Notes under the pieces: model-generated
Databases searched by the model: none
Told to the model about the DNA's origin: nothing
The model's input: the letters and a program-made list of their open reading frames with translations, nothing else
In this document: in pieces, positions 1-64,000 of the stretch
Layout of the letters: every line of letters begins with the position of its first letter
Position numbering within the stretch: the stretch's first letter is position 1
Made by a program: the position numbers and the translations under genes
Assembly: GCA_051010795.1 (NCBI GenBank)
Contig: JBPCVE010000273.1
Coordinates: 128-64,127 of the forward strand
DNA: 64,000 nt
Reading direction: 5' to 3'
Source of the DNA: Rubripirellula sp.
Lineage (GTDB): Bacteria > Planctomycetota > Planctomycetia > Pirellulales > Pirellulaceae

Positions 1-465
1 TGCGGAAATCTCGATCGGGTTACCATCGCTGTCATTCACCTTGGACGGGCGCCCCACGGTTCTGCTCTTCTTTCTCAATATTTTTCCTGTCGCCGCATCT
101 TTTTCTTCAGGAGTGGTTTGGGATCCGGTTTCGAAGTTGCGCACCCTGAGGCTAACCTTCTTCTTGGAGAAAAACGGGTTGACCCAGAAAAAACCTGAAT
201 CAACCACCGTACCGCGGTACTCACCAAACAACAGCAACACACGTGATTCATTCGGTGCAATGGCCATCAAACCGGTCAAGCCAAACACACAAACGATAAC
301 CGAGAAGATTCCAAACCCCACCAGAATGCCTCCCCATCCCCCAGCAATCGCGCCACCGACGATTGCCAGAATTGCACCAATGAACAGTAACACAAACCCA
401 GTTAACGGCACCCAGCCTTTCGCGGGTGTCATTCGTTTTTCTTTCACAATCATTCTATTTTCCAT
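1..465 (-). CDS. SPFH/band 7 domain membrane protein, 5' part (runs off the window start)
   Basis: Not in the ORF track. Manual minus-strand translation from ATG 465 (GGAG 7 nt upstream) gives [11 protein letters not shown], two TM helices, then [38 protein letters not shown]...[15 protein letters not shown], typical of bacterial SPFH proteins. Confidence 0.85.
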   Translation of the reverse strand, partial: [155 protein letters not shown]

Positions 466-1329
466 TTCTCTGCTCCGATGGGGTTGCCTCACGCCTTCAC
501 TATTTTGCCACAACAGTCCGTTCGAATTTCGTCGCCTTACTCAGTTGCTCATTGCGTTGGCAACGAAATGAACACAACTGCTGCGCCCGCTGTCTGCTTG
601 CTTGATTCTCAACCACCGATTTTCGCGGGAGCAAAGCTAAACGCCACAGCAAGTGGCTCATCAACTTACAAGGCAATCCAAATCCTAACCATGCGAACTG
701 AAACCACGGGCTCCCAGTGCGACACATAAGCCAAAACGCAACAAGACGCGGCTATTAACCAGTTCCGTCTCTGACGACCATGGAGCGCGCATCTGCTAAC
801 AGAATGCGGGAAATCAGAGAAAGACGCTGACATCCGTATGCTATGCAGCTTGGTGGGACAAAAACTCAGCTCTTGGTATCTGGCGGGACCGGGGAATATC
901 AAGCGGCAGTAGTACACCGCGATTAAACGCAATTGAATCCATTGCAGACACGGTACCCGCGACACCGTGGTCGATGGAGTGACTTTGCGATTAGACCAGA
1001 AGTGATCCCTCAGTAACTGAAACGATATTATATTTTGACCAGCTCGGCTCGGCACCGGTACCGGTACCTGCTCAGGCCCATGATTAATTGGAATCAGATC
1101 ACAGAACTTACGAACATAGCGTTGACCAATTTCTCGATATCCCACGACATCAGAGAAAGATGGCCAGCTTTCTCGCGGAACCTGGCGTGCAACGCAGACA
1201 CAGCGGATTACGAACGCCCCTGACTTGCCTCACGCGTGGCATGATGGTGACTACATCATGGAGACGTTCCATACCAGTAACGTTGGGGCGAACGATAGGA
1301 TTCTTTCTCGACGCGTCTGTGGCAACGGA

Positions 1330-1626
1330 TCACCGTGGTTTGACATGCACCTTCAGTTTCTCTTGCAACAGACTCCAACTATCGCGGATCGCAAATCTCC
1401 GCGTGGTTCCAGTCTCGCTCAATTCCTGCACGGGTTCATGCTCCACAGCTATGGAAGCTTTGAACGGAAACCACTCATCTGGCAGTCGCCGCATCGCTCC
1501 ATGCATCATTTTGCTGTACACCGAGGCTTGGTGACTCTTCTTCTTCAATTGTCGTTTGACATGAGCAAGCTCAAGTTTCAGCAACTCAACCTGCTCCAGC
1601 AATTCAGCTTTACTTAATTCGCTCAT
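1330..1626 (-). CDS. small hypothetical protein with N-terminal coiled coil
   Basis: MSELSKAELLEQVELLKLELAHVKRQLKK has a heptad pattern; GGAG upstream of ATG 1626; no recognisable family. Confidence 0.45.
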   Translation of the reverse strand: MSELSKAELLEQVELLKLELAHVKRQLKKKSHQASVYSKMMHGAMRRLPDEWFPFKASIAVEHEPVQELSETGTTRRFAIRDSWSLLQEKLKVHVKPR

Positions 1627-2059
1627 GACCTTTTCTCCCACACGCATGTCCACCGGGCTGACTACTGATTAACGGATCGGGTTGCCTTCTGTACCCACTG
1701 CACTGCCGCGATGCAGCAATAAATTGCAGCAACAACACCGTCCCTCTGGGGGGTGGCAATGATCACAGCGTTCATCCGGAGGTATCACGACCGTTCTGAC
1801 ATCGAATCACCTCGCTTGCATTGCAGCTGGCAAAATGGCCGAAAATGCGATTGCGTCGACGTAGGTTTTCCCACCGCACTTTCCTTAAGGCACCATCCCA
1901 ACGAAAATCATTCGTGCAATGAATGTTGATTCACGATGAGCATCAACCCTAGTTTGGAGTCTTCAGCGAAATCACACCAGCAGCAACATAACGAGATCAT
2001 GGACCGCAATGAGATTAGACAGAGATCGCAGCACTTTTGAACTAGGCCCAAGATGATGT

Positions 2060-2878
2060 TCAGTCAGGGCGCTGACCTTCAGACAATTTCTGTTCAAACC
2101 GATTGATCACTTCAGGTAGATCAGCGACAGATTCAATCACTTCGTGAGCTCCCGCTGTCGTCAGAGTTGATGCTGCAGCCTCGCATTTTTCGGCGCGTTC
2201 TTTCTGCGAAAGCGACTCAAATTCTTCACGTGACAAGCCAACACAATTTCCCGTGCGACTAATACCAACTGTCCAGCAACCTGCATTGCGTCCGGCCTGA
2301 ACTCCAACGGCTGTATCATCGACTTTGACAATGCTGGCCATGGGATAAATGTCGAGTCGCATGGCTGCTTCATAGAGCAAGAATGGAGCCGGACGTCCCC
2401 TTGGTGCATCTTCTGCGCAAAGCACGCAGTCCGGAGTGTAACCTTGTGGTGTTGCCGCTTCGGTTACGACTTCCATCAACTGTCGTGTGTAACCGGTGGA
2501 AGACCCGATTTTCAGCCCACGTGCTCGCAACTCAGCAACGGCCTCGGCAGCCCCGTCGATCAAACCACAATGTTGATCAAGTGTTTTCAACTGCAGCGGC
2601 AGAAAGTCGGCATACATGGCTTGGATATCGGCATCGGCACACGGTTGACCATACTTGGCCAACCAGGCTTCGGCCACTGTAGGCATCGCAGCAATCGTGG
2701 CGATGTGATCAAGTTTTGCCATTCCCATTGGTTCGCGTGCTTGCGCGACTGTTATTTCCACACCTCGACCGCGAAAGATCTCCTGAAACACAAAAGCTGG
2801 AGCACGACTACCGTAATCCACCATCGTCCCCGCCCAGTCAAGAACGACGCCACGCATGTATTCATATTTAGCATTCAT
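2060..2878 (-). CDS. phnX: phosphonoacetaldehyde hydrolase (phosphonatase)
   Basis: HAD motif DWAGT, Schiff-base Lys motif PMGMAKLDHI, GRPAP and KVDDT; start overlaps the upstream stop (TAATG). Confidence 0.95.
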   Translation of the reverse strand: MNAKYEYMRGVVLDWAGTMVDYGSRAPAFVFQEIFRGRGVEITVAQAREPMGMAKLDHIATIAAMPTVAEAWLAKYGQPCADADIQAMYADFLPLQLKTLDQHCGLIDGAAEAVAELRARGLKIGSSTGYTRQLMEVVTEAATPQGYTPDCVLCAEDAPRGRPAPFLLYEAAMRLDIYPMASIVKVDDTAVGVQAGRNAGCWTVGISRTGNCVGLSREEFESLSQKERAEKCEAAASTLTTAGAHEVIESVADLPEVINRFEQKLSEGQRPD

Positions 2879-4026
2879 TACTTATCACTTTCCCATCGTT
2901 GCCATGCTTGCTCAGCCAAGCCAAAAGACATTGTCATCCCAGCACCACCCGTTCCTACAAACAGATGAACCTTTGGTTCAATCTGCTTTTCGAACACCGG
3001 TAATGTTCCATGTTTGGCATAAATTCCGTGCCAGCGCTGTGTAATTGACCAATCATCCAATTGAATCACTTTTCTTAGTTCATGCAGAATCAGATCATCA
3101 ATCTCGGTCTTATCAAAGGGCGAGATATTCTCACCGTACTCGTGTGAATCCCCCAGCACAACTTCGCCACCGGGAAACACAGATGCCATCACATGAATTC
3201 CATAGTGGTCCAGTAGAGGTGAGTCTTTTTGTATCCGCTCACGCAACTTCTGATGTGCACGGCAGGACTCAAACGAGGTGTAGTGCCTCAATGTCAATCC
3301 GCTCGCAATGTGTGGTGTCTTCTCGTCAATTCCGTCCTGCGGCACGGTCCTCAGCATTTGCAGCTTGCATAATTTCAAATCCGAGGAAGCAAACTCATCG
3401 GGGTAAAGCGTTTGCAAATCGCTTCCACTACAGATAATAACCCGACCAGCATTCCACTGTTTTCCATCAGCAGTCGTGATCTGCCCATCCACCACACTGG
3501 TGACGTGAGTGTTGAAACGACACTCAACCTGGTGCTCTGCAGCCAGCCAGTTCGCGATCGAATGACTCGCTGTTCTGGGATCAACTCTTAGTTCCGTCGG
3601 ACTGTACATGCCACCCAACAGCCCCGTCTGATTCGCCAATCTGGTCCGCTCGGCAATTTGCTGGGCAGTCAGCATGCTGACTTGGTGGGTATGCTGTTGG
3701 CAGAACTCTTGCAGCACATCCAACTCATCTGGTTGATGTGCCAGATGCAAGGAACCACAGGCCTCAACAGAGGTAACCCTCTGGGCTCCCAACTGCATCC
3801 AGAAATCACGTGATTGCAGGGCAATCTGATAGAGGTCCCCTGCAGGCTGGCCTACTGGCCAAATCATGCCAAAATTCCTGACAGAAGCCCCTTGAGCACG
3901 TTGCGTTCTTTCCAGCACCAGAACTGAATGTCCCCGGCTTGCCGCTCGCCAAGCATGAGCAAGTCCGACAATCCCGCCTCCCACAATGGCGACATCGAAG
4001 TCTCCGGGCTGATTATTGCTGGTCAT
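2878..4026 (-). CDS. FAD-dependent oxidoreductase, TIGR03364 type (phosphonate-associated amine oxidase, Pbf-like)
   Basis: GGGIVG dinucleotide motif, GASVRNFGMIWP, GDSHEY, GAGMTMSFGLAE; lies between phnZ and phnX with overlapping start/stop codons. Confidence 0.88.
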   Translation of the reverse strand: MTSNNQPGDFDVAIVGGGIVGLAHAWRAASRGHSVLVLERTQRAQGASVRNFGMIWPVGQPAGDLYQIALQSRDFWMQLGAQRVTSVEACGSLHLAHQPDELDVLQEFCQQHTHQVSMLTAQQIAERTRLANQTGLLGGMYSPTELRVDPRTASHSIANWLAAEHQVECRFNTHVTSVVDGQITTADGKQWNAGRVIICSGSDLQTLYPDEFASSDLKLCKLQMLRTVPQDGIDEKTPHIASGLTLRHYTSFESCRAHQKLRERIQKDSPLLDHYGIHVMASVFPGGEVVLGDSHEYGENISPFDKTEIDDLILHELRKVIQLDDWSITQRWHGIYAKHGTLPVFEKQIEPKVHLFVGTGGAGMTMSFGLAEQAWQRWESDK

Positions 4027-4577
4027 GACTTCTGCGTCTCCAAAACGTTTCTCATGTAGCCTTTGAAATGCTCAATACTGGGCGTGACCATGCCCTCAAC
4101 CTTGGCAAGATCATCCCAACGTCGCAACCGCACGGCATCCCTCCAATGTCGAAAACTCTCAAACTCTTTCATCTCGGCCACCGTAAACGGACCACCTTGC
4201 AAACGAAGGCTTACCTGCGAAGCCTCGCTCAAACGCCCCAGGTAGTCGTCTTCCACCGCACAAAGGTATCGCTTGGCCGCAACATGCAAACGCACAGGAG
4301 TTGCGACTTGGTCACCGAAGGATGACTTAAGGTAAACTTCTCCTAACGCTTCATGCTTGTCATCAACCCCCTGGCCCGAAGAATTTTCAGGCAGATCATG
4401 GATCAGGTGTCCGATATCATGCAATAACGCAGCCACGATCAACAGCGGGGTGGCGTTTTCACTTTCCGCGAGTGTTGCCGCCTGCAGCGCATGCTCTCGC
4501 TGGGAAATCAGTTCACCCCCATAGAGTGAGTCGCCACGCTGAGCAAATAGGCTGACGATGCCTTCAATGATCCTCAT
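4023..4577 (-). CDS. phnZ: HD-domain diiron oxygenase, PhnZ family
   Basis: YGGE-ISQREHALQAA, ALLHDIGH, DDKHE, LHVAAKRYL, SLRLQGGP, LRRWDDLAK; start placed at ATG 4577 (MRIIEG). Confidence 0.88.
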   Translation of the reverse strand: MRIIEGIVSLFAQRGDSLYGGELISQREHALQAATLAESENATPLLIVAALLHDIGHLIHDLPENSSGQGVDDKHEALGEVYLKSSFGDQVATPVRLHVAAKRYLCAVEDDYLGRLSEASQVSLRLQGGPFTVAEMKEFESFRHWRDAVRLRRWDDLAKVEGMVTPSIEHFKGYMRNVLETQKS

Positions 4578-5685
4578 GGCTTGCCCCTGGCCGCACGGCA
4601 ACCCGGATGGGCCGGTGTTTTTCAGCGTATCGAATGGCATGATCGATTTGCTCCAATGAAAACTCGGCTGAGACCAGTTCAGCAAATGGAAAGGACTGAT
4701 GTTGCTCGCTCAGGAACTGTACTGCATCAACAAGATCAGCCGGAGCATAATTGTGAATGCCGTGGATCTGCCAGCACTTCCGAATGACCTGCTCCGGATT
4801 CAGCTTCATGTCATCACACTTCATGACCGATCCGACGAGAACGATTCTGGCACCGATATTCGCAGACTCGATCGCAGACTCAATGGCATCTACAGATCCT
4901 GAAAAATCCATCACGACATCAAATCCACTGGAATCGATCCGGTCGCCAGCTCCAAATTGCTGTGCCAGACTCAAACGTTCGGGTGCAGGATCTGACATCA
5001 CCGTCGCATGAGCCCCCCGATAGGTTGCCACAGCGGCTGCTGTTAAACCAAGCAAGCCCGCCCCAAGCAACAACACCCGTTTTCCCTCCACTGAACCAAC
5101 CGCATTGAATGCAGCCATGACTGTTGCAGTCGCACAATTGGCCGGACAGGCAACATGATCGGGAAGTTCATCGGGCACTTTGATGATCGTCGAATCGTGA
5201 CGCAGTAAAATCGCCTCCGCAAGACCACCGCTAAGTGCAAAGCGTCCCTCGGCTCTGCCATGTCCATATTTGTGAAGGTGACGACATTTCTGAGGCAATC
5301 CACGGCGGCATCGGTCACAGCGTCCACAGGACACACAAATGGACCAGGTGATGCGATCTCCTGGCTTCAGCGGATCCCCATGAACATCCACCGCCGGTTC
5401 GTCTGAAACTTCCTCCACGACACCCAGAATCTCATGACCCAGAATCGAAGGACTCGATTCCTTTCTTCTGCCCGCAATCGTGTGTAAATCACTACCACAC
5501 AGAGTGCAACACACTACCCGCACCAATGTCTCACCAAGCTGAAGCTCTGGCCGCGGCAAGAGACAAAACTCCAAGGGACGCTTTGCCTCGTGAAAAACTG
5601 CCGCGAGCACTCCTTCCTCCGAACTCTCTTCCTGTGAAGTCAAAACCGGAGGGTGATCCTGCTCTGGAGTGAACGATTCTTCCAT
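4564..5685 (-). CDS. zinc-binding alcohol dehydrogenase, phosphonate-catabolism-associated (TIGR03366-like)
   Basis: CGSDLH, GHE, CGRCDRCRRGLPQKC structural Zn site, NCATAT, GAGLLG, HNY; overlaps phnZ by 14 nt; start uncertain. Confidence 0.85.
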   Translation of the reverse strand: MEESFTPEQDHPPVLTSQEESSEEGVLAAVFHEAKRPLEFCLLPRPELQLGETLVRVVCCTLCGSDLHTIAGRRKESSPSILGHEILGVVEEVSDEPAVDVHGDPLKPGDRITWSICVSCGRCDRCRRGLPQKCRHLHKYGHGRAEGRFALSGGLAEAILLRHDSTIIKVPDELPDHVACPANCATATVMAAFNAVGSVEGKRVLLLGAGLLGLTAAAVATYRGAHATVMSDPAPERLSLAQQFGAGDRIDSSGFDVVMDFSGSVDAIESAIESANIGARIVLVGSVMKCDDMKLNPEQVIRKCWQIHGIHNYAPADLVDAVQFLSEQHQSFPFAELVSAEFSLEQIDHAIRYAEKHRPIRVAVRPGASHEDH

Positions 5686-5776
5686 CTTTTTTCTTTCAGT
5701 CACTTTCAGTTTCGAAAATTGACAAGAATCCATCTCAACATCGATCAACATTCAGCGGTGACGAACATCGCCCCCA

Positions 5777-7129
5777 TCAGTCAAGCGTTTCTGCGTGATC
5801 ATTCCCATGCTCGAGCGAATCGACTTTCTGGACAAGCACGCGTTGAAAATACACCAATGCGAGCAGCAAAGCCACAAACGAAAGGACAGCAATCACGGCC
5901 AGAAGTTGCAGGAAGTACGGCAGCACCTCACGGGAATTCCCCACAGAATTACGGGCAACCAGCACCACACCATACCCGAGGTACCCCAGCGAATCTGCCA
6001 CATACAGCAGGAATCCCATGTTGGCGGGTCGACCGGACGCGGCAACCAACCGCTCAAAAACCGTTGTGTGAAATGCAACGTAGGGCAGGTAGAGGCCAAT
6101 TCCACAGGCAATCATGAAACCGAGCGGCCCCAACCACCCCAAATATTGCATCCCCGCAGACGCACCAATCAACACAAAGGCGACACACATCATCCCGAGC
6201 GTGACCCGCAGGGCAGTGAGGTTGTGAGATATCCAGATGGCACCAGCGTTCAAGGCAGTAACACAAATAGCGACGATGAATTCGGACGTTGCATAACCCC
6301 AAGGTTCCTCCGTCACACCCATGTCACGCCAAAGCTCGACACCAAAGTCATCACGCACCGTACGCAATAATGTGATGCCCATATAAACCAGAAGGATCAA
6401 ACAGAAGCCAGGCCAGAAGGCGGTAAAGAAACTCCACCGCGCGGCGCGATCCATTGCCTTTCGTTCTGAACGCTCACGAAGATCACTGACGTCAGGCCGA
6501 GGTGTTTTCTGCAACACCCAGACGGCAACCAACAGCGGAGGAAGAAACAGGAAACCAGTGACCATTGGCATCTGAAACTCATTGACCCCCATGTCCTGAA
6601 TCAACCACTGCCCAATCGACTTCACTGCCCCCGATGACATGATAAAACTCGCGCACAGGACGGCAGACATGGCCTCGGTATGCCGACGGCCTTCCAAGTA
6701 GGACATCACAAGGCCGAAAACCATTCCCAAAGGAAGCCCGTTCCAGAACAACATGATCGGTTTCCAGCCCAAGGGAGCAAACGCAAACCCGACCAGCGCC
6801 AACTCCGCAAATACAATCAGCGCAATGATGGTTCCAGCACGATTGCGTGTCTGCATCTCTGAAACCACTTTGATCCCAATCACTTTCGACAGCATGTATC
6901 CCGTCAATTGCGAAATGACCAGCATGGTCTTCAGACCCAGCACCACCAGTGGGCCGCCAGCGATCGTCAGAAAGCCCAGTTCAACAGCCGGATAATCTTC
7001 GTAGGTTGCTGCAGTGAATGGTTTCCGGAACGCATACATGCAAAAGTAGGTTGAGAATGCAGCAACAGCAGCAATCGCCAAATGAAGTTTCGAATTCAGC
7101 GGGGGCGTATTCGGCCTGGGCGTCTTCAT
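5777..7129 (-). CDS. DUF5690-family polytopic membrane protein (MFS-like; probable phosphonate transporter)
   Basis: About 12 hydrophobic segments; YFCMYAFRKPF, GYMLSKVIGIK, NGLPLGMVFG, YLEGRR, YVADSLGYLG; first gene of the phosphonate operon. Confidence 0.8.
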   Translation of the reverse strand: MKTPRPNTPPLNSKLHLAIAAVAAFSTYFCMYAFRKPFTAATYEDYPAVELGFLTIAGGPLVVLGLKTMLVISQLTGYMLSKVIGIKVVSEMQTRNRAGTIIALIVFAELALVGFAFAPLGWKPIMLFWNGLPLGMVFGLVMSYLEGRRHTEAMSAVLCASFIMSSGAVKSIGQWLIQDMGVNEFQMPMVTGFLFLPPLLVAVWVLQKTPRPDVSDLRERSERKAMDRAARWSFFTAFWPGFCLILLVYMGITLLRTVRDDFGVELWRDMGVTEEPWGYATSEFIVAICVTALNAGAIWISHNLTALRVTLGMMCVAFVLIGASAGMQYLGWLGPLGFMIACGIGLYLPYVAFHTTVFERLVAASGRPANMGFLLYVADSLGYLGYGVVLVARNSVGNSREVLPYFLQLLAVIAVLSFVALLLALVYFQRVLVQKVDSLEHGNDHAETLD

Positions 7130-7640
7130 CAAAGCTTCACTTCCCAAAGAGGCAGAAAGAAGTTCAACCGACAGAAACCCGACGTCTGGCCGCGTTTCGT
7201 GCACCATTCATACCAACTGGCCGCTCCTGCCGTAACCGTCACGAGGCGGAGTTGGCAAAATCCGATGGGGGATGCACTCAATTTCGATCATGAAAGCCCC
7301 GCAATGCTTCCATCCAAGTCTGACAGCCCGCAATTCAGCTGAATCTCTGGGAGAAAATCTGTTCCGCCTCCGTGGTTTCCACTCTGGTTGTGAAATATTT
7401 CCTTCGCCCAACAGAGTGAGAGATCAGCGTGTCGAAATGCAAACGATTAACCACACATGCGGATGAACGGGGTCTTGGACCGGACATTGAAGGGTACAAC
7501 ACATCCTTGAAGAGCTGGGACCGTTGCCACCCTCAACGCTCTCACGTCCTGCTCCACATGCACCGAGATGTTATGATCCTCGCACTCCAGCGTTTGACTG
7601 GGGATTCACGCAGAAAAGATAAACAAACAGGTACTGCAAC

Positions 7641-8480
7641 ATGACTGACATGTCGGTCTTGATCATGATCGTCTCAGCGGCCGCGATCATATTTTTTGTC
7701 AAATTTGGTCTACTGCGTGGAATTGATAATATCGCCAATGCGATGTCATGGAGTGCGAAATCACGCGGTCAGGCAACCGGGTACGCAACTTCAGTGCCTG
7801 AATTGGTTTGCCTGGTATCGGCAGGGCTGGCAGGGGTCTGGGAAGCAGGCCTTTGGAATATCGCCAGTTCCAACATCATCAACTCCGGGCTGATGCTCTG
7901 CGCTGTGCTGTTTTACCGCCAATTTGGCGAACTGTTGAATGTTCGATTCATCGACGAAATTGGATTCGCAAGCTTGGCGGTGCTGATCCCCATTTTGCTG
8001 ATGCACTTTGGCATGGACCAGCAATGGTACCTCGTGCCCATCCTGCTCGGCTTCTTTGTGATCTATCGCTTTGTTGATCGCAGGATTAACCGGGTATCTC
8101 CCGATGCGATCAGTGATTCTGAGTCGGAAGAGCCAGCTGTGGGCAGTCTGCCATTTGGAATCATTCTGGGCATCTGTGCGTTGGTCGCCATCGCAATCGC
8201 GGGAATATTCCTGGGTGATGCGACCGCCAAAGTGGTTGACGAAATGGATGTGAGCCCCGAAGCGGCGGGCTGGATCCTTGGTGTCGTAACGAGCATCCCA
8301 GAACTGGTCAGTTTCTTTGCCATCTATGCAGCCTCCAAACGTGCAGGGAAATCTCATTCCCTCAATGATACCCAGGAAGCCCTCGATAACCTGACAGGTT
8401 CCAATATGGCGAACGTCAGCATCGTCTATCCGGTGGGACTCGCAGCTTATTTGCTGGCCCAACTGACCATGGGCAGCTGA
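7641..8480 (+). CDS. Ca2+/cation antiporter (Na/Ca exchanger superfamily) membrane protein
   Basis: Two alpha-repeat motifs, ATSVPEL...NIASSNIIN and VTSIPEL...NLTGSNMAN; multiple TM helices. Confidence 0.75.
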   Translation: MTDMSVLIMIVSAAAIIFFVKFGLLRGIDNIANAMSWSAKSRGQATGYATSVPELVCLVSAGLAGVWEAGLWNIASSNIINSGLMLCAVLFYRQFGELLNVRFIDEIGFASLAVLIPILLMHFGMDQQWYLVPILLGFFVIYRFVDRRINRVSPDAISDSESEEPAVGSLPFGIILGICALVAIAIAGIFLGDATAKVVDEMDVSPEAAGWILGVVTSIPELVSFFAIYAASKRAGKSHSLNDTQEALDNLTGSNMANVSIVYPVGLAAYLLAQLTMGS

Positions 8481-8487
8481 TTCAGGA

Positions 8488-8518
8488 CGTGCGTCCCGCG
8501 TTCGGCGTGCGCCCCGCG
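8488..8518. repeat. imperfect tandem repeat, 18-bp period
   Basis: cgtgcgtcccgcg (8488) and cgtgcgccccgcg (8506), just after the stop at 8480. Confidence 0.6.
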
Positions 8519-8644
8519 AACGAACTTCCCAGACTGCTGGATCTGCAGACCTCAGCGCAAGCCCGCCATTAGCCGCTGGCAAAGTCCACCACGGCACTCC
8601 AAATCGCATACAATCCAAACTTTCTCCGCCGATGCAGGAATCCC

Positions 8645-9487
8645 ATGTCTGCTTTGTCCGAAACACAAATCAAAGCGTACAACGAGGACGGCTATTTCTT
8701 TGCAAGAGAACTATTCTCTGCGGAAGAAATCCAGTTGCTGCGTGAAACAGCAACCAATGATCACGCCATGGATCAGGCAGCCTCACTGAGAGACGACGGT
8801 ACTGGCGCTAGCGTACGACTCACGCTGTGGAATCATCCTGGCGATGGCATCTATGGCATGTTCGCCCGCAGTCATCGTGTGGTCGATGCAGTCGAGCAAC
8901 TGCTCGATGACGAAGCGTATCACTACCATTCCAAGATGATTCTGAAAGATGCCAGAGTAGGTGGTGCGTGGGCCTGGCATCAGGACTATGGCTACTGGTA
9001 CCAGAATGGGTTGCTATTTCCAAACTTGTGCAGCGTGATGATCGCCGTCGACACAGCAACCGAACAAAATGGCTGCCTCCAAGTGCTAAAGGGTTCACAC
9101 CGCATGGGCAGAGTGAATCACATCCTGTCGGGTGATCAGGCGGGCGCGGATCTGGAACGTGTTGAGCATGCCAAGGAAGCATTCCCTCTGGTCCACTGCA
9201 CAATGACTGCGGGAGACGCCCTCTTTTTCCATCCCAATCTTCTGCATGCCTCCGCTGCCAACCGCTCTGACGATCCGCGTTGGGCATTGATCTGCTGTTA
9301 CAACGCACGCAGCAACAATCCCTACAAAGAATCCCACCATCCGTCTTACACCAAACTGGACAAGGTAGACGATGAAATGATCATCCGAGTGGGGCAAAAC
9401 GACGCGCAACGTGCTCGAGTTGACTTTGCCAATCTTGACTCGGATGATCGAAGCGCCACCAGTTTGTCCGATGACCCAAATCAGTAG
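8645..9487 (+). CDS. phytanoyl-CoA dioxygenase (PhyH) family Fe(II)/2-oxoglutarate dioxygenase
   Basis: HYHSKMILK, WHQDYGYWY (HxD), NGCLQVLKGSH, LLHASAAN (distal His), distal Arg in DDPRW. Confidence 0.9.
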   Translation: MSALSETQIKAYNEDGYFFARELFSAEEIQLLRETATNDHAMDQAASLRDDGTGASVRLTLWNHPGDGIYGMFARSHRVVDAVEQLLDDEAYHYHSKMILKDARVGGAWAWHQDYGYWYQNGLLFPNLCSVMIAVDTATEQNGCLQVLKGSHRMGRVNHILSGDQAGADLERVEHAKEAFPLVHCTMTAGDALFFHPNLLHASAANRSDDPRWALICCYNARSNNPYKESHHPSYTKLDKVDDEMIIRVGQNDAQRARVDFANLDSDDRSATSLSDDPNQ

Positions 9488-9542
9488 GGCAGGAAACCCA
9501 AGCCTGCTTCGCCAGGCAAGGAAACCCAAGCCTGCTTCGCCA
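9488..9542. repeat. tandem duplication, 27/28-bp unit
   Basis: ggca(a)ggaaacccaagcctgcttcgcca twice, starting directly after the TAG stop at 9487. Confidence 0.9.
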
Positions 9543-9623
9543 AACCTCATTTTTCTTTCACTGCCACAGTCAGCCTTTCGCAACGGCCTTGCAATCCTCT
9601 CCCAATTGAAAGCGGGACTTATC

Positions 9624-10448
9624 ATGAAATTAGGAATCATCAATAGTGCATTCCAGCAGGCAGGCATCGACACACAAACCGGTTTGGAGCACATTGCACG
9701 AATTGGTTTTGATTGCGTCGACATCTTCACCGAAGCGATGACGATTCCGCAGGAAGAGATCGATTTGATCCGACGCACTTGCGATGAGAATGATCTACCG
9801 ATCGTATCGACCGTCGTCGTTTCGGCTGGGCTTATCGACTTCAATGATCCCGTCCGTGATTTCCATATGCAACGAACACGCAAGTTCCTGGACCTTGCGC
9901 AGACATTTCAGTCGGACAATCTTTTACTGGTGATTGGCGAATACATCTGGCAGCGCGAAGTCATTCCCCCCGAGGCACAGTGGGAATGGGGAGTGGAATG
10001 TGTACGGGAACTGGGGATCGATGCAGGTGAAAAAGACATCGATATCGCTTTGGAACTCGAACCCTTCCGACTAAGCCTGCTCAACAGTGTGCCCGAGATG
10101 GTCCGGTTCATTGATGACGTTGGCTTGCCAAACGTCAAAGCAAACATTGATATCAGCCATCTTGTGCTTTCCGACACGTCACCAGGTGATCTGGAAGCAT
10201 TCCGCGGCAAAGCCACCCACGTGCACATCAGTGATTGCGACGGCAAGGTGCATGGTGATCTGCCACCGGGTCGCGGTGTCGTGAAATTTGCGCCGTTTCT
10301 GCAGGCAATCAAGGACCTTGACTTTGATGGAGCGATTTCCCTGGAACTGGAATACTCACCAGATCCCGCCAAGATCGTGGAATGGGTCGAGGAAGCCTAT
10401 CACGCGACTGCCAAACTGATGGACCAGGTGGAACTGCGCAGTCGCTAA
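9624..10448 (+). CDS. sugar phosphate isomerase/epimerase (xylose-isomerase-like TIM barrel, ketose 3-epimerase-like)
   Basis: Metal ligands in ALELEP, NIDISH, HVHISD, SLELE; HGDLPPGRG; start at ATG 9624 (MKLGII). Confidence 0.88.
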   Translation: MKLGIINSAFQQAGIDTQTGLEHIARIGFDCVDIFTEAMTIPQEEIDLIRRTCDENDLPIVSTVVVSAGLIDFNDPVRDFHMQRTRKFLDLAQTFQSDNLLLVIGEYIWQREVIPPEAQWEWGVECVRELGIDAGEKDIDIALELEPFRLSLLNSVPEMVRFIDDVGLPNVKANIDISHLVLSDTSPGDLEAFRGKATHVHISDCDGKVHGDLPPGRGVVKFAPFLQAIKDLDFDGAISLELEYSPDPAKIVEWVEEAYHATAKLMDQVELRSR

Positions 10449-10470
10449 AGAACACGTCGCTAAAGAACAC
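10441..10470. repeat. perfect 15-bp tandem duplication including the stop codon
   Basis: gtcgctaaagaacac twice; the first copy contains the TAA at 10446-10448. Confidence 0.9.
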
Positions 10471-10535
10471 ACTGGATCGAAACTTGCCGACGCGAAACGT
10501 GAACGCAACCACCACGACACCATGGGAACCACCAC

Positions 10536-11657
10536 ATGAGTGAGCAGGACGAAGACGAGTACGGGCTCAGCCCTACCAAGCAGGTCGTTAACATTCCGTC
10601 CCCGGATGTCCCCTACCAACCTCCACAACCCGAATCGAAAGAACATGGGATCGGTCTGATTGGCGCTGGAGGCATCAGTGAGTTTCACTTACGCAGCTAC
10701 CATCGATGTGGATTCCCAGTACGGGCAATCGCCAGTCGTTCCAAGGCGGATGCTGAAAAGCGACGGGATGAATTTTTCCCTGAGGCGGATGTCTACGACG
10801 ACTACCGGAAAGTAATCGAGCGTGAAGACATCACGGTGATCGATGCAACGCCGCACCCCACAGATCGGCTTCCGATACTGCGGGACGCCATCACCGCAGG
10901 AAAACATGTCCTCAGCCAAAAACCATTCGTCCTCGATCTAGCCGATGGTCGGCAACTCGTCGAACTTGCCAAACAGCACAACGTTCAACTGGCAGTCAAT
11001 CAGAATGGTCGTTGGGCTCCCCATTTCAGTTATCTTCGAAATGCAATCGCTGGGGGGCTGATAGGCGATATCACGTCGATTGATTTTTCACTGCAATGGG
11101 ATCAAACGTGGATTGCCGGAACACCAGCCTTTGAAAACATTCATCACCTGATCCTGTTTGACTTTGGAGTGCACTGGTTTGACATCACCAATTGTCTGAT
11201 GGGTGGTCAACGAGCCGAATCGGTATTCGCCGAGGTCAAACGCTTTGATCAACAAATTTTCCAACCACCCGCGATCGCCTCAGTAATCATCCGCTACCCA
11301 CAAGCCCTGATTCGCATGTCTTTTCACGGTCATACCCAACTGGGCGAAGAAGATGTCACGACGGTAGTGGGAACCCAAGGCACACTGCGTTCACGCGGCC
11401 CCGGCCTTAACGACCAACCAGAAATGCAGGTGTTCCTGAAACCAGGACAATGCACCGTCCCGCTGCAAGGCTGCTGGTTTGATTCAGGCTTTGATGGTGC
11501 GATGGGTGAACTGCTTTGCGCGATCGAGCAGAACCGTGAACCCAATCACAGTGCGGCGAACAATCTGCATAGTCTTGAACTCTGCTTTGCAGCCGTGCGC
11601 AGTGCTGATACCGGACAGCCAGTCGCCGTCGGCACAGTACAAACAGCATCACATTGA
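10536..11657 (+). CDS. Gfo/Idh/MocA family NAD(P)-dependent oxidoreductase
   Basis: IGLIGAGGI, GKHVLSQKP, NQNGRW, DFGVHWFD. Confidence 0.9.
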   Translation: MSEQDEDEYGLSPTKQVVNIPSPDVPYQPPQPESKEHGIGLIGAGGISEFHLRSYHRCGFPVRAIASRSKADAEKRRDEFFPEADVYDDYRKVIEREDITVIDATPHPTDRLPILRDAITAGKHVLSQKPFVLDLADGRQLVELAKQHNVQLAVNQNGRWAPHFSYLRNAIAGGLIGDITSIDFSLQWDQTWIAGTPAFENIHHLILFDFGVHWFDITNCLMGGQRAESVFAEVKRFDQQIFQPPAIASVIIRYPQALIRMSFHGHTQLGEEDVTTVVGTQGTLRSRGPGLNDQPEMQVFLKPGQCTVPLQGCWFDSGFDGAMGELLCAIEQNREPNHSAANNLHSLELCFAAVRSADTGQPVAVGTVQTASH

Positions 11658-11961
11658 ACTCAATTTGAGCAGCCCGCTGCCAACTTGCCCAATGCACAAA
11701 GAATCCGCCTCATGTTCCTGCTGCCGGGATCATGCCTGCAGGAATGCCAACAGACTGGTCGGGCAACGGCAGGTAAAATTCCCCAGGCGATGGTTTCATC
11801 GGCAAGGGTGATGGAAATGCTGCGAAACCTTGCTGTCACGATGGGGTTCCCGCAACTAACGTGTGTCAAGTGTGCCCCCTGTGTGATGGAATCCGGTTCG
11901 GTCCATTCAGTTCGCGGTAGAGCGCGGCGTTCTCCCCCGTTTCAAATCGTTAAGGAAAAAA

Positions 11962-12768
11962 ATGCAATTCGTCAGATGCTTGAAATGGTCGCTCTGTATG
12001 GCGATCTGCGTGATCGGCACGACAGGACTCGCCCAACGGCCAAATCAGCGGCCCGCTCAACGAGGGACGTGGCAAAAAGAATACAAACCGCTGGAATTTG
12101 AGGGGATGCCTTTCCGGGTCATGGCACCGATACAAACTGAAACAGGAAAAAAATATCCGCTGATCCTGTCACTCCATGGCGCCGGTGGCAGGGGAAGCGA
12201 CAACAGCAAGCAACTCAAAGACTGGAACAAACAGTTAGCCGAGCCAAAGCGGAGAAATGATTTTCCCTGTTATGTGGTGGCTCCTCAAGCGAAGGGGCTT
12301 TGGAGCAGCAATGATTTGGAAAAGATCAAATCCTATGTAAAAACGTTGCCATCGGTCGACATGAATCGCATTTACATCATGGGGCATTCCATGGGTGGAC
12401 ACGGCACATACATTTTCATTCAATTGTCGCCCGACTACTTTGCAGCAGCAGCGCCCTCGGCTGGCAGTGGCCTGCGAAGAACGCAAGACTTCATCGATGC
12501 AGGGAAAATCAAGGACATTCCAATCTGGGCCTTCCACGGTGACAAGGATGGAACTTGCCCGATTGAGAAAGACCTGAAAGTATTCAAGGAAGTAAAAGAA
12601 CTTGGCGGCGTGATGAAACTGACAACATGGGCAGGGGACAACCATGCTGTTTCTGGCAAGATGATTCCGGGTGCAGCCAATGGGAGCACGCAATCCAGCA
12701 GCGAGCGGTGCGACGAAGAGGCCGATTTCATGACTTGGCTATTTTCACAAACAAAAGCAAACCAGTGA
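11962..12768 (+). CDS. secreted alpha/beta hydrolase (esterase/peptidase-like)
   Basis: Signal peptide; PLILSLHGAGGRG, nucleophile GHSMGG, WAFHGDKD, catalytic His in GDNH. Confidence 0.85.
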   Translation: MQFVRCLKWSLCMAICVIGTTGLAQRPNQRPAQRGTWQKEYKPLEFEGMPFRVMAPIQTETGKKYPLILSLHGAGGRGSDNSKQLKDWNKQLAEPKRRNDFPCYVVAPQAKGLWSSNDLEKIKSYVKTLPSVDMNRIYIMGHSMGGHGTYIFIQLSPDYFAAAAPSAGSGLRRTQDFIDAGKIKDIPIWAFHGDKDGTCPIEKDLKVFKEVKELGGVMKLTTWAGDNHAVSGKMIPGAANGSTQSSSERCDEEADFMTWLFSQTKANQ

Positions 12769-12869
12769 TGGCAAGTCGCGACAAACGCGTCCCAGACCGA
12801 AACTGAATTCTGTCAATCACAAAGTTACTCCATCCGATTTGATGTTCGGACGAGAAGGAACCAACAATA

Positions 12870-14570
12870 ATGCGTTCATGCATTCGCAATCTCTTTTTTT
12901 ACAGCATCGCTATTCTGGTTGGACTGATGACAAGTCCACTACTCATTGCCCAGTCCGGATCAACACCCCCGGATTCTGGCGAGGAAACTGGACAGCCCAC
13001 CAGCGCGGAACTGCGTGACATTCATGATGAACAGGCCGAACTGCGCCGCGAACTGAAAATGCTCAACCAGCATGTTGACCATCTCAAACGGCGACTTGAG
13101 AGTTTGGATCAGATTTCCGAAGTCCAACAGCAACTGGATCGAATCATAACGCGTCAGGAATCCGAAAATAGCGAAGAGGATTCCCGCAAGCTGGATCCGC
13201 AGATTGAATCTCTGGAGCGAAAAATCGATCGACTGCGGGAGGTGATGGAGATCGAGACAGAACTCGCCGACCGCATCGCGGAGGTATTGGAATTGAAGGA
13301 GCGTCTGGGCGGCTTACCGAAAACAGAAACGACCACCAAGTCATCCCGATACCTGACGATCACCATCGGTAACCTCCAGAAAATGCGTCAATTTCATTCC
13401 GAACTTGGTAACCCCGCCGGTACTTCCGAAGCTCGTCACGAACAATTGGAGCAGGCGGTCGACGAACTTCAGGAACGAATCGACTTTGAAAGTGAATTGA
13501 CCGAACTTGCCTTTCGCTTTGTCGAAGCGGTGCAGGAAAACCGGAAAGAAGAAACCGACGAGCTGACGGATGAGATCCGCGACATTCTGGACGAAATGGA
13601 AAATCAGCCCCCCCAAAAAACACTCCGCCCAACTGCCGAGATGAGACAGAATGGCACAGACACTTCGGAAGATGAATCGGGTGACATCACGGAACCCAGC
13701 ACGATTGCGGGGCAAGCAGGGACGCTTGAATCAGGGCAATATTCCATCCGACAATCGTGGTCCCAGGAAACTGATTACCCGCGGCCCTACTTTGTGAATG
13801 TCCCCGAGGGGGAAGCAGGCCAAAAGTTTCCCGTGTTCATCTTTCTGCACGGCAATGGTGGAAACGCAAAAGAGGTCATGCGAATCCTGCTGCGGAACCG
13901 CACAAAGATGGCGGCGAAGTATGTGATGGTATTTGCACAAGGATACCGCGAAAGCTGGAACATTGTCTCCGAACGCTCAAAGGCAGATGACACAGCCTTT
14001 ATCGAATCCATCGTTCGGAAGCTCGCTTCCTATGACAACGTCCAAAACGACAACTTCAGTATCATGGGAGCATCCAATGGTGCCGCGTTGGTGAATCAAC
14101 TGCTGATTGAAAGCCGACTGCCCAATATCCGCAACTACATCAGCGGAGTCAGCCCTTTGAATGTCTGGCAATACGATGGAAAACAGTTCAAATCCAAGGG
14201 AGCCGATAATGATTATCGCGAGTCGGCAAACCCAATCACGGGCAAACGCTTGATGAATATTTCAGGAACGGATGATGCGTTGGTTCCCTACGATGGCGGC
14301 ATTTCAAGACACATTCCGGCCAAAGATGGCAAACTGGGATTTCTGGCGGCAGAAGAATCCACCTACGTGTGGGCAAAGCAGATGGGTTACTCAGGAAAAA
14401 AACTTACGACCCCCAGCAGGACCGAAGGACAGATGGAAGTTTTCAGCTATCTTGGAGGCGATGTGGTTCACTACAAAGTCGTGGGCGCGGGCCATGGTGC
14501 TACCCATGAAATCAGCGAACAGGACCTTCTTCGCTTTCTGGACAGTGGAAAAAACACAAGCGGTAAGTAA
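12870..14570 (+). CDS. secreted protein with an N-terminal coiled coil and a C-terminal alpha/beta hydrolase (LpqC/PHB-depolymerase-like esterase)
   Basis: Signal peptide, about 200 aa of E/L/R-rich heptads, then FLHGNGG, GASNGA, SGTDDALVPYDGG, GAGHG. Confidence 0.8.
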   Translation: MRSCIRNLFFYSIAILVGLMTSPLLIAQSGSTPPDSGEETGQPTSAELRDIHDEQAELRRELKMLNQHVDHLKRRLESLDQISEVQQQLDRIITRQESENSEEDSRKLDPQIESLERKIDRLREVMEIETELADRIAEVLELKERLGGLPKTETTTKSSRYLTITIGNLQKMRQFHSELGNPAGTSEARHEQLEQAVDELQERIDFESELTELAFRFVEAVQENRKEETDELTDEIRDILDEMENQPPQKTLRPTAEMRQNGTDTSEDESGDITEPSTIAGQAGTLESGQYSIRQSWSQETDYPRPYFVNVPEGEAGQKFPVFIFLHGNGGNAKEVMRILLRNRTKMAAKYVMVFAQGYRESWNIVSERSKADDTAFIESIVRKLASYDNVQNDNFSIMGASNGAALVNQLLIESRLPNIRNYISGVSPLNVWQYDGKQFKSKGADNDYRESANPITGKRLMNISGTDDALVPYDGGISRHIPAKDGKLGFLAAEESTYVWAKQMGYSGKKLTTPSRTEGQMEVFSYLGGDVVHYKVVGAGHGATHEISEQDLLRFLDSGKNTSGK

Positions 14571-14627
14571 AGATTCAGCCACGACTGGCTCGCTACCACC
14601 GGAACACATCAGCAAGGATAAATTCAA

Positions 14628-15893
14628 ATGTACTCCCGATTGTTCGTCATCTTATTATTCATCACCGGTATTTCATTCGGTTCCTCTGCTGAGGCTCAGA
14701 ACAACAGAGGTGCAAAACAACTGCAGCAACTGCTGAAACAATTCCCGTCAGCCGACACAAACAAGGACGGAAAGCTCACATGGCAGGAGGCGATTGCGTA
14801 TCGCAACAAAATGGGCGCTGCGCCCGGTACTGCTGGAAACCGTGCTGCTGGAAGAAATCAGGGACGTGGAGTTCCAACGACCTTCAACGTTGACGCTGGC
14901 TGGGATCTGGAACGATTCCCCGAGGAAGCCGTTTGCTACATGTCTGCCAGTAGAATCAAGGAAACCTTTGAGAAAGTGGGGTCTGGAAAAGGGCCTGCCG
15001 TGGTTTCCTACCCCAAACCAAACGATGGTGCATTGAGAGTGGTTGGTGTTGGCCACAGCTTCATGGTACCTGGGTACAAAACGATGCCACTGATTGCACA
15101 AGGGGCCGGGATGGACCAACCGCTTTACACCCACGTCGGTGGAGGCATGACCGGCAGTGCACGCTACAAGTGGGAGCAGGAGAACGGAATTTTTCAATTC
15201 AAAGGAAAACCGTATCCGAAATTACTCTCCTCCATCGCGAATGCAGAATGGGAAGCGATGATGTTCGGCCCTTACTTTCAGGACCAGCCCAAATACTATT
15301 CTTGCTGGATTGACTTCTGTCTGAAGTACAATCCCGAAATGAAATTCTATCTTTCCGACGCTTGGCCACAGCTCTCGCAACTCAAAGAGAAACCCGAATC
15401 GGAAGACTTCTTCACGAATGAGGTTTTAGATCAGTTGGCCGAGGAAAGACGAGTGTTGCACGCTCAGGTCATTGACCCGCTCCGCAAGGCATACCCGGGC
15501 AAAGTCTTCATCCTGCCAACATCCGATTCCATGGTTTTGGCAGCGAAGCACTTCCTTCGCGGTGAATTACCGGGGATCGAGGGTCTACACCGAATGATTG
15601 GTAGAAAAGAACGTTCACTCTGGAGGGATCAACTGGGGCACCTTGGGCCAGGATTCGAGCGTCTGGAAGGCTATGTGTTTTACGCCACGCTTTACGGAAA
15701 GTCGCCTGAACTCATCGAAGACAACATTCCCTTTGGTGGTAACACCACTTTTCCAAGTGCCAGCCTGGACAAGATTTTCCGCAAGATCGCATGGCAAGCG
15801 GTCAGCGAACACCCGTACTCTGGAATCACCGACAAGAACGGTGACGGTATCAACGACGCCTCAGAAGAACCTGCACTACAGAGCTCACCCTGA
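14628..15893 (+). CDS. secreted EF-hand protein with a putative SGNH-like hydrolase domain
   Basis: Signal peptide; DTNKDGKLTWQE loop; VVGVGHSF block-I-like motif; WRDQLGH; C-terminal DKNGDGIND loop. Confidence 0.6.
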   Translation: MYSRLFVILLFITGISFGSSAEAQNNRGAKQLQQLLKQFPSADTNKDGKLTWQEAIAYRNKMGAAPGTAGNRAAGRNQGRGVPTTFNVDAGWDLERFPEEAVCYMSASRIKETFEKVGSGKGPAVVSYPKPNDGALRVVGVGHSFMVPGYKTMPLIAQGAGMDQPLYTHVGGGMTGSARYKWEQENGIFQFKGKPYPKLLSSIANAEWEAMMFGPYFQDQPKYYSCWIDFCLKYNPEMKFYLSDAWPQLSQLKEKPESEDFFTNEVLDQLAEERRVLHAQVIDPLRKAYPGKVFILPTSDSMVLAAKHFLRGELPGIEGLHRMIGRKERSLWRDQLGHLGPGFERLEGYVFYATLYGKSPELIEDNIPFGGNTTFPSASLDKIFRKIAWQAVSEHPYSGITDKNGDGINDASEEPALQSSP

Positions 15894-15968
15894 CACAGTC
15901 CAGTTCATGCAGCGGATGAATCTCATCTCAGCCTGATCACGCGATGGCAAAGCAAATACCGAAACGTT

Positions 15969-17495
15969 TTACTTGCTGCTGGGAACCTGATCCCCATTGC
16001 CAGATTGCCTGTCTGAGGCCGGTGGCGACCTCCGACCAGACGCATCAGGCGGCCCCGACCCTTTTGGCGGTGCCGTATTCTGTGGCGGCGCTGTGTTTTT
16101 CACATTCACGCGAGCTTCGGTGATATTGTGGCGCGGCAACCATCCGGCGTGTTGCCTTATCAATGGCGTCACTCCGGCTTGACCAGCCAAGTTACTCCAT
16201 TCGTGGGGATCGACTCGATGGTCATAGAATTCCTCGGAACCATCGGCATAGCGTATGTAACGATAGTGCTGACTGCGAACAGCGTGATTATTCCTCTGAT
16301 ACGTGGTCATGGCCACATGCTCCCAAGCCGCATCTGGATCTTTGAGTAGGGGTTCCAGGCTTACTCCATCAAGATCATCACGAGTTGGTAAGCCACAAAT
16401 TTTCAACAACGTGGGATAGATGCTGAGCAACTCGACAGGCCGTTTGCAAACCTTTCCCTGTAAACCATGGGGGACCGAAATGATCAGCGGCACACGAGTG
16501 GAACGCTCCCACAATGACTGTTTCGCCCAACGTTGTTTCTCCCCCAGATGAAATCCATGGTCAGAAAACAGCACCACAACCGTATTGTGGGCATGCGGAC
16601 TCTGATCCAAAGCATCCAATAATCTTCCCACTTGCGTGTCGGTGAAACTGACCGATGCGAGATAAGCTTGAACTGCTGGTTTCCATTGCTTCTTGTGAAC
16701 AAACCAGGCATGACTGGGCGGCACACTGTGGTCTGTCAGTTCCAGCGCTGCAGGCGGCAGGTCATCACAATCATCCTGTTTGACATCAGGCGTGTGAACG
16801 GTTGCCAACGGATGTGAATCAAAGAATCGCTGAGGCGCGTAAAAAGGCACATGTGGCCTATAAAATCCGGCTGCAAGAAAGAATGGCTTTGCATGTTCTT
16901 TCTGGATCTGCTTGACGGCCCAAGAGGCTGTCACCGCATCACCAAACTTCTGCTCATCATAAACCTGCGGCCCAAAGTCCCAGAGTTTGCTGCTGGATTC
17001 AATATCAGGAACGAGGCACTCGTCAATTTCCAAACGCTGGCCAGGCCGAGGACCGACCACCTGAAAGGATGCTTTATCAACCCGACTAGCATGGTAAATC
17101 TTGCCAGCCGTCAGCGTCTTGTATCCGTGTTCGCCGAAATACTGAGACATCGTTGTTCGGTTTGCATTCCGCCTGGTCAGACGGAACCATGGGCGATTGA
17201 CATAGATCCCGGTTGTACTGGGCCGCAGCCCAAGCATCAAACTGGTCCGTGATGGATTACAGATAGGGGCTTGGCAGTGTGCGTTGGAAAACAATACCCC
17301 CCGCTGAGCAAGCCGATCAATATTGGGTGTATTCGTTTGCGAATTGCCTCCCAGACAGCCAACCCAATCGTTCAAATCATCGATCGATATCAACAGCACG
17401 TTAGGAGGTTCGTTACCGCTGACACAGGCAATGCTGAGAAAAAACAGGAAAACAGACAGCTGCTGACGCAAAGCAAATGACAACATGGACTTCAT
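15969..17495 (-). CDS. sulfatase (S1 family, iduronate-2-/choline-sulfatase-like)
   Basis: PNVLLISIDDL, CNPSR formylglycine motif, GKIYH, RPHVP, SDHGFHLGEK; start placed at MKSMLSF. Confidence 0.93.
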   Translation of the reverse strand: MKSMLSFALRQQLSVFLFFLSIACVSGNEPPNVLLISIDDLNDWVGCLGGNSQTNTPNIDRLAQRGVLFSNAHCQAPICNPSRTSLMLGLRPSTTGIYVNRPWFRLTRRNANRTTMSQYFGEHGYKTLTAGKIYHASRVDKASFQVVGPRPGQRLEIDECLVPDIESSSKLWDFGPQVYDEQKFGDAVTASWAVKQIQKEHAKPFFLAAGFYRPHVPFYAPQRFFDSHPLATVHTPDVKQDDCDDLPPAALELTDHSVPPSHAWFVHKKQWKPAVQAYLASVSFTDTQVGRLLDALDQSPHAHNTVVVLFSDHGFHLGEKQRWAKQSLWERSTRVPLIISVPHGLQGKVCKRPVELLSIYPTLLKICGLPTRDDLDGVSLEPLLKDPDAAWEHVAMTTYQRNNHAVRSQHYRYIRYADGSEEFYDHRVDPHEWSNLAGQAGVTPLIRQHAGWLPRHNITEARVNVKNTAPPQNTAPPKGSGPPDASGRRSPPASDRQSGNGDQVPSSK

Positions 17496-17624
17496 CTGGG
17501 ACTCACTGAAATCACCGGGCAGCACACAGGCCACCCAATTCGAAACACCAATTATCATGCCGATACCATCGACAACACCTTTCACAGACTAACAAAATGT
17601 CACCCGGGGTGATTTCCCGAGCGA

Positions 17625-18368
17625 ATGGATTGCCATTCTGCATGGGATCAATCTAGACTTGCCACCTCACAGGGCATCAAAGCAATCTGCAAACGATCCA
17701 AACACTTGTCACCCCACGTTCAACGCTACCGATTCACGATTGCAGCCACGGCATTATTGCTGGGGTTCGCGATCGCAAGTGACTCCTGTTGGCATGCATT
17801 GGATGACACATGGCGTGACTGGCTCGGTTTTGCTCCCACCAACCTGCTTGATTTCAAGTGGCAGCGATTCCTGACGAGCTTGTTGTTGACGGCAGGCGGC
17901 TGGAAATTCATGGCATCTATCTTGATGCTGATCTTATGTGCTGGCATGACCGAGCGATTATATGGCACATTTGCCACCATGAAATTGTTTTTGACTTGCC
18001 ATCTCACTGTACTGGCAGGCCTGTCCGTCGCTCTCCTTCTGGTTGCGACATTCAATTCATCACCATCGATATTGGCTCTGACAAACGGACACGACGTTGG
18101 CCCATCCGCGGGCTACTACGGTTGCCTTGGTGCAATCCTGATGTGGTTACCGTTACTGAGACGGCGATCTGCTTTTTTGTGCGTGCTGTCGATCTTGCTG
18201 ATCCGTCTGATCATTTCGGTGGGACATCTACCAGAGGGCGCCACAGTGGTGTCCGCTGATGTAGCGCATCTTCTCGCCTTGCCGCTTGGCGCGTCATTGA
18301 CCTGGCTGGGTTACATTGTCCCCTGCGCGGAAGCCAAGACGCTACGACCAAGCCTCCCGTCGGATTGA
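17625..18368 (+). CDS. rhomboid-like intramembrane serine protease
   Basis: About 6 TM helices; WQRFLTS loop motif, DVGPSAG (GxSxG), DVAHLLA; start uncertain. Confidence 0.7.
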   Translation: MDCHSAWDQSRLATSQGIKAICKRSKHLSPHVQRYRFTIAATALLLGFAIASDSCWHALDDTWRDWLGFAPTNLLDFKWQRFLTSLLLTAGGWKFMASILMLILCAGMTERLYGTFATMKLFLTCHLTVLAGLSVALLLVATFNSSPSILALTNGHDVGPSAGYYGCLGAILMWLPLLRRRSAFLCVLSILLIRLIISVGHLPEGATVVSADVAHLLALPLGASLTWLGYIVPCAEAKTLRPSLPSD

Positions 18369-18444
18369 AAATCCGAAAAAAACATTCCACCAGTGGTTGG
18401 TGACAAAACCGATTCAAAGCCCGGCGATAGATGACGTTCACAAC

Positions 18445-21102
18445 TTAGCGTTTGACAAGACGTATCAATCCCCCGGAAATCAACGTTGAGACGTTTGCCA
18501 GTACCTGCGGAGTGGCCAAGCCACCGGGAGATGCAAGGTACTTGGGGAACCAGACGGGATGAAACTTTTCCTTGTAGGCACGCAAGCCCTGAAAGTTGTA
18601 AAAGTGTTCGCCGTGTCGATACACGAGGTTGGACACGCGGTTCCAGGCAGGGCCAAGACGATGAGAATCAACGCCGGACAACGGAGCCATCCCAAGGCTG
18701 AACCACTGGTACCCTTCCTGATGTCCCCACAACATCAATTCGATGAACAAAAATTCCATCACACTTCGCGGAGCGTCGGGCGGATGCCGCATCAGGTCAA
18801 TGGACAATTCGACGCCTGTTCCACCTTTCCACACATTCGCAAAAGCGATTGGGCGATCCTTGTCGAAAACAATCGCCATATCGTAATGCAGCAGATAGGT
18901 TTCGTCGAAAAACCCAAGTGAAAAACCTTTTTCTGCCGCTGTCTTTTCCCCGAGCCACGCGTCCGAAATTTCTTTCAATTTCGGCATCCAGCCAGGGACA
19001 TCTTTCTGGGGAACGATTTCAAATCGAAGACCGGACTCAAGTGATTTTTTGTGGTTTCGCCGGACGGTGCGTGAGCAGGTTTTGAGCGAGTAATTTTCGA
19101 GTGGCACCTTGGCCTCTTCACCCAGTTTGAGCAACGAGAGTCCCATTTCGATGTAACGTGACAAACTAGATTCATCCACCTGATAGAAAACCGGCCACTT
19201 CCCTTGCGCATCACACGCTTCACGAAATCGCCAGGCAGCATCATCTGCGGCCTCTTTTGGACCGACGGGATCTCCCATTGAAATCCAGCTGCTTCCCTCG
19301 CAACCAAACATTACAAAAGCTTGATCATCGCCACCGAAAATGAAGCGTTTGTCACCCAGCAGAGCAAGATTGGCAACCGTGTCTTCATCATTGGAAATGA
19401 TTGTCGCAACTCGATCCATTTCCTCATCCGTCGCTGGATCAGGCACCTTTCCTGTGGTTCTGAACAGTTGCATCAAGCCGACAATTACCAGCACCGAGGC
19501 TCCGCCCACTGCCGCACGCAAGGCTCTCGGGGCCTCTCCGGTCTTGCCGTACGTAAAGCTCCACCACAATTCGTTGTTGTATTCAACATGACGATACGAG
19601 AACAGAATCAACCAGACGATCAAACCGGCAGTCATCGCAATCGCTATCAGCCACCGAACACTCCACGACGCGGCAAAGATCCGACCATGGCGAAAGAAAT
19701 ATTGTCGGCAAGGCAACAACGCCACCAACATGATTGCGACAAGAATCGCCTGCTCCCATGCAAAACCCTTCAACAGAGAAACCAGCACGCCAGCCGACAA
19801 CATCGCAATCGTCAGCCACCATGCGGCATCAATCCGCCGCTGCAACGCGCGGGACAGAACAATCAACACCGCTCCTATCACACTTCCAAGGAAATGGGAA
19901 ACTTCAACCAGTGGCAACGGCAACCAATTACGAATCAACTCCAACTTACCGGCAGATGGTGGTAAGGTGCCGGCAACCAGCATCACAAGCCCAACCACAA
20001 AGACTGCGCCCGTGATGATCGGTGGACTGATGATGTTGGCCCACCGCAGCCCACCTGACACCACTCCTCCGATCTTGTCCTGATGCTGTTTGATTGACGC
20101 AAATGAGATGGCCCCCACGCCGAGGATCAGTGGCAGCAAATAGTAAATGATCCGGAACGCAATCAAGGCTCCCACCAAATCATCGGCCCCTCCGGGCAAC
20201 ATCGTGATCAGCACCAATTCCAGAACCCCGAGTCCACCAGGGACATGACTGACCAGAGCCACAAAAACAGCCAGCACAAAGATTGCGACAAACGGCAGGA
20301 AATCGATCACAACATCACTGGGCAACAAAACGTACAACGTTGCCGCAGCAAGGATAAAGTCCGCCATTGCGACAAACATTTGCGCCACTGCGATTTTCAG
20401 CGGTGGTGGCTGCAAATTCACACTACCGATCCGCAAGGGGGATTTTCTGATCCCGCAAATGACCAGAAACACCACGGTCATCAAGAGCAAGCCAATTCCA
20501 AACGGGCGACTTGTCGACACGGGCAGGTGCAATTTGTCAGGAATCTCAAACGGCGTGAAGACAAACAATGTTCCCGCAAGAGAAAAAAGCCCCAGCCAGA
20601 ACGCAACACCAATCACCAGTACCAGTCGCACAATTTCACTCGAGGGCATCCCCCACGACGAGTACAAACGGGCACGCACCGGCGCCCCTCCCAGAAACAC
20701 ACCCAATGAGTTGCTGAATGCATACGACAACAACGCCGCCGTCGCAACTTGACGCCCCGTCACTTCATGCTTGACAAGTTTGACCCCGAACCAGTCATAT
20801 CCAATCAGGACCATGAAGTTAGCAGCCGTGAAACCGATCGCCGCTAACATCTCACCGTTGGACAAAGCGTGAAAGCTGGCAACGACCTCTGCATACTTCA
20901 TCGTTTTGAATTCGTGATGCAGTAACCACAAGGCGGCGAAGAACACGACCAGCATGAGCCCCGGTCGCAGAAGTGGTGCGTAGGCAGCCCAAACTTCCTC
21001 GAATCGCTTCAACAGCGGAATCGTGCCCGAATCAGTCGTCACGCCCTCTTGATCAGCGTTCACTTCCTGCTCGCCAGTTGTCACCGTGTCCTGTTCATTC
21101 AT
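18445..21102 (-). CDS. mprF: bifunctional aminoacyl-phosphatidylglycerol flippase/synthase
   Basis: N-terminal multi-TM flippase (HVPGGLGVLE, FRIIYY), VEVSHF, and C-terminal synthase motifs LALLGDK, MGDPVG, EKGFSLG, SIDLMR, FSLGMAPL, FYNFQGLRAYKEKF. Confidence 0.95.
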   Translation of the reverse strand: MNEQDTVTTGEQEVNADQEGVTTDSGTIPLLKRFEEVWAAYAPLLRPGLMLVVFFAALWLLHHEFKTMKYAEVVASFHALSNGEMLAAIGFTAANFMVLIGYDWFGVKLVKHEVTGRQVATAALLSYAFSNSLGVFLGGAPVRARLYSSWGMPSSEIVRLVLVIGVAFWLGLFSLAGTLFVFTPFEIPDKLHLPVSTSRPFGIGLLLMTVVFLVICGIRKSPLRIGSVNLQPPPLKIAVAQMFVAMADFILAAATLYVLLPSDVVIDFLPFVAIFVLAVFVALVSHVPGGLGVLELVLITMLPGGADDLVGALIAFRIIYYLLPLILGVGAISFASIKQHQDKIGGVVSGGLRWANIISPPIITGAVFVVGLVMLVAGTLPPSAGKLELIRNWLPLPLVEVSHFLGSVIGAVLIVLSRALQRRIDAAWWLTIAMLSAGVLVSLLKGFAWEQAILVAIMLVALLPCRQYFFRHGRIFAASWSVRWLIAIAMTAGLIVWLILFSYRHVEYNNELWWSFTYGKTGEAPRALRAAVGGASVLVIVGLMQLFRTTGKVPDPATDEEMDRVATIISNDEDTVANLALLGDKRFIFGGDDQAFVMFGCEGSSWISMGDPVGPKEAADDAAWRFREACDAQGKWPVFYQVDESSLSRYIEMGLSLLKLGEEAKVPLENYSLKTCSRTVRRNHKKSLESGLRFEIVPQKDVPGWMPKLKEISDAWLGEKTAAEKGFSLGFFDETYLLHYDMAIVFDKDRPIAFANVWKGGTGVELSIDLMRHPPDAPRSVMEFLFIELMLWGHQEGYQWFSLGMAPLSGVDSHRLGPAWNRVSNLVYRHGEHFYNFQGLRAYKEKFHPVWFPKYLASPGGLATPQVLANVSTLISGGLIRLVKR

Positions 21103-21279
21103 CTTCAAGTTGCCCCAGACTGTTTTGGTTCTCGCAGCGAATCACCGTTCGTACCCGCAGGTTCACCATCGCCGCCAACGGCTCCTGCAACATCAAAGGT
21201 TCCCCGTTGGAAACATTTGTTGGCAAAATTTGCATCAGCAAAGCATGCCCATCCATCAGCAATCATTCCCGCGAAGCAC

Positions 21280-21328
21280 GATCTCAATATCGAGATCTCA
21301 ATATCGAGATCTCAGCAGCCTGATCTCA
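21280..21328. repeat. 14-bp-period repeat with a GATCTCA core, four units
   Basis: gatctcaatatcga twice perfectly, then gatctcagcagcct and gatctca; between ndh and mprF. Confidence 0.85.
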
Positions 21329-21338
21329 GTATGGCGTC

Positions 21339-22751
21339 TTACTCCGGTGATTCGCGAGCGTTTTGGCCATCTGACTTTTCGTGCTCTGGAACAGATCCCT
21401 TGATGACCGGCGCATCATTCACAGCCTCGTCCCGAATCAGGATCACCGGATCGTCGCCCGTGATGATTCGCGCGCTTCGACTGAAGGTGAGGTAATTCCA
21501 GCTCCATTGAAACAGAATCAGAAATCGACTCTGAAACTGCACGATTTGCAACAGATGGACGACCAACCACATCAGCCAGGCAATGAAACCGACACTTTCA
21601 CGTTTGCCCACCTTCACGACCGCTTTTGCCCTGCCAATGGTGGCCATGGTTCCGCGATCGTGGTAGACGAATGGTTGTTCCGTTTTTGTTCCTGCAATAT
21701 TTGCGAGAATCCGTTTTGCTACATACTGCGCCTGCTGAATCGCCACGGGAGCCAAGCCGGGCATCCGCACCCCTTCACCATCTGTGCAATCTGCGAGATC
21801 ACCGATGACAAAGATTTCGTCCTGCCCCTCAACATTCATCTTGTTGGTGACACCCACTCGACCCGCACGATCAGTTTCAATGCCACAGGCCTTTGCCAAC
21901 TTGCTTCCCAACGGACTTCCGTGGACACCTGCAGCCCACAGAACCGTCTGAGTTCCTATGACTTGCTCGCCATCTGCCGAGGACAAGTGCACGTCCTGTT
22001 CCGTGACATGGGTAACCCGTGTCTGCGTGTGAATTTCAATTCCCAATTCACGAATCTTGTCAGCCGCACGCTTACAAAGCTCGGGCGGATAGTGAGCCAA
22101 AACGTGTTCCGCCGCCTCCACGACTACAATTCGAGCATCCTCCGGGTGAATATGCCGAAAGTCATTTCGAATGGTGTGTCGTGCAATTTCTGACAACGAA
22201 CCCGCCAGTTCGATACCAGTGGGGCCTCCCCCCACAACCACGAACGTCATCATCTGCTCGCGAATCTTTGGATCCCGCTCACGCTCAGCAGCTTCGAAGG
22301 CCAGAAAAACTTTGCGGCGGATCGCTGTGGCATCCTGCAAAGTTTTCAAGCCCGGTGCAACAGAAGCCCATTCCTCATGTCCGAAATAACTGTGCGTCGC
22401 ACCAGCGGCAACGACCAACTGGTCGTACTCCAAATCGCCATCAGCCAAGATCAAACGCTTGCGATCCAAGTCGAAGTCACGAACTTCGGCCATCAACACT
22501 TCGCAATTGGCCTGACGCCGGAAGATGGAACGAAGAGGCGTTGCAATATTGGCCGGTGATAAACCCCCAGTCGCGACTTGATACAACAACGGCTGAAACA
22601 GGTGATAATTGTGTCGGTCGACAAGGGTTACCTGAACATTGGACTTTCGCAAATTCCTTGCTGTTTCCAGGCCACCGAAGCCGCCACCAATGATCACGAC
22701 ATGGGGAACAGAGGCGGAGGTAGTGTTGACCACAATAGAACCCTGCTGCAA
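21339..22751 (-). CDS. ndh: type II NADH:quinone oxidoreductase
   Basis: GGGFGG, HLFQPLLYQVATG, VVGGGPTGIELAG, WAAGV, IGDLA, PGLAPVAIQQ, YHDRGTMATIGR; TTG start uncertain. Confidence 0.92.
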   Translation of the reverse strand: MQQGSIVVNTTSASVPHVVIIGGGFGGLETARNLRKSNVQVTLVDRHNYHLFQPLLYQVATGGLSPANIATPLRSIFRRQANCEVLMAEVRDFDLDRKRLILADGDLEYDQLVVAAGATHSYFGHEEWASVAPGLKTLQDATAIRRKVFLAFEAAERERDPKIREQMMTFVVVGGGPTGIELAGSLSEIARHTIRNDFRHIHPEDARIVVVEAAEHVLAHYPPELCKRAADKIRELGIEIHTQTRVTHVTEQDVHLSSADGEQVIGTQTVLWAAGVHGSPLGSKLAKACGIETDRAGRVGVTNKMNVEGQDEIFVIGDLADCTDGEGVRMPGLAPVAIQQAQYVAKRILANIAGTKTEQPFVYHDRGTMATIGRAKAVVKVGKRESVGFIAWLMWLVVHLLQIVQFQSRFLILFQWSWNYLTFSRSARIITGDDPVILIRDEAVNDAPVIKGSVPEHEKSDGQNARESPE

Positions 22752-23196
22752 AGAAACGAAAACACGTCGACTGCGTTCCGCAAATCATCCCTGCTGACTG
22801 CGTCACTGGCAATGGATGTTTGCGTCGAAATATCCCAGCTTCGTGAGCAGAAATTCCATTAATTCGGCTTGCAACCATCATTCCATCCAACTCCCCCCCC
22901 ATTTAGCGAACACATTTCCAGAAGCAACTGAAACTGAAAGAAGATTGAGGGCATGCGAGTTATTGAAAAGATCGCGTGTAACCTTTGCTCGTTCGACATT
23001 ATGAACTGATAAACACACAAGTCGCCAACGGAACGCTCGCGGGTGGTCTAGCGGTATCCAGTGGAAAAAGAACTGATCTTGGCCACAACTGTCCCACCAA
23101 CTGGCAGAATTGAATTGGCACGTTTGCCACATCACGCAGTGCCTGATTTTGAGCTGAAGCATTGGCAGGAACTCATTGGAATTGATACACCCGAAC

Positions 23197-24727
23197 ATGA
23201 AGATTGAACTCCTTCGTAGCACTAACAGATTCTCATCACTCGTCACATTGCTGGCCAGTTTTTGCTGCCCGTGGGATCCTGCCAGTGCCTTGCCTGCTGG
23301 GCTCATCGATGAGATGCCCAACATCGTTGTCATTTTGACTGACGATCAGGGTTATGCAGACATCAGTTTCAATCCTCAGCACCCCGAAGAAGTCTCAACT
23401 CCTAACATGGATGCGTTGGCGCAGGAGGGTGTCTTCTTCCGTCAGGCCTACAACAGTGGTCACGTCTGCTCCCCCACTCGCGCCGGATTGATGTTGGGGC
23501 AATACCAGCAGCGAGTCAGGGTTTATTCCGCAGGAGATGGCGGACGAGGCTTCAGTCCTGAACAGGCAATCTTTCCTTCCTGCCTGATCACTACGTAAGC
23601 ACGGCCATTGGAAGCTGGCATCTGGGTCTTGATGATGACTACCCCGAACTTAAGTAGTACGCCATGAATCGTGGCTTCGATGAGTACTACAAGTTCATGG
23701 GACGTGGAGGGCATAGCTATTTTGATTTACGAAGTGATTCCGATGGCAAGTTCGCACATCCGATCTATCGCAACAAACAGCATATCAACGATGAAGGGTA
23801 TTTGAAGAACCGCTTGACCGAGGAAGCTGTCGATTTCATTGAAAGAAATAAGACGCGACCCTTTTTTTCTACCTGGCCTACAACGCAGTTCATGCGTCAG
23901 CAGAAGCTCCTGCTGCTGACATTCAGTCTGCCGAGGATTCAAATTCAGGCATTACGCCTCAACGGGCCACTCTGATGGCCATGTTAAAACATTTGGATGA
24001 TGGTCTGGGAGAAGTCGTGGGGAAACTCAAACGGGAGAAGCTGTTCGACAACACACCGCTGTTCTTCCTGACAGACAATGGCGGCTCTAAAGCGATGAGC
24101 GCCGACACCCACCCCCTTCCGTGGCTTCAAAGGCAGCTTTGATGAAGGCGGGATTCGCACTCCGTTGATCGTTAGTTGGCCAGCGAGGTTCAAAGGCGGG
24201 CGAACCCAAAACGTGCCCATCGTTTCACTCGACATCTTGCCCACGGCAATCGAGGCAGCAGGTAACTTGCCCGCCAACCACAAGGTTGATGGCAAGAGCC
24301 TTCTTCCGTTGCTAACCGACAAAACACCCTAGCATCACGAGAACATCTACTGGAGCAAAGGTGGCGAGGGAGACTGGGCAATCCGACAGGGAGACTAGAA
24401 AATTCACGTTGTAAAGGGAAAGCCAGAACTGATCAATTTGGTCAACGATCCTTCAGAAACAAGAGACTTTCAGAAACAAGGAACCTCAGTGGAAAGCACC
24501 CCATGCGTGTGCAACAAATGACGGAGGATTGCAGGCAGTGGATCGAGCAAATGCAAGATCCCATTACTGGCGGAAGCCGCTTCTGGAAACAGAAAATAAA
24601 CGACGCCCCAAGCAACCCGAAGGCAAAGCCAGGCAACCCGAAAACAAAGTCAGAGACACGAGCAGCACAGAGAGCAAAAAAGAGGGCCCAACGTAAAGCG
24701 AGAGCGGGCGGGGAAAAAGACAACTGA
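23197..24727 (+). pseudogene. sulfatase pseudogene
   Basis: PNIVVILTDDQG, CSPTR, WHLG, RGFDE, TDNGG, EGGIRTP and DGKSLLP are spread over several frames; TAG stops at 23655, 24330 and 24396; a 17-bp insertion at about 24452-24480. Confidence 0.9.
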
Positions 24728-24779
24728 TCACTCACCCTGACAACGACCTGCCGATCACTCGCTCCGAGAACGACCTGCC
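24726..24779. repeat. imperfect 27-bp tandem duplication
   Basis: gatcactcaccctgacaacgacctgcc / gatcactcgctccgagaacgacctgcc, between convergent stop codons. Confidence 0.75.
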
Positions 24780-24797
24780 GGCAAAATCCAATCCCAC

Positions 24798-25574
24798 TCA
24801 GACTTCGAACAGGAACAAGGAAGAATCAAAGCGTACCTGATCGCCATAGATCCCGTGCTCTGCACGCTTTCCTGCGGAAATCACCATGCAGATTTCTGCG
24901 CTTCGCGGCAGGCCCAATAGTTTCCGAACGCGAACTGGATCCATTCCTTCCATGGGACAACTGTCATATCCAAAAGCTCTCAGCGACAACATCAGATTCT
25001 GGCACCCCAATGCCGTCGACTTGTGAGCCCAAACCCGCATATCCGCTTTGCCAGCGGGGCCCCGTGGCATTGGTTTGCGGAGTGCCAGCAACCAGAAGAT
25101 CAATTTTTTGATGGGGCCAAAAACAGCAAATGGGCCCTGACTGTAAGCCAAAGGCATCAGTTTGCGATAATAATTTAATGCTGACTCAGAAACTTCGCCG
25201 TCTGAACGTTCCATTGCCTCGATCATCAGTTTGCGATTCCTGTTCCACGTGTCCAGTCGCGCCACACAGACAACCAATTCCTGTGCCGTCGTGGCTGCGG
25301 ACTGTTGCAAACATAGTCGGGCCAATTCCGCTTTCTTGTTGGCATCACGGACCCAATGAAATTCCCACGGCTGAAGGTTCGACGAATTGGGAGCCAGCAA
25401 CGTCAATTCCAAGCATCGTCGCATCACTTCTTCTGGAACGGCTTCCTGCGTGTAAACCCGTGTACTCCTTCTCGATCTGACCACGGCTTCGAATGCCTGC
25501 GGATCGCTGTTCGCCGCATGCTCGACATGCCCATCCGAGGGAACGTTCTCAAAAATCTCAGTTGCTTTCGCCAT
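24798..25574 (-). CDS. nitroreductase family protein
   Basis: SRRSTRVY, LAPNSSNLQPWEF, QNLMLSL, GYDSCPMEGMD; start could be at 25574, 25622 or 25664. Confidence 0.9.
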   Translation of the reverse strand: MAKATEIFENVPSDGHVEHAANSDPQAFEAVVRSRRSTRVYTQEAVPEEVMRRCLELTLLAPNSSNLQPWEFHWVRDANKKAELARLCLQQSAATTAQELVVCVARLDTWNRNRKLMIEAMERSDGEVSESALNYYRKLMPLAYSQGPFAVFGPIKKLIFWLLALRKPMPRGPAGKADMRVWAHKSTALGCQNLMLSLRAFGYDSCPMEGMDPVRVRKLLGLPRSAEICMVISAGKRAEHGIYGDQVRFDSSLFLFEV

Positions 25575-25909
25575 GAACAGTGTTGGGTCAGAGGCTGCGG
25601 ATGAATCATGGGATTCTAGCATCAAGGCCAATTCGCAATTTTCAGCACGGAACTCTCGTTCCATCGGTCAACCCCTACATTCTACGACAATCACTCGCAG
25701 AGAACCCGCCGGCCGGCGTGACCGCGCGAAATGTACAAATCCATGCGATATTCCTACAATGCGCGGCCAAAGTATTGTGCGAGAATAATGTGGATGTGAG
25801 CCTGGAAATCCTCGCAGTCTCGAAGTGGGAAGACAGCGTGAGGCCAATAGCGCCCCTTGTTGCCTGATCCCGCCCCTTTCGTCGCCTCAAAGCCCGGAGA
25901 TGAGCCAGC

Positions 25910-26158
25910 GTGGTCACCACCGTCGAAATCAGCATGTATCCCTTCGTAAAAAACTTTCGTGACCTGATCAAGGATTTTATCGGTAAGCTGGAAGAATACG
26001 GTGAGATAGAGGTCCAGCCGGGTCCCACATCGACCGTCCTGATGGGTGACTATGACCAAGTCATGAGCTGTTTGACAGAGATGGTGCGGTGGTCTTACCA
26101 GCAACATGGGCAATCTGTCTTTGTGACCAAAATATTACCGGGCTACCAACCCACATGA
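25910..26158 (+). CDS. YkoF/thiamine-binding-like small protein
   Basis: TVEISMYP...TSTVLMGDYDQVM...VFVTKIL pattern of the thiamine-binding/YkoF ferredoxin-like family; GGAG upstream of the GTG start. Confidence 0.75.
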   Translation: MVTTVEISMYPFVKNFRDLIKDFIGKLEEYGEIEVQPGPTSTVLMGDYDQVMSCLTEMVRWSYQQHGQSVFVTKILPGYQPT

Positions 26159-26228
26159 GCTGAAACCTGGTCGATCTCATGAGTTCATAAATCCAGCTTT
26201 CCAATCACCACCCCCAATGTTCCCAAAG

Positions 26229-26276
26229 CACAGCAGTCAAGAAACACAGCAGTCAGGAAACACAGCAGCTAAGATA
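26229..26276. repeat. 16-bp tandem repeat, three units
   Basis: cacagcagtcaagaaa / cacagcagtcaggaaa / cacagcagctaagata. Confidence 0.85.
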
Positions 26277-26354
26277 TTGCACCGCACTGATTCCTGAGCC
26301 ATGAAGTGCAATTTGGTGCCTCCCTTGTGGCTCGCCTGTTTCTCATGAGTTCCC

Positions 26355-29300
26355 ATGCTCTGTTTATCCAACAAAACATTCCCACCTCAAATGCATCCAT
26401 TTTCCGGTTCTGGTCTCGGCATCTTGTTATCAGGAATTTTCCTGGTGCTGTCAGATCCGGGCGGTTGCTTGCATGCGCAGGACGCAGCACCCTCAAACCC
26501 AGTGGCAGCAACTGCGGTGCAATACAACCGCGACGTTCGTCCAATTCTGGCCGAGCACTGTTTTTCCTGTCACGGTCTGGATACCAAAGCACGCGAAGCG
26601 GACTTACGTCTTGACGAGCGTGCGCTGGCGATTGAATCGGGAGCGATCGTACCCCACAAGCCAGACCAAAGCGAGTTGCTGGTGCGCATCACGGCGGCGG
26701 AAGCTGAAATCGTCATGCCACCACCTGAAACAGGCCACAAGCTTTCAGCCCCGCAGATTTCAACCCTCAAGTCATGGATTACGTCGGGGGCTGAATATCA
26801 AAAGCATTGGTCATTCGTGGTGCCCAAAAAAAGTACGCCTCCTGCAAACAGCTCGAATCTGACAGCAGTGAATCCTATCGACTCCTTCATCCTCGCTCGA
26901 GTGGAACAGGCGGGTTTGACACCTTCACGATTGGCCGAGCGTGGGACGATTCTACGTCGAACGGCTCTTGACCTTACCGGATTACCACCAGCACCCGAGC
27001 TCGTCCAGAGTTTTCTAAACGACGAATCTCCGGACGCATACGAAAAGCTTGTGGATCGTTTACTCGAAAGCGATCGTTACGGTGAACACTGGGCGCGAAT
27101 GTGGCTTGACTTGGCACGTTATGCCGACACCAAAGGCTATGAAAAAGATCGACACCGTAACATCTGGCGATACCGTGATTGGGTCATCGATGCATTCAAT
27201 CGCGACCTTCCTTTTGATCAGTTCACCATCGAACAACTTGGTGGTGACCTGCTACCAGAGCGCACAGATGATCAGATTCTGGCAACAGCATTCCATCGCA
27301 ATACGATGACCAATGACGAAGGTGGAACTGACAACGAAGAATTTCGCATTGCCGCAGTCAAGGACCGCGTTGACACAACACTGCAGGTCTGGATGGGCTT
27401 GACGATGGGATGCGCGAAGTGCCATTCACACAAGTACGATCCGATCAGCATTCAGGACTACTATTCATTTCTGTCTTACTTCAATCAAACTCAGGATGCC
27501 GACAACGAGGCTCCATTCCACACCACCCCCACTGCGGTACAGGCAGCTGAACTTGCAGAACTGACACTGAAACTGCAGCAGGCTACCAAACTGTCGGCCC
27601 AACGCCCTGCCGACTTCACGGAACGCTTTGAAAAATGGAAAAAAGCGTTGCAGAAGCGTCCACTGTGGCAACCACTGAGTCTCAAAGAATTCAAATCCGA
27701 GGCTGGTGTGCAAATGAATCAGGATGAACAGGATCGACTCATTGTGAGCGGTGATCGGCCACAGAAGGACACTTGGCAAATCACCTTTGACGTTCCAGCT
27801 CTACCCGATGGTAAAACCTACACCTCGTTTCGCATTGACCATTTTCCAAAATCAATCGGCGGAGGTGACTGGGCAGACAAGAACGTGGCTATCCGTGAAT
27901 TGACAGTGGAACTTCAACAGGCTGACGGTGAATTCAAATCAATCAAGCTGAAAAATCCGCGAGCAACCTTTTCGCAGCGTGGCTGGAATGTTGCCTCGGC
28001 GTTGGATGGCAAACCCGACGCAGGCTGGGGTTTATCGCCCCGATTCGGGGAGGCGCAAGCTGCGATTTTTGATTTCGACGCCCCCATCACCGGCGGTACG
28101 TTGAAAGTCACATTGGAGCAGCAATATGGCGAGGGGCTTCTGCTGGCCAGGTCGCGTTTTTCAATCAGTCAAAATCCCGTGCAATGGCTACGTGCTGAAC
28201 TGCAACCTGACCCTGAGAAAGTCTTCACCGAGACGGTATTTCCAGAGACGATGCGTCGCCTCAAGGCAACGCAGGCAGCCCAAGACCAATTGCAAAAGTT
28301 CAGAAAGCAGCTTCCAAGTACACCGGTGATGTTCGACTTGGACGCCAAGCGTCAGCGAGCAACGCGCATCCACAACCGCGGTAATTTCCTTGACCAGGGT
28401 GAGGAAGTCACTGCTTCGGTGCTGACCGCGTTTTCCCCGTTGCCTGCAAATGCTCCTGCAAACCGACTCGGCGTTGCCCAGTGGTTGATGAAATCAGACA
28501 ATCCATTGACCGCCCGTGTTACCGTCAATCGCATTTGGGCACGAATTTTCGGCATTGGGCTTGTCGAAACGGAAGAAGATTTTGGCACTCAAGGAATGCT
28601 ACCCTCGCATCCTGAATTGCTTGACTGGTTGGCCGTTGAATTCCGTGAACAGGGCTGGTCACTCAAACAACTGATCAAGACCATCGTCATGTCCCGAACC
28701 TATCGACAGAGTTCCATTGTCAATGACAAGGCTTTGGCGTTAGACCCAAGAAATCGCTTGCTCTCACGTGGGCCACGATTCCGCCTCAGCGCCGAAATGG
28801 TACGGGATCAGGCGTTGGCAGTTTCTGGCCTGCTTGCCAATAAAGTTGGTGGGCCATCAGTCATGCCACCACAACCGCCGGGGATCTGGAAATCAACTTA
28901 CAGCGGTGAAAAATGGAAGAACGCCGAAGGAGAAGACCGATACCGCCGTGGGCTCTATACCTACCTCAAGCGAACCAGCCCCTACCCTGCCATGACCACG
29001 TTTGATGCGGGCAGCGGCGAGGTGTGCCAGATACGCCGCATCAGGACCAATACCCCACTGCAAGCGCTGATCACGCTCAATGATGTCGTCTATCTGGAGG
29101 CGGCTGGGCAACTTGCAAAGAGAATGGAGACTGCGGCTGAAGATCTGGATACCAAACTCGCCGCCGGCTTTCAAATGGTGTTGGTCAGAGAAGCAGATGC
29201 TTCCGAAATTTCCCGGTTGCACAAGCTGTACGACTCACTCAAAGATGAACTCTCTGATGGAAACGAGTTATTGGATTCAGCCAAACTCACCGAAGGTGAT

Positions 29301-29363
29301 CCAAGACTTGTAGTGATCGCCAGCGTCCTGCTGAACCTCGATGAGACGCTGATGAAACCGTAG
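26355..29363 (+). CDS. planctomycete cytochrome c + DUF1549 + DUF1553 (PSD1) protein with a discoidin-like insert
   Basis: YNRDVRPILAEHCFSCHG, NPIDSFI, YGEHWARMWLDLARYADT, CAKCHSHKYDPI, ALDGKPDAGW insert, NPLTARVTVNRIW, PSHPELLDWLA, TNTPLQAL. Confidence 0.92.
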   Translation: MLCLSNKTFPPQMHPFSGSGLGILLSGIFLVLSDPGGCLHAQDAAPSNPVAATAVQYNRDVRPILAEHCFSCHGLDTKAREADLRLDERALAIESGAIVPHKPDQSELLVRITAAEAEIVMPPPETGHKLSAPQISTLKSWITSGAEYQKHWSFVVPKKSTPPANSSNLTAVNPIDSFILARVEQAGLTPSRLAERGTILRRTALDLTGLPPAPELVQSFLNDESPDAYEKLVDRLLESDRYGEHWARMWLDLARYADTKGYEKDRHRNIWRYRDWVIDAFNRDLPFDQFTIEQLGGDLLPERTDDQILATAFHRNTMTNDEGGTDNEEFRIAAVKDRVDTTLQVWMGLTMGCAKCHSHKYDPISIQDYYSFLSYFNQTQDADNEAPFHTTPTAVQAAELAELTLKLQQATKLSAQRPADFTERFEKWKKALQKRPLWQPLSLKEFKSEAGVQMNQDEQDRLIVSGDRPQKDTWQITFDVPALPDGKTYTSFRIDHFPKSIGGGDWADKNVAIRELTVELQQADGEFKSIKLKNPRATFSQRGWNVASALDGKPDAGWGLSPRFGEAQAAIFDFDAPITGGTLKVTLEQQYGEGLLLARSRFSISQNPVQWLRAELQPDPEKVFTETVFPETMRRLKATQAAQDQLQKFRKQLPSTPVMFDLDAKRQRATRIHNRGNFLDQGEEVTASVLTAFSPLPANAPANRLGVAQWLMKSDNPLTARVTVNRIWARIFGIGLVETEEDFGTQGMLPSHPELLDWLAVEFREQGWSLKQLIKTIVMSRTYRQSSIVNDKALALDPRNRLLSRGPRFRLSAEMVRDQALAVSGLLANKVGGPSVMPPQPPGIWKSTYSGEKWKNAEGEDRYRRGLYTYLKRTSPYPAMTTFDAGSGEVCQIRRIRTNTPLQALITLNDVVYLEAAGQLAKRMETAAEDLDTKLAAGFQMVLVREADASEISRLHKLYDSLKDELSDGNELLDSAKLTEGDPRLVVIASVLLNLDETLMKP

Positions 29364-29502
29364 TCAATGAACGCGCCAAGTACTAACAACAACAATCGCA
29401 AACCTACCACCGAAGCATCGCGTCAGGCACGAAAAGCTGTCCGAGAAACTGAGACAGCTCTGCTGAACAAGTGATGCAAAGAACCGGAACTGAAAGACAA
29501 CC

Positions 29503-31002
29503 ATGGAACTTTCCCTGCCCCTTCAAAAACTTCGTGGCGTCACTCGACGACACTTTTTCGGGCAAACAGGACTTGGATTCGGCGCCCTTGCGCTGAACTC
29601 CATCCTTGCTCGCGATGGATATGCGGAAGACGCATCGTTTCAAATTCCTTCCAAAGTCAAGTCCGTGATCTACCTGCACATGGCTGGATCACCCTCACAA
29701 CTCGATCTTTTCGAGAACAAACCCGCACTGGCGAAACTGCACGACACGGAGTGCCCGCAGGAGTATCTGGAAGGAAAACGTTTTGCCTTTATCAAAGGCA
29801 CCCCCAAGATGCTCGGCCCACAATTCAGTTACAAGCAACATGGTGATACCGGTCAATGGGTCAGCGAGTTGCTACCCAATTTGTGCCGACAGATTGATGA
29901 CCTTTGTATCATCCGTTCCATCAGCACGGAGCAGTTCAACCATTCACCCGCACAACTGCTGATGCAAACCGGCAATCCGCTACTGGGTTACCCAGCCATG
30001 GGCTCATGGGTAACGTACGGTCTGGGCAGCGAAAACGAGAATCTGCCAGGATTTGTCGTACTTTCCTCCGGCGGAAAAACGCCTAGCGCGGGCAAGTCAT
30101 TGTGGGGCAGCGGATTCCTGCCAACCGTTTATCAAGGTGTTCAATGCCGGACTGATGGTGGTGATCCGATACTTTACCTGTCGGACCCCAAAGGCATCAG
30201 CCGATCGGCGAGACGAAAAACACTTGATGCTTTGAATGATCTGAACCGTTACCAGCATCAACATGTTGGTGACCCCGAGACCATGACCCGCATCGCGCAG
30301 TACGAACTTGCCTACCGGATGCAGACGTCTGTCCCGGAGGTCATGGACATCAGTCGTGAGTCACAGGCAACCATGGATCTTTATGGTGCCAAGCCCGGAT
30401 TTGTATCCAAAGCAGAATCAGCTGCTGATCCTCGCGCTTTATACAAAGGCGATGATGCCACGTTTGCAAACAACTGCCTGCTGGCCCGACGGCTGGTTGA
30501 AAATGGTGTGCGTTTTGTTCAGCTGTACGACTGGGGTTGGGACCACCACGGTTCGAGCCCAGGCGAGTCCATTGATGAAACACTGCCGATCAAATGTCGT
30601 CAGATCGATCAAGCAATCGCCGCATTATTGGCAGACCTGAAGCAACGCGGCATGTTCGATGAAACACTCGTTGTCTGGGGTGGTGAATTCGGCCGCACGC
30701 CGATGATGCAAAACAACGTCAACAAAAAACTTGTGAAGGGATTCATCGGTCGCGACCACCATCCTCATGCATTCACGATGTGGATGGCCGGGGGAGGAAT
30801 CAAACCCGGCATGTACGGACAAACCGACGACATCGGCTACTATCCTGTCGAAGACCCCGTGAGTGTCCGCGATCTGCAGGCTACAATCCTGCACCAGATA
30901 GGACTCGACCCCTATCGATTCAACTTTCCGTACCAGGGATTGAATCAGCGTCTGATCGGCCCAACGCAAAAAGGACGTGTCCTCACCGACATCCTGCTGT
31001 AA
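29503..31002 (+). CDS. DUF1501 family protein (Tat signal)
   Basis: TRRHFF twin-arginine leader; MAGSPSQLDLF, ARRLVENGVRFVQL, WDHH, GEFGRTP, GRDHH. Confidence 0.93.
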   Translation: MELSLPLQKLRGVTRRHFFGQTGLGFGALALNSILARDGYAEDASFQIPSKVKSVIYLHMAGSPSQLDLFENKPALAKLHDTECPQEYLEGKRFAFIKGTPKMLGPQFSYKQHGDTGQWVSELLPNLCRQIDDLCIIRSISTEQFNHSPAQLLMQTGNPLLGYPAMGSWVTYGLGSENENLPGFVVLSSGGKTPSAGKSLWGSGFLPTVYQGVQCRTDGGDPILYLSDPKGISRSARRKTLDALNDLNRYQHQHVGDPETMTRIAQYELAYRMQTSVPEVMDISRESQATMDLYGAKPGFVSKAESAADPRALYKGDDATFANNCLLARRLVENGVRFVQLYDWGWDHHGSSPGESIDETLPIKCRQIDQAIAALLADLKQRGMFDETLVVWGGEFGRTPMMQNNVNKKLVKGFIGRDHHPHAFTMWMAGGGIKPGMYGQTDDIGYYPVEDPVSVRDLQATILHQIGLDPYRFNFPYQGLNQRLIGPTQKGRVLTDILL

Positions 31003-31040
31003 AGACCGCGTGTCACTCACTCCCCCCGTGACGCAGGGTC

Positions 31041-31074
31041 CCCCACGCCGCTGTTCACCCCACACCGCTGTTCA
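31041..31074. repeat. 17-bp tandem duplication
   Basis: ccccacgccgctgttca / ccccacaccgctgttca. Confidence 0.85.
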
Positions 31075-31076
31075 CA

Positions 31077-32616
31077 GTGTGGAAGCAAACAACGAACCTT
31101 GATCCCACAAACGATCATGACCATGCCGTTACCGACGCGGACGTAGAGCGTGTCAATTCAGTCAGTGCAAACGGTGGTTACTGGAGTGCTGACTTGGCTC
31201 CTACCTATCCCTCCTTCTCAATGGAAATGGGGCCTGAAGGATGTCATCGCTCTGTGGGTTGCCCTCTCGGCCTGCATTCCGACATACATGCTGGCATCTT
31301 CCCTAATCGAAGAGGGCATGAATTGGTTACAAGCAGTGGCAACTATTTTCTTGGGCAATCTGATCGTTCTCGTCCCTATGGTTCTCAACGCACATGCAGG
31401 AACCAAATACGGAATACCATTTCCTGTACTCTGCCGAGCTTCTTTTGGCATTCGTGGTGCGAACGTGCCGGCCATGCTGCGGGCCTTGGTGGCTTGTGGC
31501 TGATTTGGAATTCAATGCTGGATCGGCGGCTGGGCGATCTACAAAGTGATTGAGATTTACCAGCCACATTGGGACACTCTACCCAAGCTGGCAGGACTGG
31601 GCATCAATACCCCTCAACTGATCTGTTTCCTGATTTTCTGGTTGGTGAATCAAGCCATCATTTGGCGAGGCATTGAATCAATCCGCTTACTACTGAACAT
31701 CAAGGCGCCTCTACTGATTGGCTTGGGACTCGCGTTATTGTACTGGGCGTATCGGTCAGCCAATGGTTTTGGATCAATGCTTTCGCAGCCATCATCGTTT
31801 AGTTCAGGGGAAGACAAAGCGGGACAGTTTCGGGATTTCATCTTGCCAGCCTTAACAGCGAATGTTGGATTTTGGGCCACGCTGTCATTGAACATTCCCG
31901 ATTTCACGCGATATGTGCGAACACAACGTGATCAGGTTCTCGGTCAGGCGATTGGGCTTCCTTTGACGATGGGACTGTATTCTTTCATCGGTGTTGCCGT
32001 GACCTCTGCAACGGTCGTGATTTACGGTGCCCCGATTTGGGATCCTGTTGACCTGCTTGCCAAGTTCTCCAATCCGCTATGGCAAGTCATCGGTTTGATT
32101 GGCCTAGTGATAGCCACCCTGGCAACGAACCTGGCAGCCAACGTGATTGGTCCCGCTAACGATTTTGCGAATCTTTGGCCGCGTCGCATCAATTTTCGAA
32201 TGGGAGCCATGATCACGGGTGCCATTGGAATCGTGATCCAGCCATGGCGACTGGTCGAAGACCCGAGTGGATACATTTCCACTTGGCTTGTTGCTTATTC
32301 TGCTCTTCTGGGAGCTGTTGGGGGCGTGATGATCTGTGACAACTTCCTGAATCGCAGAATGCGTTTACAGCTTGATGCGTTGTATTCTTGTGAGGGCCCC
32401 TACTGGTACAAGCGAGGTTTTCACACTGCGGGTATCGTCGCATTGCTTGCCGGTATCATCCCGTGCATACCGGGTTTCCTGAGTGCGATCGGAGTGGTCA
32501 ATGTCGCTTGCATTTGGACCAGTCTTTACCACTATGCGTGGTTCATCAGCTTTGGCCTGTCATTTCTTGTTTACCTTGTTGCCATCACAATGAACCGTCG
32601 CAACACAACCGCGTAA
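31077..32616 (+). pseudogene. NCS1 nucleobase:cation symporter pseudogene
   Basis: DLAP...CIPTYM, GTKYGIPFPVLCRASFG, ACG*FGIQ (TGA at 31501 where Trp is expected), FWATLSLNIPDFTRY, NLAANV; frameshift from a 4-bp CCTA duplication at 31200-31207; start uncertain. Confidence 0.88.
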
Positions 32617-32648
32617 CAACCTGTAATTGAAAAGCAACGAGTACACGA

Positions 32649-33433
32649 ATGGTTACGAGCGGCCCCGGGGAACGGGCGGTAAAGAAGACACATTACGATA
32701 CCATCTCCCAGGACTACAAAGAATCCAAACTCCTACCATGGCGTGATCACGTTGAATAACACACGTTGATGCAACTTGCAGGCTCAATCACAGGCCAACG
32801 AGTGATCGATTTGGCATGTGGTAAAGGATATTTCACCCGATTGCTTAAGCAAAAGGGCGTCGCATCAATCTTCGGTGTCGATGTATCCAAGGGAATGATC
32901 GAATTGGCGTTAGCCGAAGAAAGAAAGCGGCCTTTGGATATCGAATATCGCGTCCAGGATGTGCGCGACCTGAAGGTCAACGTTGACTACGACCTTGCTT
33001 TTGCTGCTTGGTTGCTAAATTGCGCTACCGACACTCAGCAACTGTTACGAATGGGGCAAGCCATCGCCGAATTGCTGAAACCGGGTGGAAGATTTGTGAC
33101 GATCAATACCAACCCGGATGATCCCATTTCCAAATGGGAAGACCACACGGATTCACCAAGCACACCTGCGTTTCAGACCAAGAGGGTGCTGCTATCCCTG
33201 AAGGCACGCCGGTGGTATGGAAACTGGTTTTACCAAAAGGCAAACAGATCGAAATCACGAACTATCACCTGTCCAAGACAACCGTGACCAACACGCTACT
33301 GGCATCGGGATTTCGTGAAGTCAACTGGCATCCTCCCAAAGTCTCGCCCGCGGCGATCCAAGCGGATGGATACGATCACTGGAAGCCATTTGTGGCTTCA
33401 CCACCTTTTGTCTTTCTGGAGTGTCATACGTGA
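32649..33433 (+). pseudogene. class I SAM-dependent methyltransferase pseudogene
   Basis: YDTISQDYK-SK-LPWR, in-frame TAA at 32757, VIDLACGKG, GVDVSKGMI, LKPGGRFV, frameshift near 33130, C-terminal GFREVNWH. Confidence 0.85.
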
Positions 33434-33572
33434 CGCATTCAACCCTTTGCGATAGCGAGTGCGGTAGTTTCAAACTCAACATCAAAATGTAGAAGTCAAA
33501 GATAAACGGGAACGCACAGCAAAGTCGTGCTTCCAGTTACAAAAAGGCTCGCCTTCCTTTCTTCGACCAACG

Positions 33573-33618
33573 TTGCTGTGTGCAGGCACGGGTTTGCTGT
33601 GTGCAGGCACGGGTTTGC
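33573..33618. repeat. perfect 21-bp tandem duplication
   Basis: ttgctgtgtgcaggcacgggt twice plus ttgc, immediately downstream of the minus-strand stop at 33623. Confidence 0.9.
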
Positions 33619-33622
33619 GAGA

Positions 33623-34936
33623 CTACTTCAGCACCGTATCCGTAAAGTCCAGAAACCAGTTCCAATCGACTTCCCCCAGACCGTGTCCGCCACTACGAAT
33701 ATGGTATCCCGTGTTCCCCACGACCCTGGGCGTATTCAACGCTGGCATGGTTGTTTCCGTGATGGACTGTTTACCTAGCAATTCAAAGACAGGTGCAGCG
33801 GCGACCAGCGATGCGTACTCACCTTTGGGGTCTGCCCACAAGTCCTCATCAGAACTGGCGACATAGACCGATCGAGGGGCAATCAACGCCATCACTTCAT
33901 GCTGGTCAACAGGCAGTTCGGACTCGCGTTGAGCGTAATTCGAAAATGGTTCACAGAACCAGTGTGGAAAACTGGAAGTGATTCGACCGACCGTTTCTCC
34001 ATAGGCGCGTCGCGACAGTGCAGCGCCACCACACCCTGAATTATTGCTATACGCGACGGCAAAACGCGGATCCTCGCAAGCTGCCCACAACGATGTTTTG
34101 CCACCTCGTGAATGCCCGACGACAGCTACTTTGCTTGCATCGATCATAGACACTTTTTCCAAGTGGTCCAACACTCGACTGGCGCCCCAACCCCAAGCTG
34201 ACAAGCTGCGCCATGCTCTCGAAGTCGGGGGAGCACCACCCGCAAAAAAGGCTCGGATACCTTTGGGGTATCCATCTTTCTTGTCTGGATCTACATCAGA
34301 AGTGTAAAAACAAGCCGTCGCATAACCACGCTGAACAATTGTCTTCGCGGGCCAAAATGGATCATTTTCTCGAATCGCTTTTTCCAACGGAATGAAGTAA
34401 CGATTGTTGATGTGAATCACAGCTGGCACTTGCCCCTGGACTCCATTTGGAATGAACAACACAAAGGGAAACTTGTACTGCTGGTTTCCGACACTCACCA
34501 CTGCGACCCTACTGTGGCCCGTCGCCAACCCGTCCCAAACATCTTTTTGCTCTTCAACCTGCTCAAAAGTCAGCGAGTAATTGATCTGGGGACGCTGGCC
34601 GTAAACCTCATTACGAAACAAAGACATCAGCTCTTCACGTCTCAATTGACTCCAATCATCCGCTGTGACAATCGGTCTCCCCGTTTGACTGACCAGAGGA
34701 TCAGGAAGTTGAAAAGCCGGAACTTTGGACTCCTGGTAATTAAATTCTTTCCGCCTTTCGGAATTCTTTTTGACCAACGCTGGTTGAGCTTTCCATGGCT
34801 CTACGTGCTCTTTGGAATCAGAAACCACGGCTTGTCCAGAGCAAAGCCCCCCCGCAGCGATGGCTTGCAGCCAGCAAACCAACATTGCCATGGGAATCCA
34901 GCTACCATTTGTGGTTATTGTTTTGGCGGTTTTCAT
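33623..34936 (-). CDS. CE15-like (glucuronoyl esterase-type) alpha/beta hydrolase, secreted
   Basis: LPDPL, SAWGWGASRVLD, GHSRGGK, SGCGGAAL, FPHWF, LPVDQH, WADPKGE, YHIRSGGH. Confidence 0.85.
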   Translation of the reverse strand: MKTAKTITTNGSWIPMAMLVCWLQAIAAGGLCSGQAVVSDSKEHVEPWKAQPALVKKNSERRKEFNYQESKVPAFQLPDPLVSQTGRPIVTADDWSQLRREELMSLFRNEVYGQRPQINYSLTFEQVEEQKDVWDGLATGHSRVAVVSVGNQQYKFPFVLFIPNGVQGQVPAVIHINNRYFIPLEKAIRENDPFWPAKTIVQRGYATACFYTSDVDPDKKDGYPKGIRAFFAGGAPPTSRAWRSLSAWGWGASRVLDHLEKVSMIDASKVAVVGHSRGGKTSLWAACEDPRFAVAYSNNSGCGGAALSRRAYGETVGRITSSFPHWFCEPFSNYAQRESELPVDQHEVMALIAPRSVYVASSDEDLWADPKGEYASLVAAAPVFELLGKQSITETTMPALNTPRVVGNTGYHIRSGGHGLGEVDWNWFLDFTDTVLK

Positions 34937-35135
34937 TGCAGAAGCCTTGTGGATGCGGGGTGGGTGCCTCCGTTTATAGTAGCGTCAGACACGGATGCCA
35001 GCCTCCCTTGGCGAATTTCAGGCAAAACCAAAGCGATCCAGAACTCGAGACATCCTGTGGTGTTCACTTACTGTCTCCGAGTCTGCCTTGATCATTCGTC
35101 GAAATTTTCCCTTATACAATTCAACAGGAAATCCC

Positions 35136-36020
35136 ATGAAATGTCTCACATGCTTAGGCGTCGCTTTAACACTGGCGATTGGTTTTCAAGCTGATGCTCA
35201 AGATCAGCGTGAAACAAAGCCGCGCGGTGTGCAGCAAGAGGATAATGGCCCCGGTGGCCCTGGACGTGGGGGACGCGGCGGCCCTGGCATTGGTGGCCCC
35301 GGACAAGGTGGCCCTGGCATTGGTGGCCCCGGACAAGGTGGCCCCGGACAAGGTGGACGCCCTGGCATCGGTGGACCCGGACAAGGTGGACCTGGACAAG
35401 GTGGCCCCGGTTTTGGCGGGCGAGGTCAGGGCAATCGTGGAGGTGCAGCAGGTGGTCGTGGTGGCATGATGAGTTTTCTGCCGGTTCTTGTGGCCTTGGA
35501 TGCCAATCGCGACGGCGAAATCTCGGCAACTGAAATCGACAACGCCGCTAAAGCTTTAAAAACACTTGATAAGAACAAAGATGGAAAACTAACTGCTGAT
35601 GAACTGCAGCCAGCGTTGGGTGGACGTGGCGGCGGATCACGGGGTACAGGAAGTCGCAGTGGAGGCAGCCGAGGCGGTGAAGAGCGTGGCTCTGAAGGTC
35701 GTGTCGCTCCAAGCAGTGGTCCTGAACGTGGTTTTCAGCGCGGCGCCCCCGGCGGGGGAGCGATGAGTGCTGCCAGCCGCCTGATGGGATTTGATGAAAA
35801 CAAAGATGGCAAGATCAGCAAGGACGAACTACCCGAGCGAATGCAACCACTGATGGTCCGAATTGATCGCGACAAGGACGGTTTTCTTTCCAAGGATGAA
35901 CTCGAGTCAATGGGCGGGTCAGGTGGACGACGCCCTGGTGGTGCTGGCGGTCGCGGACCAGATGGTGCTGGCGGTGCCAGCCCACAAGGTGAACGCCCAC
36001 GGCGACCACCCGTTGAGTGA
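35136..36020 (+). CDS. secreted Gly-rich protein with four EF-hand loops
   Basis: Signal peptide MKCLT...QADA; GGPGI/GGPGQ repeats; DANRDGEISATE, DKNKDGKLTADE, DENKDGKISKDE, DRDKDGFLSKDE. Confidence 0.85.
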   Translation: MKCLTCLGVALTLAIGFQADAQDQRETKPRGVQQEDNGPGGPGRGGRGGPGIGGPGQGGPGIGGPGQGGPGQGGRPGIGGPGQGGPGQGGPGFGGRGQGNRGGAAGGRGGMMSFLPVLVALDANRDGEISATEIDNAAKALKTLDKNKDGKLTADELQPALGGRGGGSRGTGSRSGGSRGGEERGSEGRVAPSSGPERGFQRGAPGGGAMSAASRLMGFDENKDGKISKDELPERMQPLMVRIDRDKDGFLSKDELESMGGSGGRRPGGAGGRGPDGAGGASPQGERPRRPPVE

Positions 36021-36062
36021 TTCCTGACGAATCATCCTGCTTGAACCGACATCCCCGTCTCT

Positions 36063-36096
36063 TGCCCTGCGATGTACTTCATCGCAGGGCATTTTT
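36063..36096 (+). terminator. intrinsic terminator
   Basis: 12-bp perfect stem tgccctgcgatg / catcgcagggca, 5-nt loop, then TTTTT; about 40 nt after the stop at 36020. Confidence 0.85.
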
Positions 36097-36190
36097 GCGT
36101 ATGAGTCACCTTTGAAATGGTTTACCATGTCTCAGTCTTGCGGAGGTCGATCTTGACACTTGTGACGCACGAACACCCCGCCTGTGTTGC

Positions 36191-36226
36191 CAGGCCTTCA
36201 ACGGTTTGCAGGCCTTCAACGGTCTG
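36191..36226. repeat. 18-bp tandem duplication
   Basis: caggccttcaacggtttg / caggccttcaacggtctg. Confidence 0.85.
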
Positions 36227-36502
36227 CTAAACACTTAAACGGTATACTAAGAGCATGAACTTCCCTTTCGTGGGTAAGCCCAAGCAAGTGGCCCTACCTT
36301 CATTATGAACCATCTTCCGAATTGCTTCACGCTTGCAGATCGTCGCTTCGAATGAGTTTGCCGTTGTACTTACCGACCTCTCCAAGTTCATGTCCCGATG
36401 CAAACGGAAACGCAAATTCCTGTGTTGAGTGGACCGACAACAGCCTGATTCATGAGCGTTGAGGCCACGTACTCGCGTCTTCCTGCAACGACTAACCCGC
36501 CC

Positions 36503-38065
36503 ATGAAAATTGCCACTTGCTGCTTTGGGAAAAAGACAAAAAAGTTTTTCGTCTGCATCTTAATAGCAATCACGACAGCATGCGCCGTCCTCCTGTTCAA
36601 TGCAGTGCAGCTGACGACACGACAAATGGATGTCCGGGCAATCGAGCAAAGCGACATTGATCAGACGGTCGCATTGTCACATTTATCAAATGCCATTCAG
36701 ATTCCGACCGTGTCTTACACCAATCGTGCCAAGAACGACGGTCCCGCGTTCCTTGAGTTTCAAAAACTGCTTGAGTCTTCTTATCCGGCTGTGACTGCAC
36801 GCTTGAAACGATACACGGGCGAGGACTTTGACGACGCAGAAAACGCCAGCCTGCTTTATCAATGGTCAGCCGACACGAACGTAGAGACACCCGCTATTTT
36901 ATTGATGGCACATTACGACGTGGTTGCCATCGAGCAAACATCGCTTGAGGATTGGCAACATCCACCGTTTTCCGGAGTGATCGAAAATGGGTATTTGTGG
37001 GGACGCGGCACCTTGGATGACAAAGGTGCTGTGATCGCGTTGATGGAGGCATGCGAACGTCTGGTCAAATCTGGTTTTGAACCCCAACGTGACATTTATC
37101 TTTCGTTTGGGCATGATGAAGAAATTGGTGGTCAATACGGCAATCAACAGATAGCAACATGGATGCGGAGCAAAGGTATACGGCTGAGCATGGCCCTTGA
37201 TGAAGGAGGTGGCATTTATCGAGGTGTCCCTAGCCTCAAGCAGCCGGCTGCCTTGATTGGTATTGCAGAAAAGGGTTACGTGAATGTCACGATGAGAGCG
37301 CAGTCGAATCAAACCGACGCAGGGCATGCGTCCATTCCTCCCGGAGAAACTGCGATTGGAATTTTGTCGTCTGCAATTACCAAGCTACAACAGAAACCCT
37401 TTCCTGCAAAGCTTGATGGTGGGGTCGACAGAATGCTCGATTACCTCGGTCCTGAAATGTCATTTCTGAACCGAATTGCGATTGGCAATCGGCAACTATT
37501 TAGTTCGATCATCGAAAACCAGTTCAGCAGTACGCCAGCGGGTAACGCTGCTTTGAGAACCACGTTGGCGCCCACCATGATTGAAGCGGGGTTTGCCGAA
37601 AATGCTCTGCCGTCAACAGCTGCCGCAAATCTACATGTCCGAATTCAGCCGGGCGAAAGCGTTGAATCGGCATTGCGTTTCTTGCGTTCCACGATTCAGG
37701 ATGATCGCATCACACTGCACATCGACCAGACGCTGGACGGTAGAACACGAGACCAACTGGCACACCGAGAGCCATCAAGGATCTCTTCTGACGCAAATGA
37801 TTCTTTCAAGGCCTTGCATCGCACGATCAAACAGATTTATCCGGGCGTGGCCGTGGCACCCTTCTTCGTCGTCGCCAGCACCGACTCCGCTCATTACGAT
37901 GATCCCGCCCTCACCAAAGATGTTTACCGCTTCACACCATGGAATTTGGACCGGGCAGGAGTGTCTTTGATCCATGGGGTCAATGAAAGGATTGCCACCA
38001 CTGAGTTCATCCAGATGATCCGTTTCTATGAGCAATTAATCCGCAATTTGGCCGGAAACACGTGA
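36503..38065 (+). CDS. M20 family metallopeptidase/amidohydrolase (carboxypeptidase S / PM20D1-like)
   Basis: N-terminal TM anchor; LLMAHYDVV, WGRGTLDDKG, GHDEEIGG, LDEGG, AEKG, GHAS, STDSAHY, IHGVNER. Confidence 0.9.
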   Translation: MKIATCCFGKKTKKFFVCILIAITTACAVLLFNAVQLTTRQMDVRAIEQSDIDQTVALSHLSNAIQIPTVSYTNRAKNDGPAFLEFQKLLESSYPAVTARLKRYTGEDFDDAENASLLYQWSADTNVETPAILLMAHYDVVAIEQTSLEDWQHPPFSGVIENGYLWGRGTLDDKGAVIALMEACERLVKSGFEPQRDIYLSFGHDEEIGGQYGNQQIATWMRSKGIRLSMALDEGGGIYRGVPSLKQPAALIGIAEKGYVNVTMRAQSNQTDAGHASIPPGETAIGILSSAITKLQQKPFPAKLDGGVDRMLDYLGPEMSFLNRIAIGNRQLFSSIIENQFSSTPAGNAALRTTLAPTMIEAGFAENALPSTAAANLHVRIQPGESVESALRFLRSTIQDDRITLHIDQTLDGRTRDQLAHREPSRISSDANDSFKALHRTIKQIYPGVAVAPFFVVASTDSAHYDDPALTKDVYRFTPWNLDRAGVSLIHGVNERIATTEFIQMIRFYEQLIRNLAGNT

Positions 38066-38190
38066 ATTGAGGTCGATTTAACGAGGGGGGCTGCCTTTGA
38101 ACTACAGTCTCGCGTAGTTCGAGTGGATTTTACAAGTCGACCACCGCCGTCATTAACCCCACCAGTTATCGTGAGCCATTCGGTCGCCCC

Positions 38191-38847
38191 ATGAATCGGT
38201 CAAAAATGTTGAGCTACGGTATCACTGCTGTCTGTCTCGGAATCGTGGGTTACTACGGCTGGAAGTTTACAGCTCGCAACGCCTACGAATCGGCCCGTTA
38301 CAGCGTCGTATCTTCAGATGGCGATTTCGAGGTTCGCAACTACGCGGACCTCGTTTTGGTCTCAACAGCGATGCGATTCGACGCACAGGGAAGCGATGGC
38401 AGCTTTTCGCGGTTGTTTCGCTACATCAGTGGCGACAATGGCCAGCAACAAAAAGTGGCGATGACGACTCCTGTGTTCATGGAACGCGGATATGAGGCGT
38501 CCGCGGAGGAAAGCATGCCCGGTCAAGCCAACCTTGATGGCCGTCCAACGGGGTTCCAATCGGGGCAGATGGCGTTTGTGGTTCCCGAACAAGTGGCCTC
38601 AGGAGGTGCGCCTCAACCGGGCAACACAAACGTCGAATTGCGTCAGCGCCAGGGCGGAAGGTTTGCAGCCATCAGATTTACTGGCCGAATGGGTGACAAA
38701 TCGCTTCGTCAAAAAGAGAGCGAACTACGTCAATGGATGGAGAAGCAAGAACTGATTGCTGCCGGGCCCGTAGAGTATGCAGGCTATGACCCACCATGGA
38801 CGCCTGGCTTCCTGAGACGAAACGAAATCCTGATTCGGGTTGAATGA
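38191..38847 (+). CDS. SOUL heme-binding family protein
   Basis: YESARYSVV, FEVRNY, FSRLFRYISG, VAMTTPV, MAFVVP, YDPPWTPGFLRRNEI. Confidence 0.9.
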   Translation: MNRSKMLSYGITAVCLGIVGYYGWKFTARNAYESARYSVVSSDGDFEVRNYADLVLVSTAMRFDAQGSDGSFSRLFRYISGDNGQQQKVAMTTPVFMERGYEASAEESMPGQANLDGRPTGFQSGQMAFVVPEQVASGGAPQPGNTNVELRQRQGGRFAAIRFTGRMGDKSLRQKESELRQWMEKQELIAAGPVEYAGYDPPWTPGFLRRNEILIRVE

Positions 38848-39034
38848 TTTTCTGTTCAGCATGACTGCTTACCCCAAGCAGCCGAATCGCTAGCGTGCCG
38901 CTCAACTTTCTGGCTACCTTCGAGACGTCGATCGTCGAGTGCATTTTGGGGCACGAGTGAACATCGAGATCCCCTGATGCATTGCTTCGTTTATAATCTC
39001 GCTCCCGATCATCCCGAATGGAGCGACTTTCAAG

Positions 39035-40099
39035 ATGCAATCTTACTGGTTTCCTGCCTTGATCTCTTGCTTGGTGACGGCCCCGATTCATGGAACTGAA
39101 CCACTAGTTCATGTCTCTCTTGCCAAAGAAAATCGCATCGTCACTTATCGTCTCAGCGAGCCAGACGGCACTCTCACCGTGGTTGACAGTGTGACTGTCA
39201 ACGGAGGCCCGGGTGCACTCGCTTATCACCCTACTCTGCCCGTCTTATTCGCCTCGATCCGCACTGCCGGAAATCTTGCCAGTTTCCGCGTCGATGCCTC
39301 GACGGGAAAACTGACGAGTATCAACGAGATCCATGCGGGTGCTGACCCCGCTTATCTACACGTTGACAAGTCTGGCAAATTACTCATGAGCGCGTATTAC
39401 CGCGAGGGAAAAATCCTTGTGCACGCCATCCAGGACAACGGAGCCATCGGCAAGGAACTGCAATCCATCTCCACTGATGAACGCGCACATGCGATCGTGC
39501 CAAGTCGCTCAGGACACTATTGGTTTGTGCCCCACACCCGTCCCAATGCAATTTTCCAATTCGTGCAAAATGCCGAGGCAAAGCCATTGGTTGAGAACAA
39601 GCAACCCAAGCTGTTACGCAATCCCAATACAGGTCCACGACATCTTTGGTTCCACCCAAAACTTGACTTCGCCTACAGCAGCGACGAACAAGGTAGCAGC
39701 GTTTCAACTTATGCATTGGATAACGCGAGTGGAACGCTTAGCCTCCGCCAAACGCTGTCAACACTTCCGGAAACAGCAACTCGTGCCAATAAGAACAGCA
39801 CGTCGGACATCGAGGTTCATCCGTCAGGTCATTTTGTCTACGTAGCAAATCGAGGTCACGACAGCATCGCCAGGTATGCAGTGACCCCTCGCGACGGACT
39901 ACTAGAACGACTTGGGAACACACCAACCGAACAGACAACAAGGTCTTTTAACATTGATCCCAGCGGACGATTTTTGATTGCCGCTGGACAAGACTCTGGT
40001 AACCTTGCGGTATTCCAAATCAACCAAAAAAGTGGCGACCTGAAACGCCTGCACACACTGTTCGCCGGCAAGGCTCCTTGGTGGGTTGTTATTCGCTAA
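39035..40099 (+). CDS. lactonase family beta-propeller (6-phosphogluconolactonase-like), probably secreted
   Basis: AHAI, GPRHLWFHP, SDIEVHPSGHFVYVANRGHDSIA, RSFNIDPSGRFL; N-terminal hydrophobic leader. Confidence 0.88.
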   Translation: MQSYWFPALISCLVTAPIHGTEPLVHVSLAKENRIVTYRLSEPDGTLTVVDSVTVNGGPGALAYHPTLPVLFASIRTAGNLASFRVDASTGKLTSINEIHAGADPAYLHVDKSGKLLMSAYYREGKILVHAIQDNGAIGKELQSISTDERAHAIVPSRSGHYWFVPHTRPNAIFQFVQNAEAKPLVENKQPKLLRNPNTGPRHLWFHPKLDFAYSSDEQGSSVSTYALDNASGTLSLRQTLSTLPETATRANKNSTSDIEVHPSGHFVYVANRGHDSIARYAVTPRDGLLERLGNTPTEQTTRSFNIDPSGRFLIAAGQDSGNLAVFQINQKSGDLKRLHTLFAGKAPWWVVIR

Positions 40100-40177
40100 A
40101 CTGAATCGGCTACAGGCACATTTTTTCAAATGCCTGTATTTCGTTACCAAGTCCAGTTTCACGGTGACGTTGCACAA

Positions 40178-41260
40178 TCAGGAAATCAGCGTATCGCGAG
40201 CATTTCCTTTTGCAATCAGCGCAGCCATTTCAGGATCCAACTGCATCGTTTCCAGCACGAAGCCTTCTTCGGTAGCAAGGGAATCGCTCTTCAGCACCTC
40301 CATCAGATTACGTTCGATGGTGTTGCAGATCGCATCCAGTGGCAGGTGGTCAATCCGTCGGGTATCGAATGGGTTTTGCAATTCCATTCCAATCCGATCG
40401 AGAGACAACATGGGTAGAGCCAACAACATGATGAAGAGCGGGATCAGATAGATCCCATGGTTAAAATCCAGACCACCAACAGAAAAGGCTACTTCGTCCG
40501 CGAACTCGCCTAGCAAGGCAAAGGGTAACGCGACCAAAAACATGAAGATGAATTGACGAACCTGAATTGCAGATGCACGCGCTAGAGGTGTATTGCGAAT
40601 CCGCTCACATCCTCCCAAGTAATCAATGATCATGCTCCGTTGCTGCTCGGCTTGCAAGAACGCATATCGGCTCATTCCGTCCCGCCGTCCCTCACTCAGC
40701 ATCTGGGCAATGATCGTCGCAACGAAGGTTGGCATGTGAGCAGCCTCAGAAACGCGTTTCGCATTCGCCCGCCCTACCAATCTCGATATTTCGGTTAGAG
40801 TGGGGTCCTCTCGCAAACTGCACCGAATCACATGCGGCATGACGGCCGTCCAACGAATGAACTGATTTCGCCATTCGCCGCTGGGTGGTCCGTACGAAGA
40901 TGCGATGACGCCCAGGTTGCGTGATTGGTTGACAATCCCCCCCCACAACTTCCGCGCCTCCCACCAGCGATCGTAGCCAGCATTGGTGCGAAGTACCAAC
41001 AAGAGACCAAGCACAGCACCTGCTGCCGACAGCACACTGGAAGGAATTGCCAAGACCACATCAAAATTTGCCCTCACGACGGTGGCAAAGAGCACGATCA
41101 GAAACGCTAGCGCACCGAACTTGACAATATCGAAGAGAACGCGAGGAAGTGCCGATCCCCGAATCGTCAAAGCTCCCACCCAGAATGAATAGTTCAAAGG
41201 CCGTGGTTCCTCAAGCGATTCAGTTTCGCTTGTTTCCGGAACGTTGTCTGTTGAATCCAC
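40178..41260 (-). CDS. bestrophin family channel
   Basis: LGLLLVLRTNAGYDRWWEARKLWG, GGCERIRNTP, ELQNPF, HLPLDAIC; GTG start. Confidence 0.9.
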   Translation of the reverse strand: MDSTDNVPETSETESLEEPRPLNYSFWVGALTIRGSALPRVLFDIVKFGALAFLIVLFATVVRANFDVVLAIPSSVLSAAGAVLGLLLVLRTNAGYDRWWEARKLWGGIVNQSRNLGVIASSYGPPSGEWRNQFIRWTAVMPHVIRCSLREDPTLTEISRLVGRANAKRVSEAAHMPTFVATIIAQMLSEGRRDGMSRYAFLQAEQQRSMIIDYLGGCERIRNTPLARASAIQVRQFIFMFLVALPFALLGEFADEVAFSVGGLDFNHGIYLIPLFIMLLALPMLSLDRIGMELQNPFDTRRIDHLPLDAICNTIERNLMEVLKSDSLATEEGFVLETMQLDPEMAALIAKGNARDTLIS

Positions 41261-41524
41261 GCTTGCTGACTCTCGAGGCTAGGAACGGAGATCGGTTGTA
41301 TGGAGCACAAGAAGGACCAGCACCCGTCCATCAAGAATGGAAATGCCCCTCCGACTTCGCTGACGCCGTGTTGAGAAGACTGCAAGACAGGGCCTGCATC
41401 CCGTGATCTCACGGCACTCAACACTCCGATATTGTAAATATTCGGACCGGTGGGTCAACGAGCAGCAAGATTGCTCTGATTTGGTAGTGATTTGTTCATG
41501 TCTGCCCAACGACTTGCATCCAGA

Positions 41525-41552
41525 AAAGCTCCGAGCCTAAAGCTCCGAGCCT
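41525..41552. repeat. perfect 14-bp tandem duplication
   Basis: aaagctccgagcct twice. Confidence 0.85.
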
Positions 41553-41877
41553 TCTATTTTATTGACGATCCCGAAATCGCACTGCAGCAATCACAACGAT
41601 CCCGTGGTTCTTCTTAGTGAAGACGAACAATCCTCATTGCCGGACACGTCCATCACTACGAGGACAACTACAAGACAACCAAGCGCCAGCGAGTGAGATG
41701 ATGTCACCTTCGCTGCAATCTTGCAGTTTGCCATTTCCATCGCGACACAACGCCAGCAAGCCGAGCGTTCCCAACATTCAACATCATCATGCATGAGTGC
41801 TCAACAGCAACCACAGTGGCGCAGATTTCGGTAGCCAACGTTTTGAAACGAAGCAGACGCGTAAGAACTGCATCGAA

Positions 41878-42660
41878 TCAGGCGGCTTCGTCGATTGCTC
41901 GCCAGTAGTTCTTGATCCAAGGGGCAGGCAAGGTCGATTTCAGCAATCCACCCTTGTAACCCTCGATGGCTTGATCAGGCAGGGGATACCCGTGGAAGAC
42001 AAGAATTCGCATGTCGACAGGCTCCTGAGGTTCCCGAATCAGATTCAATGGAAAAGTTGGCCGGCAACTACGTTTGAAACTGCGCACCCATTTTTCTGGC
42101 CAGAATTCCAAGTCGTCGCGCAGTGTGTGACTGACATACTGCTGCTCAATCCTGAAATTCTCAAGTGCCCATGCTTCGTTCTCAGCAAAGTGTGAATAAA
42201 CGTATTGATGCTTTTCAGGATTGAAGCGAAAGATGGATGTATTGCCGACTCGCCCATCTCTGCCCGGCAGGTACTTTGCCCTACGCTTTTCCAGCCAATC
42301 CTGAATCACGCAGAATTTACTTGGTGCAAAGGTAAAGAAATCATCCATCGCCCCCGTGATCACAATATCGAGATCGAGAAACAGAGTGTCACCTTGAAGG
42401 TTTGCCAACCCGGGTTGGAACAAGCCAACCTTACGCCAAGTCGAACCACCGGGGCGTCGATCAAACTCAGCTTCGTCGAATGGTGTTACCGGCAGCGGCA
42501 GAGCCTCCACCTCATCACGAAGCCCGGAGGGATCATCGGTCAGGCAGATGAATCGCACAGTCCCCGACAGGTGTTCACGAACTCCTTCGTACAAACGGTT
42601 CACGTAGGCTCCGCCGTACTTCGAACCCCATTTGATGCACAGTATGTTCTTCGTCGTCAT
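41878..42660 (-). CDS. GT-A fold glycosyltransferase
   Basis: ILCIKWGSKYG-YVN, FICLTDD, WRKVGLF, LFLDLDIV (DxD), NTSIFRF, ILVFHGYP. Confidence 0.8.
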   Translation of the reverse strand: MTTKNILCIKWGSKYGGAYVNRLYEGVREHLSGTVRFICLTDDPSGLRDEVEALPLPVTPFDEAEFDRRPGGSTWRKVGLFQPGLANLQGDTLFLDLDIVITGAMDDFFTFAPSKFCVIQDWLEKRRAKYLPGRDGRVGNTSIFRFNPEKHQYVYSHFAENEAWALENFRIEQQYVSHTLRDDLEFWPEKWVRSFKRSCRPTFPLNLIREPQEPVDMRILVFHGYPLPDQAIEGYKGGLLKSTLPAPWIKNYWRAIDEAA

Positions 42661-42965
42661 GACAAAGCGTCTCCACAGGCGAATTTTAGAAGATAGACAC
42701 GGTATAGTCCCTAAATTCACGATTTCGACCAAGACCAGTTTTCTGAGTTCACTCAGCGCGATTCAAGTCGGAAAAAACGGCAATTCACAACACTCTCTGT
42801 GAATGCAGCCTGCATAAAAACACCAGCGTGATGAAAATTCACTTCATCTTGCTCGTTAGAGGTGGTTCTATTTCCACCGTGAACTGACGTGAAACACGTT
42901 GATCAGCAAGCCGACACAGCACCGTCTGCAAATGCCAGAATTGAGTCTGACCCTGGTAATCGAAA

Positions 42966-44312
42966 TCAAGAATTCCGGTCATCCAATATCGGCACCTCAA
43001 AACCCTCAATGACATTCTCAAGCAAATTCAAACGCTCCACCGAAGCCGCGATACGAATTCCACGCCGCATCGCAGAGCCCCGTGTCTCACGAATGGTATT
43101 TCTAGCAACCAGAGTATCCTTGGTGTTACCAAGGATATCGATCGCGATGCCACTCTCTTCGCCGCTGTCGATGATCCGGTTATTCTCCAACACATTACGA
43201 TTGGCCCAAAAGTCCTGACCACGGGAATCATCGCGAAACAGCACACCCACCTTTCCGCTTCGCGTGATATCGTTGTCTCGCATCACGTTGTCAGTGTCGT
43301 TGTGGCCGATCGACATTCCCTGCGACCGATTCCCATGCATCTGATTCTGTTCCGCAAGTCCATGCTTGACGCCCCAGCACCAAAACAGCCCGATGTTGTT
43401 GTCTTCCAGCAGGTTCCCCCGCATGATTGGTCGCTGTGACCCGGAACCAGGATGCAAACCATTACCTTGATTGCCATGAACATGACACTTTTCAACATGA
43501 ACATCATGGCAAATCTGGAAACTGATACCATCGCCGTTGTAATTGCGTGATTCGACATTACGAATATGAAATCGTTTGCAATCCTGCAGAAATATGTTCC
43601 CTCCATAATTGCCGTTCAAGTTGGCGTTGTTAGCACGATTCCCATCGAGGCACAGGTTCTCGATGAGAACATCAGCACAATTTTCGCTGGTCAAAAGCGG
43701 AAACAGTGACTCGCAAGTTGGCTTTTCACTCGTCCATAAATTCTTACGTAATCCCTCGTTCAATTTGAACCGGTTACCTGCTCGCGCAACAAGTGTTCGC
43801 TTGATGACTTGGGCACCACCGTGGTGCGGATTTTTTCCGACGAGAGTTACTCCATCCCCAATTCGAAAATCAGCTGCCGCTGCCAACGTGATTTCCTGAT
43901 CGTACCAATCGGAATCTGCGGCCAGCGTTACTTTTTGTGATGGAATTTTGGTCAGAACAGTTTCCATTCCAGATCCTTCCAGATGGATCCCCGATGGCAA
44001 GTGAATTGAATTACGCAGCCGATAAACCCCCGGACCGATCTTGACGGTGCCACTTCCCAGTCGCGCGACGTAATCCACAGCGGCTTGAATCGCCTTGTCG
44101 TCCTGCCCTACGACATCGCCCTTTTTCTGCCCCACAGTGATGGTCAATTGGTCAACCCAATCAACACGCTCGCGGTCATCACCATCAACTGCTCGATTTC
44201 CGGCCGTTTCATCTTGGGGAACCATCGCTTTGAGTCGCTTCCCGCCGGTCAGAAAACCGGCGCCAAGACAGGCAAGCATGTTTCTTCTGGAAACTGGCAT
44301 CATCGAAATCAT
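42966..44312 (-). CDS. Tat-exported right-handed parallel beta-helix protein (pectin-lyase-like fold)
   Basis: SRRNML leader; AIQAAVD...GTVKIGPGVY; repeated N/G-rich PbH1-type turns. Confidence 0.85.
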   Translation of the reverse strand: MISMMPVSRRNMLACLGAGFLTGGKRLKAMVPQDETAGNRAVDGDDRERVDWVDQLTITVGQKKGDVVGQDDKAIQAAVDYVARLGSGTVKIGPGVYRLRNSIHLPSGIHLEGSGMETVLTKIPSQKVTLAADSDWYDQEITLAAAADFRIGDGVTLVGKNPHHGGAQVIKRTLVARAGNRFKLNEGLRKNLWTSEKPTCESLFPLLTSENCADVLIENLCLDGNRANNANLNGNYGGNIFLQDCKRFHIRNVESRNYNGDGISFQICHDVHVEKCHVHGNQGNGLHPGSGSQRPIMRGNLLEDNNIGLFWCWGVKHGLAEQNQMHGNRSQGMSIGHNDTDNVMRDNDITRSGKVGVLFRDDSRGQDFWANRNVLENNRIIDSGEESGIAIDILGNTKDTLVARNTIRETRGSAMRRGIRIAASVERLNLLENVIEGFEVPILDDRNS

Positions 44313-44594
44313 CCCACAGAGCGAAAAAGGTTGAAACCTGCTGTTTCAGCGAATCTGGCAGCATCATCACGCACTTGCTAGTTTACCTTCCCCAAAGTCC
44401 TTCGGGTCAAAGTACACCGCCCCAGCAAAATTCGTCCGTCTGCGATGTACCGAAAAGGTCATTCCAGAATCAATTTGTCAACGCAGACTCGATATCGTTT
44501 CAGTTACAATAAAAACCCGCCCTTCGTATTCAGAATCAAGCTGATGCTCTGAAACGCAAATCCCACCAAGCCTCCCTTCACAGATCAAAGCGAG

Positions 44595-47500
44595 ATGTAC
44601 GGATTACTCTCCCGCGTTGCCAAACGATGCGCATGGCTCACAAGCACTGCGTGCTTGGCTCTGGTTCTATCTCCGAATCGGCTCCCCGCTCAGCAGTCTC
44701 CCAGTGCGTTCAACACACAACCAGTGAGCGCAACGGCTGAAATTTCTTTCAAAAAGGTTGCCTTACCTTTCCTGAAGACTCACTGCTATCGCTGTCACAA
44801 CGAACAGGAGCGTGAATCAGGAATACGGGTAGACCAACTTGATGGCGATCTTCCCGAAGCCTCATTAAAACTTTGGGAGGAGATCTCAGAACAGATCGAA
44901 ATTTCAGCCATGCCGCCCGAAGAGGAACCACAGCCTACTGCTGAACAACGCAAAGCAATGACCCATTGGATCAGCAATGCGTTGCACGAGGCTCGTTCAA
45001 GAACAAGGCCTGTAAATGGATCCGTCCGACGCCTGACAGTTCAACAGTACAAAAATGCTTTGCGCGAACTGCTTGGCGTGGAAGAAGATTTTGCGGCTTC
45101 TTTGCCTGCTGATGGAGTTTCTCGGGATGGATTCACCAACGATTCGAACACCCTGTTGACCTCGCCGTTACAAGTAGAAGCATGGTTCAACATCGCCGAA
45201 AAAGCGGTCGATGCCTGTTTGGTCGATGAAGCGTCCCTACCATCAATCCAGAACTTCCGAATGGACTTGGGTAAGTCGATCAATGCAGAACCCTTTGGTG
45301 AGTCCTTAATCCTTGGAGCCAACAGTCGCCTGTTGCCAAACCAGGACTTCAAAATCAGCGAATTGGATGCAGACAAACCATTTGCGTTCAAGCCGTTTCG
45401 CATGCAAACAAAGTATCGATTCAACGAAGGTTATCAAGGCAACGGCACGGTGCGAGGGTGGCGGGATTACGACAGCATCTACCACGCAGTATTCGCATGC
45501 ATGAGAGGTGACGGCGGTTACCCCAAGGGCAGTCCCTACCGGACGGTCAAAAATGGTCTGCTATTACGCCCCTCGATTCCCACCACTGAAATTTTCCGAG
45601 AATCAAGTACCTATGGCCCCAAGGCAAACTTCAAAATCGCTTTGAGAGAGCTCCCCGAAGACGGTAGATTCAGAATCCGCATCAAAGCCGCAAAATACAA
45701 GGACGGACTGTTACTTACCGGCCGTGGATTTGAGGCAGCAGATACGCAAAACGATAATTCGTCGAACGTCAGGCAAATCGTATACAACACCGACCAACAG
45801 GATTCCACCCTGAAAATTGATGAGTCTGGCATCTATCAAATCGACGTGCATCCAAAACCGCTCGAGGAACCAATCGATGCGGCGCCCGACAACACCCGAC
45901 TTTCCGAAGGCCTGATTGGACACTGGTCATTCGAGGGTGATTCCCCGGGGACATCGACTACAGGTAAGCACGTTGGCACGCTGAGTGATGGCACCAAAAC
46001 CGTCAACTCGCCCATCGGCAAGAACGGCAAGGCGATCAGCCTAGATGGATCGAAAGCTTACGTTGTCGTGCCAAGAGATGATTCCATGAACGTCGGGGCA
46101 GGAAACTTCACGGTGTCGGCATGGATCAAACCCACCCAACTGCGGCAGAGCGGCATCGTCTGTCTGGGACGCTACAACTGGACCCATGGTTGGTATTTCG
46201 ACATGCCTAACAATGAAGGCGTGCTGCGTATCGAAACCGTCTCTCCAGAAAACAAAAGCAACGGAACCGTTTCATCACGGCCGGGAGTCATACAGGTCAA
46301 TCAGTGGCAGCACGTTGCAGCAGTCGTGCGTCGTGAAGAGAATCAAACCCACCTTTATGTCAATGGCTACAAGGTGGCTTCGGGGACCGTTGCTGCAACC
46401 AACCTCGATAACCCATCAGTCGACCTGCACCTTGGTCGCATTCAAGATGCCCAGCTATTCAAGGGACAAATCGACGAAGTAAAACTCTATCGGCGTGCCT
46501 TGGAACCTGCTGAATTGCAGGCGTTGATGGAACCAGGCCGACCAATCGTCAAGCAACCGCCACTCAGTGGAGCTCAACAGCTCGATCTAACCTTGGACGA
46601 TCGAGTGTTCAGCTCAAAACTGAAAAAGGGTGAATCCGCATTTCTGGCGGTTCGGATTCCAGCCGGAGATCACCAACTGATTGGCAATGCGGGCAAGGAC
46701 AACGCGAAGCTGGGCCGACTTGTCCTCACCCGATTGGCTGAAGATAGCCGTCTGGCAAGCGAGTTCAGGAAATTCGAGAGTCGAAATCCGAACCTTGGCG
46801 TCTACATGGGACTGCGTCGGGATTGTGGTCACACCTGCTTGCTGGTGCAGCAACCCCAAGTGGTTGCCAACACCGATTTGCAGAGCTACGTCTTTGAAGG
46901 CTCCATCAACAATTACCCGAGACCGTTTGTCGAAAAAGGAAACGATAACTACTTGGCGGGTGTGCGTGAAATTACCGTTCGAAATGAGTACACCGACGGT
47001 CGGGACATGCCACGACTACGATTAGCCTCAGTTGAGTTTGAAGGCCCACTGTATGATTCCTGGCCACCCGCTTCACATCAGCGGATTTTCATCCCAAGTG
47101 AAAATCGAGAAAATCGCGACGTCTATGCAAGGGAGATCATTCAGGAATTCGCCAGCCGAGCTTTCCGCAGACCAATCACCGAAAAGGAACTGCAACAATT
47201 AGCACAAACCTGGAAAACTTTTTATGAGGTCAACGAGGACTTTCAAGAAAGCATCAGGGAAACCCTGGTCGTCATTTTGACATCACCATCATTTCTTTTC
47301 ATTGTTGAACAGAGCGATAGTCCGCAACCAGAAGATCTGAATCCAATGGAACTTGCTTCAAAGCTTTCGTTTTTTCTATGGAATGGGCCACCTGATAACC
47401 GCCTCATTGGTTTAGCCCGCTCTGGAAAGCTCAAACAGAGCCTGAGTTCAGAAGTCATTCGGATGGTGCAGGACAAACGCTTCGGCAACTTTGCAGATCA

Positions 47501-48320
47501 GTTTGCAGCGGAGTGGCTTAGCATCGACAAGTTTGACGTGGTCGAAACGGATCGAAAGCGTTATCCGCGACTGACCTCAACGGTCAAGCGCCAGATTCGT
47601 CAGGAACCTGCCAGATTCCTGCAATACCTTTTCCAAAAAAACCTGCCGGCTGAAAACCTGATTCGGTCGGATTTTGTAGTCGTCAATGAGATCATTGCCA
47701 ACTATTACGGACTCGGTGACCAGTCTGAAAGCGGGTTTGAATTTGTTCCCTTGAAACATCAACAGCCACATCTTGGTGGCATTCTTTCCCAGGCTGCGGT
47801 CCTGGCCGGACTCTCAGATGGCAAAGAAGCCAATCCTGTCAAACGCGGTGCGTGGTTTGCCAGAAAGATCATCGCCGAACCACCTGCCGATCCCCCACCC
47901 AATGTGCCAGAACTGAAAGATGAAAGTGGTCTCAGCCTGCGTGAACGCCTGCAACAACACCGCAACGTCAAAGGCTGCGCCAAGTGTCACCAAGGCATTG
48001 ATCCTTGGGGACTCGCCTTTGAACAATATGATGCAGGAGGACTGTTTTCAAATGATCGCATTGATGCCACATCAAAGCTGCCCGACGGACATGAAGTTCA
48101 TAATTTGAACGATTTACGGGACCATCTCGCCAACAATCGAATGGACAGCATTGTGTACAGCGTCGTGCGACACCTTTCCGTCTATGCCATGGGACGCAGC
48201 CTGACGTACAATGAGGATCGCGTTCTGAAGCAACAGTGTTTAGAATTAAAGGCGAAGAACTACGGGATGCTTGACATCATCCAGTTTGTCGTCGCGAGTG
48301 ATTTGTTTCTCAAGAAGTAA
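44595..48320 (+). CDS. DUF1592-family diheme protein (planctomycete cytochrome c, DUF1587/1595/1592/1588/1585) with a LamG insert
   Basis: [19 protein letters not shown], LamG-like FTVSAWIKP...WQHVAAV...LYVNG...[48 protein letters not shown]. Confidence 0.92.
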
Positions 48321-48369
48321 TTCTTGCCATCCAAAACCTGTAACTCGTCCCGCCCCGAAAAGAGACACA

Positions 48370-49710
48370 ATGTTCCACCCAGCCCAGATCAAGCGACGTT
48401 CAGTCCTGCAGGGAATCGCAGGTGCCGCATTGGCACTGCCTCCCTTGGAAGCGATGGGTAGCGAGGTCACCGACCATTCACCGAAACGCTTTTGCGCCAT
48501 CTACACCGCCAACGGCATGTCGTTACCAAAAACTGGCCACGACATCAATGAATGGAGCTGGTTCCCAACCAAGGAAGATGCGGGCAATTTTGTGTTCGGA
48601 GAATCCACACTGCCCTTGAAGCCGTTCCGAAACCATCTCAGCTTCATGGGTGGCCTGTACCACGAAAACGGCGTCAAAGCTGACCCACACACCTGCTCGG
48701 ACATGTGGCTGACAGGCGCCCCACTGCACGATTCGACTCGAGATACGTACAACACCGCCGGGCTCGATCAAGTCATCGCCCAACACACCAAGCAGCACTG
48801 CCGGCAGCCTTCGCTGGTACTTTCGATCGATGCAGGAGTCGGATTCCTGTCTCGAACTGGCACCATTTCCTATGATCTTCAAGGTCGTCCAATTCCTGCC
48901 GAGAACAGCCCACGGCGAGTCTTTGATCGCTTGTTCAGGGTTGACCAGACGTCCCTCAAAGCACAACGCAAAAAGTTGCAGGCAAAGATCAAATTGGTCG
49001 ATGCGGTTCTTGAAAGCTCACGCAAGTTCAATCAACAACTCGGTGCTGCAGACCGTCGAAAGATGGACCAATACCTTGCTTCATTGAACGAGATTGAATC
49101 ACGCCTGATTGCTTCAGAGAAATGGATTGACATTCCTGTCAAAGACCAAGACCACTCGCATCTGAATCTTGACGTCAGCAAAGAAGATGACCCGCGTGAA
49201 TACTATCGAAACATGTTCGATTTGATTTCACTGGCGTTCGACGCGGACATCACCCGCAGCGTTGCCTTCATGTTGAATCGTGAAGACGGCATGGGAATCA
49301 GCGACACGTTTCCGCTCAAATTGGGACTGAGCAGAACCCACCACCAGTTGTCCCATGCCGGCGACAAAGCCGGGCAATTGGACTTTGCCAAATACGACCT
49401 TTTCCTAAGCGAACAAATCGCTGGTTTCATGAATCGACTGCAACAGTACAAGGATGTCGATGGGACGCTGCTGGACAATACCGTGCTACTGTACGGCAGC
49501 GGTGCCAGCACAACCCACTGGTCAAAAAATCTGCCAACACTGGTCGCGGGAGGATCCAACATGGGTCTGCAACATGGCCAGTACTGGCGGCAAGGCGAAA
49601 CCCGGATGGCGAATTTGCACCTCAGTATCCTACGCTCAATGGGCATTCAGGTGGACTCATTTGCTGACAGCACCGGCATTCTGGAAAATTCCATTTTCAG
49701 CAACGCTTGA
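48370..49710 (+). CDS. DUF1552 family protein (Tat signal)
   Basis: KRRSVLQG...LPPLEAM leader; [54 protein letters not shown]. Confidence 0.92.
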
Positions 49711-49808
49711 TGTCACGCCGTTACGGTTCGCTTCGAGTTCATCTTTCGGGCACCACCTCACAGCCAACTCCGCATTTCCCTCCTTCCTTTGCTGTCACCA
49801 CCACTGCC

Positions 49809-51098
49809 ATGCGACCATTCAAAAGCACCCTGTTCCTGACCCTTCTGAGCATTGTATCCACCAACCTTGTATCAACCGCCCACGCGGATTGGCCCAGCTG
49901 GCGAGGTGCGGATGACACGGGCAGCATCGCGGAAGGTGATTACCCAGGTGAAATCAGCGACCAGACCATACGCTGGAAGACTCCGTTACCTGGCAAAGGC
50001 TGCTCAACGCCGATCGTGGTGAATGAAACCATTTATTTGACGGCTCCCAAAGACGGGAATGATTCCCTGCTGGCAGTTGACTGGGACGGCAAAGTCAAGT
50101 GGACCACCTCCTTTGGCCCTGAAGTCAAAGGCAAGCACCGAAATGGATCAGGTAGCAACGCTTCACCCGTCAGCGATGGTGACGCCATCTATGTGTACTT
50201 CAAGAGCGGAACATTCGCGGCGGTAGAACCTGACGGTGAAATCCGCTGGCAAACCAACATCGTAGAACGGTATGGCAAAGACACACTGTTTTGGGACCAC
50301 GGAACGTCCCCCGTGCTCACCGATCAACACGCAATTTTGGCGAGAATGCACAACGGTGAATCGTGGCTGGCAGCCTTCGACAAAAAGACTGGCGAACTTT
50401 CCTGGAAAGTATCACGCAACTATGAAACACCAGTGGAATGTGACCATGGCTATACATCCCCCCTGGTGATTCAACATGAGGGTAAACAGGCATTGCTGGT
50501 CTGGGGTGCCGAGCACGTGACCATCCACGATGCAAAAGACGGTAACACTCTGTGGTCGTGCGGCGGCTTCAATCCCGAATCAAAAAAGCTGTGGCCAGCC
50601 ATCGCAATGCCCGTCATTGTTAATGATGTAGCGGTGATTGCCTTTGGCAGAAACGACCGCAAACTGCCTTTGATGTTTGGAGTCCGACTCGACGGCAGTG
50701 GTGACGTCACCGCAACCAACCACCTCTGGCAGCGTGACGATATTTCAACTTTCGTTCCAAGTCCCGTTGCTTACAAGGGGCGTGTGTACATGGTCCGTGA
50801 CCGTGGAGAGGTTGAGTGCATTGATCCAGCGACTGGCAAGACGATTTGGAGCGACGCCTTACCCAAGGGTCGTGCTTCCTATTATGCCTCCCCAATGATT
50901 GCCAATGGCATCCTGTATGCGCCTCGCGAGGACGGCACATTATTTGTTGCCAGTGTCAAAGATGATCAGTTCAAACTGATCTCGGAAAATGAGATGGATG
51001 AGCCTGTGATTGGCTCTCCCGTCCCTGAACAGGGCAATGTCTTCATTCGTGGAGAAAAGCACCTGTATTGCATCCAAGCCACTTCTGCCAACCAATAG
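49809..51098 (+). CDS. PQQ-binding-like beta-propeller protein (BamB-like repeats), secreted
   Basis: Signal peptide ending AHA; DWPSWRG, STPIV, SPV repeats, AFDKKTGELSW, RGEKHLYCI. Confidence 0.88.
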   Translation: MRPFKSTLFLTLLSIVSTNLVSTAHADWPSWRGADDTGSIAEGDYPGEISDQTIRWKTPLPGKGCSTPIVVNETIYLTAPKDGNDSLLAVDWDGKVKWTTSFGPEVKGKHRNGSGSNASPVSDGDAIYVYFKSGTFAAVEPDGEIRWQTNIVERYGKDTLFWDHGTSPVLTDQHAILARMHNGESWLAAFDKKTGELSWKVSRNYETPVECDHGYTSPLVIQHEGKQALLVWGAEHVTIHDAKDGNTLWSCGGFNPESKKLWPAIAMPVIVNDVAVIAFGRNDRKLPLMFGVRLDGSGDVTATNHLWQRDDISTFVPSPVAYKGRVYMVRDRGEVECIDPATGKTIWSDALPKGRASYYASPMIANGILYAPREDGTLFVASVKDDQFKLISENEMDEPVIGSPVPEQGNVFIRGEKHLYCIQATSANQ

Positions 51099-51381
51099 CC
51101 TGGAAAGACACGGTTCCCAGGTGAGTGAATCGAACTTGGGAAGATCACCCGACGGATTGCACCCGCGCGTGAGACAACTCGCAGAAAGTGCAACCTTTTA
51201 CCCCGGTTGCAGATGTTTTGAGCAACTAGCAGGCTGCGATTTACAGTGTGGCGAAAGCCTGTTTGATGTATACTCAAATGCCCACCCTTTGGCTGCGATG
51301 CATCGTCTCTGATACCCCGCGGCTGACCTTGCCCCACCAACCCAACCGTCTACTTTGCGTTTTCCCTTCCCTCGGTCTGCC

Positions 51382-53814
51382 ATGCTTCTGCAGCACGTTG
51401 GACGTGCATGTCTGGCAGTCTCGATTTTGTTCGCCGCTACGACCTGTCAGGTAACCGCTAGTGAAGAGGCAACGACACTCACAGGACTGGAAACCAAGCT
51501 GGCATTTCAACAAGACGTGCTGCCAGTATTGAAGAAGCATTGCTTTGATTGCCACGGAAAGCAGGAGCAGGAAGGCGGAGTGCGACTGGACGTTTTGTCC
51601 CAGAACATGCTTGAGGATCGCAACGCCGCCGAAGTTTGGCATGAGGTCTTGAACGTGGTATCAGCTGGCAAGATGCCGCCCGAAGATGCCTCCACCATGA
51701 CAGCCACAGAAACGAACAAACTGACGCAATGGTTGTCAACGAACATCAACGAGGCAATTGCTGCAAGGCAACAAACTGACGGACGAGTGATTCTGCGAAG
51801 AATGAATCGGCAGGAATACAAGAACACCATGAGGGATTTATTGGGTGTCGACATGGACTACGTTCGGGACCTTCCCCCCGACGCGGTCTCGCCTGATGGA
51901 TTCATCAATGATGGCCAGTCCCTTCGCATGTCCGCCTATCAACTGGAATGCTATCTCGATACAGCGCGCCGCGCGATGGATCGTGTGCTGAAATCAGGTG
52001 AAGCCCCGGAGGTATTCAAACACGAGTTTGAAGAAAGCCGGAACGACAAGTGGATCAGCACGGCAATAAAATCCAATCGCCTGGGTCGGCAGCAGGAATT
52101 CCTTGCCAAGATGAAAGAATATCCTGACGACGGCGAGTTTGTCGTGACGGTGAAACTCACAGCGGAGTTGATACCCGATGGAGGATTTCCACTACTCGAA
52201 GTGTCTGTTGGCTACTGTCCGGACACACAGATTCTGGTCCGAGAATTTGAACCGGTCGAGGTTTCGACCCAAGACGAACAAGTGTTTCAGTTCCGAGGCC
52301 AACTGCAGGACTTTCCCATGCCCGTACGTGGACAGGGCAAGTACCCGGGACTGGTCGTTCGCGTTCGGAATGTCTACGACGATGGGAGTGCACTTCCCAA
52401 AGAACAGAAAGATGATCAGAAAAAAAAGTTCTATCCCGACGAACCACACTTACCAAAGCTGTTGATTCAGTCGGTCCAATTTGAAGGCCCTGTCTTTGAG
52501 CAGTGGCCTCCCACTACACACCAGAAGATTATTCTTGAATCACCCCTGCAGAATGTTTCAGACACAGCATACGTGCGTAAAATCCTGTCAAACTTCATGA
52601 CGCGGGCCTTTCGCCGACCCGTCCATGATGACGAGCTTCAACGCTTCGCTGACCACTACGAAATCATTCGCTCTGACTTTCCTTCCCAAATCGAAGCGTT
52701 GCGGGAAGTACTGGCTTTGGTACTGATTCAACCCGAGTTCCTTTATCTTGTAGAACCGGCCAATGACAAGAAAAGACCTGTCACCGACTGGGAGATGGCA
52801 TCACGCCTGTCGTATTTCCTGTGGAGTACGATGCCGGACCAACACCTGCTGGATTTGGCTGCCAACGGCGACTTGCTGAAAGATACCGTGCTGGTATCGG
52901 AAGTCGAAAGAATGCTGTCCGATCAACGTGCCTCACGTTTTATCGAACAGTTCACCGACCAGTGGCTTCAACTGGACAGACTCGAAAGCATTGCAGTGGA
53001 TACCAAACGGTTCCCGGATGTTGACGAAACATTGAAGCGGGATTTGCGGAAGCAAACCCACGCTCTGGTTGGCAGAGTTCTGAACGAAAACCTGAGTGCA
53101 TTGCAGTTGATCGATGCCGACTTCGTCATGCTCAATGAACGCTTGGCGCGTCACTACGAAATCCCCGGGGTGATGGGAACCAGCATGCGTCCCGTCGAGA
53201 CGCTGCCGGAATACCACCGCGGCGGTCTGTTAACGCAAGGCAGTATCCTGTTGGCAAATTCAACGGGTTCGGACTCGCATCCGATCCGTCGAGCGGTTTG
53301 GGTCCGTGATCGCCTGCTCAATGACCCACCCCTACCTCCACCACCGGATGCACCAACACTGGAGGATGGCGACCCGAAGTTCAGGGAACGTTCGATTCGC
53401 GAGCAATTGGAGATTCACCGCAAAAAAACAGCCTGCAACAATTGCCACCAGAGCCTCGATCCATGGGGTCTTGCTTTGGAGAATTATGATGCAGCCGGTT
53501 TGTATCGCGCTGCACCGAAAACGGAGCAAGGCGGAGAGAAAGAGAAAACGCATCCTACGACTGCGAATCGGTTGCCTAATGGAATAGAATTAGTGGATAC
53601 AGAAGGACTGAAACGTCATCTTCTGACACAACGGGCAGAGGATTTTTCACGTTCACTGGTGATTCATCTTCTGACTTACTCACTTGGCAGGCCGATTCAG
53701 CTGACAGATCGTGAAGCAGTACTCGCGTTGACTTCATCATTCAAGGCTGACGACTATCGTTTTCGGAATTTGATTACCCAATTGGTTCTCAGCTCACCCT
53801 TTCGAACCAAATAG
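51382..53814 (+). CDS. DUF1592-family diheme protein
   Basis: HCFDCHG, MPP, RRMNRQEYKN, RAFRRP, EMASRLSYFLWSTMPD, RGGLLTQG, CNNCH-SLDPWG, YSLGR. Confidence 0.92.
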   Translation: MLLQHVGRACLAVSILFAATTCQVTASEEATTLTGLETKLAFQQDVLPVLKKHCFDCHGKQEQEGGVRLDVLSQNMLEDRNAAEVWHEVLNVVSAGKMPPEDASTMTATETNKLTQWLSTNINEAIAARQQTDGRVILRRMNRQEYKNTMRDLLGVDMDYVRDLPPDAVSPDGFINDGQSLRMSAYQLECYLDTARRAMDRVLKSGEAPEVFKHEFEESRNDKWISTAIKSNRLGRQQEFLAKMKEYPDDGEFVVTVKLTAELIPDGGFPLLEVSVGYCPDTQILVREFEPVEVSTQDEQVFQFRGQLQDFPMPVRGQGKYPGLVVRVRNVYDDGSALPKEQKDDQKKKFYPDEPHLPKLLIQSVQFEGPVFEQWPPTTHQKIILESPLQNVSDTAYVRKILSNFMTRAFRRPVHDDELQRFADHYEIIRSDFPSQIEALREVLALVLIQPEFLYLVEPANDKKRPVTDWEMASRLSYFLWSTMPDQHLLDLAANGDLLKDTVLVSEVERMLSDQRASRFIEQFTDQWLQLDRLESIAVDTKRFPDVDETLKRDLRKQTHALVGRVLNENLSALQLIDADFVMLNERLARHYEIPGVMGTSMRPVETLPEYHRGGLLTQGSILLANSTGSDSHPIRRAVWVRDRLLNDPPLPPPPDAPTLEDGDPKFRERSIREQLEIHRKKTACNNCHQSLDPWGLALENYDAAGLYRAAPKTEQGGEKEKTHPTTANRLPNGIELVDTEGLKRHLLTQRAEDFSRSLVIHLLTYSLGRPIQLTDREAVLALTSSFKADDYRFRNLITQLVLSSPFRTK

Positions 53815-53862
53815 CACTTTCACCATTGGCATCTTCATCAGACGATTGAGGGATCATCAACC

Positions 53863-55218
53863 ATGGCGACTAAATCGTGGCATCTGAACCGACGCACATT
53901 TCTTCGAGGAACCGGAGTCTCGCTGGGATTGCCGTGGCTTGAGTGCATGAGCGGTTCGACCCACGCGGCAGCATCAGAAAAATCCAAGGCAAAACGTTTG
54001 TGTGCTTTCTACTTTGGGTTTGGAGTCAGCCTACCCAAAGAAGACAGCGACCAAGCCAAATGGAGATGGTTTCCCAACGGCGACGGAAAAGAGTTCGAAT
54101 TCACCGAGACACTTCAGCCTCTGGAAAAACACCGTGACCACCTCAGCATTCTGGGTGGTTTGTCACATCCCAATGGTCGACGCATGGGGGCGCATGACAC
54201 GGGCGACACTTTCCTGACGGGTGCCTATCTCAACAACAAGATGCTGCAGAATACGGTTTCGGTTGACCAGGTGGCTGCGCTGGCAGCGTCAGAACAAACC
54301 CGTTTTTCTTCTTTGGTAATGTCAACCGATGGCGGTGTCGGCGAACCGACTCGTTCCAGCACTCTGTCATACGATCACAAAGGCCGCCCCCTGCCTGCCC
54401 TGAATCAGCCGCAGCAGATATTCGATCGTTTCTTTGGTGCGGGAGACGCAGACGTGCTTCGCAAGCAGCGGCGTCTCAGGAGTGCTGCAGGCATGCTGGA
54501 TCGTGTTTTAGAAGATTCCAAATCACTGCGAAAACGACTGGGCAATCACGACCGCGAAAAACTTGATGAATATCTTGCATCGGTCGAAGAAATTGAACGG
54601 GGCGTGCAACGATCCCAGCAGTGGCTTGAAGTGCCTCGTCCCGAATTGAGTGATCAAGATCGTGAAACGCTGCATCTGGAAGCGGACGATGAGGCTCCCA
54701 GAAATTTCATTCGTACCATGTACGACCTGATCTATCTGGCATTCAGGACCGATTCAACACGCGTAGCGACTTACCAAATCACCAACATGGCGGACTGCTC
54801 GTCCAAAGCGGCCAAGTTCCCTCAACTGGAAGGTTTCAAGTCTTCGCTTCATTCACTTGCCCACGACTGGAACAAACCCGGTGGCGCCGAGGCTCTCAGT
54901 CGCTGGGATCAATTCATGGCCGAACAACTCTCGTATTTCCTTGACCGAATGTCAGACTCAAAAGAGAACGAGGCTTCACTGCTGGACAACACAGTGGTCC
55001 TGTACGGCAGCAGCAACAGCACCACGCACAACAACCGAAATTACCCGTTGGTATTGGCTGGTGGTGGAGACCTGGGTCTGCAACACGGACAGTACCTGCG
55101 ATTCGAAGAAAAAATTCCGATGTCAAATCTGTTGTTGACCATGCTGCATTGTGTTGGCTCGGAACAGGAAACTTTTTCCGACAGCACCAATGATTTGACA
55201 GACATCCTGAAGTCCTGA
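53863..55218 (+). CDS. DUF1552 family protein (Tat signal)
   Basis: LNRRTFLRG...LPWLECM; GAHDTG, LAFRTDSTRV, HSLAH, LLDNTVVLYGS, THNNRNYP. Confidence 0.92.
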   Translation: MATKSWHLNRRTFLRGTGVSLGLPWLECMSGSTHAAASEKSKAKRLCAFYFGFGVSLPKEDSDQAKWRWFPNGDGKEFEFTETLQPLEKHRDHLSILGGLSHPNGRRMGAHDTGDTFLTGAYLNNKMLQNTVSVDQVAALAASEQTRFSSLVMSTDGGVGEPTRSSTLSYDHKGRPLPALNQPQQIFDRFFGAGDADVLRKQRRLRSAAGMLDRVLEDSKSLRKRLGNHDREKLDEYLASVEEIERGVQRSQQWLEVPRPELSDQDRETLHLEADDEAPRNFIRTMYDLIYLAFRTDSTRVATYQITNMADCSSKAAKFPQLEGFKSSLHSLAHDWNKPGGAEALSRWDQFMAEQLSYFLDRMSDSKENEASLLDNTVVLYGSSNSTTHNNRNYPLVLAGGGDLGLQHGQYLRFEEKIPMSNLLLTMLHCVGSEQETFSDSTNDLTDILKS

Positions 55219-55244
55219 CCCGCTCAGGCCGGTCAGCCGATTAT

Positions 55245-57086
55245 CTACCGCCCGATCTGTCCCGTCGCATACAGTAATCGCAACTGCGACCGATTGTATC
55301 CTGCAACGGCAACAGTGCGATCCTCAAGGCTCGCTGCACGAGCCTGAATGGCCTGCAACAACTCAATCGGAAGACCCTCATCAGCACGAACACGCAACAG
55401 ATTACGATCGTAACTTGATTCTGCCATTGCCAAAGATTCATTGGCCGAATCAATCTGCATTCGATAGTTCAGGACATTCTCCCGCTGCGATATCACCTCC
55501 GCCGTGATTTCATCGCGAAGGTCTGACAATTCGGTCCGGCTCTGAGCCAAACGACTGCCAGCGCGGTTGCGTTTTGCAACAACCCCCACCCCCAGGCTTT
55601 CGAGTTGCCATAGAGCCTGCACATCGAGGTCGGCTCTTCCCGCCTGATTGTCGATTTCAGATCCTTTACCTCCACCAAAGCTGCCGCCACTGCTCGTGAC
55701 TGCAACAAGCGGAATCCAGGGTGCTACTTGCTGCTTCTTGACTTCGAGACAGAGGCTGGCAATCTCATGCCCCAATTCACTGACTTCCGGACGCTTTGAA
55801 AGTGCTGTCTGAATCAGTATTTCCTGATCACTGGAATCGGCCAACAGTTCCAGCGGAACAATCACTTGATCGGCAGGATGCAATTCGAACCTCGGATCCA
55901 GCCGCAACCGTCGAGCAAGGGATGCTGAACGTGTGCGGAAGAGCCTCTGGGAATTGTGCAATTTCTGCTCTAGCCGGGCTTTGGCAGTCGCAGCCCGATC
56001 AACGTCAGCCTGCGCCCCCGCACCTGCTACTGCAAATGTTTCGGTCAGATTCAGCAACTGCTGGACCGCAGCCATGGCAGCCTCAGTGTCCGCGATTTGC
56101 CCCGCCGCCTGCAAAAGATCAACATAAGCCAACCCGGCATTCAGGAGAGCGTCGTTTTTTGCAACCGACACACCCGCCCGGCTAGCCGACCACTGCCGTG
56201 TTGCGATTTTTGGATTGAAGTACGCATCTACCAGTGCCAGATCTGCGAACAAGCGAAGCGGCCCACCGCTACCACCGGCAACCGGAGCGGTGCCGAGCGT
56301 TGCCCCGCCTCCGACAAACAGGGAACCCCGTGACGCTTCGATGACATTTCCATCTGTCGCTTGAATACGGCCACTGTGATTGTTCCACCCCACCCCAAAC
56401 TGCAGCGTGGGCAACCACAACGCTTCGGCCTGCTGCAAATTGGCATGGGCCTCAACGGTCTTCTGCCGTGCCAATTGAATGGCCCACGCATTACCTCCTG
56501 CCATTGCCAACGCGGATGCCAAATCAATTCCCTGGGCAGTATCGATCAGGCCAACCTCTTCCCTACCACCAGCCGTCACCACGATCGGCGATGCAAGTGT
56601 TGTGCTGTCGACACTCTTGTCACTGATGGTCGCATGGGCCGGAGATCCCGCCTCAGGCAATACCTGAATCAAATCACTGTTTGACCCGGCATCCAAATCA
56701 CTGGGTGACCCGGGATCGTCCTGCGGCCCTGGCTTCGGAACCGGAGCCTGCTGCATTTCAGCATTCACTTTTCTCAGTTGGTCCTGCGCGGCAGCATTGA
56801 GTGCCAACAAGTCACTTTGAGAGCGTTGTTTGAACACCGCCAGTTGAGCTTTGGTAGCGTCAGTTTCGATTTGCGATGTCCCTCGCCGCGGGTCCAATCT
56901 GGAGAACCAGGATTCTTGATCGGTCGAGGTAGAAGTAACCGCACATCCAACGGTTGGCAAAAGGCATAGCGTGAGCCAATGGCGTCGATGCCAGGAGCGA
57001 CTACGCTTTGCTCGATATTTTTCAGGCACTTCTGCCTCCTTGCGCTTCTGTGTATTGCCGTTCGTGGCGACTCGTTTGATGATCAA
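55245..57086 (-). CDS. TolC-family outer-membrane efflux protein (probable lipoprotein)
   Basis: Lipobox-like PTVGC; two OEP repeats (AYVDLL...AGAGAQADV; EGLPIELLQA...YNRSQLRLLYATG); start may be downstream. Confidence 0.85.
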   Translation of the reverse strand: MIIKRVATNGNTQKRKEAEVPEKYRAKRSRSWHRRHWLTLCLLPTVGCAVTSTSTDQESWFSRLDPRRGTSQIETDATKAQLAVFKQRSQSDLLALNAAAQDQLRKVNAEMQQAPVPKPGPQDDPGSPSDLDAGSNSDLIQVLPEAGSPAHATISDKSVDSTTLASPIVVTAGGREEVGLIDTAQGIDLASALAMAGGNAWAIQLARQKTVEAHANLQQAEALWLPTLQFGVGWNNHSGRIQATDGNVIEASRGSLFVGGGATLGTAPVAGGSGGPLRLFADLALVDAYFNPKIATRQWSASRAGVSVAKNDALLNAGLAYVDLLQAAGQIADTEAAMAAVQQLLNLTETFAVAGAGAQADVDRAATAKARLEQKLHNSQRLFRTRSASLARRLRLDPRFELHPADQVIVPLELLADSSDQEILIQTALSKRPEVSELGHEIASLCLEVKKQQVAPWIPLVAVTSSGGSFGGGKGSEIDNQAGRADLDVQALWQLESLGVGVVAKRNRAGSRLAQSRTELSDLRDEITAEVISQRENVLNYRMQIDSANESLAMAESSYDRNLLRVRADEGLPIELLQAIQARAASLEDRTVAVAGYNRSQLRLLYATGQIGR

Positions 57087-58162
57087 TTTTCTTCACTTGC
57101 CGTGACGCTGGCCGAACCGTATTGGCCACTCAGGAATTGATATCGCCCGGTCTTTTCATCAAACGTATTTTGCAGATCAATTTCGACCCGCATCGTGCGA
57201 GTTGTCATATCAAGGGTTTGACTGATTCGACTGACTTCCAGCGGACCGCCTCCGGGTGCAGTTACTTTGCCCGCCTCAGGAAAACCGATCAGCTTTACAG
57301 GATCGCCGATCTGAACCATGGCTGCATCATCTGCGGGAACAGTGAGAACCCCCCGCATCACATCCACATGTTCAATCACAAGCAAAGGCTTGCCATTGAC
57401 ATTTCCAAGACTGACCAATTGTCCCGGATCGACAGAGCGTTCCGTGATGATTCCATCGAATGGCGCTTTGATTTGTCGAAGTTGGTCTTGAGCCGACGCA
57501 TGACTGAGTTCCGCTTTGGCAACCTCAATGCCAGACCTTGCATACTCGGCCTCATTGACAGCAGCACCGACATCAGCCTGCGCTGCTGCAATGTCGGCAT
57601 CCACCTTTGCGATTGCAGCGGTCACTGCACTGACAGCAAATACAGCTTCATCAAGCATTTCCCTTTGCACCGCACCACCATCAACCAAAGCCCGGTAGCG
57701 GTCTCGAACACTCATTTTCAGATTCAACAGCGCCTGCTGCTCCTGTCTGGCAGATTGAGCCTGACTCAGCTTTGCTTTGGCAATCTCAATCATGCCTTCA
57801 CTGACACTCAACTTGGCCTGTGCCTGCTGGAGCATTCGCTGCCTCCGCAGAACGGTCGCTTCCAACTCGGGTGCGTCCAAGGTAACGAGCACCTTTCCCT
57901 TCATCACGCGTTCACCGATATCACCATGAACAGTCGCAACATAGCCCTCCACGCGGGCCCGCAGTTCGGTTTTCAGATCCCCCTCAAGGATGATCGGAAG
58001 TCGCACTTTTATGTTCTCCGAGTCTTGCGCAGAAGCGACCGACGCAAGTGGAAAAAACCCCAAGAAACCGACGAGCGAGACACACGAAATTCGAATGATA
58101 GAGTTCATCTCAATTATTTTCCAAATGGGCATTTCAGGTCGCAATCGCCGCAGGATATTCAT
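57083..58162 (-). CDS. RND periplasmic adaptor (membrane fusion protein)
   Basis: ARVEGYV...DIGERVMKGKVL lipoyl half, long alpha hairpin, IKAPFDGIIT, LDMTTRTMRVE; start may be ATG 58108 (MNSII). Confidence 0.88.
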   Translation of the reverse strand: MNILRRLRPEMPIWKIIEMNSIIRISCVSLVGFLGFFPLASVASAQDSENIKVRLPIILEGDLKTELRARVEGYVATVHGDIGERVMKGKVLVTLDAPELEATVLRRQRMLQQAQAKLSVSEGMIEIAKAKLSQAQSARQEQQALLNLKMSVRDRYRALVDGGAVQREMLDEAVFAVSAVTAAIAKVDADIAAAQADVGAAVNEAEYARSGIEVAKAELSHASAQDQLRQIKAPFDGIITERSVDPGQLVSLGNVNGKPLLVIEHVDVMRGVLTVPADDAAMVQIGDPVKLIGFPEAGKVTAPGGGPLEVSRISQTLDMTTRTMRVEIDLQNTFDEKTGRYQFLSGQYGSASVTASEEN

Positions 58163-61100
58163 CCGTCGAAGTAACGGTTTTTCTTTTCATCAAGACATAC
58201 AGACAGGGCACAACCACCAGCGAGAGAACGGTCGCTCCGATCACACCACCAATGATCGCTCTTGCCAGAGGTGCGTTGGTACCACTGCCACCAAAACCTA
58301 TCGCCATGGGCAGCAAAGCAAGCCACGTCGTCAATGAGGTCATCAAAATGGGCCGCAAGCGGATGCGAGCGGCATCGATCACGGCATCAGTTGGTGATTT
58401 TCCATCTGCCATGCGTCGATTCGCGAAGTCCACCAGAACGATGGAATACTCCACCACGATTCCGATCATCATCACAATTCCCATCAGAGCAGGCACAGAG
58501 AGATGAGTATTGGTTGCGAACAGCAGCATCACCACACCGACATACCCCAACGGAACGGTCAGAAGAACAATCAGGGGATCGGTAAAGCTACGGAACTGGA
58601 CGACCATCACCAAGTAAACCAACAGGGTTGCAATGACCAATCCGATACTCAACTGCGAGAACGAATCACGCATTAATTTGACTTCACCCATCATTCGGTA
58701 ACTCGTCCCAGCAAATTCATCGGCGTTCAGATTGGCAATCGGACCACGATCGTCAACACCCAGCGTCACCCCCAGCTGTTCGTCTGCCTCGAGGCGGCGT
58801 TCAATTTCCGTGACAACACGCCCGACGTCATAACCCGGCAGGACGCCTGCATAGACATCCGTGACACGTGAAATATTTCGGTGATGAACGACGGCTGGCC
58901 CTTCGGTGTGCTTGATTTCAGCAACGCTGCCGAGACGTCTCATTGCATGGTCACCTCCCATCACCGGGATGTCACGAATCGTTTGTTCGCTATTGAGATC
59001 CTCTTCGCGATATTGGACGCCAAAGAAATAGTGGTTGCCCTTGTTCTTGTCGATCCAAAAAGTGGGTTCAAAGTTGATCGTACTGTTGGTAGCTGCCACC
59101 AGGTTGGTCATCACGTCCTTGGGAGTGATTTGCATGCGGGCAGCCAGTTCACGATTCATTTCGACTTCGAGCGCTGGATAATCGATCCGTTGTGCGATTC
59201 GAACATCGGTGGCCCCTGGCACCTTGTCCGCTGTATCGCGGATGATGGCTGCGATTTTCTGAGCCTTTTCCAAGTCACTGCACTGCACTTGAAAATGGAT
59301 GGGGGCAGGCTCACCCATGTTCAATGCCGCAGTCAGCATCCCACCGGTATCGAATGAGATCTCAACATTTGGAAACTTCTTTGACAACAACTTTCGAAGA
59401 TCAACGACATAGCTGTCAGCATCACGTGTTTGTGCACGATTTTTCAACTGAACCAACATGAAAGCATCCATGGGTCCGGTATTCGGTGTATAAGCCGCCG
59501 GCCAGTCCATCAAGACGCCGATGTTCGAAATCAACAACTGCAAAGCCGAATCAGGATGCTCCTGATTGTTTGGGTCGAGAGCAAAGGCAGGGTCGGGTTC
59601 GCCAATCTGGTCAATGATGGTGGCTTCAATCTCCTTCATTACCTTTTCGGTTTCTTCGATCCGTGTCCCCGATGGCAGCCTCACGTACATCGTGATTTGT
59701 CCGCTATCGACCGCGGGGAACAACTCCTGCCCCTGCCGCATGCTCAACAAAACGGCAAGCACAAATGCCGCAACCGAACCGCCAACCACCAGCCATCGTG
59801 CCGCGATTGCCCTTCGCAACAGATCAGCAAACCAACCGATGTTTTGCTCTTCCTCGTTTTCGTCAACTGCATCCTGACGGGGCAACAAGTAAGCGCAGTA
59901 GGCGGGGACGAGCGTAATGGACAGAAGAAACGAGGCAAAAATGGCAACCACCGCGGAAATAGCCAACGGTGCAAACAGAAATCGCGTCAAGCCCGAAAGA
60001 AAAATAACGGGCAGGAATACCACCGCGAAAGTCAGAGTTGAAACAAGAATCGGTCCGAGGACCTCCGAGGTCCCATCAGCGGCAGCGTCGAATGGTTTCT
60101 TGCCCATCTGCGCGTGCCGAACAATATTTTCGATCACCACAATCGATTGGTCGACCAAAATCCCGATGGCCAACGCCAAGCCACCAAGTGTCATGGCATT
60201 GATTGAATCACCAGTAAAAAACATGACCAGAAAAGATGCAATGATGGCAATGGGGATGGCCACCAACACAATGGCAGTCAGTCGTAAATTACGCAAGAAA
60301 ACCAACACCACCAGACCTGCCAATAATGCTCCCAATGCACCAGCCAATTGCAAACTTGCAATCGAAGATCGGACCCCAACGGACTGGTCCATGGCAACGC
60401 TGAGCACCAACGACTTCATCTTGGGATCTTCTGCTCGCTCATTTTTCAGTCGCACAAGAATCGTCGAAAGCTGCGCGTTAATACGATCAACAATTTCAAT
60501 CGTGTTTGCACCAGGCTGGCGATAAATCGGGATATAAACCTGCCTGGAACCATTGATGCGAACGATGTTTGACTGGATCTGCGAAGCGTTCTTGACCTCA
60601 CCCACATCACTCATCAAGACGGGAACTCCATTCACGACACGAATAGGAGTGCTATTGAGTTCGTCAATCTTTTCAGGAATTGCATTGGTAAAGATCTGAA
60701 GATCCTGCTTCCCGATTTTGATACTGCCCGCCGGGATCAACACATTCTGCTTGCGCAATGACTCCTGCACGTCCATCAGAGTCAAACCATATGCCTCAAG
60801 CTTTTCGGCATCCACATAGGCAAGAATTCGCCTCAGCTTTCCTCCATACACCGCTGGAGCAATGACCCCACTGATCGACTGCAACTTATTCCGTAATTCG
60901 TAATAGGCGATGTCGTAGAGTTCCTGCTCATCCATTTCAGGGTTGCTGACCACCACCAGGCAAAGCGGAACACTGGCAGTTGGATCAAACGGCATCACCA
61001 TCGGTGGAATCGTGCCTGGCGGCAGATAAAACATATCACTCATCGCATAGGACGAGACCTGCGCCATCGCTTCCGCATTACTGATGCCCTCAGTGAAAAA

Positions 61101-61370
61101 GTCCTTCACCACACAGACACCTTGCATCGCCTTGGCTTCCTGATGCTCGATGCCTACCGACTGAGCAGTCCAACGCTGCAAGCGACTCATGATGTCCTTT
61201 TCCATCACCTCCGGTGGCATGCCGGGATAGAAACACACAATCTGAACTGCAGGCGTGTCGAATTGCGGTAGCAGGTCTGCTGGAATTCGTGTGTAGGCGT
61301 AACCACCGAGCACGATTGTCATCAATGCAGTGACAATGATCAGGTGGGGCTTGGCTAGAATCCGACGCAT
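58134..61370 (-). CDS. RND efflux permease (AcrB/CusA superfamily)
   Basis: INAMTLGGLALAIGILVDQSIVVIEN, VFLPV, FPAVDSG, RLRPILMTSLTT, PLARAIIGG; about 1080 aa. Confidence 0.93.
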   Translation of the reverse strand: MRRILAKPHLIIVTALMTIVLGGYAYTRIPADLLPQFDTPAVQIVCFYPGMPPEVMEKDIMSRLQRWTAQSVGIEHQEAKAMQGVCVVKDFFTEGISNAEAMAQVSSYAMSDMFYLPPGTIPPMVMPFDPTASVPLCLVVVSNPEMDEQELYDIAYYELRNKLQSISGVIAPAVYGGKLRRILAYVDAEKLEAYGLTLMDVQESLRKQNVLIPAGSIKIGKQDLQIFTNAIPEKIDELNSTPIRVVNGVPVLMSDVGEVKNASQIQSNIVRINGSRQVYIPIYRQPGANTIEIVDRINAQLSTILVRLKNERAEDPKMKSLVLSVAMDQSVGVRSSIASLQLAGALGALLAGLVVLVFLRNLRLTAIVLVAIPIAIIASFLVMFFTGDSINAMTLGGLALAIGILVDQSIVVIENIVRHAQMGKKPFDAAADGTSEVLGPILVSTLTFAVVFLPVIFLSGLTRFLFAPLAISAVVAIFASFLLSITLVPAYCAYLLPRQDAVDENEEEQNIGWFADLLRRAIAARWLVVGGSVAAFVLAVLLSMRQGQELFPAVDSGQITMYVRLPSGTRIEETEKVMKEIEATIIDQIGEPDPAFALDPNNQEHPDSALQLLISNIGVLMDWPAAYTPNTGPMDAFMLVQLKNRAQTRDADSYVVDLRKLLSKKFPNVEISFDTGGMLTAALNMGEPAPIHFQVQCSDLEKAQKIAAIIRDTADKVPGATDVRIAQRIDYPALEVEMNRELAARMQITPKDVMTNLVAATNSTINFEPTFWIDKNKGNHYFFGVQYREEDLNSEQTIRDIPVMGGDHAMRRLGSVAEIKHTEGPAVVHHRNISRVTDVYAGVLPGYDVGRVVTEIERRLEADEQLGVTLGVDDRGPIANLNADEFAGTSYRMMGEVKLMRDSFSQLSIGLVIATLLVYLVMVVQFRSFTDPLIVLLTVPLGYVGVVMLLFATNTHLSVPALMGIVMMIGIVVEYSIVLVDFANRRMADGKSPTDAVIDAARIRLRPILMTSLTTWLALLPMAIGFGGSGTNAPLARAIIGGVIGATVLSLVVVPCLYVLMKRKTVTSTDEYPAAIAT

Positions 61371-61542
61371 GAATGGGTCTCGTGAAGTGGGTAGGACCAC
61401 GTTGGAATCCGGAACGTCTGCGCAGCGGTGCCGGATCACACCATTCGAATCTATCGTATCCCTACAACCCTCACCGTTAGCATTTATTACTTAATCCGCA
61501 CATCTTGTCCCCAGCCACGGCGTCCTCATGCTCCGACTGCAG

Positions 61543-61596
61543 GGTAGTGAATCTGCGTTTCAGGTAGCGAAACAACGCTTCCGGTAGTAAATCTGC
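61543..61596. repeat. three GGTAGYRAA-core units at a 20-bp period upstream of the RND operon
   Basis: ggtagtgaatctgc (61543), ggtagcgaaacaac (61563), ggtagtaaatctgc (61583). Confidence 0.65.
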
Positions 61597-62327
61597 TGCA
61601 GAGGATTTAGTGACAGTTTCACGAACACGACGACGGATGTTTCACAGCTGATCGCAATGTCCCAACAGAGCTCTCACTGCCGTGCCCCGGGTGGTTTGGG
61701 TTTGTCAACGAGTCCAGAGATCTCGCCGACGATCTCACGGAAAAGGATGCTTGAGAAAACACCGTGAGAGACCGCTACGATTTCTAGTTTCATTGAACTC
61801 ATGCCGTCAAAACATCAAGAAAGACTCACCGAACGAGGCAACCTCCACACCGAAAACTTGATGAACTGACCAAAGCTGGAAGTTGCGTCAAACTGCAATC
61901 TGCGGGAAAAAAGGTACATCAAGATTGACGTACCGCCACACACTCTCACGATACTGGCCTGCAATTCAGCATAAAAACGGCTTTATCGGGTACAATCTGA
62001 AACATGGCAAACGGCCAACCGAACGGTAAAATATCTCAGATCTTCTGCGTCTTACTTCATGGAAACCCAACCGTCCGGACCATAGAATTTGCTGACAGAA
62101 CAAGCGAACTGGTGATTTCCAAACTTATTAAATTCCACAGCCGACGAATCCAGGCCGCGGCGGCACACCTTTCCCTTACTCCGACAAACGCTAAGTCGTA
62201 TCCAACGATGCTGCTGATCCCCCGATAGCGACAGAGCTTCGCTTCGCCCCTCGTTCACGTTTCCATAGCCGACCCCCACCTTAAAATACTGGTTGGCACA
62301 TTGGGCTATGAGTGCCCCAACCCAAAC

Positions 62328-63518
62328 ATGAAATATTATCTTTTGATCCTGTTGTTAGGTTTCAGCGTTTGCAACCTTTCACCCGCGAGCGCAGCAGGTG
62401 ATGCCGCTTCCCTGAACCTTCTTGTCAAAACGCTTAACTCAAGTGACAGTCCGGAGGTCCGCACCATTTTGATGCGAGGGATGTTGAGTGGTTTGGCGGG
62501 ACGCCGCAATGTGGACCCTCCAGAAGGCTGGAAGCAACTCAGGAAAAAACTTGCATCGAGCGAGCACGCCGAAGAGCGAGCACTACTTCAACAATTGTCA
62601 CAGATTTTTGGTGACACCGAAGCAATGCAACAAGCATTGGCGACAGTTCTGGATGCCCAAGCGGAGCTAGAAGCAAGACGAACGGCCCTGCGTTCGTTGC
62701 TCGCACAGCAGAATGATCAAGTGTCGATGAAACTGGAAAGTTTGTTGGATGACCCCGCCATTTGCCTCGATGCGATTCGCGGATATGCCTCCATCGAGAA
62801 TTCCTCTGCCCCGAAAATCTTACTAAGCCGCTATAAAAAATTTGATGAACCATTGCAGCGGGCCGTCATTGAAACTCTGGCCACAAGAAAAAGTTATGCC
62901 TCTGGGTTATTGAATGCGATAGAGTCAGGCCTGATTGCCAAAAAAGACATTCCTGCTCAGGTGGCTCGCTCGCTGGACGTGCTGCTGGGCGACAGATTCA
63001 TCAAGGTTTTTGGCGAGGTTCAGGACCTATCGGCTGACCGGGCAAAGCTGATGGCGAAATACAAGGCGATGTGCAGCCCCGATGCAATGGAAAAAGCAGA
63101 TGCTTCACGTGGGCGTGCCGTATTTGCAAAAACCTGTGCATCATGTCATCTGATGTATGGTGAGGGTGGTAAAATCGGACCGGACCTGACAGGTTCGAAT
63201 CGTGCAAACCTCGACTACATCCTGCTTAACAGTGTTGATCCAAGCTATGATGTACCCGAAGGCTATAAAATGGTCTTGATTCAGACAGTTGATGGGCGAC
63301 TGCTTAACGGCGTGGTCGCCGAAGAAGATGCGCGGCGGGTCGTGCTAAAAACGGTAGAGCAACCTCAAGTCGTGATTGCGAAGGAAGATATTGAGGCAAG
63401 GAAGATATCGTCAAAATCAATGATGCCCGATGGGCAACTGGAACAGATGAAACCACAGGAAATGCTTGACCTGATCAAGTATCTCAGAACAACCGCTCAG
63501 GTGGAGATAGAAAAGTGA
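62328..63518 (+). CDS. secreted helical-repeat + c-type cytochrome protein (PVC-type heme-binding domain, TIGR02603-like)
   Basis: Signal peptide; GRAVFAKTCASCH, GGKIGPDLTG, NSVDPS, SMMPDG, DLIKYL. Confidence 0.88.
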   Translation: MKYYLLILLLGFSVCNLSPASAAGDAASLNLLVKTLNSSDSPEVRTILMRGMLSGLAGRRNVDPPEGWKQLRKKLASSEHAEERALLQQLSQIFGDTEAMQQALATVLDAQAELEARRTALRSLLAQQNDQVSMKLESLLDDPAICLDAIRGYASIENSSAPKILLSRYKKFDEPLQRAVIETLATRKSYASGLLNAIESGLIAKKDIPAQVARSLDVLLGDRFIKVFGEVQDLSADRAKLMAKYKAMCSPDAMEKADASRGRAVFAKTCASCHLMYGEGGKIGPDLTGSNRANLDYILLNSVDPSYDVPEGYKMVLIQTVDGRLLNGVVAEEDARRVVLKTVEQPQVVIAKEDIEARKISSKSMMPDGQLEQMKPQEMLDLIKYLRTTAQVEIEK

Positions 63519-64000
63519 AGCAACAACGTTTCGTCAAATTCAAGTGGTCCTGCGTGGCCCTGTGGATGTTCACAGCAACAGTGACCCATGCCACAGTGGC
63601 CCATGCTGCCGACCCCCGCAACGAATTACCCAAGAAACAGCATCGCACCAGCGATGCCCCATTTCTGACACCTGAACAAGCTGTCAAGAAAATGGCGATT
63701 CCTGAAGGTTTTGACGTTTCGATATATGCTTCGGAGCCAGACATTGCTGAGCCAATTGCGTTTTGTTTCGACGACCGTGGCCGGATGTGGGTGGCAGAAA
63801 ACTTCAATTATCGAACTCGACGGGATCACACCGACGATCCAGTCAGCCGAATTCAAATCCTTGAGGACACCAATAGCGATGGTGTCTTTGACAAAAAGAA
63901 AACGTTCACGGACACCCTTACATTCACCTCCGGTATCGCACCCGGATTTGGTGGTGTGTTTGTTGGGTCACCTCCCAACCTGACCTTCATTCCCGATGCA
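63515..64000 (+). CDS. PVC-type membrane-bound dehydrogenase domain protein (TIGR02604-like), 5' part
   Basis: Not in the ORF track. The GTG at 63515 overlaps the upstream stop (GTGA) and gives a signal peptide, then LTPEQAVKKMAIPEGFDVSIYASEPDIAEPIAFCFDDRGRMWVAEN...RIQILEDTNSDGVFDK. Confidence 0.88.
   Translation, partial: MKQQRFVKFKWSCVALWMFTATVTHATVAHAADPRNELPKKQHRTSDAPFLTPEQAVKKMAIPEGFDVSIYASEPDIAEPIAFCFDDRGRMWVAENFNYRTRRDHTDDPVSRIQILEDTNSDGVFDKKKTFTDTLTFTSGIAPGFGGVFVGSPPNLTFIPDA

Follow-up and report, generated by a model that had tools for sequence, protein, structure and literature searches.

A phnW-free operon of Rubripirellula sp. with three predicted routes for C2 phosphonates and a probable DUF5690 importer

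Introduction

Which phosphonates can a bacterium exploit when its phosphonate genes include none of the markers on which most surveys depend? A large part of the dissolved organic phosphorus in the sea consists of phosphonates, and which bacteria use which of them shapes models of phosphorus cycling. The question is raised here by an operon without phnW, phnJ or phnY* in a 64,000-nucleotide stretch of Rubripirellula sp. DNA (the window). The operon had originally been predicted to let three classes of phosphonate converge on the release of phosphate: aminoethylphosphonates through a FAD oxidase, 2-hydroxyethylphosphonate (HEP) through an alcohol dehydrogenase (ADH) and already hydroxylated phosphonates through PhnZ. 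We consider it likely that the operon serves to scavenge phosphate from small natural C2 phosphonates, a reading for which we infer substrates, co-transcription and transport from the sequence.

Gene order and recurrence of the operon

Five co-oriented genes run along the minus strand from 7129 to 2060, in the order DUF5690, zinc ADH (TIGR03366), PhnZ, FAD oxidase (TIGR03364) and PhnX. The features are as follows:

7130..7640, no strand assigned: intergenic stretch, presumed operon promoter and leader, with conserved blocks in four related loci
7129..5777, minus strand: gene 1, DUF5690 membrane protein, 450 aa (PF18943, 423 bits)
5685..4564, alternative start 5751, minus strand: gene 2, predicted PbfG-type zinc ADH (TIGR03366)
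4577..4023, minus strand: gene 3, PhnZ-type HD-domain diiron oxygenase, 184 aa (TIGR03276, Phn-HD)
4026..2878, minus strand: gene 4, predicted PbfD-type FAD-dependent amine oxidase, 382 aa (TIGR03364; PF01266, DAO)
2878..2060, minus strand: gene 5, PhnX, phosphonoacetaldehyde hydrolase, 272 aa (TIGR01422, phosphonatase)

Reading of the minus strand bore out the predicted coupling of the last four genes: genes 2 and 3 overlap by 14 nt (ATG of gene 3 at 4577, TGA of gene 2 at 4566-4564), genes 3 and 4 meet in ATGA and genes 4 and 5 in TAATG. Genes 1 and 2 are separated by 91 nt, a distance that shrinks to 25 nt if gene 2 begins at its alternative start. The ATG of gene 1 at 7129 lies 3′ of a GGAAGTGAAGCTTTG block that is invariant in the four related loci. 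The intergenic stretch also borders a divergent Na/Ca-exchanger-like gene, and scans of consensus promoters and terminators returned counts at or below shuffled expectation. Three further genomes from the class (G043, G300 and G396) show the identical five-gene order, with protein identities of 48-64%, and six closer MAGs carry the same five genes at 70-98% identity. Because the order recurs in all of these genomes, the arrangement goes beyond chance. The genes from 7129 to 2060 are a real operon, presumably co-transcribed.

The FAD oxidase, PhnX and the missing transaminase

The product of gene 4 scored 435.5 bits against TIGR03364 (cut-off 285.1), the annotation carried by PbfD proteins (PMC10590968), and also matched PF01266. 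Within this family PbfD2 of Mariniblastus fucicola converts AEP and N-methyl-AEP to phosphonoacetaldehyde and substitutes for PhnW (Zangelmi et al. 2023, PMC10590968). The C-terminal motif of the window's oxidase, GTGGAGMTMSFGLAEQAW, resembles the row given for PbfD2 in the supplement of 2023 (PMC10590968), and the comparison with the assayed enzyme extends to this motif only. The gene context is also that of PbfD2, as gene 4 is joined to phnX by TAATG and PhnW is missing from both the MAG and three complete relatives (see below). Moreover, the window shares with the pbfD-phnX(-phnZ) pathway of M. fucicola (PMC10590968) a TIGR03364 oxidase beside PhnX, a phnZ homologue in the cluster, the lack of PhnW in cluster and genome, a transporter gene heading the cluster and a planctomycete host of the Pirellulales group. 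It differs from that cluster by a PbfG-type dehydrogenase gene, which separates the transporter gene from phnZ. These observations support a PbfD-type AEP/N-methyl-AEP oxidase as the predicted product of gene 4.

Gene 5 scored 343.4 bits against TIGR01422 (cut-off 220), and its product aligned over 255 residues with the solved Bacillus-type PhnX 2iof (E 3e-70). Residues D14 and K55 are the equivalents of Asp12 and Lys53 of PhnX, which we take to be the nucleophile and the Schiff-base lysine of the B. cereus enzyme.

The genome to which the window belongs is a MAG of 82% completeness, and gene absences in it are therefore provisional. No PhnW scored over cut-off in this MAG (best 131 and 186 bits against 400.8 and 360.8), and PhnW was also absent from three relatives that are 99-100% complete and carry the same operon. 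The best-scoring protein, a class-V aminotransferase on contig C198, was rejected as a PhnW: its gene adjoins a lactate permease and its best matches are BhcA and pyridoxamine-pyruvate transaminase, whereas a true PhnW in another genome (G095) reached 556 bits. A PF06007 search for the C-P lyase component PhnJ recovered the E. coli control but nothing in the 82%-complete assembly, and PEP mutase was likewise not found there. The predicted lack of an AEP transaminase and of a C-P lyase thus held in the MAG search, and for PhnW in the complete relatives too. The wider genome search that had been proposed for phnW, phnY* and pbfA found none of the three in the MAG, the best PbfA score being 84 bits against a cut-off of 525.

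The alcohol dehydrogenase

Gene 2 scored 380.7 bits against TIGR03366 (cut-off 328.1), with Tdh the next best model at 118 bits, and its product matches both PF08240 and PF00107. The original prediction had found no established reaction for ADHs of this family, a statement that is now outdated. Work published in September 2026 identified the family as PbfG, a HEP dehydrogenase belonging to the pf00107 zinc ADHs, with threonine dehydrogenases as its nearest characterised relatives; it oxidises HEP to phosphonoacetaldehyde, from which PhnX then frees phosphate (Piazza et al. 2026, PMC13576164). The catalytic zinc ligands are Cys45, His66 and Cys166, and HEP is bound by Arg56, His124, Ser47 and Asn298 (C. 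protaetiae numbering; PMC13576164). With the catalytic Cys of gene 2 set as 45, S47, R56, H66, H124 and C166 all take up exactly their published positions and an Asn occupies 294, in a check made against the published residue numbers rather than the C. protaetiae sequence itself. This residue set is kept in every ADH scoring at least 195 bits, including the PbfG of Caulifigura coniformis, while weaker ADH paralogues have lost R56, H124 and the Asn. C. coniformis Pan44 is a named PbfG carrier (Piazza et al., PMC13576164), and the genome that we take to be C. coniformis (G156) has a sole TIGR03366-like gene (312.8 bits), within a phnA-like / MFS / ADH / phnY cluster. Published pbfG genes cluster with phnX or phnY-phnA, and in the window PhnX shares the operon. 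Residues and context support a PbfG-type HEP dehydrogenase as the likely product of gene 2. Open frames of 570-764 aa that resembled ADH-PhnZ or ADH-oxidase fusions were dismissed as high-GC read-through or an adjoining MFS/DUF5690 gene.

The published pbfG clusters include, in the legend of their Figure 2b, ones with phnZ and pbfD, and their carriers include Planctomycetota (Pirellulales) (PMC13576164). Among the 14 planctomycete pbfG loci sampled, seven have pbfD within 10 kb. However, published HEP clusters frequently stand apart from those for AEP (PMC13576164), whereas both entries are translationally coupled in the window; the assayed PbfG is moreover an actinomycete enzyme (Cellulosimicrobium protaetiae), to which the planctomycete ADH is likened by its residue signature.

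The direction of the reaction also has to be considered. The equilibrium of PbfG favours HEP, PbfG and PhnX compete for the aldehyde in vitro, AEP inhibits PbfG and HEP inhibits PbfD (PMC13576164). Given this competition and cross-inhibition, two entries in one operon may fall short of the efficiency that a simple funnel implies. Alternatively, the ADH might be no entry point at all: it could run in the direction that thermodynamics favours and reduce phosphonoacetaldehyde to HEP, buffering a reactive aldehyde, or it could use a different alcohol or aldehyde, for instance acetaldehyde from the PhnX reaction. The equilibrium and the rivalry with PhnX suit a reductive role, as does the union of ADH and AEP oxidase in one operon, an arrangement that the PbfG authors argue to be disadvantageous. 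However, the phosphonate-binding residues R56, H124 and S47 are kept in the window's ADH, and the characterised PbfG uses HEP with a kcat/KM of ~9e4 M-1 s-1 and leaves ethanol, 1-propanol, threonine and glycolate unused (PMC13576164). Furthermore, the steadiest neighbour of the ADH is the importer rather than the oxidase, which fits a module of uptake plus oxidation. A reductive or unrelated role is thus highly improbable, and oxidation of HEP is the reading retained here.

PhnZ and the search for a hydroxylase

The product of gene 3 keeps the equivalents of Y24, E27, H34, H58, D59, H62, H80, H104 and D161 in an alignment to the solved PhnZ 4mlm, among them all six His/Asp iron ligands of these mixed-valent diiron oxygenases, and in nine cluster-linked PhnZs neither the metal ligands nor the substrate residues vary. 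The PhnY*/PhnZ oxidative AEP pathway, reportedly described by McSorley et al. in 2012 and van Staalduinen et al. in 2014, employs the same kind of HD-domain diiron oxygenase, whose full set of metal ligands and Tyr/Glu substrate residues the window's PhnZ shares. Unlike that pathway, the cluster and the 82%-complete assembly have no PhnY*-like hydroxylase, and the substrate of PhnZ must therefore enter already hydroxylated. Gene 3 is a PhnZ-family member outside the canonical PhnY*/PhnZ pair, a use already published for hydrolytic clusters, in which PhnZ homologues without PhnY* have been interpreted as a branch for (R)-HAEP (2021, PMC8154272; 2023, PMC10590968 supplement). PbfA is missing too, in keeping with a report that phnZ and pbfA exclude each other, which also describes orphan phnZ in phnWX and phnWAY clusters (Zangelmi et al. 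2021, PMC8154272). By this likeness the window's PhnZ probably acts on (R)-HAEP.

The enzyme might instead cleave another 1-hydroxyphosphonate, such as N-methylated HAEP, hydroxymethylphosphonate or 1,2-dihydroxyethylphosphonate, an option otherwise compatible with the main explanation. The TIGR03276 score of 220.6 bits exceeds the cut-off of 214.6 by only 6 bits, and among solved relatives TmpB (6npa, E 2.5e-35) comes first, ahead of PhnZ (4mlm, E 5e-32). The Tyr/Glu residues do not fix the substrate, since a PhnZ1-like protein has them too. At least six lineages have adjoining, overlapping ADH and PhnZ genes, some of them in MIOX / DUF5690 / ADH / PhnZ clusters without PhnX. Against this, scores to the TmpB and PhnZ1 equivalogs (171 and 154.5 bits) are far below their cut-off of 300, no TmpA- or PhnY*-like partner was found, and orphan PhnZs of such clusters have been published as acting on (R)-HAEP (PMC8154272; PMC10590968). 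We regard a different substrate as unlikely and keep (R)-HAEP as the probable one.

It had further been predicted that no PhnY* gene lies adjacent. No neighbour is PhnY*-like by score; a PhyH-superfamily dioxygenase gene does, however, lie 1.5 kb upstream of the operon (8645-9487, plus strand). A hydroxylase outside the operon, whether this protein, another PhyH paralogue or a TauD, could feed PhnZ and open a parallel oxidative route for AEP. The PhyH superfamily includes the PhnY*-type enzymes, the genome has four PhyH genes and one TauD-family gene, and the position of the upstream gene is kept in the closest relatives. However, its product scored 55.6 bits with the GmPhnY* model, under its own score as an ectoine hydroxylase (73 bits), and was rejected as a PhnY*; a genuine PhnY*-like domain, fused to DUF5690 elsewhere, reached 330 bits and is 26% identical to it. 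The upstream gene runs in the same direction as sugar-type genes, a TIM-barrel gene and one for a Gfo/Idh/MocA oxidoreductase. The other PhyH paralogues scored 30-47 bits, and the TauD protein matches no NCBIfam model. Moreover, G043, G300 and G396 have no PhyH within 10 kb of the operon, and their best PhnY*-like matches lie hundreds of kb away at 59 bits or less. An external hydroxylase is thus very improbable, and import of the hydroxylated substrate is the preferred reading.

Proposed pathway and its precedents

Under the proposed pathway, the DUF5690 carrier, of an MFS fold of the organophosphate/anion type, would bring phosphonates into the cell. PbfG would oxidise HEP to phosphonoacetaldehyde with NAD+, and PbfD, standing in for the missing PhnW, would form the same aldehyde from AEP and N-methyl-AEP with O2. 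PhnX would then split phosphonoacetaldehyde into acetaldehyde and phosphate. Beside this funnel, PhnZ would cleave (R)-1-hydroxy-2-aminoethylphosphonate oxidatively after its import, yielding glycine and phosphate. Family biochemistry matches each of the three predicted entries and supports, at the level of sequence, a three-entry reading; their convergence has to be amended in that the PhnZ branch would bypass PhnX and free phosphate itself.

The three-entry architecture is not new: replacement of PhnW by PbfD and PhnX was published in 2023 (PMC10590968), orphan PhnZ in 2021/2023 and PbfG in 2026. Marine Pirellulaceae would thereby hold published routes for AEP/N-methyl-AEP, HEP and probably hydroxy-AEP in one coupled unit. 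The operon brings no new mechanism and is useful for annotation and the choice of metagenomic markers.

The DUF5690 membrane protein

The probable DUF5690 transporter is the new part of the operon, the families of the four enzymes having been characterised between 2012 and 2026. An AF2 model of the gene 1 product (pLDDT 81, pTM 0.82) has ~12 long helices and the two-bundle, 12-helix fold of MFS transporters. The model returned 399 PDB matches (E <= 0.001), the best 50 of which are all MFS transporters; among these 50, G6PT1, sialin, SLC37A2 and phosphate transporters lead and GlpT ranks 33. The top folds (G6PT1/SLC37A4, sialin, GlpT) gave TM scores of 0.62-0.72. No MFS Pfam model matched the window's protein, for which PF18943 was the sole Pfam match (E <= 0.001). 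The predicted fold is that of organophosphate:phosphate exchangers, as in the AepP and GlpT-type MFS transporters (Murphy et al. 2021, PMC8316502; GlpT PDB 1pw4), and a GlpT-like MFS holds the equivalent position in related pbfD / MFS / phnZ / phnX / phnW / pbfG clusters. Unlike AepP and GlpT, DUF5690 forms a Pfam family of its own, and identity to the structural matches is ~14%.

DUF5690 adjoins an ADH scoring over cut-off in 10 of 14 planctomycete loci, and across phyla its neighbours are PbfG, PbfD, PhnX or PhnZ; certain DUF5690-ADH pairs have no PhnX close by. Elsewhere it is fused to PhnZ or to the PhnY*-like domain. Taken together, the organophosphate-type MFS fold, the phosphonate-gene neighbours and these fusions make the gene 1 product a probable phosphonate importer. 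The practical gain is a well-supported predicted function for DUF5690. We lean towards the broader view that DUF5690 proteins are an unrecognised, widespread family of MFS-fold phosphonate importers, serving HEP, AEP/HAEP and methylphosphonate-type gene sets, and that the one in the window would be a single uptake gate for the three entries. If this view is true, surveys that rely solely on PhnCDE, AepXVW, AepP and AepSTU undercount phosphonate uptake, especially in Planctomycetota and Bacteroidota.

In Stieleria neptunia and one MAG, a MIOX gene precedes DUF5690; MIOX was not found as a cluster partner in the remaining loci, and the window's own genome has a MIOX homologue on a separate contig from the operon. 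One DUF5690 homologue (P0077) has a precomputed PF07690 match. The family comprises ~900 clusters at 50% identity.

Organisation of the operon

Five co-oriented open reading frames were read from the window sequence on the minus strand between positions 7129 and 2060, and were identified with curated family models as follows.

7129..5777, minus strand: gene 1, DUF5690 (PF18943, 423 bits)
5685 (or 5751)..4564, minus strand: gene 2, ADH (TIGR03366, 380.7 bits; cut-off 328.1)
4577..4023, minus strand: gene 3, PhnZ-type HD oxygenase (TIGR03276, 220.6 bits; cut-off 214.6)
4026..2878, minus strand: gene 4, PbfD-type FAD oxidoreductase (TIGR03364, 435.5 bits; cut-off 285.1)
2878..2060, minus strand: gene 5, PhnX, phosphonoacetaldehyde hydrolase (TIGR01422, 343.4 bits; cut-off 220)

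A reading of the junctions bore out the co-orientation and gene overlaps of the original prediction. The ADH stop codon (TGA, 4566-4564) falls 14 nt within gene 3 (ATG at 4577), genes 3 and 4 have a common ATGA (4026-4023) and genes 4 and 5 a common TAATG (2880-2876). A 91-nt gap separates the end of gene 1 (5777) from the ADH start at 5685, with 5751 being a possible other start. The stretch before the start of gene 1 (7129) is invariant across four related loci. The upstream region (7130-7640) contains several conserved blocks shared by four related loci, AATCGTTTGCATTTCGACA and CTGGTATGAATGG among them; these blocks may be regulatory sites, and no gene for a regulator was seen alongside. 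Approximately 400 nt downstream of phnX lies a small Lys/Glu/Leu-rich ORF of 107 aa (1330-1653, minus strand), which has no family match and is kept in the same position in two other loci, L009 (85% identity) and L012 (61%).

Predicted entry routes

The operon had been predicted to channel three phosphonate substrate classes to phosphate, via the ADH, the FAD oxidase and PhnZ. Homology supports this interpretation: the ADH would oxidise 2-hydroxyethylphosphonate (HEP), and the FAD oxidase 2-aminoethylphosphonate (AEP) and N-methyl-AEP, both yielding phosphonoacetaldehyde for hydrolysis by PhnX. PhnZ, however, would cleave imported hydroxy-AEP in parallel, outside the phosphonoacetaldehyde/PhnX route. 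DUF5690 is the probable importer of the phosphonates, judging from its modelled fold, its gene neighbourhoods and its natural fusions.

The original prediction knew of no established reaction for TIGR03366 ADHs, which no longer holds. PbfG, a pf00107 zinc ADH recurrent in phosphonate clusters, has been characterised as a specific NAD+-dependent HEP dehydrogenase (k cat/K M ~9e4 M-1 s-1), with PhnX drawing the product on to phosphate (Piazza et al. 2026, PMC13576164). In that study some pbfG clusters are shown to hold phnZ and pbfD (Fig 2b legend), Pirellulales are among the named carriers, as is Caulifigura coniformis, and the catalytic and HEP-binding residues are given. As TIGR03366 is not mentioned there, the window ADH was linked to PbfG in three steps: the carrier C. 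coniformis, its gene cluster and the residue register. The only TIGR03366-like gene (312.8 bits) of G156, taken to be C. coniformis Pan44, sits in a phnA-like / MFS / ADH / phnY cluster (L045:7017-11928), which is the context described for PbfG. If the catalytic Cys is taken as residue 45, the window ADH has S47, R56, H66, H124 and C166 in exact register with PbfG, and an Asn four positions from PbfG 298. Across 39 aligned ADHs, all those with 195 bits or more keep this residue set, the C. coniformis protein among them; lower-scoring paralogues have lost R56, H124 and the Asn. The C. coniformis cluster is itself an HEP cluster of the phosphonoacetate type, and its transporter is an ordinary MFS protein, not DUF5690.

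PbfD enzymes, annotated as TIGR03364, convert N-methyl-AEP and AEP to phosphonoacetaldehyde, and PbfD2 of the planctomycete M. fucicola stands in for PhnW, which is missing from that genome (Zangelmi et al. 2023, PMC10590968). Many pbfD-phnX clusters contain phnZ, including that of M. fucicola (Fig S1 legend and Table S1), and phnZ is read there as a branch for (R)-1-hydroxy-2-aminoethylphosphonate, alternative to PbfA (PMC10590968). An earlier survey found phnZ without phnY* in 15 phnWX and 24 phnWAY clusters, never with pbfA (Zangelmi et al. 2021, PMC8154272). The window PhnZ keeps all iron ligands together with the Tyr/Glu pair of the PhnZ-substrate complex; since the same pair is present in a PhnZ1-like protein, it does not fix the substrate. 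The window PhnX can be aligned along its whole length to a PhnX of known structure, and it retains the Asp and Lys that act in the B. cereus enzyme as nucleophile and Schiff-base residue respectively.

Absent phosphonate genes

The predicted lack of PhnW and C-P lyase was upheld. In the window's own MAG (5.75 Mb, 82% complete) the best PhnW-like protein scored 131 bits where 400.8 is the cut-off and 186 bits where it is 360.8, PbfA reached 84 bits against 525, and neither PhnJ nor PEP mutase was found. Encoded beside a lactate permease, that PhnW-like protein looks like a transaminase of the BhcA type and was rejected as PhnW. Because the MAG is incomplete, the PhnW search was repeated in three 99-100% complete genomes carrying the same operon, none of which contained it (best scores 123-155 bits).

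PhnY*-type hydroxylases are members of the PhyH superfamily, and a PhyH-superfamily gene on the opposite strand (8645-9487), 1.5 kb from the operon, was therefore tested as PhnY*. It scored 55.6 bits against the GmPhnY* model, under its 73 bits for ectoine hydroxylase, and shares 26% identity with a bona fide PhnY*-like domain, to which the GmPhnY* model gives 330 bits. Moreover, no PhyH gene was found near the operon in more distant relatives, and the window gene is co-oriented with sugar-type genes. It was thus rejected as PhnY* and as part of the system, in agreement with the claim that no PhnY* is adjacent. Together with genes for a xylose-isomerase-like TIM-barrel protein and a Gfo/Idh/MocA oxidoreductase, this PhyH-family gene makes up a co-oriented set immediately upstream (8645-11657, plus strand), and the set is conserved with the operon in close relatives only.

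Conservation in Planctomycetota

The nearest public relatives, marine MAGs labelled Rhodopirellula, Rubripirellula or Planctomycetaceae, have the same operon and flanks at 70-98% identity. A TIGR03366 survey of 400 further Planctomycetota genomes gave 13 more loci above the cut-off. The window's proteins were mapped onto each of 20 retrieved loci, and the five-gene order was identical in three genomes (G043, G300, G396; 48-64% identity). A different arrangement, of pbfD, a GlpT-like MFS gene, phnZ, phnX, true phnW (556 bits) and ADH, occurs in G095, G070 and G344; here PhnW and PbfD are both present, and a divergent XylR/AraC-type regulator precedes the cluster (L033:2775-10479 in G095; also L031 and L034). 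In another genome, G139, a PhnA-like protein (TIGR02335, 222 bits, under cut-off) adjoins a PhnX and PbfG-type ADH pair (L044:8323-11362). Elsewhere in the window (14500-64000), ordinary planctomycete genes were seen (sulfatase, MprF-like lysyl-PG synthase, NDH-2, DUF1501 and DUF1552 proteins, glucuronyl esterase and an outer-membrane efflux protein), with no Pho-regulon or further phosphonate genes among the ten larger ORFs scanned.

Piazza et al. argue that the routes for HEP and AEP tend to be separate, and give as reasons cross-inhibition (AEP inhibits PbfG, HEP inhibits PbfD) and competition of PbfG with PhnX for the aldehyde (PMC13576164). The window operon couples both routes. With pbfD within 10 kb of pbfG in 7 of 14 sampled planctomycete loci, the combined form is common in Planctomycetota, which is a nuance to that argument and no contradiction. 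The architecture adds one more case to cluster types already published; what remains new is the transporter.

DUF5690 as a candidate transporter

DUF5690 is a family of 901 clusters at 50% identity (E <= 1e-10), and our literature search found no paper treating it as a phosphonate-cluster transporter. An AlphaFold2 model of gene 1 built on 13 homologues (pLDDT 81, pTM 0.82) matches MFS transporters (TM 0.62-0.72), headed by G6PT1/SLC37A4 and sialin; SLC37A2 ranks 18th and GlpT 33rd. Basic residues R35/K36 and R256/R259 are invariant. Of all the neighbours of the ADH, DUF5690 recurs most often (10/14 over-cut-off loci, window included), and the genes around DUF5690 point consistently to phosphonate catabolism. 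Besides standing next to PbfG in planctomycetes, it forms a cluster with PbfD, a PhnX-like protein and PhnZ in one genome, where SusD- and TonB-type genes lie nearby. In Stieleria neptunia (CP037423, L058:6982-11057) and at locus L057 the order is MIOX-family oxygenase / DUF5690 / PbfG-type ADH / PhnZ, without PhnX; a pair of PbfD and a PhnX-like protein (the latter TIGR03351, 243 bits) lies ~0.8 Mb from such a cluster (L059). Two natural fusions add direct evidence for the link between DUF5690 and phosphonate catabolism. P0129 (L063:117-2207; two samples) fuses DUF5690 with a PhyH domain of PhnY*-like type, and a PhnZ1-like gene follows it. P0144 (L064:7001-8860) fuses DUF5690 with a PhnZ domain that shares 53% identity with the window PhnZ, and genes for PhnX and PbfD come next.

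Follow-up and report, generated by a model that had tools for sequence, protein, structure and literature searches.

DUF5690, a membrane protein family heading a planctomycete phosphonate operon, is a probable phosphonate importer with a GlpT/UhpT-type substrate site

Judging from sequence and gene context, DUF5690 (PF18943) is probably a phosphonate importer whose substrate site is of the type found in GlpT, UhpT and SLC37 (OPA) carriers. The evidence obtained here comprises a fold, a specific remote homology, the conservation of residues, the gene context and the replacement of the protein by an OPA carrier. In the literature on DUF5690, PF18943 and Caulobacter PhoB targets, we found no functional statement for DUF5690. 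Phosphonates are a large organic phosphorus pool in sea and soil, and the enzymes of operons such as the one described here were characterised only in 2021-2026. A function and site residues for DUF5690 would close a transport gap in pathways without an ABC importer and would sharpen the gene markers by which phosphonate users are recognised in metagenomes.

The family member studied here lies in a window of 64,000 nt, the whole stretch of DNA analyzed, from the marine planctomycete Rubripirellula sp. (GCA_051010795.1, contig JBPCVE010000273.1). Its ORF begins with an ATG at 7129 and ends with a stop at 5777; the plus strand of the same interval has many stops. A longer ORF from an ATG at 7207 was considered and rejected. 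Given that this ATG is not kept in an 80%-identical relative (L036), in which the 20 bases preceding ATG 7129 can be aligned and are kept, and that homologues are mostly 430 to 450 aa long, we accepted the start at 7129, so that relatives back the coordinates of the initial annotation. The match to PF18943 (423.1 bits; E, 1.3e-126) covered positions 12 to 381 of the 382 in the model and was far above the gathering threshold of 25 bits.

Table 1. Features of the phosphonate operon and its upstream region in the Rubripirellula window
Feature	Coordinates	Strand	Basis or remark
DUF5690 protein, 450 aa	5777..7129	minus	Pfam PF18943 match; 12-TM MFS-fold candidate phosphonate importer
PbfG-type zinc alcohol dehydrogenase	4564..5751	minus	TIGR03366, 380.7 bits, over cut-off
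PhnZ-like HD-domain phosphonate oxygenase	4023..4577	minus	TIGR03276 Phn-HD, 219.7 bits, over cut-off; Pfam HD
PbfD-type FAD oxidoreductase	2878..4026	minus	TIGR03364, 435.5 bits
PhnX, phosphonoacetaldehyde hydrolase, phosphate-releasing	2060..2878	minus	TIGR01422, 343.4 bits, over cut-off
Upstream intergenic region, expected site of the operon promoter	7130..7640	minus	alignment with L034, L035 and L036

DUF5690 is followed by PbfG, the HD oxygenase, PbfD and PhnX, with gaps or overlaps of no more than 25 nt (Table 1). PbfG converts 2-hydroxyethylphosphonate to phosphonoacetaldehyde (PMC13576164), and the PbfD-type family oxidises 2-aminoethylphosphonate (2-AEP) or N-methyl-AEP to the same product (PMC10590968). 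The frame of the HD oxygenase is open up to 4685, and the family match begins at Met37 (base 4577). No ABC transporter gene was found within or adjoining the operon, in agreement with the initial description of DUF5690 as heading a phosphonate operon devoid of such a system. A PhnD-type binding protein is encoded elsewhere in the same genome (contig C471). In this incomplete genome (82% complete), PhnJ and PstS (PF12849) were not found, and no PhnW scored above cut-off. Within the upstream region, conservation among close relatives is confined to the last ca. 20 nt ahead of the ATG and to a block near -75.

The predicted structure (pLDDT, 87.5) has 12 transmembrane helices, the approximate number proposed initially, arranged in two six-helix bundles, and structure comparison gave whole-length matches to solved MFS carriers. 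The expected MFS fold, in its 12-TM form, is also that of GlpT and UhpT of Escherichia coli (OPA, TC 2.A.1.4; PDB 1PW4). Structural scores against unrelated MFS families were nearly as high as those against SLC37, and identity to GlpT/UhpT was ca. 12 to 14% in structural alignments and 18% in the profile alignment. Searches with sequence models and single sequences gave little. BLASTP against GlpT was not significant (E, 0.18), and PDB searches with the single protein (phmmer) and with a profile of our shallower alignment (A1) returned nothing at an E value of ≤10. The window protein had no match at an E value of ≤1 to the OPA models TIGR00881 and TIGR00712, and the 25 NCBIfam families listed for 86 DUF5690 members do not include them. 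For MFS_1 (PF07690), the window protein again had no match at an E value of ≤1, and 13 of the 86 members matched (best E, 5.7e-8). By sequence-model thresholds, DUF5690 is thus not an OPA member, and this failure of all OPA models, together with the lack of a PDB match by phmmer or profile, counts against the importer reading.

Since hhalign scores of the DUF5690 profile against single sequences (15 to 35 for GlpT, UhpT, UhpC, EmrD, DgoT, LacY, NarK and XylE) were too weak for ranking families, we compared profiles with profiles. The OPA profile contained GlpT, UhpT, UhpC and 6 planctomycete members, and the control represented the sister family ACS (anion:cation symporters), with DgoT and 13 further sequences. 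Given that a DgoT search of 41 genomes found only three homologues, this control was built from weaker TIGR00881 matches sorted by phmmer. The profile of 86 diverse DUF5690 proteins matched the OPA profile at full length, over 362 columns, with a probability of 95% (E, 3.7e-8) in local mode and 97.8% (E, 3.9e-12) in global mode, and a second, divergent OPA-like profile with 93%, versus 1.5 to 3.7% for ACS, with the alignment out of register. The shallower alignment gave a weak C-terminal match to the OPA profile (E, 0.028). Along similar lines, when 2714 ORFs were searched with a DUF5690 HMM, the best non-self matches were OPA-like proteins and UhpT, and none was ACS. These comparisons support a specific, very remote relationship of DUF5690 to GlpT/UhpT/SLC37 rather than to ACS, so that the GlpT/UhpT-type kinship first suggested from motifs holds at the profile level.

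That suggestion rested on three motifs, which are present in the protein (YFCMYAFRKPF at residues 28 to 38, GYMLSKVIG at 77 to 85 and VYMGITLLR at 248 to 256), and on GlpT sequence contexts and numbering, which proved correct against the glpT translation of E. coli K-12. We mapped DUF5690 onto GlpT by profile alignment and counted conservation over the 86 diverse members. The basic triad that had been proposed is conserved: R35, K82 and R256 align with GlpT R45, K80 and R269 and are kept in 86, 86 and 85 of the 86 members, respectively, and the alignment of the two arginines held across local, global and low-mact hhalign runs. GlpT K46 corresponds to K36 (81/86), and the tyrosines Y38, Y42, Y76, Y362 and Y393 of GlpT correspond to Y28 (86/86), Y32 (84/86), Y78 (85/86), Y347 (75/86) and Y383 (85/86). 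The position of GlpT W138, also residue 138 in DUF5690, is aromatic throughout (W in 69, F in 13 and Y in 4 members). The essential OPA arginines on TM1 and TM7 (R45 and R269 in GlpT, R46 and R275 in UhpT) therefore have their counterparts in R35 and R256, and the phosphate subsite (K80, Y76 and W138 in GlpT; K64, Y60 and W118 in G6PT) has its own in K82, Y78 and position 138. Binding by GlpT is lost in the R45K mutant and lowered in the K80A, R269K and K46L mutants (PMC4598623). The K80-R45-R269 relay and the Y76/K80/W138 subsite are common to GlpT and human G6PT (PMC12552596). In human SLC37A4 (G6PT), the K64-R28-K240 relay and the Y60/K64/W118 subsite are the equivalents of K82-R35-R256 and Y78/K82/position 138 of DUF5690. 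SLC37A4 and SLC37A2, however, are eukaryotic ER exchangers of glucose-6-phosphate for phosphate that act on sugar phosphates, and DUF5690 lacks a counterpart of their sugar subsite.

The motifs common to DUF5690 and GlpT/UhpT are Y-x3-Y-x2-R-K-x-F (TM1), Y-x2-S-K (TM2), L-L-R (TM7) and G-Y-L-G (TM11). DUF5690 differs from these carriers in a degenerate motif A after TM2 (S-E-M for S-D-R), a 12-residue hairpin insert between TM1 and TM2, additional invariant charged residues (K67, E146, R148, R259 and D379) and candidate substrates that are phosphonates rather than phosphate esters. GlpT and UhpT do carry fosfomycin, a phosphonate. Nor does DUF5690 keep the GlpT network of H165 and the K46-D274/E299 salt bridges: the H165 position is F162 (F in 60/86), the E299 position (285 in DUF5690) is P or I, and the D274 position is Asn in 53 and Asp in 15 of the 86 members. 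D379, membrane-embedded on TM11 and invariant (86/86), sits one helical turn from Y383, which aligns with Y393 in the pore lining of GlpT; the GlpT residue at the position of D379 is Gly.

Gene neighborhoods link the family to phosphonate enzymes. Related loci (80) were retrieved with the A1 alignment, so the set is biased to Planctomycetota and Alphaproteobacteria. At 63 of the 65 informative loci (those with at least 5 kb downstream), DUF5690 adjoins PbfG, PbfD, PhnX or the HD oxygenase, PbfG being the commonest neighbor (47/65). Over 81 loci, DUF5690 was the only conserved transporter, and an ABC ATPase of any kind lay within 9 kb in only 3; the neighborhood survey called for by the initial annotation thus favors its reading. 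Distant members follow the same pattern: one with 28% identity adjoins true PhnX and PhnW, and one with 27% adjoins TIGR03364, an HD oxygenase and SusCD. Conserved small ORFs beside the enzymes (clusters c5, c8, c12, c15 and c16) were discarded as antisense shadow ORFs. The whole family comprises 2057 clusters at 50% identity, in several phyla. In a related planctomycete genome without DUF5690 (G095), the operon consists of PbfD, an OPA-family MFS carrier, the HD oxygenase, PhnX, PhnW and PbfG; apart from the carrier this operon is equivalent, and a classical OPA carrier (TIGR00881, 214 bits), of a protein family different from DUF5690, stands where DUF5690 would be.

The closest precedent is AepP of Pseudomonas putida BIRD-1 (PPUBIRD1_3129; Murphy et al. 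2021, PMC8316502), like DUF5690 an MFS carrier encoded with phnW/phnX-type genes. AepP is a proven case of phosphonate import by an OPA-type, non-ABC carrier under ample phosphate, and P. putida needs this OPA-family permease to grow, in a phosphate-insensitive manner, on 2-AEP as a nitrogen source (PMC8316502). DUF5690 shares with it the phn gene context and the Arg-Lys pair of TM1, but not OPA membership: at ca. 28% identity to GlpT (27.75%; E, 9e-37), AepP is a regular OPA member, whereas DUF5690 forms its own Pfam family, without pairwise or HMM-detectable similarity to GlpT. At the position of GlpT K80, AepP has Gln (supplementary alignment), while DUF5690 keeps Lys. The ABC importers PhnCDE and AepXVW, almost never found beside DUF5690, have the same presumed job of supplying phosphonates to PhnW/PhnX-type enzymes, but they are ATP driven, depend on a binding protein and have an unrelated fold.

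The identity of the substrate, the direction of transport and, above all, the coupling mode are what we infer from these data. DUF5690 would be an inner-membrane MFS secondary carrier importing 2-carbon phosphonates, with 2-AEP, its N-methyl and 1-hydroxy forms and 2-hydroxyethylphosphonate as candidates, and these would supply the four enzymes encoded downstream. The phosphonate group would be gripped by a GlpT/UhpT/SLC37-type site, that is, a Lys-Arg-Arg relay of K82 (TM2), R35 (TM1) and R256 (TM7) ringed by Y28, Y32, Y78, Y347, Y383 and the aromatic residue at 138. Working by alternating access, the carrier may be an anion exchanger, as is every characterised carrier of this lineage: external phosphonate would enter, and the phosphate released inside by PhnX and PhnZ would leave. 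Such an exchange would make uptake phosphorus-neutral and would suit cells that draw nitrogen or carbon from phosphonates. This phosphonate-for-phosphate version, drawn by analogy, is in our view quite possible but short of probable.

Several observations speak against exchange and for an importer with the same OPA-derived site that is proton coupled (or a uniporter) and serves net uptake and phosphorus scavenging, with D379 as the protonation site, which we regard as possible but doubtful. The switch residues of GlpT are lost (H165 and E299 not kept, D274 mostly Asn), and the invariant D379 resembles residues used by proton-coupled MFS symporters. DUF5690 has also diverged from OPA (E, 4e-8) far more than has the proton-coupled ACS family (E, 1e-46 between the OPA and ACS profiles). 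Some clusters consist of DUF5690, PbfG and PhnX only; in these, phosphate would be the main prize, of which a 1:1 exchange gains none. Phosphate depletion induces SusCD-type clusters of Flavobacterium that contain phnX, “dao” and inner-membrane transporters and are similar in gene content, and one DUF5690 locus has a like architecture. Upstream of DUF5690 in one Fuerstiella genome, at a distance of 327 bp, there is a near-perfect Pho box. On the other hand, every characterised transporting member of the nearest lineage (GlpT, UhpT, PgtP and SLC37A1/2/4) is a phosphate-linked exchanger. D379 need not be a proton site either, since two planctomycete OPA proteins also have an acidic TM11 residue near the site, as does the antiporter UhpT (D388). 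A scan for E. coli-type Pho boxes in the 400 nt upstream of DUF5690 at 81 loci found 3 versus ca. 2 expected, and thus no enrichment, with none in 7130..7640 of Rubripirellula. Scavenging, moreover, could be done with the PhnD-type ABC binding protein of the same genome.

Readings in which the protein does not import phosphonates fare worse. As the conserved site recognises the phosphoryl group and not the carbon chain, and cells growing on 2-AEP as a nitrogen source export phosphate (PMC8316502), DUF5690 might be an exporter of phosphate or product, relieving the cell of the phosphate from C-P cleavage, or else an importer of phosphate esters. We consider this unlikely: DUF5690 is the sole conserved carrier in loci otherwise without an importer, a classical OPA carrier stands in for it in G095, the operon would have no substrate supply if its carrier were purely an exporter, and the known analogue AepP works as an importer. 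It is very improbable that DUF5690 is a transporter-like sensor of external phosphonate, comparable to the glucose-6-phosphate sensor UhpC. UhpC is of the same lineage and has retained R46, K82 and R266 (UhpC numbering), but neither a histidine kinase nor any other signalling partner is conserved beside DUF5690 in the 81 loci, and the operon would then be without any carrier.

The coupling mode of the phosphonate importer would decide whether bacteria keep the imported phosphorus or return it to the environment. More speculatively, and with considerable doubt, DUF5690 may be a separate ancient OPA offshoot on which Planctomycetota, Bacteroidota and some Proteobacteria mainly rely as their phosphonate carrier, exchanging phosphonate for phosphate. 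If so, aminophosphonate breakdown by abundant particle-attached bacteria would be phosphorus-neutral, with phosphate released straight to the water, and phosphate-insensitive mineralisation of phosphonates would have a molecular cause in addition to the AepX and AepP systems.

Parts of DUF5690, PbfG, PbfD and PhnX are found on contigs from RNA libraries of four marine runs; as assembled contigs, these are no proof of transcription or co-transcription. One of the four runs matches at an identity of at least 99%.

The DUF5690 gene lies on the minus strand (no open frame exists on the plus strand of this interval) and is read from an ATG at 7129 into a product of 450 aa, most homologues measuring 430 to 450 aa. 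An alternative start, ATG 7207 (26 additional residues), was rejected because it is absent from an 80%-identical relative (L036), in which ca. 20 bases 5' of ATG 7129 are kept. The protein matches DUF5690 (PF18943) with an E value of 1.3e-126 and nothing else in Pfam or NCBIfam, and its nearest database relatives are found in genomes of Rubripirellula and Rhodopirellula. The predicted model (33 homologues as input; mean pLDDT of 87.5, pTM of 0.87) has twelve transmembrane helices, with a small hairpin insert separating TM1 and TM2. In the literature searched, we found no functional mention of DUF5690 or PF18943.

As the initial annotation had proposed, the gene heads a phosphonate operon devoid of an ABC transporter: four phosphonate genes follow on the same strand, each gap or overlap being of at most 25 nt. 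The HD-oxygenase ORF remains open over the last 120 nt of the PbfG gene (4564-4685), with its family match beginning at Met37 (base 4577); a start at Met37 leaves a PbfG/HD overlap of 14 nt, typical of translational coupling, and the next overlaps are of 4 nt (HD/PbfD) and 1 nt (PbfD/PhnX). PbfD enzymes (TIGR03364) oxidize 2-aminoethylphosphonate (2-AEP) and N-methyl-AEP to phosphonoacetaldehyde (PMC10590968), while PbfG comprises the pf00107 zinc alcohol dehydrogenases of phosphonate clusters, which are 2-hydroxyethylphosphonate dehydrogenases (PMC13576164); the TIGR03366 gene of the window is probably PbfG, judging from its pf00107 family and gene context. Given these functions, the operon would channel various 2-carbon phosphonates either into phosphonoacetaldehyde or straight to phosphate. 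Both publications draw "putative transporter genes" in grey, without discussion.

Features in the window, in its own assembly (G000) and at related loci (L), including the related planctomycete genome G095; C denotes contigs
Feature	Location	Strand	Family or note
DUF5690 protein	5777-7129	-	PF18943
Zinc alcohol dehydrogenase, PbfG-type	4564-5751	-	TIGR03366; 1st after DUF5690
HD-domain phosphonate oxygenase, PhnZ-like	4023-4577	-	TIGR03276; 2nd
FAD oxidoreductase, PbfD-type	2878-4026	-	TIGR03364; 3rd
PhnX	2060-2878	-	TIGR01422; 4th
Na/Ca-exchanger-like membrane protein	7641-8480	+	PF01699, two repeats
PhyH-family Fe/2-oxoglutarate dioxygenase	8645-9487	+	
Divergent OPA-like MFS protein	G000:C321:5171-6697 (L018)		
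PhnD-type phosphonate-binding protein	G000:C471:292-987		PF12974, 186 bits
DUF1501 protein (example)	L061:8418-9806		Sulfatase-like
PSCyt2/PSD1 pair (example)	L050:5731-8112		DUF1549/DUF1553
Pho box, Fuerstiella	L051:2280-2297		E. coli type
Operon with OPA carrier	L129:5123-11379 (G095:C1, about 6,999,100-7,005,400)		

Parts of the operon, including DUF5690, are covered by contigs from four marine RNA libraries (at least 99% identity in one); since these sequences are assembled contigs, they indicate presence in RNA libraries and nothing more. Contigs of all four runs also cover the 5' part of the exchanger-like gene, which diverges from the operon. The dioxygenase, 1.5 kb upstream on the opposite strand, scores weakly against the methylphosphonate hydroxylase PhnY (55.6 bits; cutoff, 500) and reaches 73 bits against ectoine hydroxylase. 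It could supply hydroxylated substrate to the PhnZ-like oxygenase, but it is not among the conserved neighbors in 81 DUF5690 loci.

To the window protein, plain sequence methods were blind: no PDB chain was matched in phmmer and profile searches, BLASTP against GlpT gave an E value of 0.18, no NCBIfam model of the organophosphate:phosphate antiporter (OPA) family was hit, and only 13 of 86 relatives matched MFS_1. Therefore, we compared profiles instead, as the initial annotation had suggested, using as the query 86 full-length representatives (27 to 53% identity to the window protein) from a family of 2,057 clusters at 50% identity. A core OPA profile (E. coli GlpT, UhpT, and UhpC plus six planctomycete proteins) matched with a probability of 95% (E value of 3.7e-8, 362 columns) and in global mode of 97.8% (E value of 3.9e-12), and a profile of nine divergent OPA-like proteins matched with one of 93%, versus 1.5 to 3.7%, out of register, for a control profile built from DgoT and 13 planctomycete relatives. 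This control represents the anion:cation symporter family, OPA's nearest sister (E value of 1e-46 between the OPA and control profiles). Along similar lines, the top non-self match of the DUF5690 HMM among 2,714 ORFs was an OPA-like protein encoded by the window's own genome (L018; E value of 1e-5), followed by another OPA-like protein and UhpT, with no symporter-family protein among the matches. The L018 protein has in common with DUF5690 the TM1 Arg, the TM2 Lys, and the TM11 Asp and Tyr. By profile kinship, DUF5690 is thus a specific but very distant relative of the GlpT/UhpT/SLC37 lineage, falling outside OPA by every curated threshold of sequence similarity.

The residue map between GlpT and DUF5690 was identical whether the alignment was run in local, global, or permissive mode. 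The GlpT contexts and numbering given in the initial annotation were correct against the E. coli K-12 gene, its three motifs were located at residues 28-38, 77-85, and 248-256, and the basic triad that it had postulated (R35, K82, R256) is conserved.

Conservation of GlpT binding-site residues among 86 DUF5690 members
GlpT	DUF5690	Members
R45	R35	86/86
K46	K36	81/86
K80	K82	86/86
R269	R256	85/86
Y38	Y28	86/86
Y42	Y32	84/86
Y76	Y78	85/86
W138	138	W 69, F 13, Y 4
Y362	Y347	75/86
Y393	Y383	85/86

Substrate binding by GlpT is lost in the R45K mutant and reduced in K80A, R269K, and K46L (PMC4598623). Human G6PT has in common with GlpT both the K80-R45-R269 relay and the Y76/K80/W138 phosphate subsite (PMC12552596). 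On the basis of the alignment, the triad would line the pore of the DUF5690 carrier. Other GlpT residues are not conserved (H165 is F162, E299 is Pro or Ile, and D274 is mostly Asn), and the invariant charged residues K67, E146, R148, R259, and D379 are new; D379, at whose position GlpT has Gly, lies in TM11, one turn ahead of Y383.

The neighborhood survey envisaged in the initial annotation (every ORF within 9 kb of DUF5690 clustered, 81 loci) showed that at least one of PbfG (47 loci), PbfD (43), PhnX (43), and HD oxygenase (34) adjoins DUF5690 in 63 of 65 loci whose downstream sequence extends for 5 kb or more, the usual PbfG start being ca. 50 nt past the DUF5690 stop, and that an ABC ATPase occurs in 3/81. 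The link extends to distant members: downstream of one with 28% identity come genuine PhnX (360 bits) and PhnW (588 bits), and another, with 27%, shares its locus with TIGR03364, a PhnX-like hydrolase, an HD oxygenase, and SusC/SusD. The remaining recurrent neighbors were only sulfatases, DUF1501 proteins (a few kb upstream in 11/81 loci), and PSCyt2/PSD1 pairs (likewise in 6/81), and the latter two may merely reflect their commonness in Planctomycetota; other recurrent small ORFs were discarded as antisense shadows. In the Fuerstiella locus, a near-perfect Pho box (CTGTCAAACGTCTGTCAT) with a single mismatch precedes DUF5690 by 327 bp; across the 1.37 Mb of loci, where the scan was uninformative overall, just one other site was as good.

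Among 101 sampled Planctomycetota genomes, DUF5690 was present in 6 and PhnX in 5; in three of the latter, DUF5690 lay within 4 kb of phnX, and the other two, of one genus, had no DUF5690. In G095, one of these two, an operon behind a divergent AraC-type regulator encodes PbfD, an OPA-family MFS protein, HD oxygenase, PhnX, PhnW, and PbfG. Its carrier scores 214 bits with TIGR00881 and 169 bits with the GlpT model, retains Lys at the position of K80, and carries Asp where DUF5690 has D379. Here, the window operon's complement of enzymes is accompanied by a genuine GlpT-family carrier in place of DUF5690. Within a small sample in which the two OPA cases are kin, we consider this replacement the best comparative evidence that DUF5690 fulfills the role of a phosphonate carrier of the OPA type.

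Together, profile kinship, residues, gene context, and the G095 replacement lend computational support to the importer proposed initially, and DUF5690 quite likely imports 2-carbon phosphonates as a secondary carrier, using a phosphoryl site of the OPA type. A sizeable family annotated as unknown thereby gains a well-founded functional hypothesis and named residues. It is a highly diverged new variety of a familiar carrier type, not a new principle.

Regarding coupling, phosphonate/phosphate exchange is plausible, at a little under an even chance: all characterized transporting members of the nearest lineage are phosphate-linked exchangers, the whole relay is kept, and each substrate molecule processed by the pathway frees one phosphate intracellularly. 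There is also a precedent in AepP of Pseudomonas putida BIRD-1, an OPA-family phosphonate permease with 27.75% identity to GlpT, which is required under ample phosphate for growth with 2-AEP as the nitrogen source (PMC8316502). DUF5690 is not AepP, since it lacks comparable similarity to GlpT, and at the K80 position AepP has Gln, whereas DUF5690 has Lys. Net uptake by proton symport, which we rate only slightly below exchange, would fit the invariant, membrane-embedded D379, the loss of the GlpT switch residues, and the extreme divergence from OPA. Two further points in its favor are that some clusters hold PbfG and PhnX only, so that phosphate would be the valuable product there, and that phosphate depletion induces Flavobacterium SusCD clusters (phnX, oxidoreductase, inner-membrane transporters) resembling DUF5690 loci in overall gene content.

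Neither PhnJ nor PstS was found in the window's own assembly (82% complete). Given that a PhnD-type protein is encoded on a 2.5-kb contig of this assembly, an ABC phosphonate system is probably encoded elsewhere in this organism as well.
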